From Octopus vulgaris (taxonomy: Eukaryota), in NCBI GenBank assembly GCA_951406725.2, contig OX597840.1:14818001-14882000 (forward strand): 64,000 nucleotides of DNA, read 5' to 3'. The notes under the pieces are model-generated. The model saw nothing but the letters and a program-made list of their open reading frames with translations. It was not told where the DNA came from and searched no databases. The first letter of the stretch is position 1; each line of letters starts with the position of its first letter. The position numbers and the translations under genes were made by a program. This document shows positions 1 to 64,000 of the stretch, piece after piece.

Positions 1-45
1 TGTAATTCCCCGAAAATTTTAGACTTTGTTCCTGCAGTAGAAAGG

Positions 46-89
<44 letters not shown>

Positions 90-221
90 GGCAGTGAGCT
101 GGCAGAATTGTTAGCACACTGTCCATCCATTCATCCATCCATCCATCCATACATGCATACATATATACATGCATGCATACAAACGTTTGTGTGTGTGTGT
201 GTGTAGATTGTTTGAAATGGT

Positions 222-260
222 CTTCTGATGAATCTCTGAAACGAGATGGAAGTGCTAAAT
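222..260 (+). ncRNA. Degenerate type-I hammerhead ribozyme-like motif
   Basis: CTGATGA (225-231), hairpin ATCTC-tgaaac-GAGAT, then GGAA in place of GAAA, GTGC, TA; lies next to a (TG)n tract. Confidence 0.35.
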
Positions 261-340
261 AAATAATCATCCAAAATTCTGACTGCCTCCTGTTTCTTAA
301 TATATTTACTATAATGAAAAATGCAGACACATGATCCTAA

Positions 341-1187
341 AATATTTTTAAGTATTTTAACCTGAGAAAGTACAGATCAAGCAATAATTAAGCCTGGAAA
401 AGTACAGGACAAGAAAAAAAAGCTTAAAATGTTACTGCTAAAGTTAGAATTTAAAAACCAAATAGCAATAAATGCCCCGTTATATTTTTTATTTTTACTT
501 AAAAGTCTAAATTAAAATACTCAAGAAGTTATTTTTTTTTCAATTTTAGTGAAAAAACTAATTGTCTGCAAGTTTACACATTAAAAGTTTGATATTACAA
601 ATATATTTAAAAACTGACATTTAAGCAAAATTGACAATTATATCCCCTACAATTTTTTAAAAAAGCTATTTGTTTTTACATTTTGTACTCAATTTGTTCA
701 TTGGCTTTTATTTTTTTAAAATAGTTTTCTTACTGTAAATAGAGAATATTTTATCTCATAATGCAAATGTTAAAGAAATTAATTCTTTTGTTTCTTTAAA
801 AACTTTTTTGAATTACATGTATTTTATATGAATTTAATTTTATAACACAATATCTGTGATTTAAAATTTTTGTATAATGAGAAAAAAAATATAAAAAATG
901 ATATAATACTAGAAATAAGAAAAAAGTTTTAGCTTAATACAAAGAAATTTTAAAATCAAATATATTAACTTATATTTTTAAAAACATTGCAATAAAAAGC
1001 CCAAAAATATAAAAAGCAAAACAGTGCACACACTATTTCATGAACAATTTCAGAAATTTATTTAGTAAATTCTAACTTCAGCAGCAATATTTTATATTTT
1101 AAGTTTTTTTTACTTGCTGTCCTGTACTTTCCCAGCCTTGATTACTGCTTGTTCTGTACTTTTCCTGGTTCAATATTTAAGAATATT
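341..1187. mobile_element. AT-rich foldback/MITE-like element with ~115-bp imperfect terminal inverted repeats
   Basis: 341-452 (aaagtacagatcaagcaataattaagcctggaaaagtacaggac...aagttagaattt) is the reverse complement of 1067-1187. Confidence 0.65.
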
Positions 1188-1963
1188 AGGGCAGCAAGTT
1201 GGCAGAAACATTAGCACACTGGGTGAAATGCTTAGCGGTATTTCGTCTATCTTTACGTTCTGAGTTCAAATTCCACTGAGGTTGACTTTGCTTTTCATCC
1301 TTTCGGGGTTGATAAATTAAGTACCAGTTGCATTGTTTCTTCCTTCTCGAGCCACGCCTGGCTCATTAGGGCTGCTTTCCCTGTTTCCTTGGTGTATAGG
1401 TTCCCCACATGGACGGGACACCAGTCTGTCGCAGGTGAGCTGCAAGATGCAGGAGGAAAGAGCGAGAGAAAGTTGTGGCAAAAAAGTCAGAGAGAAGTTC
1501 GCCATTACCTTCTGCCGGAGCCACATGGAGCTTAGGTGTTTCACTCATAAACACACACATCGCCGGGTCTGAGATTTGAACCCACAATCCCTCGACCGTG
1601 AGTCCGCTGCTCTAACCACTAACATGTGCCTCCACTGCCAGTTGCATAGAGGGGTCGATATAATTGACTGGTCTCCTTCTCCAAAATTTCGGGCCTTGTG
1701 CCTAGAGTAGAAAACAATATTTAAGAATATTAGGGCAGCAAGCTGGCAGAAACATTAGCACACTGTTGGCACATTAGCACACATTAGCACATGCTTGGCA
1801 ATATTTCGTCTGTCTTTACATTCTGAGTTCAAATTCCACTGAGGTTGACTTTGCCTTTCATCCTTTCGGAGTTGATAAATTAAGTACCAGCTGAATACAG
1901 GGGTCAATATAATTGACTGGCGCCCTTAACCAAAATTTCAGGCTTTGTGCCTAGAGTAGAAAA
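1188..1963 (+). mobile_element. Tandem dimer of SINE family A (tRNA-like head, central gcctttcatcctttcggggtcgataaattaagtaccag domain)
   Basis: Copies at 1188-1714 and 1732-1963; the 17-mer caatatttaagaatatt occurs at 1171, 1715 and 1964; many other copies in the window. Confidence 0.85.
1334..1637 (-). mobile_element. SINE family C (tRNA-derived head) nested in SINE A
   Basis: Minus-strand head tggaggcacatg...agtggttagagcagcggactc...gggttcaaatctc; 10-bp TSD ccagttgcat at 1324-1333 and 1638-1647; homologous to 29907-30207. Confidence 0.85.
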
Positions 1964-2935
1964 CAATATTTAAGAATATTCTATGGTACCTTTATAATTG
2001 GAAAAATGATACTTCTGCAAATATTGTTTTAAACACAGGTTTTGTTCAAACTTAGATATTTTGTTTGCAGCATATCTGTTACAAATAAATATATATTTTC
2101 AAACAATTCTTATTATGAAATAGTGTTATATTCTAATCCAATAACAAATATTAGTTTTTTTCATGAGTGTAAGTTTTTATATTGATATGTTTCTAATATG
2201 TACCTGATTCATTTCATAAACAAAATAATAAAAGTTAATATGAAATCGCAAAATATCATAACTATTTTTATGCTTGTGTTTTTTTGACAGGATTTCTATC
2301 AAAATATATCTCTGGTTGAACTCTTTCATTTGAGTTCAAATAATATGATTTTCTGTTAAAAAGACAAATATTTTTAATTTCGTAAAATGATCACCATTTT
2401 TTTTTTTGTCACTGAAAGCCAAACAGCAGTTATTGCAGCTAATATATTTTCACATGGTTTTCACCATAAGATTCTATGTATAGAGCTCTATTATCTAAGC
2501 TAATTCTCGAACACAGAATAGCTGTCAAAACAGCTTAGAAGATTGGCTAAATATGCTTAGAAAATGAGAAAAAATGGCCAGCAAGCCATTATAGAGGATC
2601 CAAACCTTTACCTCACACACTCCAGTTATGCATGCTGTACTATTAAGTGAAGCAACCTTTGATATCAGCCTCTGTCTTTTATAATGATGAATATCTTCAA
2701 ATGACAAAATTATTTTAATTTGTTATTATCTCATCTCAAAATGTAGTGGAAGACTGAACCATTAATGTGAAATAAAATGGTATTCAATCCAGTTGAGAAC
2801 TGAAAGAGTGATGAAACCTAGAAGAGCTTGTGAGTGACTGAAATTTGACCATGAGTGTAGCTTGGTTCATTCAAGTTAATCCATCAGCTGTCTGCAGCAT
2901 TTCTTAAGTTTCTATTGCATTTTCACCCAGTTTAA

Positions 2936-3156
2936 CCCTTTCGTTACCAACCCGGCTGAAACTGCCTCTGGCTCTCTAGTACAAATGTCTTGTTTGCATA
3001 AGTTTTGAATTAAAATCTTCCACTAAACCTTAGTCACAATTTATGTTCCGAACACTAGTTTAATGATAACTAAGTTATTGAAATAAATTCTTTGTTACAT
3101 TTAAAATAATTGAAAGAAACACAGAGCATCTCAACAGAAATATGGTAACAAAAGGG
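2936..3156. mobile_element. piggyBac-type MITE, copy 1
   Basis: TTAA|ccctttcgttacc ... ggtaacaaaaggg|TTAA: CCC-initiated TIRs and TTAA target duplication. Confidence 0.85.
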
Positions 3157-3187
3157 TTAAAATATATAACAGAGAAACAATTCTTAA

Positions 3188-3408
3188 CCCTTTTGATACC
3201 AACCCAACTGTAACAGCCTCTGGCTCTCTAATACAAATGTCTTGTTTTCAAAAGTTCTGAATTAACGTCTTCCACCAAACCTCAGTCACAATTTATGTTC
3301 CTAATACTAGCTTAATGATAACTAAGTTATTGAAATAAATTCTTTGTTACATTTAAAATAATTGAAAAAAACACAGAGCATCTCAAAATGAATACAGTAA
3401 CAAAAGGA
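3188..3408. mobile_element. piggyBac-type MITE, copy 2
   Basis: TTAA|cccttttgatacc ... gtaacaaaagga|TTAA; colinear with 2936-3156. Confidence 0.8.
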
Positions 3409-3779
3409 TTAACACAAAACTTCATTGCAGGGCTTACTTCCGAATCATCTACATGTCTCAACAGCATTCTGCAAAAATAGTCAGCTGACACAAGCAGTGT
3501 TCAAAGTGCCATTGCAGTTGTCTTCTCCAATCTGTCATAACAAAAGCTGGCAAATCAACTTATTAGATAAATAGTAATTATTTGCTACAATTACAATAAT
3601 CAAGAATGATTTTTTAACTGCCTCTCTGCAAAAATCAAAAGTCTCAAACTTGGAATGCACCTTGTGTGTGTATGTGTGTGTGTGTGTGGGGGGAATTATA
3701 TGAACTTTTCAAAACTTTTGCCTAAATATGGTAGATATCCCATGCGAGACAAAAGATGTATCATGACAGATGTATCTTC

Positions 3780-4319
3780 TTTTCTTTCTCTGTATGCGCA
3801 TCTCTCTCTCCCTCTCTCTCTGTCCCTTCCCTATCTCTGTCTTTCACACACTCTCTCTCTCCCCCTCGCTCTCCCACACTCTCTCTCACTTTCCTTATCT
3901 CTCTCACTCTTTCCACTCCCTCTCCCTCTCACTCTCCTTATCTCTCTCCCTTCTTATCTTTGTCTTTCACACACACTCTCTCCTCCACACTCTCTCCCTC
4001 TCTCTTTCCCTTTGCCTCTCGCTAAAATTATGTATTCTATCCATGGCATTAACATAAGCATCACCTCTGCTGCTACTACAGCCCCAACCACCTAAACAAC
4101 TCAATGATACCACCACCACCACCACCACCACTGTTACTATTAGTAACACTACTACTAATACTAACAATATCAAATAATGTGTATATCTATCTGTGTGTGA
4201 GTATCTATGTGTTTGTATGTATATATATATATATGTGTGTGTGTGTTTATATGTATATATATATATATATGTGTGTGTGTTTATATGTATATATATGTGT
4301 ATGTGTGTGTGTATATATT

Positions 4320-4385
<66 letters not shown>

Positions 4386-5110
4386 AGAGTGTGTGTGTAT
4401 AGAAATATGTGTATAAATATATATATATATATATATAGATGTAAGTCTATCTCTGGTGGGATGTGTATAAGTAAGAAGTTTCCAACTCATTGGTGTGTAG
4501 AAATAACTTGATTAGATTGGATCCTTTTACAATGCGGAAGGTGGGTAGAGTAGGAGTGATGGTTGTGGTGGTGGTGGTGGTGTCATGTGGAGGTTGGTGT
4601 TCTGGGGCAGTTTTGGTTCTACTGCAGGCTTTGTCTGCACTGTGTGTCACGGACGTGACCAGAGCAAGTGGGGTGGTGGTCATGGTAGTGTTGTCTGGTT
4701 TGGTTAGTGTTGGCTATGCGGTGGATGGTCATGGCTGGCAGTTGTTGTGATGGCTGTAACAGTGGGGGTGATGTTGAGGGTGATGGTGGTCGGGTCGAAG
4801 GTCGTGGTGGTACTGACGTTGACTGTGTTGTTGGTTGTGATGTTGATGGGATTGGTGGAGATGGTGGTTGCAGTGACTGTAGTATGTAGTGGTGCTGCTG
4901 CTGCCAGTGATGAGGTTAGTGTGATAGTAAAACTAGTGTCATCACTGTTGTTGTTGCAGTTGGAACCATTTTGATTGTTGATGCTGTTTTCAGTGTTCTT
5001 GTTGTAGTTGTTACGAATAAAGCTCTCTCTAAAATTCTTGTTGCTTTTGTAGTTGTTGCTGTTGTTATTGATGGAACTACAGCTACACTTGTTGTTGTTG
5101 TTGTTGTAAT
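3780..5110. repeat. Low-complexity block: CT-rich, (TA/TG)n, then degenerate (GTG)/(GTT)n
   Basis: Direct inspection; the ORFs here are compositional artefacts. Confidence 0.8.
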
Positions 5111-5299
5111 CCAATTTCCCATGAGATTCAGAAAAAAAATTTCTTATATTTTATTTCTTTTATTTATTTCGTTTATTCTTATGTAGGGTTGGTGGGGGGA
5201 GTCGGTGGTGGGTGGTGGGGCGATTACCTGAGTGAAAATATGTTTCAGATGTTACAGTTTCTAGAAATTGGGGTCATTAGACACACCCTGTTGCACACA

Positions 5300-5540
5300 C
5301 ACACACACACTCATTCAATAATATACACCTTTCACACACTTTTACACACACATCACATACAATATATATATATATACTCCCACGCACACCACTACATTCA
5401 CATACATACACACACACATACACACTCATTCAATAATATACACCTTTCACACACTTTTACACACACATCACATACAATATATATATATATACTCCCACGC
5501 ACACCACTACATTCACATACATACACACACACACACACAC
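5300..5540. repeat. Tandem duplication of a ~118-bp CA-rich unit
   Basis: ctcattcaataatatacacctttcacacacttttac...actcccacgcacaccactacattcacatac occurs twice head-to-tail. Confidence 0.85.
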
Positions 5541-6116
5541 TACATGCTCACATTCTGATTTAGTCATTCACATGTATTTCAACAGCTTTTCAGATACATA
5601 CATATATAAACATACATACATAAATGTCTATGACTAAACCTTAATGTATGTGCATGAATGTGTATACACACTCACACACTAACACACTTTATATTTATAT
5701 GTTTCTATTTTTATTTCTGCATGCCTTCTGTCCCATAATCCTCTCTGGCGCAAAAAAGTAAATGCAATTTTATCTATGGATAGCTTAGGTTACATTTCTA
5801 AGCGTGTGTATGTGTATACATATATATGTGTATGTATGCATGTGTATACACGTGTATATATATATATATGTATGTATGTATACATATATTTATATATGCA
5901 TATGTATACATATACGTATATATGTATATGTATACATATATGTATATATGTATACGTATATATGTATATGTATACATATATGTATATATGTATATGTATA
6001 TACACATGTATATATATATATATATGTATATGTATATGGCCATGTACGCACACACAAACAGGTACTTATATATCTGTCAATCTATCAATTTGTCCAACAA
6101 TGGATGTATATATGTA

Positions 6117-6366
<250 letters not shown>

Positions 6367-6390
6367 TATATATATATTTATATATATATA

Positions 6391-6424
<34 letters not shown>

Positions 6425-6443
6425 ATATAATATATATACATAC

Positions 6444-6478
<35 letters not shown>

Positions 6479-6510
6479 CATACATACATATATATATATA
6501 TATACATACA

Positions 6511-6685
6511 TACATATATGTATGTATACATACACATACATACATATATGTATGTATACATACACATACATACATATATGTATGTATACATACACATACA
6601 TACATATATGTATGTATACATACACATACATACATATATGTATGTATACATACACATACATACATATATGTATGTATACATACAC
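6511..6685. repeat. 30-bp minisatellite, ~5.8 near-identical units
   Basis: Unit tacatatatgtatgtatacatacacataca. Confidence 0.9.
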
Positions 6686-6702
6686 ACACATACATATATA
6701 TG

Positions 6703-7085
6703 ATGGCTGTGTGGTAAGAAGCTTGCTTACTAACCACATGGTTCCAGGTTCAGTCCCACTGCATGGCACCTTGGGCAAGTGTCTTATACTATAGCTTTGG
6801 TCTGACCAAAGCCTTGTGAGTGGATTTGGTAGACGGAAACTGAAAGAAGCCCGTCATATATGTGTGTGTATGCTTGTTGTTTGTGCCTGTGTTTGTTCTT
6901 CCCCATCGTTTGACAACCGATGCTGGTGTGTTTACATCCCTGTCACTCAGTGGTTCGGCAAAGAAAGACCAATAGAACAAGTAGAAGGCTTACAAAGAAT
7001 ACGACCTGTGGTTGATTTGTTTGACTAAAGGCAGTGCTCCAGCATGGCTTCAGTCAAATGACTGAAAGAAGTAAAAGAATATAAG
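6703..7085 (+). mobile_element. SINE family B (bipartite: tRNA-like head, internal microsatellite, 3' half)
   Basis: ggctgtgtggtaagaagcttgcttac...gttcagtcccact...ccttgggcaagtgtc ... ctccagcatggc...gactgaaa; more than ten copies in the window. Confidence 0.85.
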
Positions 7086-7105
7086 AATACACACACACAG
7101 ACTCT

Positions 7106-7190
<85 letters not shown>

Positions 7191-8701
7191 GTATATATAT
7201 GTATATATATATGCACACACACACACACACATATATATGAGAGAGAGAGAAAAATACACACATATATATACATACAAATGCATGCATACAAACACACGCA
7301 TTCATATATACATATGTATACACACATACAGCTTATAATTGGCATCAGGCTGTTCTATTTATTTCCTACACACTTATGATTGCTGTCATGTGTGTATATA
7401 TGGAGCACAAAGTAAATATGCCATGTTTAATGTTGTACATCATTGCTTCAGAGCATAAAATGAGGAATTCTGCTCTGTATCATGACAATATACCATTATG
7501 CACACACATACACACATACACACACATACATCCTGACATATATACCTGCATGTGTGTGTGTGTGTGTGTGTGTGTGCTGACATACATATATATCAATACA
7601 TGCACAAACACTCAAGCATCATCATCATCATCATCATCACCATCCTCATTTTAATGCCCTCTTTTCCGTGCTTGCATTGGTCAGTCAAAATCTCTTGAAG
7701 CAGATTTTCTAAGGATGACTACACACACATTTCCACACACACACACACATACACATATACATGCATGCATCTTTACACACACACACATTTCCACACACAC
7801 AGACACATGCAACACACACATACATTAACACATGCATGTCTATATACACACACATACTCTCTCACAGAACTCTGTACACCTGTATGTACTTTTGCATATT
7901 TCAAAAGCTTTAGTAAAGAAAAATTTTGATTGTTGCACTTTTGCTTCTCCTCTTCCTCCATGTTCTTCTTCTTTCTTTCCTTCTTCTTCTTCTTCTTCCT
8001 TTCTTTCTTTCCTTCTTCTTCTTTCTTTCTTTCTTTCTTTCCTTCTTCTTCTTCTTTTTTCGTTCTTTCCTTCTTCTTCTTCTTCTTACTTCTTCTTCTT
8101 CTCAAAAGACTTCCAACTTTGTGCCATGTTTTTCTTCTTCTCTATCAGCAAAAGATTTCACTTTGCTTCCCAATAATCAATAAACTTCCCTTGGTTTGAT
8201 GAAATCGATGATGACATGAAGGCATGGTGGGTGTGGTGGGGGGGTATATAAAAACAAAATCAACCACAATAAAAAAAATATATAAATATATATAACTTAG
8301 AAACTCTTTATTAAACGAGGTCATGTGATTCGTTAACGAAGATGATGAACCTGGTGAAATGAACCACACTTCTGGAACTGTGCATTTGCGATGACAAGCA
8401 TGAATGGGTGTATATATATGTATGTGAGTGTATATATATGTGCATCATGGAAGCTATACTACCATACTTATATATATAAACATATATGTATGTATGTGTG
8501 TATATATGCATGTATGTATGGATATACCCACATATATACTTGTAGAGTCACAGATATATGGATACATTTCTAAGCATCTCATTAAACTCAGTGCATAATC
8601 ACACATGTATATATGTGTATATTTGTGTGTGTACATCCACATATATATATACATACATATATGTATGTATGTATGTGTGTGTGTGTGTGTGTGTGTACGT
8701 G

Positions 8702-8757
<56 letters not shown>

Positions 8758-9519
8758 TATGTATGTATGTGTATATATTTGTATACACACACATACATAT
8801 ATACATATGTGTGTGTGTGTGTCTGTATGTGTATGTATGCTTCAGTATTTCCATTTTCTTTCTCCTGTTCTAATCTACTTTCATCTCAGGAGACAGAAAA
8901 AAAAGATAAAAGTTCACGCATTACAACATTGTGAGTGTGAGACGATACCTATCTATGTTCCCTTCCAATTCCCTTATCCTCCCCTCCACCTCCTCCTCGT
9001 CCTACTACTACTACTACTATTTGTAATGATTGACAATGACAACACCGATGATGGTGTTGATGTGATGACGGTGATGTTGATGACTATGGTAAAGAGGGTG
9101 AAGAGGTGGTAGAAGAGAAAGAGGAGGAGGATTTCTGCCACCGTCTCACCTAATGGAATCAACCTTAATAAGAGAACTTTACCATTTCTCGTATTCCATT
9201 ATTCTTACCACATTTCCAGTCAGTGCAGGAACCTCCACATGATTTTTCATCTCCAAGAAATTGCAACCAAATCTCCCTCAATCTTCCCTAACAGCTCCAT
9301 ACCTGTCTTAAAACTACATATGGAGCTGTTTTGCTTAGTAATTAGGGTTTATGACTCCGAGTTTGTAAAATCATGGTTTCAATTCCCAGACCAGACAGTG
9401 TGTTGCTCCAATTCACTCTAATAAAAATGAGTACCAGTAACAGGCTGGGGTTAACCTTGTAATGGATGGTTGTTCCATTCAGTGGTGGTGGTAGTGGTGG
9501 GGTACTATATTCTCATTTG

Positions 9520-9862
9520 AAGGTGGCAAGCTGGCAGAAATGTTAGTATGCCGGGAGAAATGCTTAGTGGTACTTCGTCTGCCGTTACATTCTGAGTTCA
9601 AATTCCGCTGAGGTTGACTTTGCCTTTCATTCTTTTGGGATAAAGTAAGTACCAGTTATGCACTAGAGTCGATGTAATCGACTTAATCCCTTTGTCTGTC
9701 CTAGTTTGTCCCCTCTATGTTTAGTCCCTTGTGGGCAATAAAGAAATAAGAAATGTTAGCTTGCCTGGCGAAATGCTTAGCAGTATTTCATCTGTCTTTT
9801 CGTTCTGAGTTGAAATTCCAACAAGGTTAACTTTTCCTTTCATCCTTTCACGGTCGATAGAT
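9520..9862 (+). mobile_element. SINE family A composite
   Basis: aggtggcaagctggcagaaatgttag...ttctgagttcaaattcc...gcctttcat, followed by a second partial unit. Confidence 0.8.
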
Positions 9863-9863
9863 T

Positions 9864-10235
9864 AAGGCTCATACAGGCAGTGGGACCTGTAAGAATTCCT
9901 GTTTGGTGTACGCAGCAGAATGCACCAAGCACAACTGGATTTATGTTGGTGGCAGTACAGAACAATTAAAATATGTGATGGACATAGGTATAACCTGAGG
10001 TAAAATAACATCATTTCAACGGAACTTGATGAACATTTTACTTCAAAGAACAACTAAATTTGAGGAATACCTGATAGTAAACATTCCCAGAAAAATATAT
10101 ACTGACCTCATTGTAATTTCAGTCCTTAAAACACACGAGGAGAAATATATTTGTGAATTACTAATGTCAAGCTTTGGAGGAATGAAGAAAATTACAGGAG
10201 AATTGCTTCAGATTTACACAAAAGATTTTTCACTC
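9864..10235 (+). pseudogene. Frameshifted GIY-YIG endonuclease remnant of a Penelope-like element
   Basis: Translation across frameshifts: TCKNSCLVYAAECTKHNWIYVGGSTEQLK / GHRYNLR*NNIISTELDEHF / LKTHEEKYICELLMSSFGGMK; fits the PLE GIY-YIG pattern C..VY...C....YVG....L.....HR....L..HF....E...I..L.....GMN. Confidence 0.75.
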
Positions 10236-10304
10236 TTCTGTTTCCTGCATTCTTTTTCTTCTTTTTTGTTTTCTTTTATTCTTGTTATCAATTATGAACA
10301 AGTG

Positions 10305-10355
10305 AAACTTGATGATGTCGTTTCGTCCAAAAACGGAAGGCAGAAAATTCCAGTT
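10305..10355 (+). ncRNA. Degenerate hammerhead-like motif just downstream of the GIY-YIG remnant
   Basis: aac-TTGATGA-tgtc-gtttcgt-ccaaaa-acggaa-ggca-GAAA-attcca-gtt. Confidence 0.45.
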
Positions 10356-10394
10356 GAAATTTTGATTTTCTGTACTACTGTGTATTTTTTGTTT

Positions 10395-10800
10395 TCCAAC
10401 TTGAACTTGAAGAGGGTAGGTGTCTTGTCTCATCTTTGTCACCATATTATACCTTGAAGGGTCATGGGGGCAAAGACCTCAAACACACCTTCCATTGGGT
10501 CCCATCAAAAGCATCCATCTCCAATTGATTTGGTTGAGTCCCTAAGCAAGACCAACCAAGTTTGTGGATGTTATTCAACCATCTCCTCATGCCCTACTCC
10601 TATATCTCCTATAACTTGGTTTTCTCCATAAAACCTGTCTAGTGATTCTTTCCTGAGACATTCTTACCACATGTCTGTAGTATCAGAGCTGTGATTTCTC
10701 AGTTGGGAGAAATAGCAGCCCTACCTGGAGCACCTCTCTGACCTCTGAGCTATGCATCCTGTTGAGTAATATTTCTCCAAAGACCCTATGGATATGCACT
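10395..10800 (-). mobile_element. RTE-clade LINE 3' fragment (post-RT region)
   Basis: Minus translation EKSQL*YYRHVVRMSQERITRQVLWRKPSYRRYRSR resembles the RTE LRWxGHVxRM...RPRGRP motif. Confidence 0.65.
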
Positions 10801-11340
10801 TAATAGGTTTGCAACTGTGTGCTGCCTGGTAAGAATAATAACCAATGCTGCAAAGACTAAGACAATTATCCTCTCAAGGAAGCCTGCACAACACCATTCT
10901 ATATGTGAATGGAACATGTAGAATGCATTGTGCATGTGGAGCAGTTCAATAATCTAAGGGTTATTTTCACAAGTTATGGAAGACATGAGGCTGAATTAAG
11001 TGCAAGGATTACGGAATCTGGTGTAGTTTATTTTTATTTATGCGTCCTTTTCAAGACTAGCCAGGATCACGGGCCTGGTTTCTCAGTTTCTATGGTGTAT
11101 GTGTTCCTCCAAGCTGGACGGGACACCAGTCCATTGCAGCATTACTCAAGAAACAGGAAGAAAGAGTGAGAGATAAGAAAACCAAACTCTCTATCTTCAA
11201 TTTGGTGCTTGAACCTATCCCTGCTGATGCTCATGAATCTTGAGTAATGACTGACAGAAAACAATCACGAAGACAAATATTCTGTTGAAATATTGTTCAG
11301 TTCAATAATACCTTTGTGAAATACTATGCCAATCTTCATA

Positions 11341-11720
11341 AGTGGCTGTGTGGTAAGTAGCTTGCTTACCAACCATATGGTTCCGGGTTCAGTCCCACTG
11401 CGTGGCACCTTGGGCAAGTGTCTTCTACTATAGCCTTAGGCCGAACAAAGCCTTGTGAGTGGATTTAGTAGATGGAAACTGATAGAAGTCTGTCGTGTAT
11501 ATATATGTGTGTGTGTGTGTGTGTGTTTGTCCCCACTACATCACTTGACAACCAATGCTGGTGTGTTTACATCCCCATAACTTAGCAGTTTGGCAAAAGA
11601 GATCAATAGAACAAGTACCAGGCTTACAAAGAATAAGTCCTGGGGTCGATTTGCTCAACTGAAGGCAGTGCTCCAGCATGGCCACAGTCACATGACTGAA
11701 ACAAGTAATAGAAAAGACAG
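11341..11720 (+). mobile_element. SINE family B
   Basis: Full-length match to 6703-7085 and 38071-38495. Confidence 0.85.
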
Positions 11721-11804
11721 AAAGAATTGCATTGTGCTGTTAGTGTGGACTTACCTTTGTGAAATACTATGTCAATCTTCATAAATTATTAATATAGATA
11801 ATGA

Positions 11805-12247
11805 TATTGGTCTCAAACTTTGGCACTGGGCCAACAATTTCAGAGGAGGGGTTCAGTCGTTTCTATTATTGTTGATGCTTGAAGGATACTTATTTTGTTG
11901 ACCTAGAAAGAATGAAAGGTATTTCGGTGCAAATTTTAATTCAAAACATAAAGAAGAACAATACACTGTTAAGCGTTCTGACTCTAATAATTCTGTCAGC
12001 TCACTGCCTTTAAAATAATAATAATAAAAATACTTTCTACTGGAAGCAGAAGGCCTCAAATATGGGGGAAGGGATTAAGTCAATTACATCGACCCCAGTG
12101 CATAACTGGTACTTATTTAATCAACCCCAAAAGGATGAAAGGCAAAGTTGACCTTGGTGGAATTTGAACTCAGAATGTAGCGACAGGTAAAATACTGCTT
12201 AGCATTTTGTCCGGCATGCTAACAATACTGCCTGCTCAACACCTTCA
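11805..12247 (-). mobile_element. Two SINE A-related copies beside (TAA)n
   Basis: ctggtacttatttaatcaaccccaaaaggatgaaaggcaaagttgaccttggtggaatttgaactcagaa is the reverse complement of the family A core. Confidence 0.75.
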
Positions 12248-12299
12248 ATAATAACAACAACAACAACAACAACAATAATAATAATAATAATGATAATAG

Positions 12300-12820
12300 T
12301 AATCAAAAGATGACATGAAAGTGTGACAAGAATGATCCATTGGGAGCTCTGTGGAAATCACAGCCTACAAAGAGCAAAGACATGGTATGAACAAACCCCA
12401 GAAGGAATCACTGAAAATGAGAATTACAAAATCCTGTGGGATGCAATAATTCAGACATCAGAAACTGGACATTGTTGTGATTAAAAACAGAAGAACATGA
12501 ATGATAATCGATATAGCATGCCCCAGTGACAAGAGGATCAAGGTGAAAGAAGAAAAAAAAACAAAACAACTATGACGATTTAAAGTGGGAAATCCGAAGG
12601 TTGTAGTCAATGAATAGATTAGACAAGATAGTAATTGGATGAAAAAGATAGGTGCAATTGTGAAGGTAGAAACTTAGAAAAATCAGCATTGCTTGGAACT
12701 GCAAGAATTCTTCACAGGGTTCTTGAAGCATGACCAGTTAACAAGCATCACCTTAGTCTGCTAGCTGTGGACAGCTGACACTTACCACCATACCCAGCAA
12801 AATAAGTTGTGAGTTTTCAT
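12300..12820 (+). mobile_element. R4/Dong-like LINE 3' fragment (restriction-like endonuclease), decayed
   Basis: MIHWELCG...WYEQTPEGITENENYKILWD...IIDIACP...SALLGTARIL; flanked by (TAA)n. Confidence 0.8.
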
Positions 12821-12832
12821 ATAATAATGATA

Positions 12833-13280
12833 ATACTTGTAGACTAATGGATGCAAATGTTCCCACTGATAAAAAAATATCTGTAAAGGAATTTCACAAA
12901 TTAAGTAAATATAAGGACCAGGAAATTGAAATACAAAAGATGTGGCATCTTAAAGCAAGAATTGTTCCTGTTATTGTGGGTGCCCTAGATATGATAATAA
13001 AAAGCAAGGATGTCAGGTACATCTAGATAATATCCCAGGAGAACCATGTCTTAGAGAAATCCAAAAGATTGTGCTGACAAGTGCTGCCCACATCCTTAGA
13101 AAAACCCTATTGATTCAAATGTCTGTGTTGTATTACATGAAGATATTTCACTACCACCCCTGCCACTTCCCCTCCACAAGCTTTCAATTATACTATTACA
13201 TTTCTTATCCGTCACTCGCCCTAGGATGCTGGGTGTGTCTTAGTAAATGATTGTAACAAACATGCAGATTAAAAGTAAAT
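12833..13280 (+). mobile_element. R4/Dong-like LINE 3' fragment, second subfamily
   Basis: CRLMDANVPTDKKISVKEFHKLSKYKDQEIEIQKMWHLKARIVPVIVGAL...EIQKIVLTSAAHILRK; ends in (TAA)n. Confidence 0.8.
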
Positions 13281-13309
13281 AATAATAATGATAATAATAA
13301 TAATAATAA

Positions 13310-13490
13310 TCAACATTTAATGTCCGATTTTTATGCAGGCATAGGTCGGATGGCTTGACAGAAACTGGCATGGCCAGGGACTGCACCAGGTTCCATAATC
13401 TGTTTTGTCTTGGTTTATATAGCTGGATGCCCTTCCTAATGCTGACCGCTCCACAGAATGTACTGAGTACTTTTTACATGGCACCTTAGT
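13310..13490 (-). mobile_element. RTE-tailed SINE/LINE 3' end
   Basis: catttaatgtccgatttttatgc...gctggatgcccttcctaatgc; related pieces at 7615-7720, 16635-16685, 62470-62606 and 63305-63447, usually next to (CAT)n. Confidence 0.6.
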
Positions 13491-14042
13491 TTTAGGATCT
13501 CAATTCTGTTATGGTGGGCAGGTTTTCTCAAGTACAGCACTGTGCCACATATCTCAGTCCACTGTCGTCTCCTTTATAAGATTCAGCGTTTTGAGATTGG
13601 TCTTCGATAAAGTTGCTGATTTTGGCGTAAGGCCAGCTATTGTGAGAGGTGGGGGCCTAAAGATACCATCTTACTTAATACTTGATTGGTCCTTTCTTTT
13701 AGCAACACCCAGGGGGATAAAAGGCAGTGATCCAAGCTGGACATGAACTCAGAGATCATTTGGCAGAATTTCAAATCAAGATATAAAAAGCTTTAAGAAA
13801 TGCTGTTCAGCATTTTGTCCCGTGTGCTAATGACTCTGCCAACACAAGCTCGAATATTTGCTGGAGGGGTACGATTGGTTAGGTGGACCCCAGTATGTGA
13901 CTGGTACTTCATTTTATTTTATTGATTCTGGGTGGATGAAAGACAAAGGTGAACATTGATGGAAATTAATATGACAGTGATAACTGAGGGGAGAAAATAG
14001 CAATGATGATGATAACGATGATGATGATGATGATGATTATAA

Positions 14043-14252
14043 ATCCTTTCTACTATAAGCTGAAGGCCTGAAATTTTAGTGGAAGGGATAGTCGATTACA
14101 TCAACCCCAGTAGTCTTGACTGTTATCAATGCCAAAAGGATGAAAGGCAAAGTTGACCTCAGCAGAATTTAAACTCTGGCTGTAAAGATGGACTGAAGGC
14201 TGCTAAGCATTTTTGCCTGGCATGCTAATAATTCTGCCAGCTCTCCACCTTA
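14043..14252 (-). mobile_element. SINE family A
   Basis: Reverse complement of family A; abuts (TAA)n. Confidence 0.8.
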
Positions 14253-14279
14253 AATAATAATAATAATAATAATAATAAT

Positions 14280-14830
14280 GTAACAATTCTGTGGGACTTT
14301 CCAGTACATACAGACCGAACCATCAAAGCCAATAAACCAGATATTGTTGTGAAAGACAAAAACAATTAAGTTTGCTTATTGATCGACATGAGCATCCCCT
14401 GTGATCATAATATCTCGGCGAAAGAGTTTGACAAGCTCAGGAAATATAAAGACCTGCTCATTGAAATTGAGAAAATGTGGCATCTCAAGGCGGTTACAAT
14501 ACCAGTGATCATAGGAGCACTAGGAATGATCAAGAAGGGAACCGAAAATTATATGAGAATGATCCCTGGCTTACCATCCCTGCAAGAAGTGCAAAAGATT
14601 GTCTTAACTGGTACATCACACGTATTGAGAAGAGCATTGTCGCTGTGAGAGCTGTTACTGCCCATGTATTTTAATTTAACCTTAAAAAAGAAAAACAAAA
14701 GAAAATGAACGAACTATTGAGTTTGGTTTAATGGCCTACCAATGTATACTATGAGTTTCTTTGCCCTAGGAGTCGGGAAGACGCTCGGCAAGAAATGGAA
14801 GCAAATTTGAAAGAAGAAGAAAAAAAAAAA
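14280..14830 (+). mobile_element. R4/Dong-like LINE 3' fragment with PD-(D/E)xK endonuclease, 3' UTR and A-rich tail
   Basis: VTILWDFPVHTDRTIKANKPDIVVKDKNN*VCLLIDMSIPCDHNISAKEFDKLRKYKDL...VTIPVIIGALG...QKIVLTGTSHVLRRAL*; (TAA)n on both sides. Confidence 0.9.
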
Positions 14831-15409
14831 ATAATAATAATAATAATAATGATGATGATAAGAAGAAGAAACAATGATGTTGATGATGATGATGTTGATG
14901 AAATCAAAGCCAATGGTGTGATAATGAGACTGATGATGTGGATGATGATTGTAATGTTGGTCATGATAATGATGAGGATGATGATGACTATGTTACAGAA
15001 GTGGTGGTGGTGATGGTGGTGGGGGTGGTAGCAGCAGCAGCAGTAGTGGTGGTGTTGTTGTTGTTGTTGTTTTGTTGTTGTTGTTGTTGTTGTTGATGGT
15101 GGTTGTTGTTGTTGGTGATGGTGTTGGTGGTGATGTTGCTGCTAGACTCAATGGTGCAGTTAAAGAGCAGGCACAACTGTGAAATTAACTGGTCACCTAG
15201 AAATTAGGCTGTTAAAGACGGTGTGGAGTGGATTGGTGGTGGTGGTGGGCATTCTAGTTTGTGTGGGTATGTTATAGAGATGTCAAGTGGGGAGGCTTGA
15301 TGAGTGGAGTGGGGTGGGTCGTCCTTATGTGTGGTGTGGATATAGGTGGATATTTTTCAGAGATGTGGTGTAGTGGGTGTTGGGGGTGGTCATCTATATC
15401 ACGTGGCGC

Positions 15410-15515
15410 TTAAGTATTTCGTTCATAAACACACACATCGCCCAGTCTGAGATTTGAACCCATGATCCCTCGACCATGAGTCCACTGTTCTAACCACTAG
15501 ACCATGTGACTCCAC
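15410..15515 (-). mobile_element. SINE family C head fragment
   Basis: Matches 1530-1634. Confidence 0.75.
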
Positions 15516-15650
15516 CTGTGTGGATATGGGGGAGTGACATTTTTTCAGAGATGTGTAGTTGATGTGGGTTGGGGGAGGCTCATCTGTATATGACCTTATT
15601 TGTATGAGAGTATAGATATCAATGTATGTGTGTTCATATACAAGTGTATA

Positions 15651-15862
15651 TCCTTTTCTATTGTAGGCCCCAGGCCTGAAATTTCGTGGAAGGGGGCCAG
15701 TCAATTAGATCGACTCCAGAACGCAACTGGTTATTTATCGACCCCGAAAGGATGAAAGGCAAAGTCGACCTTGGCAGAATTTGAACTCAGAACGTAATGG
15801 CAGATGAAATACCACTAAGCATTTCACCCTGTGTGCTCTCCTTTCTGCCAGCTCTCCACCTT
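15651..15862 (-). mobile_element. SINE family A
   Basis: Reverse complement of family A; flanking direct repeat atacaagtgtata. Confidence 0.85.
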
Positions 15863-17454
15863 AATACAAGTGTATATTAATATGTAAATATATTTGAATG
15901 AGAAAAGAACTCTTGACCATCTTGTGACTTCCACAAGACCTTCAGAAGACCCATGACCCCTATGTGGTTGATGTTCAGCCCAGAGTTCCATGAGCTGATA
16001 ACTGCTATTGTTGGTGTTGTTGCTGCTGCAATTGTTTAGCCCCAGGTCAGCAATGAGCCAGAAGATCCATAACAAAATGTATTCCAGCCATAACATTCCC
16101 ATCTGAGTACTGTGAACCCTATTACCCTAGACATCATTTTCCTACCCACAGTGACCCCTTGACTCTATAAGTGATGGTAAGGCAGGATTAAATGTATTCA
16201 AGCAGATCACTGAATGAGTGAAGTGTTAATGTACTCTTAGATAGACATAGAATACAAGAAAACTGGATGGTTCAGACACAAATAAGTTAAGAGTGGTTGT
16301 TCATGACTGGATTGCCTTTGATGAGAAGTCTACTAAAAATAATAACCAAGTGTCCCTCACATGACACTCTAAAAGATTTGGTTCAGTTGCATATAATTTT
16401 GATAATTCCATCTTGGTAGTACCAGAAAGATTTCAACCTGTGGCCAGCAGGGTGCAGTTAGGAGTTTTAGGTATAAGAAGTGACCCTAGAATATTACAGG
16501 TATTTAACTGAGGTAATGAGTGAGGTTCGGTGTGATTATTTGACTTGTGAAAAATAGCAGCTAGATCTTCCTCAAATAATGGTCCAGTTGTCTTCAGAAT
16601 ATAAGATCACTTTAATTCAGCTTACCAGTTTTCAGTCAAGCTGTCCAACCCATGCCAGCATAGAAAACAGACGTTAAATGATGATTTTAGGTAACATGGT
16701 TTATAATAGTATTTTAACCTCAATATCCCAACTTTTCATGCTTTATTCCTTTGAATCTGTGTGACTTATCCTTAATCCTTTTATGTATTTCTTTATTCAT
16801 TATCGTGGTTTTTATAAAGTAATAAATCAAAGGATTTGTTACTTTATACTTATTTCAGTATAAGAGAGTTTCTGCTACATTCTTTCAATCAAGCCATTTA
16901 GGGGTTGTTTCCTTTGTACAATCTAACGGCCAGAGATTTTTTTCCTTCCCATGGGTGGTGGTTGCTTTTTTTTTTTTCCTATTTGTAATTGATAGAGTTA
17001 CAGGCTTCAGACTTTGACAGCTGAAGAAGTGTGGTTTGTTGTATGTCCTGTTTTTGTTACCAGCTTTGACCTTCCACAAATCCCAAATTTCATTTTGGTT
17101 CACGGGAGCAACTGCCTTCAAAGTCTTATGTTGTTGTTCATTGCTCAAAATAAGGAGTAGAAGGACAGCCGACAACTGATGAAGGGTCGTTTTTATGTTA
17201 CTTGTCTTGTTTTCCATTTGCTCTCTCATTCTTTGTGTACCCAACTTTATTTTTGTATTTCATGCTGTTTATGTTTTATGACGTCCTGTACCCATATATG
17301 CGTACCTATATACATATATATGTATGTACATATATGTATGTATATATCCATATATATATATATATATAATCATTATTATTATTAGACTAAATGCTACGCA
17401 TCCAAGTAAGTTTATCTTTATATATATATATATATATATATATATCATTTTATT

Positions 17455-17790
17455 TTTTTATTGGTTTCAGTCATTTGACTAAGGCCATGCTGGAGCACCA
17501 CATCTAGTTCTTTGTAAGCCTATCAGTCTCTTTTGCTGAACCACTAAGTCATGGGGACGTAAACACACCAGCAACGGTTAAGTGATGTTGGGGGGACAAA
17601 CACAGACACACAAACATATGCACACAGATACATATATATATGCATATATACGATGGGCTTCTTTTAGTTTCTGCCTACCAAATCCACTCACAAGGCTTTG
17701 GTTGGCCCGTGCCCAAGGTGCCACGCAGTGGGACTGAGCCCGGAACCATGTGGTTGGTAAGCAAGCTACTTACCCACAGCCATTCCTACG
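17455..17790 (-). mobile_element. SINE family B
   Basis: Reverse complement of family B, both halves. Confidence 0.8.
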
Positions 17791-17895
17791 CTTATATATT
17801 GACTATATTAAAAATAGGGATATATATACTAATAGCATTACCTTTAATGCTATAATTATATACTGCCTTTTATGGCAGTATAAAGATAGACAGAC

Positions 17896-17945
<50 letters not shown>

Positions 17946-18429
17946 TGAGAGAGAGAGAGATCTATACATACATACATACATACATGCATACATACATACA
18001 CATAGAATGAAAGATACATAGACAGAAACACACACACACTCATTATCTTTTGTAAAGCTGAAAAGGTTCAGGTTTAAGATAACTACATTTTCATCTTTAG
18101 AATTATCAAGTAGTAGTAGTAGTAGTAGTAGTCAATGGAAGTGTTTGAAACTGTTTTGCATGTAAATAAGCAAGGTATAGATGGAGAGAGAAAGAAAGAA
18201 AGAAAAGAAGAAAGAAATTAGGAGTAAAATGTGAAAGGTTTATCTAGAAGAAATCGAATGGGTTGATGAAAGGGAGAGTGAATGGAAAATGTTTCGAGGA
18301 ACACAATCTGCTGAAATTTTGAGGAAACAATCAGGTTGGAAGAAGTAAGATAAAGTTAAAATATGCTGTGTTTCTATATCTTACACCATACACATATAAA
18401 CACATATATGTGTGTGTATACATATTATC

Positions 18430-18650
18430 TCCCCTTTTCCCTAGCTCTCCTGTCCAGCATTCGCCATTATAGATCGCTAGCCACTACACATTCTTTATTT
18501 TCCCTCCTTGTTTCTCTCTGTGTTCCTTTCTGTGGAAGAGCATAGGCTTGAAACATTAAAGACTTTTTCACTTCCCGATTGTTATACTAATACATCTGTT
18601 TGTTGTCTATACCACCTGTCTTTGTCTTTTGTTTTTCTTTGTGAATTCTC

Positions 18651-18655
<5 letters not shown>
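18430..18655 (+). mobile_element. Short (TA)n-embedded element with a hammerhead-like variant core
   Basis: cttt-ctgtggaa-gagc-atag-gctt-GAAA-cat-t-aaag at ~18526-18561; ends gtgaattctcccc(TA)n. Confidence 0.35.
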
Positions 18656-18693
<38 letters not shown>

Positions 18694-18759
18694 TAGATAG
18701 ATAGATACAGATAGATAGATGGATGGATGAATAATTTGTCAGTGTTCCCTTCATCATAA

Positions 18760-19097
18760 ACACAGTCATCACATTTGGCTAAAATGTCTGAATGATGTGT
18801 TTTGTTTCTCTTTTTTCCCCCGACAAGAAGATCGCATTGTTTTACATCATTTTATTCCCTCTGGAGTAATATCAATGTTTTCTTCGAAACATATGTCGGA
18901 AGAATAAAGATTTGAATAGCACCTGTGTTTAACTCCATTTCCTTATTTATCTGTTATACATAAACATTTCACTAAACCCTGGAATTTCTAACTTTATGAG
19001 TAGGCTGTAACATCCTTGGTACTTATGTGAATTTTTTGCTACCCTAGTAACTATTTATTTATTTTTCCGTGTTATTTGTACACATTGAGAAAATACA
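18760..19097 (+). mobile_element. PLE-like short element with decayed HHR, diverged relative of 50467 and 51271
   Basis: ttttcc-CCGACAA-gaagatcgcatt...aatgttttcttc-GAAA-catatg-TC-ggaagaataaag; the tail shares aactccatt...ttattt and gtgaattttttgctaccc. Confidence 0.65.
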
Positions 19098-19147
19098 TAT
19101 ACATACATACATACATGCAAGAGTTAAGGAATGGAGCAGATAAAATC

Positions 19148-19240
19148 CAGGCTACATATGTTTTATAGTGAGCGGAAACTCGAAAGAAGTAAATATCCAA
19201 GCTAGGTGTATACACCGCAGGCCACACTCTTCAGGCAGAC
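19148..19240 (-). ncRNA. Decayed type-I hammerhead motif, minus strand
   Basis: Minus strand: gc-CTGAAGA-gtgtgg...ctcactat-AAAA (for GAAA)-catatg-TA-gc. Confidence 0.55.
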
Positions 19241-19300
19241 CAAGGGGGTCTTGATTATAATGACATGAACTTCATATAATCAAGGTACCCTTGATTTTTA

Positions 19301-20058
19301 TAATAAAAAGAGAACAAATTTCAAAAGTCAGAATTCATTTTATCAGTAGATTTCTCAACATCGGAATACTTCATAAAAATAGATGTAAATATAAATATGT
19401 AGATACAATATAAAATATAAAACATAAATATACTCGCATGACATTGTGTGAAATTGTATGTCCATGTTTGGAATCAATGAGAAAACCATAATACATGCAC
19501 AGTTAATATTGCATTTAAGGCAGTAAGCTGGCAGAAACGTTAGCACACTGGGCGAAAGCTTAGTGGTATTTCGTCTGTCTTTACATTCTGAGTTCAAATT
19601 CCGCGTTGGTCGATTTTGCCTTTCATCCTTTTGGGGTCAATAAATTAAGTACCAGTTGCATACTGGGGTCAATCTAATCAACTGCCCCACCTCCCCTAAA
19701 TTTCAGGCCTTGTGCATAAAGTAGAAAAGAATATTGCATTAATCAAAATTATCAAATGGATGAAAGACTGATTCAAAATGATTTTAAGAGGAATCCACTG
19801 ATAAATCCAGTGAATGCTCAAATTCTTACAGCCGTTTCAAGAACATGTGGTATGAAATGGGTGAAACATTTCCATCCATCTCAGTTATCCACATTTCTTT
19901 CTTCAGAGATGACTTAAGAGGATTTAAAAGATTTTTTTTTAATTTCTAAAAAATATATTTTCAAATTTTTTAAATTTCAAAATTTAAAAGTATTCTGATG
20001 TTGAGAAATCTACTGATGAAATGAATTCTGACTCCTGAAATTTCTTCTCTTTTTATTA
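19301..20058. mobile_element. MITE-like element with ~71-bp TIRs; contains a SINE A insertion (19517-19730)
   Basis: 19301-19371 is the reverse complement of 19988-20058; the SINE is flanked by the direct repeat aatattgcatt. Confidence 0.75.
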
Positions 20059-20171
20059 ATCGTTACATTTCATGTTGCTCTTATTCATTACAGCACTAAG
20101 TTATTGTTTTGTACAGGGAGTTATTCTCCTTTCTATCTGATTAGTTTTATATATATATATATATATATATA

Positions 20172-20480
20172 CTAGCAGCATCGCCCGGCGTTGCTCGGGT
20201 TTGTAAGGAAAACAGCTATATAAGCATTTTTAGAGAGTTACTTCCCTTATATAACCCGAGCAAAAATCATTAAAAATGCGGAAAAATGATGGTAAATTTT
20301 TTTTAAATCGTAGACTCATCGTAGACGCACGCTAATACCCAGAAGGGCTCGATATGAATCACAACTATAAAATACCACTTTTGGTTAAACTGCACCGCAA
20401 AATGTGGGAGTAGTTAGGAATCTAAATCGAAGTAGACAGACACACACACACACACACAACTTTAGTTTTATATATAAAGA
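20172..20480 (-). mobile_element. Non-autonomous Helitron
   Basis: Minus strand: 5' TC(t)ttatatataaaa, (TG)n/(TCTG), 3' hairpin cccgagcaacgccggg then CTAG; inserted in AT. Confidence 0.8.
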
Positions 20481-20534
20481 TATAGACACAAATATACATA
20501 CATATATAATGGGAAAACAAAGACGAAACCCATG

Positions 20535-20852
20535 AAGGCCTGTGACTTAGTAGTTAGGGCATTCAGCTTGTGATTGTAAGGTCATTTGTTCAATTTCCGG
20601 TGATGAATTTAGTCCTTGAGTAAGAAACTTTATTTCATGTTGCTTCAGTCCACTCAGCTGCCAAAAATGAGTAGTAGCTGTATTTCAAAGGACCGGTCTT
20701 GTTACACTCTGTGTCACGCTGAATCTCCCTGAGAACTAAGTTAAAGGTACACGTGTCTGTGCAGTGCTGAGCCGCTTGCACGTGAATTTCACGAGCAAGC
20801 TGTTCCATTGATCGTATCAACTGGGATGCTTATCGTCGTAATCAACAGTGCA
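20535..20852 (+). mobile_element. SINE family D (tRNA-derived head)
   Basis: gaaggc...ttagtagttagggcattc...gttcaatt...tccttgagtaag...gtccactcagctg; colinear with 31634-31956. Confidence 0.8.
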
Positions 20853-21822
20853 CTCCTATACACACACACACACATATATATAAGCAGCTACAAGAATATA
20901 TATATAGTGTAAGTATGCACATATGATAAAGCTTATTGTATCTCTCAATATCTATCTATATATATGCATGTATGTGTATATATATATATATATACTCCTA
21001 CATATATGCAGTCTTCCATATCTTAAACTGTCATCACCATTCCCACCGCCGCCACCGCCAGCACCACGGCAACAATAACTTTCGTCACCTCCAGTTGTGG
21101 CAAAGTTAATTTAATTATTGTCATAAGCAACTAACAACAATTTCCATTTCGATTGGATTATGAATTTTATTTCATACTAATCAAGTTAATAGAATTACTT
21201 TGCATATGTAATTACATTTGTGTGTACATGTGTGTGTATGTGTGTTTGTGCCTGTGCGTGTGCTTATCATTACACATATATACATATACGTATATATATA
21301 TATATATACATTTATATTTATATATATATACATACATATATATACATATATTTATATGTATATATATTGATGGATAGATAGATATCATATATATGTATGT
21401 ATACATACATGTATATACATACATATATGCATGCCTATATATATTAGTTTATATTATATGTATATATATATATATACACACGCACACAAATATATCTATG
21501 CATATATGTGTATATGCATGTCTGTTTCAGTGCATACATACATACACATACACGCACACATTACATACATAGACATACATTCATCATATATGCTCATATA
21601 TATATATACATATATATATATAGATGGATTATTAGATAGATAGATAGACATACCTACATACATAAATATATATATGCGTAAATATATAGTTAAGCTTATA
21701 TATATGTATGTTTATAGAGATGAATATATGCATGTTTGTATGCATAGATGTTATATCCTAGTGTGTTACATTGAAGCTATACATAGTTGTATATTGTGAG
21801 ATTATATTTATACACATAGGGA

Positions 21823-21864
<42 letters not shown>

Positions 21865-22241
21865 TAACTGCTGTTTTCTGTAATATAATATAAGGCCAAT
21901 TAATTTTCTCGACTTTATAGGTTATCAGGACTCTTTAGTTTTTACAGCACTAAGAAAAATGGAACGTACTTTTATTTATATGTTGGTGAGAGTATTATTC
22001 TTTGCAATTTATTTTCCTCATCTTTTCTGGGAATTCCAAGTCGTTTCAGGCTTTTTCTTTTAATGAAGCTCCACATGATTAAATTTTTAAAGAGTAGTCA
22101 CTGAAGGTGTTACAATGCTTGTGGTGTTTGCAGTGGCTCTCTGATACCAAGATGGTAGTGATAGTGGGGTTCAGAGCTGTTTTACTTTCTTGCTTGCTTA
22201 GACAATGACACCAAGCCAGCTCCTTTGTGTGTGTGTGTGTG

Positions 22242-22283
<42 letters not shown>

Positions 22284-22314
22284 TGTATTTATATATATAT
22301 ATACATGTGTGTGC

Positions 22315-22368
<54 letters not shown>

Positions 22369-22464
22369 ATGTGTATGTTTACATATGTAGATATATATAT
22401 ATGTGTGTGTGTGTATATATATACATACACACATATATATATATACATTATATATATATTAGCT

Positions 22465-23125
22465 TATTTTTTGTTTGTTTCACTCATTTGATTGCGGCCA
22501 TATTAGGCACCACCTTAAAGGGGAGTTAGTCAAACAAATCAACCCCGGAACTTATCACTTTGCAAACCCAGTACTCACTCTATCAGCTTCTTTTGCCAGA
22601 CTGCTAAGTCACAAGGAAATAAGGAAACCAACTTTGGTTAACAAGTGATGAGAGCAATACAGACACAAATACACACACATAGATATATACAAATATAAAT
22701 ACATACATATATTCTTTTATTATTTTATTTGTTTCAGTCATTTGACTGCGGCCATGCGACAGCAACACCTTTACTCAAACAAATCGACCCAGGACTTATT
22801 CTATGTAAGCCTAGTACTTATTCTGTCGGTCTGTTTTGCCAAACTGCTAACTTATGGGGAGGCAAACACACTGACATCATTTGCCAAGCGATGGTGGGGG
22901 ACAAGCAGAGACTCACACACAAATATATACATACATACATACATAAATACATATATATATATATATATATATGACAGGCTTGTTTTAGTTTCCATCTACC
23001 AAATACACTCACAAGGCTTTGGTCAGTGTGAGGCTAGAGTAGAAGACACTTGCCCAAGGTGCCACTCAGTGAGACTGAACCCAGAACCATGTTAATGGTA
23101 AGCAAGCTTCTTGCCCCACATCATC
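22465..23125 (-). mobile_element. SINE family B copies (a 3' half plus a full-length copy)
   Basis: Reverse complement of family B. Confidence 0.75.
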
Positions 23126-23659
<534 letters not shown>

Positions 23660-24196
23660 CTAGCAGAAATACCCGTCGTTGACTGGGTTCAGAAAGAATC
23701 TTCAAAATTATACCCTGATTTATGAAAATTACTGCTTCGATATTATTGAATATTTTGTAGTGGAATATCCGCAAGCTCTTATTGCCAGGTTTTGGCCCAA
23801 AAAGTTATATTTTACTAATGGGTCTGCTGATAGTCAGTCTCTTCAGCTCTTTATTTTTTCCTATGCTGAGATTTCTTAGGTAGTCCAAATCTGATTTTTA
23901 TTTTCAGAGGCATTGTAGTAGGGCAAATCTATCTATAAGACAGGGGACTTAACTCATGTTAGCAAACTTACGGATTTCACTGATGTGAAAATTGGTAAAA
24001 GTTATGGTTGAAAAGCTATTTTTATCGCTATCCGGGGGTGCCTCGGGAAAAATAAGTTGACAAAAGCACAGCCATGGTCGTGACCAATGTCCTCTTAAAT
24101 TTGGAGTGACATGTGTGCTAATTTGTGGATGTGCATAAAGTACATTCACGTACACACGCACACACACACAGATACACACATCCTGCCTTTTATAGA
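23660..24196 (-). mobile_element. Non-autonomous Helitron
   Basis: Plus strand begins a|CTAGcagaaatacccgtcgttgactggg (3' CTAG plus hairpin) and ends cacacacatcctgccttttataGA|t (5' TC). Confidence 0.8.
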
Positions 24197-24229
<33 letters not shown>

Positions 24230-24244
24230 ACATATATTTTGTTC

Positions 24245-24635
24245 ATCTTTGTTTTACTTGTTTCAGTTTTTTCCAACTTTGACAGAGTTTAGGCACCACC
24301 TTGAAGAATTCTAGTCAAACGAATTGACCCCACGACTTTTTCTTCATCCTGGTACTTATTTTATTAGTCTCTTATCCTGAACTGCTAAATTACAGGAACA
24401 TAAATACACCAACACTGGTTGTCAAATAGTGGCGGGACACGAACACAGACACAAAGACACTTACACACACACACATACACACAACAGGCTTCTTTCAGTT
24501 TCTGTTTATGAAATCCTCTCACAAGAATTTGGTTGGCTTGAGGCTAGAGAATGACACTTGCTCAAGGTGCTATACAGCTAGATTGAACCCCATGTGTTTG
24601 AAAAGCAAGCTTCTCACCAAATGGCAACAACTGTG
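24245..24635 (-). mobile_element. SINE family B
   Basis: Reverse complement of family B, diverged. Confidence 0.7.
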
Positions 24636-24678
<43 letters not shown>

Positions 24679-24854
24679 AAGCACTTGGCTCAGTGGTTAA
24701 GGCGTTGTATTCATGATTGTGATCATTTCCTCATCTGATATGTGGCACCTGTTGCACCTGTACAGGTAATGTCAATTTGATGGAAGGAATAAGCTTGTGT
24801 ACACAAATATTTGATCACTGTAAACAAATCATTCTTCACCAGTCATTTACCATA

Positions 24855-25420
24855 TTTTTTCTACTCTATGTACAAGGCTTGAAATCTTTTGGGAGGGGGC
24901 CAGTTGATTAGATTGACCCCAGTAAACAACTGGTACTTAATCTATTGACGCCAAAAGCATGAAAAGCAAAGTCAATCTCCACGGAAATTGAACTCAGAAT
25001 GTAAAGACAGACGAAAAAATATTCCTTTCTACTCTAGGCACATGGCCCAAAATTTTGGGGGAGGAGGCCAGTCAATTACATTGAACTCAGTATACAACTG
25101 GTACTTCATTTATTGACCCCAAAATGATAAAAGGCAAAGTGAAGCTTGATGGAATTTGAACTCGGAAATTAAAGACAGACAAAATACCTATTTCTTTACT
25201 ACCCACAAGGGGCTAAACACAGAGGAGACAAACAAGGACAGACGAAGTGATTAAGTCGAATACATCAACCCCAGTGCATAACTGGTACTTAATTTATCAA
25301 CCCTGAAAGGATGAAAGGCAAAGTCAACCTTGGCGGAATTTGAACTCAGAACGTAACAGCAGATGAAATACAGCTACGCATTTCGCCCGGCATGCTAACC
25401 TTTCTGCCAGCTCCCTTACT
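24855..25420 (-). mobile_element. Tandem array of three SINE A units
   Basis: caactggtactt...aaggcaaagt...ttgaactc...gacagac repeated three times. Confidence 0.8.
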
Positions 25421-26781
25421 TCAATTGTTTACCATATTGTTCACTGACCATTTGCCATATTTTTCCCCAAGTGTTTACCATAATGTTCATGAACTGTTAT
25501 AATATCAAATTAAATTATAGTAAAATAAACAGCTTTAGTGAACAACAGCAATGTTGGTGACAATATTTATAAACTAAACAGCATAAACAGCCTTCAGCAG
25601 AAATATTAGATATCATATGAATAACAATAATAATATTTGCAGCAACAACAACAACAATAGCAAGAACAACTGGATAAAAAGCAAAAAACCAGAAAAATAT
25701 GAAAGAGAATATCAATTGCCTCGAGCAAAATGCTTTGACTGTAACATCAATTACAAGAAGAAGAACAACAACAACCTAGTCCGCCACTACCTCAACCATT
25801 ACCACCACCACAACCACTAAGAACTACAGCAAGTGCTGCAAACATCACTAGCTCAACAACCACCAACACCACCACCAGTGCAATCACAGTGGCCACCACC
25901 ACCGTCACCAACGTTAACGCCATCATGACAATCGTGGTCACCACCATCAACACTGTCTTGATCACCGCCGCCACCACCTCCTATTACTGCCCCCTCTCCT
26001 TCCACAACCCCCCTGCCACCCACCCCCTCAAAACTACAAAATCAATGCCATTGATTTGTTTTGGAGTGAATTATAATGAAATGATTGTAAAAACGCTTTT
26101 ATACTTTTGTATTGTTTCCTCTTAATAGTGTTTATATATATATGTAGTGTGTGTGTGTGTGTGTGCGCGTGTGTGTGTATGTATATGAGTAAGAGAAGAT
26201 GGGTATGGGTGTGTGCGGATGTGTGCAATTTCATGAATGATAGGATACACATATGGTTTTATGTGTGAATGATAGATCTTCTATGTGTGTGTGTGTGTGG
26301 ATGTATGCTTCTGTGTGTGTGTGTGTGTGTGTGTGTATTTGCATGGATGATAAGATGTGTGTCTGTATGGTTGTGTTAGTGCTTATGTATATGAGTAAGA
26401 GAGCATATGTATGGATGTGTGTGGGTGTGTGTATTTGCATGAATGAGAGAATGCATGTATGGTTTTATGTGTATGGAGGTGTGAATGAAAGATATTCTGT
26501 GTGGCTTATATATGTGTACATGTGTGTGTACATGTGTGTGCTGGCAATAATATAAGATGTTCCTCCTCTTCATGGTCATCAACCACCAGTTCTTAGAGTG
26601 TAGATGCCAGTTCTGGATTGTCTGGGAGATTAAAAAATTTTTCATACTGATTAAAAGAATCATGCTTTTGACACTAAACTTTCGTATGTCTTTCAAAAGA
26701 GCTTTGAAACAAAACTGTCCATACACACAAGCACACACACACACGTACACACAAGCACACACACAAGCACACACACACACA

Positions 26782-26822
<41 letters not shown>

Positions 26823-26934
26823 ACACACAAATGCACGCACACACACACACACACAAGTATAAAATGGAAACTAAGAATTTATATATTTGTTTCAAGAGTT
26901 TGACTAAGAAATGCAGAATCCTTCATCAATTCTT

Positions 26935-27132
26935 TAGTTGTTTTGGTCATTAGACTGTGGCCATGCTGGAGCACCACCCTGAAGAGTTTTTTGTTTTTTA
27001 AAGTCTGGTACTAATTCTATCAGTCTTTTTTGGTGAATCACTAAGTAACAGTGACATAAACTTACTAACACCAGCTGTTAAGCAATTGTGAGAAACAAGC
27101 ACAGACACAAACACACAAATATGCATATATAC

Positions 27133-27183
<51 letters not shown>

Positions 27184-27710
27184 CATAGGAGTGGCTATGT
27201 GGTAAGTAGCTTGCTTACCAACCACATGGTAGTAGTAATTCAAGTAGTAGTAATTCAGTAGTAGTAATTCAGAAATTAAAGGAAAATTTTTAAATATTTA
27301 CCCTAATTTCTGAATTACTACTACTTGGTAGTTTGAGTCCTGGCTGCTCTTTCTAGTGGGTCGAATGGCCTATTAAGGCCATTCCTCAATTGTTGTTGAA
27401 TTTATATATATAGTCTTTGACTATTTTCTCTTTCTCACTAGACCGCTGGTGGCGATAAATTTCTATTGAATTTTTTGCTACCCTATATTGATTAATATAT
27501 ATATATAGATAGATAGATAGATACATACATACATACATACATACATATTATGGGCTTCTTTCAGTTTCTGTCTACTGAATACACACAAAGGCTTTGGTTG
27601 GTCTGAAGCTCTAGTAAAATAGACTTGCTCAAGGTGCCATGCAGTGGGACTGAACCTGGAACCATGTGGTTGGGAAGTAAACTTCTTACCACACAGCCAG
27701 GCCTGTACCT
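26935..27710 (-). mobile_element. SINE B split by a nested SINE head (27182-27230) and a fold-back element
   Basis: 3' half at 26935-27120 and 5' half at 27548-27710 flank the inserts. Confidence 0.7.
27229..27497 (+). mobile_element. PLE-like short element with 5' inverted repeat
   Basis: agtagtagtaattcagaaatta (27257-27278) pairs with taatttctgaattactactact (27304-27325); tail motif gaattttttgctaccc; ends in (TA)n. Confidence 0.55.
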
Positions 27711-29232
27711 GCAGTAATTACAATTTCACACCTGTGTGTGTGTTGGGGAACTATTTCTGAAATTCTGTTTTTGTTAATGTAATCTCTTGGGAGGATCAGC
27801 ATGATCATGTGTGAAAAAGTCTGGCCTTTTGAATTCCAAGAACCATCCACCTGATGAGTTCCTTCTGTCCCATTTGAGTCTCTCCACTTTGCTTACAAGA
27901 TTCAAGAAGGCAACTTTTCCAAGGTGCTACACCATGAAATCAAACTCATCACTCTGTGGTGGTTTTTAACAGTCTTCGCATTTCTGTTTTTTTTTTTTAA
28001 CTGGAAAGATTGAAAATGAAACTACAACAGGAATATATACATTTCCCAAAATTCTCCATTTGAGATTCTTATGTAAAAAGATGCATTAAATTAGTTGTGT
28101 GCATCAGCAGTTCAATGAACAAACAACTTTACCACAGATTCACAAACACTGGGAACTCTCTTAACCCAAAAAATCTTGTCTCTGTTCGTCTGATAACTGA
28201 AACAAGATAAGAAGTTTGTCAAATATATAAGTGTATTTTTCTTTTAATTCAATCACATAAATATATTTGGTTCACTTTAGAAATACACGATACAAACAAA
28301 ACATATTTATACACATTTCAAATACATTAAAAAAAAAACATACATATTTTTATGCTCTTTGAATACAAACAAAATATATCTAACCCTTCAAATGCATACA
28401 AAATATATTTATACATACAGGACTGAAACTGCAAATCTGCTCAGATTCTGATTTAAACAGAAATATTTGAAAAAAATTATTTTTTTGAAACATATTTTAA
28501 AAACGAAAATTCTTTTGCAGATTCTGCCACGGAAAACATAAAAATCCAAAGATAGTTTTTATAGTAAAGAAAAATAGAGAACAATTAAAAAAAAAGTTAG
28601 AAGAGTTTTTGAAAACACATCCATACATACACAAAAAGGTATCAAAACCATGACTTGGTCTTTCTATATTCAATTCACCAATAATGGTTTGGTTACTTAG
28701 CATACAGTTTTTTTCTTTTCTCTATGTCTTCTTCAATGTAAAGCAGAGATATCAGTGGTGGCTGCTAAGAATGATATGCATGAATTTTGGTAACTTCACT
28801 AACAAGAATGGAAAAGAATTTCTCTGGGAAATCACACCAAAATCTAAGCAGCAGAACTGATCAATAATACATACAGCTCTCAGTGTTTTAAAACTAAGGA
28901 AGCAAGCAAGCAATCATCTAGCTATTAGAATGGATTCTTTTCACATTTATTTTATTTATTTGTGAAGTTATTTTGGTAAAGCACCGTTGTGTGTGGGACA
29001 GACAGGGGGTGGTAGGAGGGGGCAGAATATTTATCTCTTTCTGTCTTATTTTTTTGTGCTGTTTTGCTTTTCCTTTTTTTCCATTCTGATTTCTTATTTT
29101 TGGTATTTGTCTTCTTTAATAGTTAACAATAATAATAATAATAATAACAATAATTTCTGTTATAGACACAATGCCTTGAATTTGGATGGAGGGCATATCA
29201 GCTCCAGTATTTGACTTGTACTTATTTTGTCG

Positions 29233-29278
<46 letters not shown>

Positions 29279-29399
29279 TGATATTAATATTCTCTTTATC
29301 AGTCACAAGAACTTGCATACAGAATGTCACATTCTGAATATTTTGTAATGCATAAATATGCATACATGCATACATACATACATATATACATACATGCAC

Positions 29400-29815
29400 A
29401 GAGGTATGGCTGTGTGGTAAGAAGCTTGCTTCCCAACCACATAGTTCTGGGTTCAGTCCCACAGCATGGCATCTTGGGAAAGTGTCTTCTACAACCTTGG
29501 GGCAAGCAAAGCCTTGTGAATGGATTTGGCAGATGGAACTGAAAGAAGCCTGTCATACATACATACATACATACATACATATACATATAGCTATGCATGT
29601 GTCTTTGTGTCTGTGTTTGTCCTCCCACCACCACTTGACAACCAGTGCTGGTATGCTTATGTTCCTTTAACTTAGCAGTTCAGCAAAAGAGACCAATAGA
29701 ATAAGTACCAGGCTTACAAGAAGTAAGTACTGAGGTTGATACATTTGACTAAATATTCTTCAAGGCAGTGCCCCAGCATGGCCACAGTCTAATTACTGAA
29801 ACAAGTAAAAGATAA
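29400..29815 (+). mobile_element. SINE family B
   Basis: Full-length match. Confidence 0.85.
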
Positions 29816-29833
29816 AGGCAAAAAATAAAAGAA

Positions 29834-29872
<39 letters not shown>

Positions 29873-29906
29873 CTTTCTATATGTACGTATGTACATATGT
29901 ATATAT

Positions 29907-30207
29907 CACGTGACCGACCAGGCTATCAAATGTTGCTACACATCGCTGGTCACAATGCATTTGCATTGTTTTAGCCTTCAAATGATGCCACCCCACTGGC
30001 TAAGCGAGCAGGCCAACATAAGAAAGAGTGAGAGAAAGTTGCGGCGAAAGAGTACAGCAGGGATCGCCACCACCCCCTGCCGGAGCCTTGTGGAGCTTTT
30101 AGATGTTTTCACTCAATAAACACACACAACGCCCAGTCTGGGAATCGAAACCGCAATCCTACGACCGCGAGTCCGCTGCCCTAACCACTGGGCCATTGTG
30201 CCTCCAC
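29907..30207 (-). mobile_element. SINE family C, well preserved
   Basis: Minus head tggaggcacaatggcccagtggttagggcagcggactcgcggtcgtaggattgcggtttcgattccc has tRNA-like A and B boxes. Confidence 0.85.
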
Positions 30208-30356
30208 ATCTGTATATATATATTTATATAATAGTGTATAAACAATTTAAGTATTCATACACAAAAGAGGTGACCTTTGACAGGACACCTTACATGCTAG
30301 AAAGAAAAGTCAAAGCCCAAACCTCGAATAAAAGCAATTTCAAAAGGAATGAAAAT

Positions 30357-30935
30357 ATATATACATAAATGTGTAATGGTGTCTGTCTGTGTGTCTGTGT
30401 TTGGGGTTACTGTAACTCCTTCCACACCATCCAACCGATTTTAAGGATTTTTGGTGCATAGGTAGATCACATGCCCTGACTTTCAAATAAGGCCAGAACT
30501 TTTTGAAAACTCGATAATGCTCTGCTGGCATTGATTTTTGTAAGCTTAATCGGGTGTTTGAATGGAAATTCCCTTAATGATGTAGTTTTTCCTTCAGCTT
30601 TTGCATCTTTTCACTCGTAAAATTTCAACAAAATCAATAGAATAGTCTCTAAGGAAATGCTTATTTACATTTGTGACCTCTGCACCATTGAACATGTCGT
30701 CAGCTGCAAAAACTCTGCTCCATCAACAAAACTCTGTTGCCTGCTTTTGCCTGCTCTGACCATTTTCTTCTCTGCATGCCACACATCTGCTCATCCTGCA
30801 ACAGCCTGCCGAACCAGATATAACATCTTAATGGGTAATAGTTGGCATGGAGAACATAGAAGATTTCAATACAAGGTCAGAGGTGGGCTTAACTTCAACA
30901 CGGAAAACACGAGCAATGCCGATTCCAGCAGCTAC
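30357..30935 (+). mobile_element. Non-autonomous Helitron, decayed
   Basis: 5' tatatatacataaa...tgtctgtctgtgtgtc...ccaaccgatttt; the 3' end cacgagcaatgccg...cagCTAC resembles the hairpin+CTAG end at 20172. Confidence 0.6.
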
Positions 30936-31090
30936 TAAACAATATTTTTGTAGTTACCCTCAGACTCAAGTTTCTGTATCAATGTGCAAATAAATTAATT
31001 TGCCATCCATACTTCCTCAGTGAGGTCACTAAAAATTCTATGTGTATGTATGTGTATATATATATGTATGTATATATATATGAATATATA

Positions 31091-31130
<40 letters not shown>

Positions 31131-31131
31131 C

Positions 31132-31540
31132 TCAAAAATAAGCAACAAGAATGAATCCGGTAATTTAGTACAATTGTTTCATACTACAAACATTTTATTA
31201 AAAGCTGTAAATATTACAGCAGATTTAATATGCTGAGTAATCTTTAGCTAATTTTATATAGGTTTTCCAATAATATAAAGTTCTCAGATCTTTATATTAT
31301 TGGAAAACCTATATAAAATTAGCTAAAGATTACTCAGCATATTAAATCTGCTGTGATATTTACAGCTTTTTATAAAATGTTTGTAGTATGAAACAATTGT
31401 ACTAAATTACCGGATTCATTCTTGATGCTTATTTTTGATTATAATCACCCAGCATATTTTTATGGGTAATACCATAAAAAAATTCTGGTGCATCTAAATT
31501 AAGTACCATATTCATTTGAGTCTAAATTGTTGCTGAACTT
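31132..31540 (+). mobile_element. PLE-like element with a 149-bp near-perfect fold-back and a hammerhead motif, in (TA)n
   Basis: 31132-31280 is the reverse complement of 31290-31438 (3 mismatches seen); ttag-CTAAAGA-...-GAAA-caattg-TA-ctaa at 31319-31405; tail homologous to 42010-42100. Confidence 0.85.
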
Positions 31541-31589
31541 ATATATATATATATATGTGTGTGTATATATATGTATATATATGTATATA

Positions 31590-31633
<44 letters not shown>

Positions 31634-31634
<1 letters not shown>

Positions 31635-31956
31635 GAAGGTGCGTGGCTTAGTGGTTAAGGCATTCGGCTCATGATCATAAGTTCATGAGTTCAGTTCCTG
31701 GTAGTGCGTTGTGTCCTTGAGCAAGACACTTTATTTCATGTTGCTCCAGTCCACTCTGCTGGCAAAAATGAGTTGTACCTGTATTTTCAAAGGGCCGGCC
31801 TTGTCAGACTCTGTGTCACACTGAATCTCTCCAAGAACTACATTAAGGGTACACGTGTCTGTGGATTGCTCAGCCACTTACATGTTAATTTCACGAGCAA
31901 GCTGTTCCGTTGATCGTATCAGCTGGGACCCTCATCGTTACAACCGACGGAGTGCT
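31634..31956 (+). mobile_element. SINE family D
   Basis: gaaggtgcgtggcttagtggttaaggcattcggctc...gagttcagttcc...tccttgagcaagacactt. Confidence 0.85.
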
Positions 31957-31987
31957 CCTTCAATATGTATATATATGTGTATGTATA

Positions 31988-33983
31988 CTAGCTGACGTAC
32001 CTGGTAATTCCTGGAAAATTTGGTCTTATCCCTTGGTTCCATTTTCATAATTGTTTCACTAATCCAATAACAGCAATACAAAGTATGTATCCCTTAAAAT
32101 GGATTTTGTGTATCTACAGAGAATACCAAAGTGTCTTAAACAGGATCTGGATTTTGCAATTCCCAATAAGTTATGAATACCTAAATTGTGAAGTCAGTTA
32201 TGTAATAACATGAAATTAGTGACCCGATAATAAGAATTCATATAAAGTAGTCCCAAAATGGGCTTAATGCATTCCCAGAGTATATAGATTCTCGAAGGAA
32301 ATACAAGAAGGTATGTATACAAAAATCGTGAAGCATGTTACATAATAACAGGCTAATTGGATATGAGATAATATTACCCTCAGGGGCACTAGTGTTGAAA
32401 TAGATTTACAATGAATGTAGAAATAGACTGACATTTAGTTTTACAGTAGACATACAAATAAATTTGCATATAGATTTTAAAATGAAATAATATGTAGATT
32501 ATCAATACATTTACAACACTTACAAATATTACAGCTAAAATATAAATACCTGATAATTTGGTGAACCTTATTAAGTTTGCAGAGCTTCTTGATAAACAAA
32601 ATTTCTGGTCTTTCCTTGTGGGGCATAAATAAACAAATGATTAGGATTGCCGACTCTTGAGCACCCCACATAAAGTTGGCCATGGGAGAAAACTGGTTAC
32701 GCAAGGTTCAGACCTTCCACATTCAAGGACTGCTCCTCTGGCACTAAGACTCACACAATCCATCGCTTTGGTACCCAGACTCTTGGACACCCCAGCACTC
32801 TAGTACTTACACTCTTAGACACTCCAGTGCTTTGGTACTCAGATTCTTGGACAGTCCAGCATTCTCAAACATGTCAGTACTTTGGTACTCAGACTTTCAA
32901 ATTGTCCAGCACTTTGGTAACTTGAACTCATAGACATTTCAGTACTTTGGTACTCAAACTCTTAATAACTCACTTTTTAAGGTTATCTCTGCAGATTTTC
33001 AATAGTAGTTATAGCCAGCACTGATTTATTAGTTCTGAATACATCTAATGTATTCAATTTATTACATCTGAATACATCTAATGTAAACAATGTGTTCGAA
33101 GATGGAAAAATAAGTAATAGGAATATATGCATATTTCAGGAATTATTGCTCCTTCTTCAGTATCACATCCAACCAATTAACCATCTATGAACTCACTGCA
33201 TAAATAGCCACAAAATTTAGTGGTGTAAAGTTACTGAATATACCATTTTTACATATTAAACATATTCCAGGGAGCTTCTACATAAATAATAATGACCTGT
33301 AGGAACACTGTATTTTGTTATGCAACTATAATATACTACAAATATATTAAACATTTTTTTTTAAAGTCAAAAGTGTGTTCTTCTGTTTTAGCAGTGCTAT
33401 TACATTACTTGTTAAGATTATATCTACAAATTTTCTATAAAAATTATAGCCAGCACTGATTTGAAGATAGAAAATAGGTAATAGGTGTATATGCATATTT
33501 CAGGAGTTGTTTCTCCTTTATCAGTACCACATCCAACCGATTAACCATCTATGAACTCATTGCTTTAATAGCTACTAAATATAGCGATGTAACACTATTG
33601 GAGGGATCAATTTTCTATATTAAACACATTCATGGCAGCTGGTATATACATATTAATTAGGGACATCATATATTGTTATGTAACCATAATATTCTACAAA
33701 GTATATAAAACCTTAAAACGTGATTTAATAGCACTGCTAACACAGTAGGACACAGTATTGACTTATAAAGTGTTTAATATACTTTATAGTATACAGAAGG
33801 GTCATATGGTGTGGGGGAGCTACAGCCCCCTATATAGGCAAGGGTCAAAATTTTCTCCCCTAGAACCTTCCACAAGTAATGAAAAAATTTCATGCCATAT
33901 TTGGTACAGATTGATCCAGTGGTTTGGCTGTGCATTGAGGAGACACATACACACAGACAGACATTACATTTTATATGTATAGA
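31988..33983 (-). mobile_element. ~2-kb non-autonomous Helitron with internal minisatellite and duplication
   Basis: Left end a|CTAGctgacgtacctggtaattcctgg; right end cacagacagacattacattttatatgtataGA|t; same end architecture as 20172 and 23660. Confidence 0.7.
32737..32968. repeat. Degenerate ~32-bp minisatellite, ~7 units
   Basis: Consensus about agcactttggtactcagactcttggacactcc. Confidence 0.85.
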
Positions 33984-34764
33984 TTATGGTTGCATTACAA
34001 AATATGGTGTCCTTATAAATACTTGATAACTCCTGCACTCTGATACTGAGAATCTTGGACATATTTTCCTTTGCGAATTACTGGTCCAACACAAAAGCTG
34101 AAAATTAAATTTCCATTCTCATGGTATTTGAAGTTAGACAAAACCTTAAGCCATCATGCGCAGTCGGCACTCTGGCACTTTGCCAGGGATATTTTCATTG
34201 GAGAACCACTTTCCCAACTCTTTCTTACTTCTCATCAAAAACCTGGAAATATAAATAAAACTTCAATAGCTGTGACATCTGAAGTCAGACGAAATCCAAA
34301 AATTCCTAATAATAATTCCAATAACTGTTTGTTTAGTTCTTTCAATGGAAATGAAAATTTAATATGAGTCAGTGGCAAAAAATAACTCTGCCGCAGAACC
34401 AAATTTAAATCGAAATTTAGGAGAAATTTTAGAAAAAGGAATTTTATAGAACAAGAATTGAGATTAAAATCTCTATGGAGTGGAACAGTTTTCAATTTTA
34501 TGGCAATTCTTTCTTTTTGCGTGTGTGCTTTTGTTTTAATCTAAAAATTTTGGAGATCATATTTGTGGGATTAAAAAAAAAATATTACTGTTGTTGTTGC
34601 TACATCTATTATAATTTGTTACAGAGGGTTGTGTGTATGTGTGTGGGGGTAGGTATTTGCATGTTCATATATGATTGTGTCTTTCTGCATGTGTGTGTGT
34701 ATGGTTATTTATCTACTTGGAGTGTATATATGTGCATCTGTTTTTCTGTATGTTTGTGGGTATT

Positions 34765-35200
34765 TAGGCAGGCAGGTAGGTAGGTAGCTGCGAGAGTGGC
34801 TATGTGTAGGTAGGTAACTCTGGATGGAGAAATTGGTAGGTAGGTAGCCAGCTAGCTACCTGGATAGATAGATAGACAGACAAGCAGATAGATAGGTTGG
34901 TAGGTAGGTAGGTAGGCAGGCAGGTAGATAGATAGACAGACAGACAGGTAGGTAGGTAGATAGGTAGGTAGGGAGGGAGGCAGGTAGGCAGATAGATAGA
35001 CAGACAGATAGATAGATAGCTTGATAGATAGACAGACAAATAGATAGATAGTTAGAGAGACAGATGAATAGATAGATTGATAGATAGACGGGCAGACAGA
35101 TAGATAGACAGACAGATAGATAGACAGACAGACAGATAGACAGCTAGATAGATAGATTGACAGACATACAGTTATACAGACAAACAGATGGATGACATAC
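34765..35200. repeat. Compound (TAGG)/(GATA)/(GACA)n tract
   Basis: Direct inspection. Confidence 0.9.
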
Positions 35201-35684
35201 AGACTAATTTTGTTTTGAATTTTGGCTGTTCCCAATACTTTGATGGTTATAAGTTAGTGTGTGTGGATGTGTGTGTGCATGTCTCTGTATGTCTCCACCT
35301 GCTAGTGTGTGTCTACCAATGTATATGTATGTATGTGTGTTATATGTATGCATATGTATGTGTGAATATGTATCTGTATGGATGTGTGTATATGTGTGTG
35401 CTTCTGTATATGTATGCATGTGTGTTTGTGACTGCATGTCTATTAGTATCTGCGTCTACATCTTCACCAGACAGGATGTTTACAATAATTAATGAATCAG
35501 CTTGCTCTTTGTCAACAGTGTTGTAAAAAACAAACAACTCAACGACAGAATAATGATGATGATGCTAATGATGATGGCGACTTCATTTATTTGCCACTAG
35601 GGCAAAGATGAGGAGGTCAATACAAAGACAGACATAAAGTGTGGGGGTTTATATAAAATGAAAAGAAGGAGGAGGAGGAGGAGG

Positions 35685-35985
35685 TCTGAACAACTACCAT
35701 GATTTGAAGTCGGAATTATGGACGTCATGGTCAATGAAAAGAGTAGACATGATGCCAATAGTAATTGGTGAACATGGAAGTATCAGCACTCAACTACCAA
35801 CATGGTTGAAAAAGATTGGTGCAAATGTAAAGGTAGAACACCTACAAAAACATCAACATGGCTTGGAACTGCAAGAATTCTTCATAGGGTTCTTGAAGCA
35901 TAACCAGAAAACAAGTGTCACCTTTGTCTGCTGGCTATGGACAGCTGATACTCTCCATCATACCCAACAAAATAAACTGAGAGCT
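35685..35985 (+). mobile_element. R4/Dong-like LINE 3' fragment
   Basis: WSMKRVDMMPIVIGEHGSISTQLPTWLKKIGANVKVEHLQK; nucleotide similarity to 12565-12815. Confidence 0.8.
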
Positions 35986-36165
35986 GTCTGTGTCTATCTT
36001 GATGTATATAGTATGATGATTGCCTTGATGGCCAAAAGTTCAAAGTCACTGTCAGTATTATTCTTCTTAAGGAATAATTAATTCAAACTCCACAAAACGT
36101 ATTGAGTGATCCTGGGATTTTAATGTAAAATTGTTTTTACTATCACATGAAGACGAACATTGATA

Positions 36166-36204
<39 letters not shown>

Positions 36205-36207
<3 letters not shown>

Positions 36208-36455
36208 AAAATTCTATAATTATGAGTATAATTATAATTAGGGTTCAGCAAAAATGTGCTTCACCACATGATGAAATAGTTAGTTCTAACTGCTATTTCT
36301 AAATTTTGGTATGTGGTGAAGCAAAGTTTTGCTGAACCCTAATTATAATTATACTCATAATTATAGAATTTTTGTATAAGTTTACCGATAATGGTTCTTG
36401 TAACATACCGAACTACTTGGTAAAATTATTAATTATTAATTAATTAATTTTACCC
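36205..36455 (+). mobile_element. Fold-back element (65-bp arms) plus unique tail, between (TA)n and (CTT)n
   Basis: 36205-36269 is the reverse complement of 36311-36375; same inverted-head plus tail layout as 31132 and 51271. Confidence 0.7.
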
Positions 36456-36680
36456 TTCTTCTTCTTCTTCTTCTTCTTCTTCTTCTTCTTCTTCTTCTTC
36501 TTCTTCTTCTTCTTCTTCTTCTTCTTCTTCTTCTTCTTCTTCTTCTTCTTCTTCTTCTTCTTCTTCTTCTTCTTCTTCTTCTTCTTCTTCTTCTTCTTCT
36601 TCTTCTTCTTCTTCTTCTTCTTCTTCTTCTTCTTCTTCTTCTTCTTCTTCTTCTTCTTCTCTTCTTCTTCTTCTTCTTCT
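36456..36680. repeat. (CTT)n/(GAA)n tract, ~75 units
   Basis: Direct inspection. Confidence 0.95.
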
Positions 36681-36703
36681 ATATATCTATATATATATAT
36701 CTA

Positions 36704-36745
<42 letters not shown>

Positions 36746-36810
36746 CTTGGCATGTACACACATACATATAAGGTGATGTAATGATTGTGTTGACATCAGG
36801 TCCTTATGTA

Positions 36811-36853
36811 GTACACCTGATAATGAGCCGAGGTTGAAATGATCATTGTGCTA
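36811..36853 (+). ncRNA. Decayed minimal hammerhead motif
   Basis: cac-CTGATAA-tgagccgaggtt-GAAA-tgatca-TT-gtg; palindromic stem III, consistent with CpG decay of cgatcg-TC. Confidence 0.45.
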
Positions 36854-37057
36854 ATTTTAGATAAAACGTATGAAACTCTAAACTTGTATTGTGCTGTGCT
36901 GAATGTGTAAGTTGTTATACAACACACACACACACACATAAATACATACATACATTCACAAATGCACATTTATGAATATGTGTGGCACAGAATGAAAAGA
37001 AATAATAATGAAGAACAGCATTATTTAAGTTCATGATCAGAATTCTTATTAACTTGT

Positions 37058-37110
<53 letters not shown>

Positions 37111-37115
37111 TAATA

Positions 37116-37668
37116 AATGCCCTGATGCAGTATCAAGCAGTGGCTCTCGTGGCTTCTGATCTTAACTGACTGGAAGTGTTATCATGTACATTGTTTTGTC
37201 TTGGTATAAAAGATGGGCTACAGCAAATATTCTGCTCAATACCACAGATTTGCTTGTCAGTTGTTTGACATAACCAGTTGACCATGTTCCTTAGTGGCTG
37301 ACGATGTATGCATCTCTGATCACGAGCAGAAGTAGTGGGGGCGCATCATAGCCATGTGTTGAGAGGAATTCTTAGAGGTTTGGACAATTCACCTTTGGAA
37401 ACATGGGTGGTTCGTTCAACATCCTTAATCAACCCTTATTCAGGGACCTTTTGAGTGGGATGGGCACCTCGACCAGAAGAAAATTCTGGGCTCCACCTGC
37501 AAGGTCATGTGCTGTTTATCTTGATATGAGATCACCATGTCGTGCACATATGGTTGTGATGCATGTGCCTGGTGCACCCTTATCAGACGGGTAGTGATGA
37601 TGGGTATACTGGGCTTCGTATATTTTACCCCAGTGTCACTTTGATGGCAGGCACTGCTCTCTCACTCA
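37116..37668 (+). mobile_element. Unclassified ~555-bp interspersed repeat (family E) inserted in (TAA)n
   Basis: Colinear reverse-complement copy at 44263-44785; no tRNA head, TIR or meaningful ORF. Confidence 0.85.
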
Positions 37669-37801
37669 GTGATAATAATAATAATAATAAGCAAGCTACT
37701 TACCACACAGCCACTCCTGCACCTATTGTTTATAATGGTCATCCTGCACTGATAAATAATACAAGATATGCCTGTCACTGAACACAGTTTTACACTTCTC
37801 A

Positions 37802-37892
37802 GTATTTCTGATGAAGTGATTTGTGTCAAAGGATTAAGTAGTGTTAATCTTAAGTAATCAATGAGTTATTGCCACTGAAACACCTGTAATAA
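37802..37892 (+). ncRNA. Hammerhead motif with intact core and weak stem I
   Basis: CTGATGA (37808)-agtga...ccact-GAAA (37877)-cacctg-TA; 26 nt after an ORF end ...PALINNTRYACH* resembling a PLE endonuclease C-terminus. Confidence 0.55.
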
Positions 37893-38070
37893 TGGATTAA
37901 ATGATTTCACATTTGGAATCATGTTTACTTGCCTCTCGAGATAGAGTCACACCATCAGAAAATATTCTGTTGTTATTTTTTAAAATGTTTTAAAATAATA
38001 ACTTTAAATTTTACTGTCATACCGTTTTCTCTTATTATGTACTTTTTGTGTATGTGTATTTGTATGTATT

Positions 38071-38228
38071 GGCGTAGGAGTGGCTGTGTAGTAAGTAGCT
38101 TGCTTACCAACCACATGGTTCCGGGTTCAGTCCCACTGCGTGGCACCTTGGGTGAGTGTCTTCTTCTATAGTCTCAGGCTGACCAAAGCCTTTTAAGTGG
38201 ATTTGATAGAGGGAAACTGAAAGAAGCC

Positions 38229-38292
<64 letters not shown>

Positions 38293-38495
38293 ATGTTTGT
38301 GTGTCTGTGTTTGTCTCCCCAACTTTGTTTGACAACTGATGCTGGTGTGCTTACGTCCTTGTAACTTAGTGGTTCGGCAAAAGAGAGCGATAGAATAAGT
38401 ACTAGGCTTATAAAGAATAAGTCCTGGGGTTGATTTGCTTGACTAAAGGCGGTGCTCCAGCATGGGCACAGTCAAATGACTGAAACAAGTAAAGG
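38071..38495 (+). mobile_element. SINE family B, well preserved
   Basis: ggcgtaggagtggctgtgtagtaagtagcttgcttacc...(TA)n(TG)n...gactgaaacaagtaaa. Confidence 0.9.
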
Positions 38496-38519
38496 AGTGT
38501 GTGTGTGTGTACATACATA

Positions 38520-38731
38520 TGAGAGGGTGGGAAAAAGTTCCTGGCTTTGGGTAAAAGAAAACACAGGAGAATTAATTATAATTTTATCCAACATATTCCC
38601 CTCTCAGATTCACACACTTATTGCAGCAGCCCTTCAATTTTTCTCAGCACTGTAAAAGAACTTGAAAGTTTGGGTCTCCAACCAGACCTTTTATGATACC
38701 CTTAAAACCAGGAACTTTTATCACCCCCTTG
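38520..38731. mobile_element. mariner-type MITE
   Basis: TIRs tgagagggtgggaaaaagttcctggcttt / aaaaccaggaacttttatcacccccttg in TA context. Confidence 0.7.
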
Positions 38732-38786
38732 TGCATACATACATGCATGCATACATACATATAATAACAGGTTGAATATATCATCA

Positions 38787-38845
38787 CCAGCTTTGATGAT
38801 ATGGGTGTATTCTACACCCACGAAACTTTAAGTTGTGTGGGAGCT
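38787..38845 (+). ncRNA. Hammerhead-like motif at a small inversion junction
   Basis: TTGATGA-ta-tgggtgta-ttc-tacaccca-c-GAAA-ctttaag-TT; preceded by atatcatca, the inverse of tgatgatat. Confidence 0.5.
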
Positions 38846-39592
38846 AAGTCAAACTTTATTACATCCATGAATCTCCAAGCAAATGTGTTAAAAGCTATTT
38901 TTTATTTGTTCACTCATTGTGTGTATGTATATGTGTGCATGTATGTGTATGTGTATGGGTGTGTATAAGCACACACATACACACACATACACACTAAAAT
39001 GTTTAGCTAGTCTATAAATCTTTGTGTGCATCTAAGAAATAAAGAAAAAAGAGATATGATGAGAGATGGTAAATGGTTGGATAAGAACAAGACTTGAAAG
39101 AATTGCTGAAGCGTTTGGCATTGAATGTTGAAATATATTCTAGAAGAACAGAAGAAAAATGGGAGAAAACGTTTCTTACTTTTATCAGATCAGATCTAAA
39201 AAGACAAGATCTAACCAGATCAAACCAGATCAGGTTACCTCTGACCAGTTCAGGTGTTATGTAAAATAATTCCTTTAACAATGCTTCTGTGTCTACGTTG
39301 AATCATATTTCATTGCTGGTTCCTGCTGTTGGAAACCAAACGAAGAAAGAATGAAGAAGGGAGCCAGGTGGTAGGGAGGGGTGTTAGTAACGGTTTCCGT
39401 TTGCCAAATTTAATATGTTCTTGCTTTAGAGAATGGTCATCGCAAGTGAAACCCCCATTTGCCACAAGACATTTTAATCTCTTTGTACCGCTTCCTCTCT
39501 CCTCCCTGTTTTTGTTTTCTGCTCTCGTCTTTTCCTTTTAAATTTCTTTCAGCATCTTTGCACTCATATATATATATGTGTGTATATATATA

Positions 39593-39669
<77 letters not shown>

Positions 39670-39818
39670 TAGATACACACACACATATATATATATACAT
39701 GCACACACACACATATATAGATACATATACACACGCACACATATATACATACAAACATTTATCTATATACACACACACAAACACATTCATATATATATAA
39801 TATATAAGTATAGATACA

Positions 39819-39876
<58 letters not shown>

Positions 39877-39949
39877 GAACAAGCAGTTGCAATATCAAGT
39901 CATTTATAATATATTTATGCAGAAAATGTATGTATGTATATATATATAT

Positions 39950-40663
<714 letters not shown>

Positions 40664-40738
40664 TAGATAAAACTTAGATATGTTTCGACCAAAGATTGGT
40701 CCAGACCATGTCTAACTTAATTCAATTATATAGATATA

Positions 40739-40969
40739 TAGGGTGTTCACAAAGTCTCTCTGCAGTGAGTATTTAATGGTTTTCAGGCAATTCTTGTACA
40801 CTGATACTTTACTTGCTCCCCAGAAAAAAAAGTGTCTGGTTGTGTTAAATCAGGTGATCTTGGTGGCCAAAGTTTCTTCATTATAATCCATTCATCAAAA
40901 AAATTCTTGAAGTAGTGATGCACAGGATGAAAAAAAAATTCACTGCGGAGAGACTTTTTGAACACCCTG
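40739..40969 (-). mobile_element. Tc1/mariner MITE retaining a transposase fragment
   Basis: ~30-bp TIRs (t)agggtgttcacaaagtctctctgcagtga / tcactgcggagagactttttgaacaccctg, TA flanks; the minus strand encodes WPPRSPDLT. Confidence 0.9.
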
Positions 40970-41295
40970 TATAACTAAAGCATGAAACCATGAAATCTGG
41001 AGAGTAAGAGTTTAATGTGGTCCAAGATAGACAGGGACAATGTGATTAAAGATGTTGATGATGATACATGCGTGCGTGTGTATACATATAAACTCTATAC
41101 TTGGAATGACCAATTTTAAATACTATTGGGTTTTACTTATAAGGTATTGGAATCTTATATGTATACCATTCTGCCTAGATAATGGATCTACAAATACAAT
41201 ATTCCTGCGTATCTCACATCTATTTTCATTCCTCCACTCACTCTCTATTTCGTATCTTATCTAAATTAACTATTGCTTACTCATTTTGTCACACC

Positions 41296-41342
41296 ATCCC
41301 GATGATGGGACATAATAAATATCCTGGAAACAGCTGTAAGAC
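41296..41342 (+). ncRNA. Decayed minimal hammerhead motif
   Basis: CCGATGA-tgggacat-aataa-atatcctg-GAAA-cagctg-TA-aga; palindromic stem III. Confidence 0.6.
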
Positions 41343-41581
41343 CTATTTATAAATGTTCTAATATCTACACAGCCTTGGTTTTTTATCTCATTCTGAAAAA
41401 AAATTTTTTATATACACGCTGATATATGACCTAAGTTGGACCCCTTATTCGCATAATCACCGTATCTGGAGCTTAACTATAGTCTATCCATAGCACTTAT
41501 TCAGCATTACCTGACACCTTTGGGTCCCACTGACACCATTACCTCTCATAACCATATATGTAGATAGATATATGAATATAT

Positions 41582-41790
41582 TCTTATACTTGTTTTAGTC
41601 ATTTGTCTATGGCCATGCATGAGTACCACCTTTAGTTGTGCAAATAAACCCAAGGACTTATTCTTTGTAAGCCTAGTACTTATTCTATCGGTCTCTTTCA
41701 CTGAACTGCTAAATTATGGGGATGTAAACACACCAGCATTGGTTGTCATGTGATGTAAAGGGGTCAAACACAGACACACAAACATATACA
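41582..41790 (-). mobile_element. SINE family B 3' half
   Basis: Reverse complement of the family B 3' half; an oppositely oriented 3' half lies at 42120-42320. Confidence 0.75.
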
Positions 41791-41915
41791 CATATCACAG
41801 TAACTGTGATATTGTTGGTAAAACATGTTCTATGTCTATCTCCTTATCCTCTTGGAGATTTTAGGTAAAATTATACTAATGTGTCCTTCTAATTTAATTA
41901 AATTATGTGTCTTTG

Positions 41916-42002
41916 TGCAGCTGAAGATTGCTCTACATTTTAAATTGATGTAATGATTGCATTGTTCAATTAAATGGAGTTGCATGAAACGATCGTACTG
42001 TA
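41916..42002 (+). ncRNA. Type-I hammerhead ribozyme with intact core, inside PLE-like element 41795-42105
   Basis: tgcag-CTGAAGA (41921)-long stem II-GAAA (41986)-cgatcg-TA-ctgta; predicted GUA cleavage after 41997. Confidence 0.75.
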
Positions 42003-43288
42003 TAACCTCTGGATATCCTTGCTGCTTATTTTGATTTTAATCACCTTATTTTGAAATTGTATGGATAATACCTTACTAAATTCTGGTGTACCATATTTAT
42101 CTGAATATATATATGTGTGTGTGTGTGTGTGTCTTGATAACCATTGTTGGTGTGTTTATATCCTTGTGACTTAAAAAGCAATAGAATTATAGTGACCAAT
42201 AGAATAAGTATTAGGCTTAAGACAAGTAGCACCTGGGTCAATTTGTTCAACTAATATTCTTCAAGGTCGTGCCCCAGCATGGCCACAGTCTAATGACTGA
42301 AACAAGAAAAAGTTAAAAGATACATATATATACACACACATACACACATATTTATATAGGTGTGTAATATATAAGACAGAAGATATAAAACAGAAACATT
42401 GCTATGTTGATGATAATCTTCATCATTGTCATCGTCACCATCGTCATTGTCATCATCATCATCACCATTATCCCGGTAGCAGTGGCAGCAGGAGTGGTGA
42501 TGTCACAAGAACTTGTTGCAACACTCCATGCCAAATACAGCTCACAACATAATTGAATCTTTAAAAATCTTTATCTCTGGAATCTTTTTGAAGAAAATAA
42601 CCAAAAGTCTTTGAGACAAGTTCCTTCATTTCTGGAAAATAATTAATTTATGGCAATTGAAGAATCTTGAACAATAACGGTTTGCTGTTTCGAGAAGAAG
42701 AAAACATTTTATTCTGTTTCATTTCCTCTCTTGTCTTCCACATATTCTTTGTCTTCCTTCTCTTTCCGTCATCATTATCATCCTCCTCATACTCATCCTC
42801 TTCTTTCTTCTACATAATCTTCCTCTTCTACATCTTCTTCTTCTTCTTCTTCTTCTTCTTCTTCTTGTCTTATTCTGAATCATCTGTCCTTTGCAACTAG
42901 TTTTTTCTTTATTTTCCTTCTTGTTTTTTTTTGTCTTCTTTATTCCCTCTTCCTTCAGTTTTGTTTTCTTTCTCTTTCTGGCTCTCTTTCTTTATTCCTC
43001 TCTGTCTCCAGTCTTCCTTCATTCCACTTCATTCTTCCATGGAAAATGAATCTCCAAGAAACTCCATTCCACCATTGTTCTTGTTTACTGAGATGTCTCC
43101 TACAATAATGCCTGTTGCCTTGCCTGAGTGCAGCAATGTGCATAATATCACACTTGATGAATCACGTAGGCGGGTGGGTATGTGTGTATGTGATTGTATA
43201 CGGGTGAACAAATGTACCAGAGAGTATATATGTGTGTGTGTGTGTTTGTATACATAGGTGTGCATGTGTAAGAATATATATATGTAAA

Positions 43289-43351
<63 letters not shown>

Positions 43352-43767
43352 GTGTGTGTGTACTATATGTACTACTTGTGTTTGTGTCTATGTATGTATG
43401 TAAATATATATATGTATATACATATATATATATATACACATATATACATTATATATATGTATGTATATATATCTTATATATATGTATATATATGTCATAT
43501 ATTCATATATATATGTATACATCTTTTGTGTGTAACCATGTATGTGTGAGTTTGTATATATTTATATATACATATACATACATATATATGTATATGTATG
43601 TATATGTACACACACACTGTACATAGACATATATATTAATGTACACAGTCATACACTCATGTAAATGTGTGTATATTGATATTCATTTTCAGATGTACAA
43701 GCATCTATAAATAGAAATACACGCATATATATACTTACCCACACCTTTACACCGCTAAATGTACATA

Positions 43768-43798
<31 letters not shown>

Positions 43799-44200
43799 AC
43801 AGGCAAACAGTTTTCATCGTTTCATTAGCCATGTGCATTTCGTTGCTATCAAAGAAAGAGATTTTTCAGCTATGCAATACTTGTACCATTACAACAGAAG
43901 GCGAGACACTGCTTAGATTTTACGACTAACTGGTTCACTTTACAAGACCTATTTTAATCTCGTGGGTTTGTCCCTTGATAAGAATTTTGGTTGTGTATGT
44001 TTCCTGTGTTTATGGAATTGATATGGGGAAAATGGTATCAATTTGAGACAATATTCCTATGAATTCTTGTTTTTGACAGCTTCTTCACCTCCTCCTTGTG
44101 ATCTAGCTAGCTAACCAATCATCTATTTAACTGTCTATTGTCTATCTGCCTAATGTCTGTCTGTCAAATCTTTTGTCCTTGTTCCTATCAATTAGAAAAG

Positions 44201-44238
<38 letters not shown>

Positions 44239-44262
44239 TATTGGTAGTAGTAGTAGTAGTAT

Positions 44263-44785
44263 TGGGTGAGAGAGCAGTGCATACCATCAAAGTGGCACTG
44301 GGGTAAAATGTATGAAGCCTAGTATACCCATCATGACTACCCGTCTGATAAGGGTACACCAAGAACATTCATCACAAACATATGTGCATGACATGGTGAT
44401 CTCATATCAAGATAAACAGCACATGACCTTGCAGGTGGGGGGGGGGTGAGTTAGAATTTTCTTCAGGTTGAATATCCCATCACACTCAAAAGGTCCCTAA
44501 ATAAGGGCTGTTTAAGGTTGTTAAACGAAACATCCATGTTTCCAAACGTGAATTATCCTAACCCCAGAGAATTCCTCTCAACAAATGGCTATGATGCTTT
44601 CCCACTACTGCTCGTGATCAGAAATGCACATATCATCAGCCACTAAGGGACATGCTCAACTGGTTAAGATCAAACAACTGTAGCCCATCTTTTATACCAA
44701 GACAAAACAATGTACATGATAACACTTCCAATCAGTTAAGATCAGAAGCCATGAGAACCACTGTCTGGTACTGCATCAGCGAATC
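44263..44785 (-). mobile_element. Family E repeat, second copy, beside (TTA)n
   Basis: Reverse complement of 37116-37668 with a ~40-bp internal deletion. Confidence 0.85.
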
Positions 44786-44817
44786 TTTATCATCATCATC
44801 ATCATCATTATCATTAT

Positions 44818-45030
44818 TGAGGTGGTAAGCTGGCAGAATCATTAGCATGCTGTGCTTAGAATCATGTTGTCTGTCTTTATGTTCTGAGTTCATATTCTAC
44901 TGTGGTCAACTTTGCCTTTCATCCTTTCATGGTCAATGAATTAAGTACCAGTGAAACACTGGGTTGATGTAATCAACTTGTCCCCTCCCACCAAAATTTC
45001 AGGCCTTGTGTCTTTAGTAGAAAGGATTAT
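44818..45030 (+). mobile_element. SINE family A
   Basis: Family A sequence ending tagtagaaaggattattatt. Confidence 0.8.
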
Positions 45031-45099
45031 TATTATTATTATTATAATTCAGTAGTTTTATTTTTATATCGTGCTTAATTATTATTATTATTATTATTA

Positions 45100-45795
45100 C
45101 ATGCTACATTTGTTAGCAATGATGTTGTCTTGAGGTTTGGGGACAACAAGTCTTCTCAAATCTCAAGAATCTGTTTTTGGATTCTTGCAGAATTTCAGGG
45201 TTGCACTTTTCTGCACATCTACAATGCAAGCCCCAATTCCAATATCCTTCAGCGTCTAAGGCAGCAGTTTGTGAGTTGTGACAAGTGCACCAATTACCAC
45301 TGAAATAATTCTTGTCTTAGGATTCCAAAATCGTTTCAACTCTCTGACAACATCCTGATATTTCTCAATTCCTTCAATTTCTTTGGTATCCACTCTGTTA
45401 TCTTATGGAATTACAAAGTCTATGATCTTAAGCTGTTAATATATTTTGTCCTTTATAATCACATCTGTTCTTGCTTCACTAATAAAGTCAATCTTTATGG
45501 AGAAGTCTCATAAGATCCTATAACTCTTATTCTCTATCACAGCCTCTGGTTCATGTTCACTCCACTTTCCTGTTATTTCAAAGTCATGCATTCAGCTAAC
45601 ATCCCAATGCACTCTCTTACCTATGTCGTCATGGCTATGCTTATACTCTTTTTGTGCTAGCTTACTGCATTTATTCAAGAGGGGACTGATACTTTCGTCT
45701 CCTTTCGTGCAGATTCTACATTTTCTCTCTGACCAAGTTTTGTCAATCTTCACTTTTATTTGATTTGTCCTCATAGCATATTCCTGAGCAGCTCC
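45100..45795 (-). mobile_element. R4/Dong-like LINE fragment (zinc knuckle plus restriction-like endonuclease)
   Basis: GAAQEYAMRTNQIKVKIDKTWSERKCRICTKGDESISPLLNKCSKLAQKEYKHSHDDIGKRVHWD...EKYQDVVRELKRFWN...VVIGAL; 3' end in (TAA)n. Confidence 0.85.
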
Positions 45796-46189
45796 TAAGT
45801 GAAAAGCAATGTTTTGCCACGGGCAAAAGAGAATTATAACATGGAAGATTCTTCACTGATTCAGTTAGCTACAGTTTTAAAGACAGAAATAGGATTTATT
45901 TTTGGAGATGTTCCTGCTAAATTCTATGCATGTTGAAGACCTGGCACAGGGTTGTCCGTTTTGAGAGAAGTGAGGGTTAGTGAGTACCATTGACTGTTTA
46001 TGTGTACAATAAAAGAGATTTCTAATTTTAAAACAGGTAACGGTTAACAACAGGAAGTCCAGCTTCCAGAATGTTGCTAATGTACCAGTGGGTGTTAATT
46101 CTAACATCCAAGGGTACAAAAACAAGGGGAGACATTCCAGTGGCTGTCACAGCCACCTAAATCTATTACTGATTAGATTTTTGACAACG

Positions 46190-46851
46190 ATTTATGGGTC
46201 GACACTTGACCAAGCCAGATACACTTCAAAGACGGTCATTCTGGTGGTTTACTTTCTGTTCGATGTCAGATATTTGTTCATCCATGAACACCAGGTTGGG
46301 CAACATGCCTTCAGCAATCTGACGCAGGATAAGATGAATTCTCTCCAGTCTTCTAGCCTTATAAACTTGTGTGAGCTCACAACAGTGGATCATCTTGTAG
46401 GAGTGGGTCCTGTAAACCTCCTTCAGCACTCAATAAATCGATGTTTTGTTTATTTTTGCTCTGGCATCCAGTCTTCTGATGGAACAAGGATTTCACCATA
46501 TCTATTATCTGGTTCTTTTGAGGGGTCTGTACACTTCATTTTCAGCCATGTCTAGATCAGTCAGCAGTGGAAGCAGTCTCTTGAAATTTCTTGACAATTT
46601 CCCAGGCTGTTGTTCAGTTAATTTTAAGCTTTTTTGCTATAATTATATTACTTTCACGTCCTTTGTGGAACTTTATGATCGTTTTTATGTCTATAGCCAT
46701 TACCTAATTTATAAATCGAAATCTATTTAGTCTGAAACAAAAAGAAGACATTATAAGCTTTTATAATGAAGTATAATTTTCCTATCTTAGCAAATTTAAT
46801 GATAGTTATTGAAACCCGAAAATTCAGTTGCCTTAATTTCAGGACACCCTG
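46190..46851 (-). pseudogene. Tc1/mariner-superfamily transposon 5' remnant (possibly maT/DD37D-like)
   Basis: TIR-like cagggtgtcctgaaattaaggcaact at 46851; translation ...KARRLERIHLILRQIAEGMLPNLVFMDEQISDIEQKVNHQNDR (first catalytic D and NxQNDR). Confidence 0.75.
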
Positions 46852-47656
46852 TTGTTGCACAGGTACCTTTAGTCATATTGCTAATATTCTATCCTAATCT
46901 GTTAATTCTAGAAGTAATGTGTGTATATGAATTTGTGGGTATGTGTGTGTGTGTGAAGTGTGTGCGCATGTGTGTGTACATGTGTGTGTGTATGAATGTG
47001 TGTGTGTGTATGAATGTGTATGTGTGTTTGTAAGTATCCATTTGTATGTATGTTTGTTACTATGTGTGCAACATGTTGCATGGCATACACGTTCTATTAC
47101 ACATCTGTGTAACACAACTTGACACAGATATATGTATGAATGCATGCTTCGCCTGTTGTCCTTTCTGTACTCTTTTAACCAAACATTTATGAATATTCTG
47201 TGTGTGCATGTGTAGCGCGCATATACATATATGTATTACATGTTACACATACTGGCATATGTGGAACCTCTTAAATATTGTGCATAAATGTTGGAATATA
47301 CGAAGAGCTTACTTTCAAAACCAGATTCATGACTTTTGAGTAATTGAGGAAACAACTTGAATATCTCTGATTTTGACTGGAAGACGAAGATTCACCTACT
47401 GTCTATATGGCATCTGTCACAGTTTGTCTGAAAAAAATTACACGTGTGTGAAGCCAGCAGCTTGCAGATTGTGCTTTAATGTTTAATATCAGTGGCGATG
47501 AGGAGTCGACCTACATACAGTGGTAGATAAGACAACTCAGACGGACTGTGTAAGAAGACACAATAATTACACACAGTGAATAATAACGAAGAAAAAATGT
47601 CTGATAAAACTGGAACTTTAACACAGAACTGAACTACACAGTGAAAAATAATATAA

Positions 47657-48012
47657 ATCCATTTGAAGGACTTAAGTCAGGTTGCTATATGTTAGTAGCA
47701 CTACCAATAAAGAATGTAAACTAGTATACCTGCAGCATTCTGTCTGAAAAGAAAAGTAATTCTGTGTGGCAGAAAAAAATAATGATTATAATAAGTCCAT
47801 GTGAAGGATTTTAGTCAGGTCGCTATGTGTTAATAGCACTACCGGTAAACAATGTAGACTGGTACTACCTGCAGCATTCTGAAAAGTAAAATAATTCTGT
47901 GTGGCAGGGAAAAATAATAATGAGTCTGTGTAAAGGATTTAAGTCAGGTCGCTATATGTTAGTTGTGCTACCCGTAAACAATGTAGACTGGTACTACCTG
48001 CAGCATTCTGAT
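47657..48012. repeat. Tandem repeat, ~130-bp unit, ~2.7 copies
   Basis: aaggattt-agtcaggtcgctat-tgtta-tagcactacc-gtaaacaatgtagactggtactacctgcagcattctg occurs three times. Confidence 0.9.
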
Positions 48013-48306
48013 GAAAAAAAATGATAAGAAGAAAATGAAAGACATATCAGTTGCTATGAAATTGACCAAATATACGCTTATACTGGTTTTGAAAGTAAAC
48101 TCCTCATATATACATGTATAATATAGGACTATATATACATGTATAATAATAGGATTATTATATAGAGCGAAAGGAAATCAAACCAGTGAGTGTGTTAGAT
48201 AAGAAGGCATTAAGATAATATGACTCTCTCCAGACACAACAAATTTGGCTTCAGCACACAAATTCACATAAAGAATCTTGCAAACCAAATACAAAAACGA
48301 AGTGTG

Positions 48307-48405
<99 letters not shown>

Positions 48406-49000
48406 GTATATGTATATATATAAATATATATATTTAACAACAAAACTTTTAATAGAGAAAACTATATCTTTATTATAGTTCCCCCACCTTATAAAGCCGA
48501 CAATTGTTTCTGTTGCATATATATATATATACACACATACATATATATATTATATATATGTATATACACACATATGTGAACATACATATACACATATATA
48601 TATATATATATAAATATGATTATATATATACATATAAACATACATTCATGTATATATATACATATAGAAAATCTCATTGAAATTAATATCAGTATCTTCA
48701 AAAATACATGTTAACATATATATATATATATATATATATTTTATAGTCTCACACACACATACACATGAAAGTAAACTTTCAACTCAGCAACAAAAAACAA
48801 AAAGACAAACAATAACCCGTCTCCTCTATCTTTGCTCTGACCTCTAAAGAATGCTGTTGGACAATTCCAGATGGTTTCTCAGTTTTTTCTTTCTACTCTT
48901 CTGGAAATTTGCTTCAAGCCAAAAGAACTAAAGAGATTGCTTCTTTTTTTTCTTTTGTTATTCTGTGACATATTTCCTGCAGCTAAATGACAATACAATT

Positions 49001-49032
<32 letters not shown>

Positions 49033-49415
49033 GATATCGTAGATGATGGTGATTATTATGATGATGATAATGAAGAAAATGAGGCTGGTTTAAATTGCAG
49101 TGGTGTGGTGGTACTAGTGATGGTTGTGGGGGGTCTGTATGAACAGTGATATTTTTTTTAATATGATGATCTGTTTGGTGATGGCAGTGTTTCTCAATAA
49201 TGATGCTAATAATAATGATAATAATAATAATAATAATAATAATAATCATCATTGGCATACACAAAAAATGTATTTATATATATTATATACACATACACAC
49301 ACACATGTATATATATATATATATCTATGCATATTGTGTATACATGTATGTGTGTATTCTGTAACATATTCTACAACAGATATATATATAATTTATAATA
49401 TATTTAAAAAAAAGA

Positions 49416-49446
<31 letters not shown>

Positions 49447-49449
<3 letters not shown>

Positions 49450-49610
49450 AATATAAGTCAAGATAAAAAAATGCTAAAATAATTTTATTATAAAAAACAT
49501 TTTAGTACCGGTTTCAGTCATTGAGATCTTTACAACTCTAAGTATGGAAATCAGTTAAATTTTGGAAAAATTAAATGAAAAGTTTTTTGAAAGAATATTT
49601 GCATAGTATT
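49447..49610 (-). mobile_element. (TA)n-adjacent element end with hammerhead-like motif
   Basis: Minus strand: ag-ttgtaaa-gatc-tcaat-gact-GAAA-ccgg-TA-ct at 49501-49540; palindromic accggt. Confidence 0.4.
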
Positions 49611-50466
49611 CTAATATAAGTGGCATTTTCCTTGTTTCTGTCTGTCTCTGTCTCTCTTTTTTGCTCTTGTGGGTTCGAGGTGGTGAATTCTTGGCAGAGA
49701 AGAAGGAGAAAAGAATGCACAAGTGGTATGATAGTAGTAGGATGTTAAATGATCAAGTGAGTTAAAAGTGGCTCGTTGTGGATTATAGTAGTGATTGGGA
49801 CTGTTTTCAATGAATTCTTGGGTATCAATGATGATGCCCACAGATAATATGGACTATACTGTACTAATCCTAAGGATACTGACTCTGATGTCAAAATAAT
49901 CTGATCTGTGGAAACAACATAGGGATCTATTAAATGTTTATAAATTCCATTGTGCTATTATTGTTATTATTATATTTATATCACATTATATTGGTATAAC
50001 CATGATGCAACATCGAAAATCTGACTCACTGGTCAGTATCATCAAATGGTACCCAGCATAATGAAATAGGAGCTTTATTTGCATAGCTCTAACATTACCT
50101 AAACAAATTTTAAAAGATAAGGGAATATATATATAAAGATAAATTAAATATAAAGATATTCTATTGACTGTCCAATAATTTATTTATATTACAATATTAC
50201 ATTAAATACTATGAATATAATAATAATACTATGAATATAATATATAGCGTAACATAAAATTATATAAATAATTATAAATTGTTTTGACATATATATATTT
50301 TTTTTTCTGATATACATAATCACGGTTCCATTATGTCTATAACTGAATTATACCAATATTTATATGGTATCCAAATGAAGTACCAGTGAATTGGATGTTT
50401 AACACACACCTTTGAAGGATCTCTTTTCCTCAGTATGTTATTTATATATATATATATATATATATG

Positions 50467-50806
50467 TGAATAAATGAAATTTATGTTTGTTTGTCTTGTT
50501 GTCAAGAGAGGCTCCCTTTCTTTCCTGATGAGAAGATTGCATAATGCACCCTTCATTCCTTTGGAATGAAAACATGCTGTCTTCGAAACATATGTCGAGA
50601 GTAAAGGAATTTTGTTAACATCTTCGTTCGACTCCATTCTTTCATTTATTCATATACAACACACAAATTTCTGCACATGAACCCGGAGTTTCTACCCTTG
50701 ACAGGTCGCTTCAACCGTGTTTCTGACGTGAATTTGCTACCCAGGTTTCGGTTAAACGAATTTTCCATGCTGACGATAAACATAGGATAATTCATTCACC
50801 TACTTA
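50467..50806 (+). mobile_element. PLE/retrozyme-like element in (TA)n
   Basis: Homologous to 51450-51738; starts with 13 bp inverted relative to 50640-50652; (TA)n on both sides. Confidence 0.85.
50515..50608 (+). ncRNA. Type-I hammerhead ribozyme, intact
   Basis: ctttc-CTGATGA (50525)-gaagattgcat...atgctgtcttc-GAAA (50585)-catatg-TC-gagag; stem II pairs at 10 of 11 positions; GUC cleavage after 50596. Confidence 0.9.
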
Positions 50807-50845
50807 AATATATATATATATATATATATATCATCACCATATATG

Positions 50846-50894
<49 letters not shown>

Positions 50895-51270
50895 ATTGAT
50901 ATATATAAATGCTATAATTTTTTTTATGAAATACTATAACATTTTTTTAATATAACATTACTCAATATGACTTCAAGTTCTGTAAGTAGGAGATATTTTA
51001 AGCTTTCTCAATTTTTAAAAACTATTTTAATTAATTTATTTGTATCTGATGAGAGAAATGTGACTGTTTGTATTGGCTGGAAATCTTACCCAATACAAAC
51101 GATTGTAAGGTCTTGTATTATTGCTTTTCTTTGTATTATAATATTAGACCATTTGAAACCTAACATCTTGATGAATTGTTTATGTATTTTGTATTCTCAT
51201 GATAAAAGAACTTGACCTATGAAATTCTGTCATCTACTTTGATTTTTGTCATATATATATATATATATAT

Positions 51271-51738
51271 ATAAATGAAAGAATGGAGTTGAACGACGAT
51301 TTAACAAAATTCCTTTATTCTCGACATATGTTTTGAAGACTGCATATTCCTAATTCCGAAGGAATAAAGGGTGTATTATGCCGCCTTCTCATTAGGGCTC
51401 CGTGTGGGCAGTCATCTAAAAGTTTTTGTTCGTCATGATGCTGACATAAGTTCCTTGTCTTTCCTGATGAGAAGGCGGCATAATGCACCCTTTATTCCTT
51501 TGGAATTAGGAATATGCAGTCTTCGAAACATATGTCGAGAATAAAGGAATTTTGTTAAATCGTCGTTCAACTACATTCTTTCATTTATTTATAGTAAAAA
51601 AAACACACAAATTTCTACACGAAAGCATGTGATCTCTGCCCTTGGCTAGTAGCTTCAACCGTGTTTTCTGACGTGAATTTGCTACCCGGGTATCGGTTAA
51701 CCGAATTATCCATACTAGGATAATTCATTCAACTACTT
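51271..51738 (+). mobile_element. PLE/retrozyme-like element with a 126-bp inverted 5' duplication, in (TA)n
   Basis: 51271-51396 is the reverse complement of 51463-51588; 66-nt spacer; 150-bp tail. Confidence 0.9.
51451..51549 (+). ncRNA. Type-I hammerhead ribozyme, intact
   Basis: tttc-CTGATGA (51464)-gaaggcggcat...atgcagtcttc-GAAA (51525)-catatg-TC-gaga; distal ttcctt/aaggaa pairing; GUC cleavage after 51536. Confidence 0.9.
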
Positions 51739-51860
51739 ATATATATATATATATATTGATAGAAATGGCAAGACAACAAAAGAATGAAGGAGACCTCAAT
51801 ATTATGTAAATAGAGGAATTTATCTGTAAATATAATATGTGACAATTATTTGGTAGCCAT

Positions 51861-51921
51861 GATAAAACTCTGAGTTTCAGATGTCGGGGCGGTAACCCAT
51901 GCTGGCATCTTTTCAGTTATC
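51861..51921 (-). ncRNA. Hammerhead motif with one core change, in short element 51758-51933
   Basis: Minus strand: gataa-CTGAAAA-gatgcc...gacatct-GAAA-ctcagag-TT-ttatc; 5-bp stem I. Confidence 0.65.
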
Positions 51922-51928
51922 GGGCCAT

Positions 51929-51967
<39 letters not shown>

Positions 51968-52564
51968 CACACATACATGACCCCAGGATGGAACTCTTTG
52001 AACCATACACTTTAGGAGATTCCTACTGAAGTTCTGGGATCCACAAGCTAATTACAGATAGCCACCTATGGGAGACAATCTCTTGCACTTAACCCTTCTT
52101 ATTTGTCCATGAGTTCAACAACTAGCCACAAAGTCTTTCGTCCCTCCACCTTGAAGAGAGTTTATTGGCCCCCAGCCATCAGAGTCTGAAGAAATGCCAT
52201 AAAGTCTGTAAGGCCACAGACCAGCTATAACTATCTTTATCTAATTACTCTATTATTGCTTTATAAAATAGTGTGTGCTTCTCTTTCAGATTTAATCAAT
52301 GCATTGTTTGGCATTCTTGATTAAAATCCTTTTTGTAAAAGAATTTATAGAAAGAAATTTGTTGATATGATGATTTGACTGGGATTTCTAAGGTTTGCCT
52401 TTGATGACTTTTTTTAACAGATTGATTGAGTAAGCTGTTAGAAGGAAAATGTGAAGCCCAAGTGAAACAAATGTTATCAATACATTCACACGAATGAATA
52501 TAGTCATTACACACACACACACACACACACATGTGGCTGGATAGATAGATAGATATATAGATAG

Positions 52565-52742
52565 AAGGCGGCGAGCTGGCAGAAATGTTACATTCTGAGT
52601 TGAAATTCCACTCGAGGTCGACTTTGCCTTTCATCCTTTCGGGGTCGATTAAATAAGTACCAGTTATGCACTGGGGTCGATGTAATCGACTTAATCCCTT
52701 TGTCTTTGCTTGTTTGGCTCCTTGTGGGCAATAAAGAAATAA
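52565..52742 (+). mobile_element. SINE family A variant
   Basis: aaggcggcgagctggcagaaa...gcctttcatcctttcggggtcgattaaataagtaccag. Confidence 0.85.
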
Positions 52743-53714
52743 GATAGATAGACATACACACACACATAGATAGATAGATACACACATGCACACAGACATA
52801 CACACATGTAGATGGATAGATAAATAGATATATATATATATATATACACACTCACACACACATATAGATGGATAGATAGATAAATATATGCACACACACA
52901 CACAGATGGATAGATAGCTATACATGCACACATACCTACAGATGGATAGCTAGGTACATGCACACAGACATACACACATACACACACATGCACACATACC
53001 CACACGCACACACATGTACATACACACATAGTTCTTGTAATCATGTGCATGTCATAAAATCTTAAATGTTATAGACAAAAATTCCTAAAGAATAATTTTA
53101 AAACATTGCTATGAAGAATATTGTACAGAGGGCGTATGGGTTATTGGGGTGGTGTAGTACCTATAACTTTGTGGTGGTGGTGGTGGGGGGGAACATCTGG
53201 TGCTCTTTGGATTAGTTCCTCTGCTTTGGTCCTCCCCTGACACCTAACCCTCACCTGTGTATCCCCAAAACTGTCTGCATGCAACTGCGACCTCCCCCCA
53301 AGCAATGGCTTCTGCAGGCTGGCTAAACCATGGTGAGGGTAACTGATGACTTTCAACCCTTGGTAAGCTAGGGCTTTGTCTATCTATGCATGTGAGAACT
53401 AGGCCCGTTGGACTGTCTGAAAGAAACCATGAGATTGGTTCAACAAGTAGGAAGATGGACCAGCAAGCATTGTGGGGGTCAGACAGGGCACAGTATAATA
53501 ATCCTTTCTACTAAGGGCACAAGGCCTGAAATTTGGAGATTTGGTGGTAGGGGATAGTCTATTGCATCATCTCTAGTGTTCTACAAGTACTTATTTTATC
53601 GACCTTAAAAGAATGAAAGGCAAAGTTGACCCTGGCGAAGGGCACAGTATAATAATAACAACAATAATAATAATGATAATAATAGCAATAATAATAATAA
53701 TAATAATAATAATA

Positions 53715-54140
53715 ACTCTAAGCAGAAACTGAAGAATTTTTAATTGCAACACAAGACCAAAACCTCCCCATCAGAAATTATAAAAAACTTATAATGAAAA
53801 GAAACATAACAAGTAACTGCAGATCGTGTGGAGATGGACAAGGTGCAATAAATCATATTGTCTCTGGCTGCCCAGTCCTGGCTAAGAAGGAATATATTCA
53901 CAGGCACGAGAGAGTTGGGACCTAGATACACTGGAAGTTATGCCAACACTACGGAATAACAACAGAAAAAAGATGGTATAGGCACACACTAGAAATGGTC
54001 ACAGAAAACAAGAAAACAACTATACTCTGGGATATGCCAATACACACAGATGGAGAAATTAAGGCCAACAGGCCGGATATAGCTGTCAGGGATCACCAAG
54101 ACAAAAATGCTTTCTAATCAATGTATCAATACTAACAGAT
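53715..54140 (+). mobile_element. R4/Dong-like LINE fragment (CCHC zinc knuckle to endonuclease start) after (TAA)n
   Basis: AETEEFLIATQDQNLPIRNYKKLIMKRNITSNCRSCGDGQGAINHIVSGCPVLAKKEYIHRH...ILWDMPIHTDGEIKANRPDI. Confidence 0.9.
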
Positions 54141-54675
54141 GCACTGCCTTGAAGAATTTTTAGTCAAACAAACTAACTATGGTATTTTATTTTTTATAAG
54201 CTGGTACTTATTCTTCCACTCTCTTTTGCCAAACTGCTAAGTTATGGGAGATGTAAGCACACCAACACCAGTTGTCAAGTGGCAGTGGAGTCAAACACAC
54301 ACACACATATGACAAGCTCTTTTAAGTTTCCATATATCACATCCACTAAAAAGGCTTTGGTCAGAAGATGCCCAATGTGCCACATAGTTGGACTGAACCC
54401 AGAACCATGTGGCTGGGAAGCAAACTTCATACCAAACAGCCAAGCTTGCACCTATAGTTTATAATGATCCTTTCTACTATAGGCACAAGGCCGGAAATTT
54501 TGAGGGAGGGGGTCAATGTAATTGACCCCAATGCTCTATGGGTATTTATTTCATTGACCCTGAAAGGATGAAAGGCAAAGTGGCCTTCAGCAGAATTTGA
54601 ACTCAGAATGTAAAGATAAATGAAATGCCATTAATCAATTTGCCCGGAGTGCTAATGACTCAGCCAGCTCACCAT
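54140..54675 (-). mobile_element. SINE B (54140-54452) and SINE A (54466-54675)
   Basis: Reverse-complement matches to both families. Confidence 0.75.
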
Positions 54676-55195
54676 ACAATAATATACAATAATATTTGGT
54701 CCGATGCCCATAGGATGCTGGTAATCCAACACTCTCATTGGCAAAGTTAGCACCTTCACTGCATCACACCCCTACAAAAGTCTCCTGCTTCTGAACACAT
54801 CGGAATGACTAAAACTTTTACCATTCTAGACAACTTTGGCAGTTCTTTGGAAACAATTTTTGTTGCCTCTTGCTTAACCATCATTATCGATTGCTAATCA
54901 TGTATGACTGTGACACAAAAGAATTTTTTCTTTTTTTCATTCTTTATAAATTCACAATGTGGTAAGCTATTAATTCTATTCATCACCACCACCACCGTCA
55001 TGGCACACCACCCCACCGTTTCTTGGATTTTATTTATATATTTTTTTCTTTCTTTGTGAACAAGAATCTGTGAAAGTATTTCAACTGAAAATCTTTAAAA
55101 AAAATGTTATACAGAACGGCAAATGGCACAAGATATAATAATAATAAGAAAAATAATATACATCAATAAAATAAATAAAACATGTGTGTGTGTGA

Positions 55196-55227
<32 letters not shown>

Positions 55228-55332
55228 ATGTGTATATATGTATGTATACAAATCTCTAATATATGTTATCTATAGTCTATGGAGATATAGATAAATAGAT
55301 AGATAGGTTGCTAGGTAGATATAGCTAGATAG

Positions 55333-55363
<31 letters not shown>

Positions 55364-55448
55364 CATACATATATACACACATACATATATACACACATAC
55401 ATACATATATGTATACACACACATATACATATATATACACATATGTAC

Positions 55449-55506
<58 letters not shown>

Positions 55507-56321
55507 GGGGACAGAGACAGAGTAAAAGTGTGGGGAATAAGCAAAATAAAATAAACAAAAGAAGTTTTGAAAGAGGCAAAAAAAAAAGACAATAAAATTT
55601 CTTTTTGAAACTCAAAAATCAGTATAAGTGAATAAAGATAGTGGAGAGAGAATTTGAGAGGAATCTTTTGATTCCAAAGAATAGAATTAATATAATTCCT
55701 GCTTGTGTGTTTTCAATCTGTATTTTATTTTAAATAATACTATATGTCTATAGAGGTGTGCTGTGTGTGTGAGGAACTTGTGTATGTGTGTGTGTGCATA
55801 TATGTGTTTGTGTGTGCGCGCATATATATATATATATATACATACACACACACACATAAGTATACCTCTGTGTTTATGTTTATATACACACATATATATA
55901 TATACATATAAACACATACTCACACACACATATATATATATACACACACATACGCATGCACACACAGATACACACATATACAAACAACATGCATCCCACC
56001 CCCAATTTCATGTATATATAATTGAGTTCGGGTTTACAAAAGAGAAAAAATTTATTCTATGCATGTAGATTCTATTCACTTATTCACCCAGTCACTTCTG
56101 TGTTTCAACATGGCAATATATACATGTATGTGTATACTCACACACACACACATACTCACACTCTTATTTTGATATGTGTGTGTCTGTTTTTGCTATGCTA
56201 TAACCATAGAATAAATCTATAGACTTTTAGCCAATACATGTGTAAATTGAATAAACTTTAAATACACTGGACATTCATAAACAGCTGTCATTTTTTTATA
56301 GAATCTAAATGTGTTTATAAA

Positions 56322-56375
56322 AAGAGCAATCATCTGGGCTTGTTTCAACCCTCATTGAGTTTTCATCAGTCATTG
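56322..56375 (-). ncRNA. Degenerate hammerhead-like motif
   Basis: Minus strand: CTGATGA-aaactc-aat-gagggtt-GAAA-caa...ttg; cleavage side unclear. Confidence 0.35.
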
Positions 56376-57094
56376 ACAACCCTTTCTCTGACTATCTATG
56401 GCGATCTGGTATATAAAGCAGTATTTCTCCTGTTGTTACATTCTGAGTTGAAATTCTGCTGAGGTTAACATTGCCATTAATCCTTGATGAATTAAGTACC
56501 AGTTAAACACTGAGGTCAATGTAATCGATTAGTCCCCACCCTCAAAATTTCAGGCCATGTACCTTTAATAGAAAAGATTATTAATAATATTAATATGCCA
56601 ATTTGTTTTATCGTATGTACCTGACGTGTGTGTCACGCTTAAGAGAAAGAAATTGTTGAAAGAAATTTGGTTGCTTTAATAAAAATTTTAAACTAGATCT
56701 CTTGTGATTTCTGGAAGAGATTTGAAACCACCACCTATGTGGTATTTCTCAACTCCTATGCCTACCGGGCTACCGAAGCAGCAACAATCTTGATGAGATA
56801 ATTAAGATACTTAAATTTGATGCATGTGTTGAATAAAAGAGAGAGAGAGAGTGAGAGGGTATGGCTGATAGGTATTTGAATTTCTTTCTACAATTGAATG
56901 GAAATTGACTCCTGGCTATTAAAGGCCCAACCACACACACACACACAGTTTTAGGTCTTCTACCCATTTGAATTTGGCCATATACCAGATAAGATGTTAA
57001 GTCTTATGTTCCGAAATTTAAATTTTGAATTTGTTTTAATTATAAAATTACACCTCAGCTAAAATGCATCTTTTGGCTTTCGAATACAACCATT

Positions 57095-57612
57095 TCTTTC
57101 TCTTTCTATATTTTTTGTTGAGTTACAATTTCTCTGTTTTGGTCAGAATTTTTCCAATTTCTATTTTCTTGTATCAAGTAATGGATGAAAGCATTTAAGA
57201 AAAAAAAATTAAATTCATAGAGCCAAACAAAATCAAAAATATTAATTCTATTTTCCACTTTCATTAATACTAACAGGAGTGTAGTATGAGAGATATTTGG
57301 CTGTTATTTCTAGCAAATTGAACAGTTCAATTGGCTTATTTGTTGATGTGAAAAAGTAAACAAAAACTAAAAGACACACACACACATATATATGAATGTA
57401 TGTGTGTGTATGTTTATGTGTGTGATAATAAGTGTTGTGTGGTGGAAATAAACACAACTTCTTCCAATATATTTATCAAGTTAGAATTTCTCTGTTTTGG
57501 TCATAATTTTTCCAATTTCTTTTTTCTTGTATCAAGCAATTGATGAAAGCATTTTTAAAAAATGAAATTCATTGAGCCGAACAAAATCAAAAATATTAAT
57601 TCTATTTTTTCC
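57095..57612. repeat. Direct repeat of ~150 bp (57095-57257 and 57457-57612)
   Basis: aatttctctgttttggtca...cttgtatcaag...gatgaaagcattt...aacaaaatcaaaaatattaattctatttt occurs twice. Confidence 0.85.
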
Positions 57613-57809
57613 CTTTACTTTTTACTTTACCACAATATAACTAATTACCATATCCTATACACTGTGTCCTTCTACATTAGGTGAGAATTTCAGAAATATT
57701 TTCATTTTTCAAACAAAAACTGTTCAATACATTCATGTTTTTCAGTTGAAACACTCTGACTCACTTTGGAGATTTATTGTTTTAATAGCAAGTTTTGAAA
57801 TATGGATAA

Positions 57810-58185
57810 TTGCATGAAGGACGCAGCATGAAAGCCTCAGAGTCGAAGGAGAGAAAGGTTGTGTGTGGAAATAAGAAATCAAGATTACATGAGAATGAGA
57901 CAAAGAAACGAAATAAGGCAAGAGGAGAGGGAGCAGATGCTATGGCATAGAAGGAGGGAAAGAAATCAGCAAAGGATAGAACAAATGAGCCAGGACCCAA
58001 GAGAAGTGTATTTTGAAAATAAAAGAGATAGAGATCAACAGAATCGAGGACACATGAGTCAAGAGCAAAAGCAGCTGTACTTAGAAAATATGAGAAACAG
58101 AGCTGGGTCTCTCTCGGCATACCATCAAACCACAAAATCGCACCAACCAGCATCACCACCACCTCTAAGCCTGTCATGTCCATAC
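57810..58185 (+). pseudogene. ORF remnant with 23-residue charged repeats (STPR-like, as in Helitron Rep/Hel N-termini)
   Basis: MSQDPREVYFENKRDRDQQNRGH / MSQEQKQLYLENMRNRAGSLSAY, preceded by IRQEEREQMLWHRRRERNQQRIEQ. Confidence 0.45.
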
Positions 58186-58199
58186 CTACTTATATATTT

Positions 58200-58408
58200 A
58201 CTCTTTTACTTGTTTCAGTCATTTGACTGTGGCCATGCTGGAGCACCGTCTTTAGTTGAGCAAATTGACCCCAGGACTCATTCTTTGTAAGCCTAGTACT
58301 TATTCTATCGGTCTCTTTTGCAGAACCGCTAAGTTACGGGGACGTAAACACACCAGCATTGGTTGTCAAGCAATGTTGGGGGGACAAACACAGACACACA
58401 AACACACC

Positions 58409-58440
<32 letters not shown>

Positions 58441-58870
58441 CGACAGGCTTCTTTTCAGTTTCTGTCTAACAAATCCACTCCCAAGGCTTTGGTCAGCCCG
58501 AGGCTATAGTAGAAGACACTTGCCCAAGGTGTCACACAGTGCGACTGAAACCAGAACCATGTAGTTGGTAAGCAAGCTACTTACCAAACAGCCACTCCTG
58601 CGTCTCCACACAGCCACTATATATACATGTATATATGTATGTGTGTATATATGTATATATTTATGTGTGTGTGTTTGTCCTACTACCACCATCATTGCTT
58701 GACAACCAATGTTGGTGTGTTTGCATCCCCATAACTTAGCTGTTCAGCAGAAGAGACTGATAGAATAAGCACCAAGCTTACAGCACCAGGAGTCAGTTTC
58801 TTCGAATAAAGGGTGGTGCTCCAGCATGGCTACTGTCAAGTGATTGAAACAAGTAAAAGAATAAAAGACT
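58200..58870. mobile_element. SINE B full length (minus, 58200-58601) and a 3' half (plus, 58660-58870)
   Basis: Matches family B. Confidence 0.85.
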
Positions 58871-59217
58871 GCCAGAAGAACATTCTGTACCACTAAACCA
58901 ATAGGGTTCTCTGACTATGTACGATGTATTCTAAGGTTAAATAGTAATTTCGTTTACGTTTGTGTAACTGAGATATTTTGGTTGAATTATAGTTATCAGT
59001 TTTACATTTCTTTCTATATTCTGCAACTGTCACAATATGGAAACACTTCTCATGACACCAACACACAATTTACAGATGCCTACATTTTTTTGCGTTTATC
59101 AATTTATTTTTAATGTGTCCAGCTAGTTATTATTTATTTTTATTATTGTTATTATTATAATTTCTATTATTATTATTATTATTATTATTGTTATTATCAT
59201 CATCATTATTATTATTA

Positions 59218-59385
59218 TGGTGGTGAGCTTGCAGAATCGTTAGCAGGCTGGGCAAAATGCGTAGCGACATTTTGTCTGTCTTGGTGTTCTGAGTTCAAAT
59301 TCCTCTGAGGTTGACTTTGCTTTTCATCCACTCAAGGTCGATAAAATAAGTACTAGTTGAGTACTGGGATCGATATAATTGATAA
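59218..59385 (+). mobile_element. SINE family A after (TTA)n
   Basis: ggtgagcttgcagaatcgttagc...ttctgagttcaaattcc. Confidence 0.75.
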
Positions 59386-59474
59386 AGCAGCTGGAAAAGA
59401 TGTTTTCCTGGGGTTAAAAAGTAGTAAGACAATCTTATTCAGGACTGCCACATTGTGTTGGAAAATAAACTTTA

Positions 59475-59480
59475 CTATTA

Positions 59481-59541
<61 letters not shown>

Positions 59542-59600
59542 TATTATCATTATTATTATCATTATTATTGTCATTATTATTGCTATTATTATTATTATTA

Positions 59601-59652
<52 letters not shown>

Positions 59653-59660
59653 CATCATCA
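59475..59660. repeat. (TTA)n/(ATC)n tract
   Basis: Direct inspection. Confidence 0.9.
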
Positions 59661-59667
59661 TATATAT

Positions 59668-60400
59668 TGAAGAGGCATGGCTCAGTGGTTATAGTGTCGA
59701 GCTTATGATTGAAAGGTTGTGAGTTCAATTCCTGGACCAGGCTACATGTTGTGTTCTTGAGCAAGACACCTTATTTCACATTGCTCCAATTCACTCATCT
59801 GTTGAAATGATTTATGACATCACTGGCACCAAGCTGTATCAGCCTTTGCCTTTCCTTTGAATAACATCGGTGGCATAGAGAGGGGAGGCTGGTATGCATG
59901 GTCAACTGCTGGTCATCTATAAAAACAACCCTAGGCTGTGTGTTTGCCGGTGAGGTGACTTTCTACTGAGGCTTGTACACTGGAGAGAAACCTCTTAGAT
60001 GCACCCATGGTCATTTGTGACCGACAGAGTCGAGTTTTTTATCATATAATTCTACTGAGGCTGGCTTTGCCTTTTATCCTTTCGGGGTCAATAAACTAAG
60101 TTCCACTAAAACACTGGTGGGGTCAGTGTAATCAGTTAGTCATAGCTCCCAAAATTCTAGGTCTTGTGCCTTTACTAGAAAGGGTTATTAAGAAGACAGT
60201 GAGCTAGCAGAACCATTTGAGTCTCAGACACAACACTTCCTGGAATTTCTTTACATTCTGACTTCAAGTCCCACCAAGGTCAAGCTTGTTTTTCTATCCT
60301 TTTGGGGTTGATAAAATGAAGTACCAGTTACATACACGTGTCAATATTATCAACTAGTCTTCTCTTTCTAAAACTGCTAGCCTTGTGACAATATTAGCAT
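59668..60400 (+). mobile_element. SINE with a family D-type head (59668-60035) followed by decayed SINE A units
   Basis: gaggcatggctcagtggtta...gagttcaattcc...ttcttgagcaagacac; then cctttcggggtcaataaa and ccttttggggttgataaaatgaagtaccag. Confidence 0.7.
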
Positions 60401-60892
60401 TATTAAGAAGTTTATTAACTTTGAGATAATAAAATTATGACCAATCAGAAACTGGGGTCAGCTTAATTGACTGTGATCCTTTCCCAAAAGTTCATGTGGG
60501 TGAGAGTCTCCTAATGTAAAATCAAAAACATTATTTGAATAATGATTAAGTTGTGGACTGAAATACTTGGTTGAGAACCCAAGTATTGGTCTCAGGCAGT
60601 TGTGTGTGTGAGGGAGAGAGAGAGAGAATATGAACCGAAGACCCTTTCTTTACATTGTCTGTCCAATTACACATTCAATACAACCAAAGTCGATTATGTA
60701 TTTGTGTTGAAGTGTGTGATGTCTTTATTTCTAAATTGATTGAAAGCATAAAAGAAATGTTGGTAAAGCCCAAACAAATGCGTTTTGGCTTGATTCCATT
60801 TCTCAGTCGACAGGAGAATGAGCAAAGATATGGGATATTGGAGAGAGATAGGATATGAGCGCTAAGAGAAAGAGAGACAGACAGACAGAGAT

Positions 60893-60932
<40 letters not shown>

Positions 60933-60944
60933 ATGTATATATAT

Positions 60945-60998
<54 letters not shown>

Positions 60999-61108
60999 AG
61001 AGAGAGAGATAGAGAGGTGGAGGAGAGTGCGAGTGACAGAGATAAATGGAAATAGGAGATGAAGAGGAAAACCCATAAAATAGGTGTAAGAAGTAACAGA
61101 GGAATGTA

Positions 61109-61218
<110 letters not shown>

Positions 61219-61779
61219 GAAAGGATACAGAGGAAGATGAAGAAGATGGAAGCCTATAAAATAACAATCGATCAAATTATTCGGAATGCCATTCCACATA
61301 ATTACCCAACGTTTCATAAAGTTAACTTGCCGAAAATTATTTGGGATGCTAACCCCCAAATTATTATTATTATTATTATTATTCAGTCCAATATGTTTTT
61401 CATTTTAACAGATGTATCAGTCAATTTGATAGACAGCCATGAAATGTTCTCCCACCACTACTACCACTGCCACCACCATCCGTTACCATCATATTGAATT
61501 GTTAAATGATCCTTGCTCAACTTCGTAGATTTTTATGCAAATAACCTGAATTTTTGCAGTGACACCTTAGAAAATGAAGCTGAGCATGTAAGGAATTGTT
61601 GGGGTTTCCTCAGTTGCAAGTAAGAAGCCATCAGTTGTCAGAAGACCAATTCCTGCTCAGAGGAATGTACTGGGTGCACTTTCTCGTGACACCATCATGA
61701 GATGGGGTGCCATGTCCTGGAGGTGTGTCAGGAAAAATACTAGGACTGGTTTAGAAAATACGGAAATTGTTAACTCTTT

Positions 61780-61995
61780 TGTCTTTTACTTGCTTCAGTC
61801 ATTTGACTGTGGCCATGCTGGAGCATTGCCTTGAAGAATGTTTAGTTGAAGGAATCGAAACACTTTGTTATGGGCATGTAAATACATCAACACCGGTTGT
61901 GTCAAGTGGTGGTGGGCTACAAACATGCACAAAGATACACACATATATATATATATATATATATATGTATATGTATATGTATATGTGTGTATATA

Positions 61996-62038
<43 letters not shown>

Positions 62039-62215
62039 GTGTGTATATAAATATATGCATATATGATGGGCTTCTTCGAGTTTCCATCTACCAAATCCAC
62101 TTACAAGGCTTTGGTCAGCCCAAGGTTATAGTAGAAGACACTTGCTCAAGGAACCACATAGTGGGACTGAACCCAGAACCATGTGGTAAAGAAGCAAGCT
62201 TCTTTAACATACTGA
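61780..62215 (-). mobile_element. SINE family B
   Basis: Reverse complement, both halves with internal (TA)n. Confidence 0.8.
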
Positions 62216-62678
62216 CCTAAAATCAATACAATTACAAGAATTTGATATTTTGGATAAACTCCTTTAAAAGAGTGCTGACAGTCTCCGGTTTGTCCAGGAA
62301 TGGGGATATCCTCAGAATAGTTCCATCCAAAATATCCAGGCGATGCTTCTAGTTGAGCTTTGAAAATCATCATCATCATCAATCATTATCATTCATCCCC
62401 AATCATCATCAATCATCTCCACTCATCACCAATCATCATCACTCATCACCAATCATCATCAGTCATCGTCATCATCATGAACATTTAACATGTGTTTTCC
62501 ATAATGGCATAAGTTAGTTTGAGTGGAACTGGTAAACTGGAGAGATGCAGCAGGCCCCAGTGTGTTTTGGCTTGATTTCTATGACTGGATACCCTTCCTA
62601 ATGCCAGTACATACATACAGACAGATAGATAGATAGATATCTATAAATAGATAGACAGATAGCTATACATATACAATA

Positions 62679-63072
62679 TACATATAAGAGGGATGACTAC
62701 TCCTGGATATCCATTATGCTAGAAGTAGATCCACTATGGTCTTACCTCTAAGAAAGGAATGTTCTCAAGAAAATTTAGCAAACGTCAGAATGTAAGTGAG
62801 CAAGACAAATGAAAAGAAACAAAATATAGATTAATGACAAACCAGTTTCGCTATTAACACTTATGCAAATTACTTACGTAATTGTCTGAAGCTTTCCTTT
62901 CTTTGTGGTAAGACTATAGCAGATCTACTTCTAGCATAATGAATTTCCACGTAGTGGTCATCCCTCTTATATGTATGTAATATAATTTTTCTGAATCTTC
63001 AGATTTTAATATGCTAGACTACTGGTTTTAAATTGATATTAATCAAATTAACATTCAATTTTTCACCCATAT
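62679..63072. mobile_element. Fold-back element (~80-bp diverged arms) plus tail in TA-rich context
   Basis: 62679-62759 is the reverse complement of 62894-62975 (taagagggatgac...cattatgctagaagtagatc...agaaaggaa). Confidence 0.7.
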
Positions 63073-63121
63073 ACAATATATATATATACGTGTGTGTGTG
63101 TGTGTGTATACACATACATAC

Positions 63122-63206
<85 letters not shown>

Positions 63207-63562
63207 TATTTATTTCAGTCATTGAACTATGGCCATGCTGGAATTGTGACTAGAAGTGTCTTTAATCAATCACTAAGCAGTAATGTTCTGAAGGAGATAT
63301 ACAAAACATCATCATTTAACATAATTTTTTCCACACTGGCATGGTTTGGATAATTTGACAGGGTCCAGTGAGCTGCAGGACTGTATCAAACGGCAATGCC
63401 TTCTGTGGCTTGGTTTCTATAGCTGGATGCTTTTCCTAATGCCAACACATAAACACATACATATGGTTACTCTATCCAGATTACAAGTTCTACTTAGAAT
63501 TACTGCTTTCCACTAGTATTCGTTTGTCTTTTACAGCTGCTGAAGTGGACTAAGGTGTTATA

Positions 63563-63920
63563 ATGGAGGCAATTGGATGCAGATCAGTGATCAGGTTTTT
63601 ATACTTGAAAGGTTGTACACCGAAAGAGACTTTTGATGAGACGAAAGAAGTTTATGGTGACGATGCACCATCATATGACATAGTCAAGCACTGGCATCAC
63701 CAGTTCAAATGTGGTTGGACATTGGTGGAAACTATTCCTATTCCTGGACAAGCACATTTCACTTTTGTTGACGACACTATATAGATAGTGGAAGCCACCA
63801 TTTTTGAGGATCACCGTATAAGTATTTGGCAAGTAGCCCAAGAAATGAAGACAAGTGTAAGGTCCATCGAAAAACTCAGTCGCAATCATTTGCACTTGTA
63901 GAAGTTGTCTGCACAATGTG
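63563..63920 (+). pseudogene. mariner transposase N-terminal (HTH) remnant
   Basis: MEAIGCRSVIRFLYLKGCTPKETFDETKEVYGDDAPSYDIVKHWHHQFKCG..., continuing past a stop ...LEDHRISIWQVAQEMKTSVRSI...HLHL*KLSA. Confidence 0.85.
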
Positions 63921-64000
63921 CCAAGAAAATAATGAGAGCTTTTTCAGCAGACTTATCACACAGGGTGATGCATAGATCTATCACTAAGCTCTTGAGATGC

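Follow-up and report, generated by a model that had tools for sequence, protein, structure and literature searches.

Two hammerhead-bearing repeats, A and B, lie about 1 kb apart in the window, the whole 64,000-nt stretch of Octopus vulgaris DNA analysed here. We consider it highly probable that both are two-armed, head-to-head insertions in (TA)n, with arms ending at two fixed points, S1 and S2, and that they likely formed by nicking of both target strands and copying of RNA from the same source. Judged from sequence, they derive from an autonomous Hydra-like Penelope-like element (PLE) that encodes a reverse transcriptase (RT) and a GIY-YIG endonuclease (EN) in a 3.56-kb unit. S1, the outer end of one arm, is most likely a point at which reverse transcription starts, by analogy with a related element. 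The two-ended pattern is explained in kind by the known tail of PLEs; the long tail and the lost CxCX5C linker are modestly new.

PLEs, the closest mobile relatives of telomerase, make inverted, tailed insertions. In the family described here the putative starts lie ~150 nt apart and copies number in the thousands, so that each end can be assigned without doubt.

Insertions A and B

The hammerhead cores, GTC sites and inverted segments of both copies were all found where an initial annotation, made from the letters of the sequence, had placed them (Table 1). Both copies keep CUGAUGA, GAAA, the GUC site and the palindrome ACATATGT, which follows GAAA at 50588-50595 (A) and 51528-51535 (B). Both also begin with an inverted segment, of 13 and 126 bp, and the two inverted arms end at the same tttcatttat motif.

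In insertion A, a 4-bp GAAA microhomology forms the last 4 bp of the short arm and overlaps the start of the direct arm. The long arm is 98% identical to the long copy L062, and its S2 end lies ~+210 from the predicted cut. In full elements the subfamily A tail runs on to the ORF start, ~55-60 nt further. The inverted arm of insertion B extends to 131 bp at 95% complementarity when ambiguous TA bases are counted, and the hammerhead inside it has both core elements broken by G-to-A changes. The direct arm of B starts close to the family's pile-up of 5' ends (see below).

The initial annotation took A and B for sister elements. They are only ~79% alike, and each has far closer relatives, 95-99% identical, elsewhere in the genome. 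By this comparison A and B are independent 5'-truncated insertions of two subfamilies. Both are most likely inert scars without host function.

Other features of the window were recorded alongside. A lone CTGATGAG lies between the insertions at 51046-51053, with no matching core partner of the Hydra-like family. Weak matches (72-74%) to the near-complete copy L187 at 18851-18962 and 59562-59653 are possibly old relatives or low-complexity sequence. A mariner-type transposase HTH fragment (PF17906, E 3e-10) lies at 63554-63781.

Table 1. Features of insertions A and B (window positions)
Feature	Position	Strand	Description
(TA)n target, left flank of insertion A	50443..50465		
Insertion A, overall	50467-50806		5'-truncated, in (TA)n
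Insertion A, short arm	50467..50479	-	13-bp reverse complement of 50640-50652; outer end = S1
Insertion A, long arm	50476..50806	+	subfamily A pseudo-LTR and tail, 5'-truncated, ~-120 to S2
Type I hammerhead A	50516..50607	+	CUGAUGA 50525-50531, GAAA 50585-50588, predicted cut 50596/50597
S1 region, copy A (read through)	50640..50657	+	within 42-nt G-free tract 50631-50672
Tail, subfamily A	50653..50806	+	S1 to S2, ~155 nt
(TA)n-rich right flank of insertion A	50807..50890		
(TA)n target, left flank of insertion B	51251..51270		
Insertion B, overall	51271-51739		5'-truncated, in (TA)n
Insertion B, inverted arm	51271..51396	-	126 bp, ~-74 to S1 (+52); hammerhead inside
Insertion B, direct arm	51397..51739	+	subfamily B pseudo-LTR and tail, -140 to S2 (+203)
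Type I hammerhead B	51454..51547	+	CUGAUGA 51464-51470, GAAA 51525-51528, predicted cut 51536/51537
S1 region, copy B (read through)	51579..51593	+	in G-free tract
Tail, subfamily B	51589..51739	+	S1 to S2, ~150 nt
(TA)n right flank of insertion B	51740..51757		

Hammerhead motifs

Hammerhead A has a long stem II and a palindromic stem III of 2 bp. Stem II had been noted to differ between the copies and still pair, and covariation across eight diverged copies (cluster representatives out of 178 motif matches) agrees: 94.6% of cells are paired and six pairs are changed on both sides, five of them in stem II. None of 500 shuffles scored as high, a control inflated by related sequences, and slid controls were far lower. 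The constrained hammerhead core folds only 2-3 kcal/mol above the minimum. An Rfam scan of the window at gathering thresholds gave no match, so the hammerhead call rests on motif, fold and covariation; CTGATGA by itself occurs 14 times in the window versus 11.6 by chance, which is uninformative. On these grounds A and B each keep a type I hammerhead with a covarying stem II, and self-cleavage is predicted.

The 5' ends of copies are not enriched at the cut: four of 200 arms begin at -4..+5, nine at -25..-5 and 14 at +6..+32. Copy L203 starts at +1 but abuts a (GA)n run and is hence ambiguous as a cleavage signature. The hammerhead most likely serves mobile RNA, in processing or pairing of tandem transcripts, and not a host pre-mRNA.

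Parent element

A first-look search of the 2.8-Gb assembly gave 4,058 candidate copies with copy B as query and 2,462 with copy A. Exact matches numbered 1,129 for a 21-nt core motif and 3,262 for a 21-nt pre-anchor motif; with none for either reversed control, this sharing is not chance. Further upstream, long copies carry GIY-YIG, N-rich linker and RT sequence, and the RT motifs FDISSFYP, MGSTDSAQ and LYRDD are found in their ORF. Copy L187 is a near-complete insertion with an inverted S1 arm, a 5' repeat reading into the ORF and a 3' repeat ending at S2. Its two repeats lie 3,560 bp apart, which defines the unit, and its 804-aa frame is ended by one stop inside EN. The thumb-to-EN frame is continuous in L061.

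Pfam gives a GIY-YIG match at E 0.0098, below the curated cut-off, and no RT match; relatives carry PF00078/PF26215. Protein relatives are found in octopods at E 5e-92, and Atlas matches at 0.94-0.95 include RT/GIY-YIG clusters. Three relatives (P0003, P0007 and P0011) are element-class fragments that their sources annotate as GATA zinc-finger or myb-like host proteins. In 12 distinct read-through copies the tail runs into the ORF start, as in partial tandems of pseudo-LTRs (pLTRs). The element thus combines features of an EN+ PLE: a single ORF with PLE-type RT and GIY-YIG, pLTRs, an inverted 5'-truncated copy at the 5' end, a one-ended tail and a hammerhead motif in the pLTR.

Likeness to the Hydra clade was judged by eye against the alignments in the supplement of Craig et al. 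(2021; PMC8557442). That clade is described there by DKT, lack of CCHH, CxxC and CxH around the conserved E and N, and (TA)n targets; the CxCX5C linker is associated with (TA)n targeting. The octopus element has DKT instead of DKG (QSDKTG) and CxxC and CxH around the conserved E and N (CGVCNSE...VN...CMH). CCHH is absent, with one Cys only in IYQC...FYIG, and TA runs follow most S1 and S2 ends. RIRWLAFF of L187 aligns to RIRWKTFF of the relative P0006, with RWL where Hydra has RWK. The linker is absent: no CxC occurs within 120 aa upstream of GIY-YIG in 32 of 32 translated copies, which have an N-rich stretch instead, and P0006 and another relative, P0005, do carry it. We therefore file the family as Hydra-like and not as a member of the Hydra clade. 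A reading as a CCHH-type EN of the Nematis clade was rejected. The element in L187 and L061 targets (TA)n although its CxCX5C linker is missing.

Two fixed ends

We sampled 158 loci in genome order, on C1 and at the beginning of C2, from the first 100 matches listed of two motifs, leaving out three of the places listed. Relative to the predicted cut, S1 outer ends lie at ~+52 to +60 and S2 ends at ~+203 (subfamily B) or ~+210 (subfamily A), ~150 nt apart. Junctions sit in TA-like sequence, which leaves each end uncertain by up to ~10 nt and makes target-site duplications unreadable. Across the sample the inversion start points of the family are not random, as S1 ends cluster within ~10 nt. The initial annotation had proposed a fixed template-switch or processing point ~50 nt downstream of the cut. 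The fixed point stands, as the place where an arm ends on its outer side and not as a template-switch or inner inversion point.

One arm ends at S1 and the other at S2 in nearly every two-armed insertion sampled. A motif method classed 74 of 75 two-ended insertions as S1/S2, one as S2/S2 and none as S1/S1 (binomial p 2e-21 against 50:50), so that the tail stands at exactly one end in 74 of 75. A further 68 lone ends had no called partner, some being broken or very short arms. By a BLAST method, 78 of 83 pairs are clean S1/S2, four are compatible (two end at +194 and two are rearranged) and one is S2/S2. The lone S2/S2 insertion, L237, has a tail at both ends (by eye), and its arms stop at -153 and -143.

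The inner junctions of arms vary widely, and either arm can be long. Taking BLAST limits as arm limits (a few arms are broken by indels), the S1 arm is longer than the S2 arm in 30 of 82 pairs, and S1 arms can exceed 1 kb beside S2 arms of <150 nt (e.g. L129, L147 and L163). In 57 of 82 pairs the S2 arm extends beyond S1, so the arms overlap, and the S1 arm extends further 5' than the S2 arm in 57 of 82, so neither arm contains the other.

The arms of one insertion are also alike in sequence. They differ by 3.3%, versus 7.4% for random arms of the same subfamily, and, of the 48 pairs overlapping by at least 40 nt, 47 are closer than the median. Non-majority bases are shared between arms 225 times versus 52 expected, and both arms come from one subfamily in 80 of 83 pairs. 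Gene conversion or bursts of one sub-lineage could account for part of these shared variants. S1 and S2 both carry TTCAACT-like and TTCATT words in G-free tracts. The stems predicted around S1 and S2 show no compensatory changes among 54 pairs in six read-through copies, so no RNA structure signal is established there.

Two further hammerhead families, unrelated to the Hydra-like family, follow the same one-of-each rule with tails of ~100 nt; their samples are top-scoring matches and are not position-ordered. The family with palindrome ACAATTGT (L120:1193-1289; L289-L318) is retrozyme-like, with a tandem unit of ~500 nt. Its two ends lie ~105 nt apart, with one of each in 12 of 12 insertions in which both outer ends were called. 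The family with palindrome ACACGTGT (L148:479-591; L259-L288) is very AT-rich, with ends ~100 nt apart and one of each in nine of nine pairs. No ORF was found within 1.5 kb of copies of either family, nor a parent element of the ACACGTGT family. The first end lies at ~+155 to +165 relative to the cut in both families, which shows that this spacing is not constant.

Insertion mechanism and alternatives

The proposed mechanism builds on the RT and GIY-YIG ORF of the parent, its pLTR and hammerhead motif, the fixed ends, the one-of-each pairing, the arm overlap and the shared variants. The element protein would nick both target strands. S1 and S2 would each start one cDNA, the two lying on opposite strands and copied from RNA of the same source element; limited pairing with the primer is possible, as the S1 and S2 junctions are partly identical to (TA)n. 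From in vitro work on the PLE Poseidon, we infer that the S1 and S2 ends are RT starts and that a protein dimer would act on both strands. The inner junctions suggest that the two cDNAs stop at variable points and are then joined by short microhomology, and that many subfamily B cDNAs run to the 5' end of uncut RNA near -153. Both cDNAs could copy the same stretch from two RNA copies, by displacement on one RNA, or from the repeats at the two ends of one RNA; this third route does not account for pairs in which both arms pass -160 (such as L149, L152, L181 and L245).

Subfamily B arms pile up at -160..-137 (28 of 105, versus two and 10 in the neighbouring 24-nt bins); subfamily A arms show no clear pile-up there (seven versus six and six). 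The mode in subfamily B is at the CATT of ACTCATT, which we take to be initiator-like, ~30 nt behind TGACGTCA. Both sequences are kept in subfamilies A and B (L187:4010-4070, ~-195 to -150). The pile-up fits a candidate transcription start, the 5' end of an uncut transcript. Contigs of four runs, taken as RNA, cover the family pLTR; contigs cannot show starts, ends or strand, and no clear splice joint was seen in them. In the 5' UTR of L073 (L073:1230-1340), S2 stands between a possible splice donor (CAG/GTATC-like) and a possible acceptor (TACAG), and a stem predicted just ahead of the ATG encloses it. Neither strand-biased deamination (G>A at 234 of 8,618 G versus C>T at 262 of 11,692 C) nor an A-to-I imprint (A>G at 155 of 13,815 A versus T>C at 181 of 18,286 T) was found.

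Both arms could instead come from one molecule by fold-back, with a cDNA or antisense template refolding to prime its own recopying and nucleases later resolving the product to fixed ends. Such self-priming was argued for the Penelope palindromes of Adineta (Arkhipova, 2013; PMC3846280). In A and B the S1 arm does fall within the span of the S2 arm, and arms share variants, as fold-back would have it. We nevertheless regard this route as unlikely. In the 57 of 82 pairs in which the S1 arm reaches further 5' yet is tailless, neither arm could have templated the other, so fold-back cannot make those insertions, and the long S1 arms beside very short S2 arms also speak against it. Near-strict one-of-each use, arm overlap and a common source together rule out simple fold-back for most insertions. 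It is very unlikely, too, that S1 marks RNA processing, whether by polyadenylation of an antisense transcript or by a cleavage linked to the hammerhead. The initial annotation had read tttcatttat as an antisense AATAAA signal. The reverse strand does carry AATAAA at S1 in the majority sequence of subfamilies A and B, with S1 a constant ~52 nt from the cut. However, the motif is missing from the inverted arm of B, which reads TATAAATGAAAG, and from the S1 region of three read-through copies (L073, L077 and L090), two of which, L073 and L077, still bear an inverted arm that stops at S1. TA runs, and no poly(A)/(T), stand at the printed S1 junctions, and the first end of the two other families stands at a different distance from the cut.

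The proposal that A and B act as a cis-dimeric double hammerhead in a host pre-mRNA, with their closeness selected, is very unlikely. Palindromic type I hammerheads of PLEs and retrozymes are described as cleaving better as dimers (PMC4209133, PMC7229834). The identical palindromes of A and B could pair (duplex -7.0 kcal/mol), and an A-A homodimer folds into a double-hammerhead-like form, but the free A-B cofold is an extended duplex with no double hammerhead. In one + strand transcript the inverted arm of B lies upstream of hammerhead B and would be made before it, and the hammerhead is predicted to pair with this arm in full (mean probability 0.999). The number of A-by-B palindrome pairs expected is ~1e-13 of 8; both values are from equilibrium folding only. 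The window ORFs (16 + 85, 101 in all) contain no host-gene Pfam domain, a search in which short exons could be missed. As to closeness, chance would place a few pairs less than 1 kb apart at a density of at least 1.2 copies per Mb (~4 when exact motif matches only are counted), and L150 holds two complete two-armed insertions, so neighbours occur elsewhere.

Two-strand nicking with RNA from one source remains the preferred reading for A and B. A wider version of it is possible but doubtful: PLEs in general may use an obligatory asymmetric twin priming, in which one protein dimer would commit each target strand to a different start, S1 or S2, using two same-source RNAs that the palindromic stem III of the hammerhead possibly holds together, and the tail would be the spacing of the starts. 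If so, the tail can be 100-150 nt in Hydra-like families, and (TA)n targeting does not need the CxCX5C linker. The Hydra-like family offers a clean substrate for an in vitro test.

Comparison with known systems

In L1 twin priming, two cDNAs primed from opposite target strands produce a 5' inversion; the arms do not overlap, and one of them starts at the poly(A). The octopus insertions would likewise involve two cDNAs primed from opposite target strands. Unlike in L1, each putative start is internal and at a fixed position, and 57 of 82 pairs have overlapping arms.

Parts of the pattern have been published: inverted, 5'-truncated PLE copies with a 30-40-bp tail at one end (PMC8557442, PMC3846280, PMC11167929), and pLTR hammerheads with a palindromic stem III that work as dimers (PMC4209133). 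The main text of a recent octopus repeat annotation names Penelope; hammerheads and Hydra do not appear there (PMC13282606). In the literature searched, which leaves aside most subscription papers and the 2005-2006 PLE reviews, we found no report of 100-150 nt tails or of one-of-each end counts.

The closest described relatives are the Hydra clade and its octopus family Hydra-1_Obim, listed with another hammerhead in the supplement of PMC8557442. Shared features are DKT, an RW motif, lack of CCHH, CxxC/CxH, a GLYRDD-type RT, (TA)n targets, a canonical type I hammerhead near the 3' end and inverted 5'-truncated copies. Unlike the clade as described there, our family lacks the linker, has RWL and not RWK, and has a tail of ~150 nt and a unit of 3.56 kb versus generally <3 kb; its hammerhead, with a stem II and loop of ~53 nt, also differs from that of Hydra-1_Obim. 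In the table of that work, consensus 3' ends lie ~+29..47 from the cut in 10 families, at +62 and +69, and at +87..152 in 11 families. The position column, as we read it, suggests longer tails across the Hydra clade; we did not use the table as support, as Penelope-13_HM could read as equal ends on both arms.

Like metazoan non-LTR retrozymes (PMC7229834; bioRxiv 10.64898/2026.07.22.740005), the copies have a type I hammerhead with a short palindromic stem III and are short dispersed non-coding repeats. Unlike retrozymes as described in PMC7229834, A and B are end fragments left by truncation of a coding 3.56-kb element, with no tandem non-coding unit. The Penelope elements of Adineta vaga (PMC3846280) share the head-to-head inverted pLTR, the one-ended tail and an N-rich RT-EN insert. 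Their tail is 31 bp and self-priming was proposed for them, a route that fails for 57 of 82 pairs here.

The nearest biochemical parallel is Poseidon (Frangieh, 2024; PMC11167929). In the in vitro work reported there, its protein, a predicted dimer, nicks both strands of AT-rich DNA, extends them, and takes as template RNA that the hammerhead has not cut. RT starts at two internal sites, and their spacing equals the genomic tail. The octopus family resembles Poseidon_Ac in that it targets AT-rich DNA, its two fixed ends lie downstream of the hammerhead, the ribozyme seems not to have cut the templates, and the putative starts fall in G-poor sequence. The sites lie ~150 nt apart in the 5' UTR here and 30-40 nt apart inside the ORF there, and, unlike in Poseidon_Ac, junctions here are partly identical to the (TA)n primer. 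Poseidon showed no strand difference in start-site use in vitro (PMC11167929); for the octopus family, genomic counts give near-obligatory use of one end of each kind.
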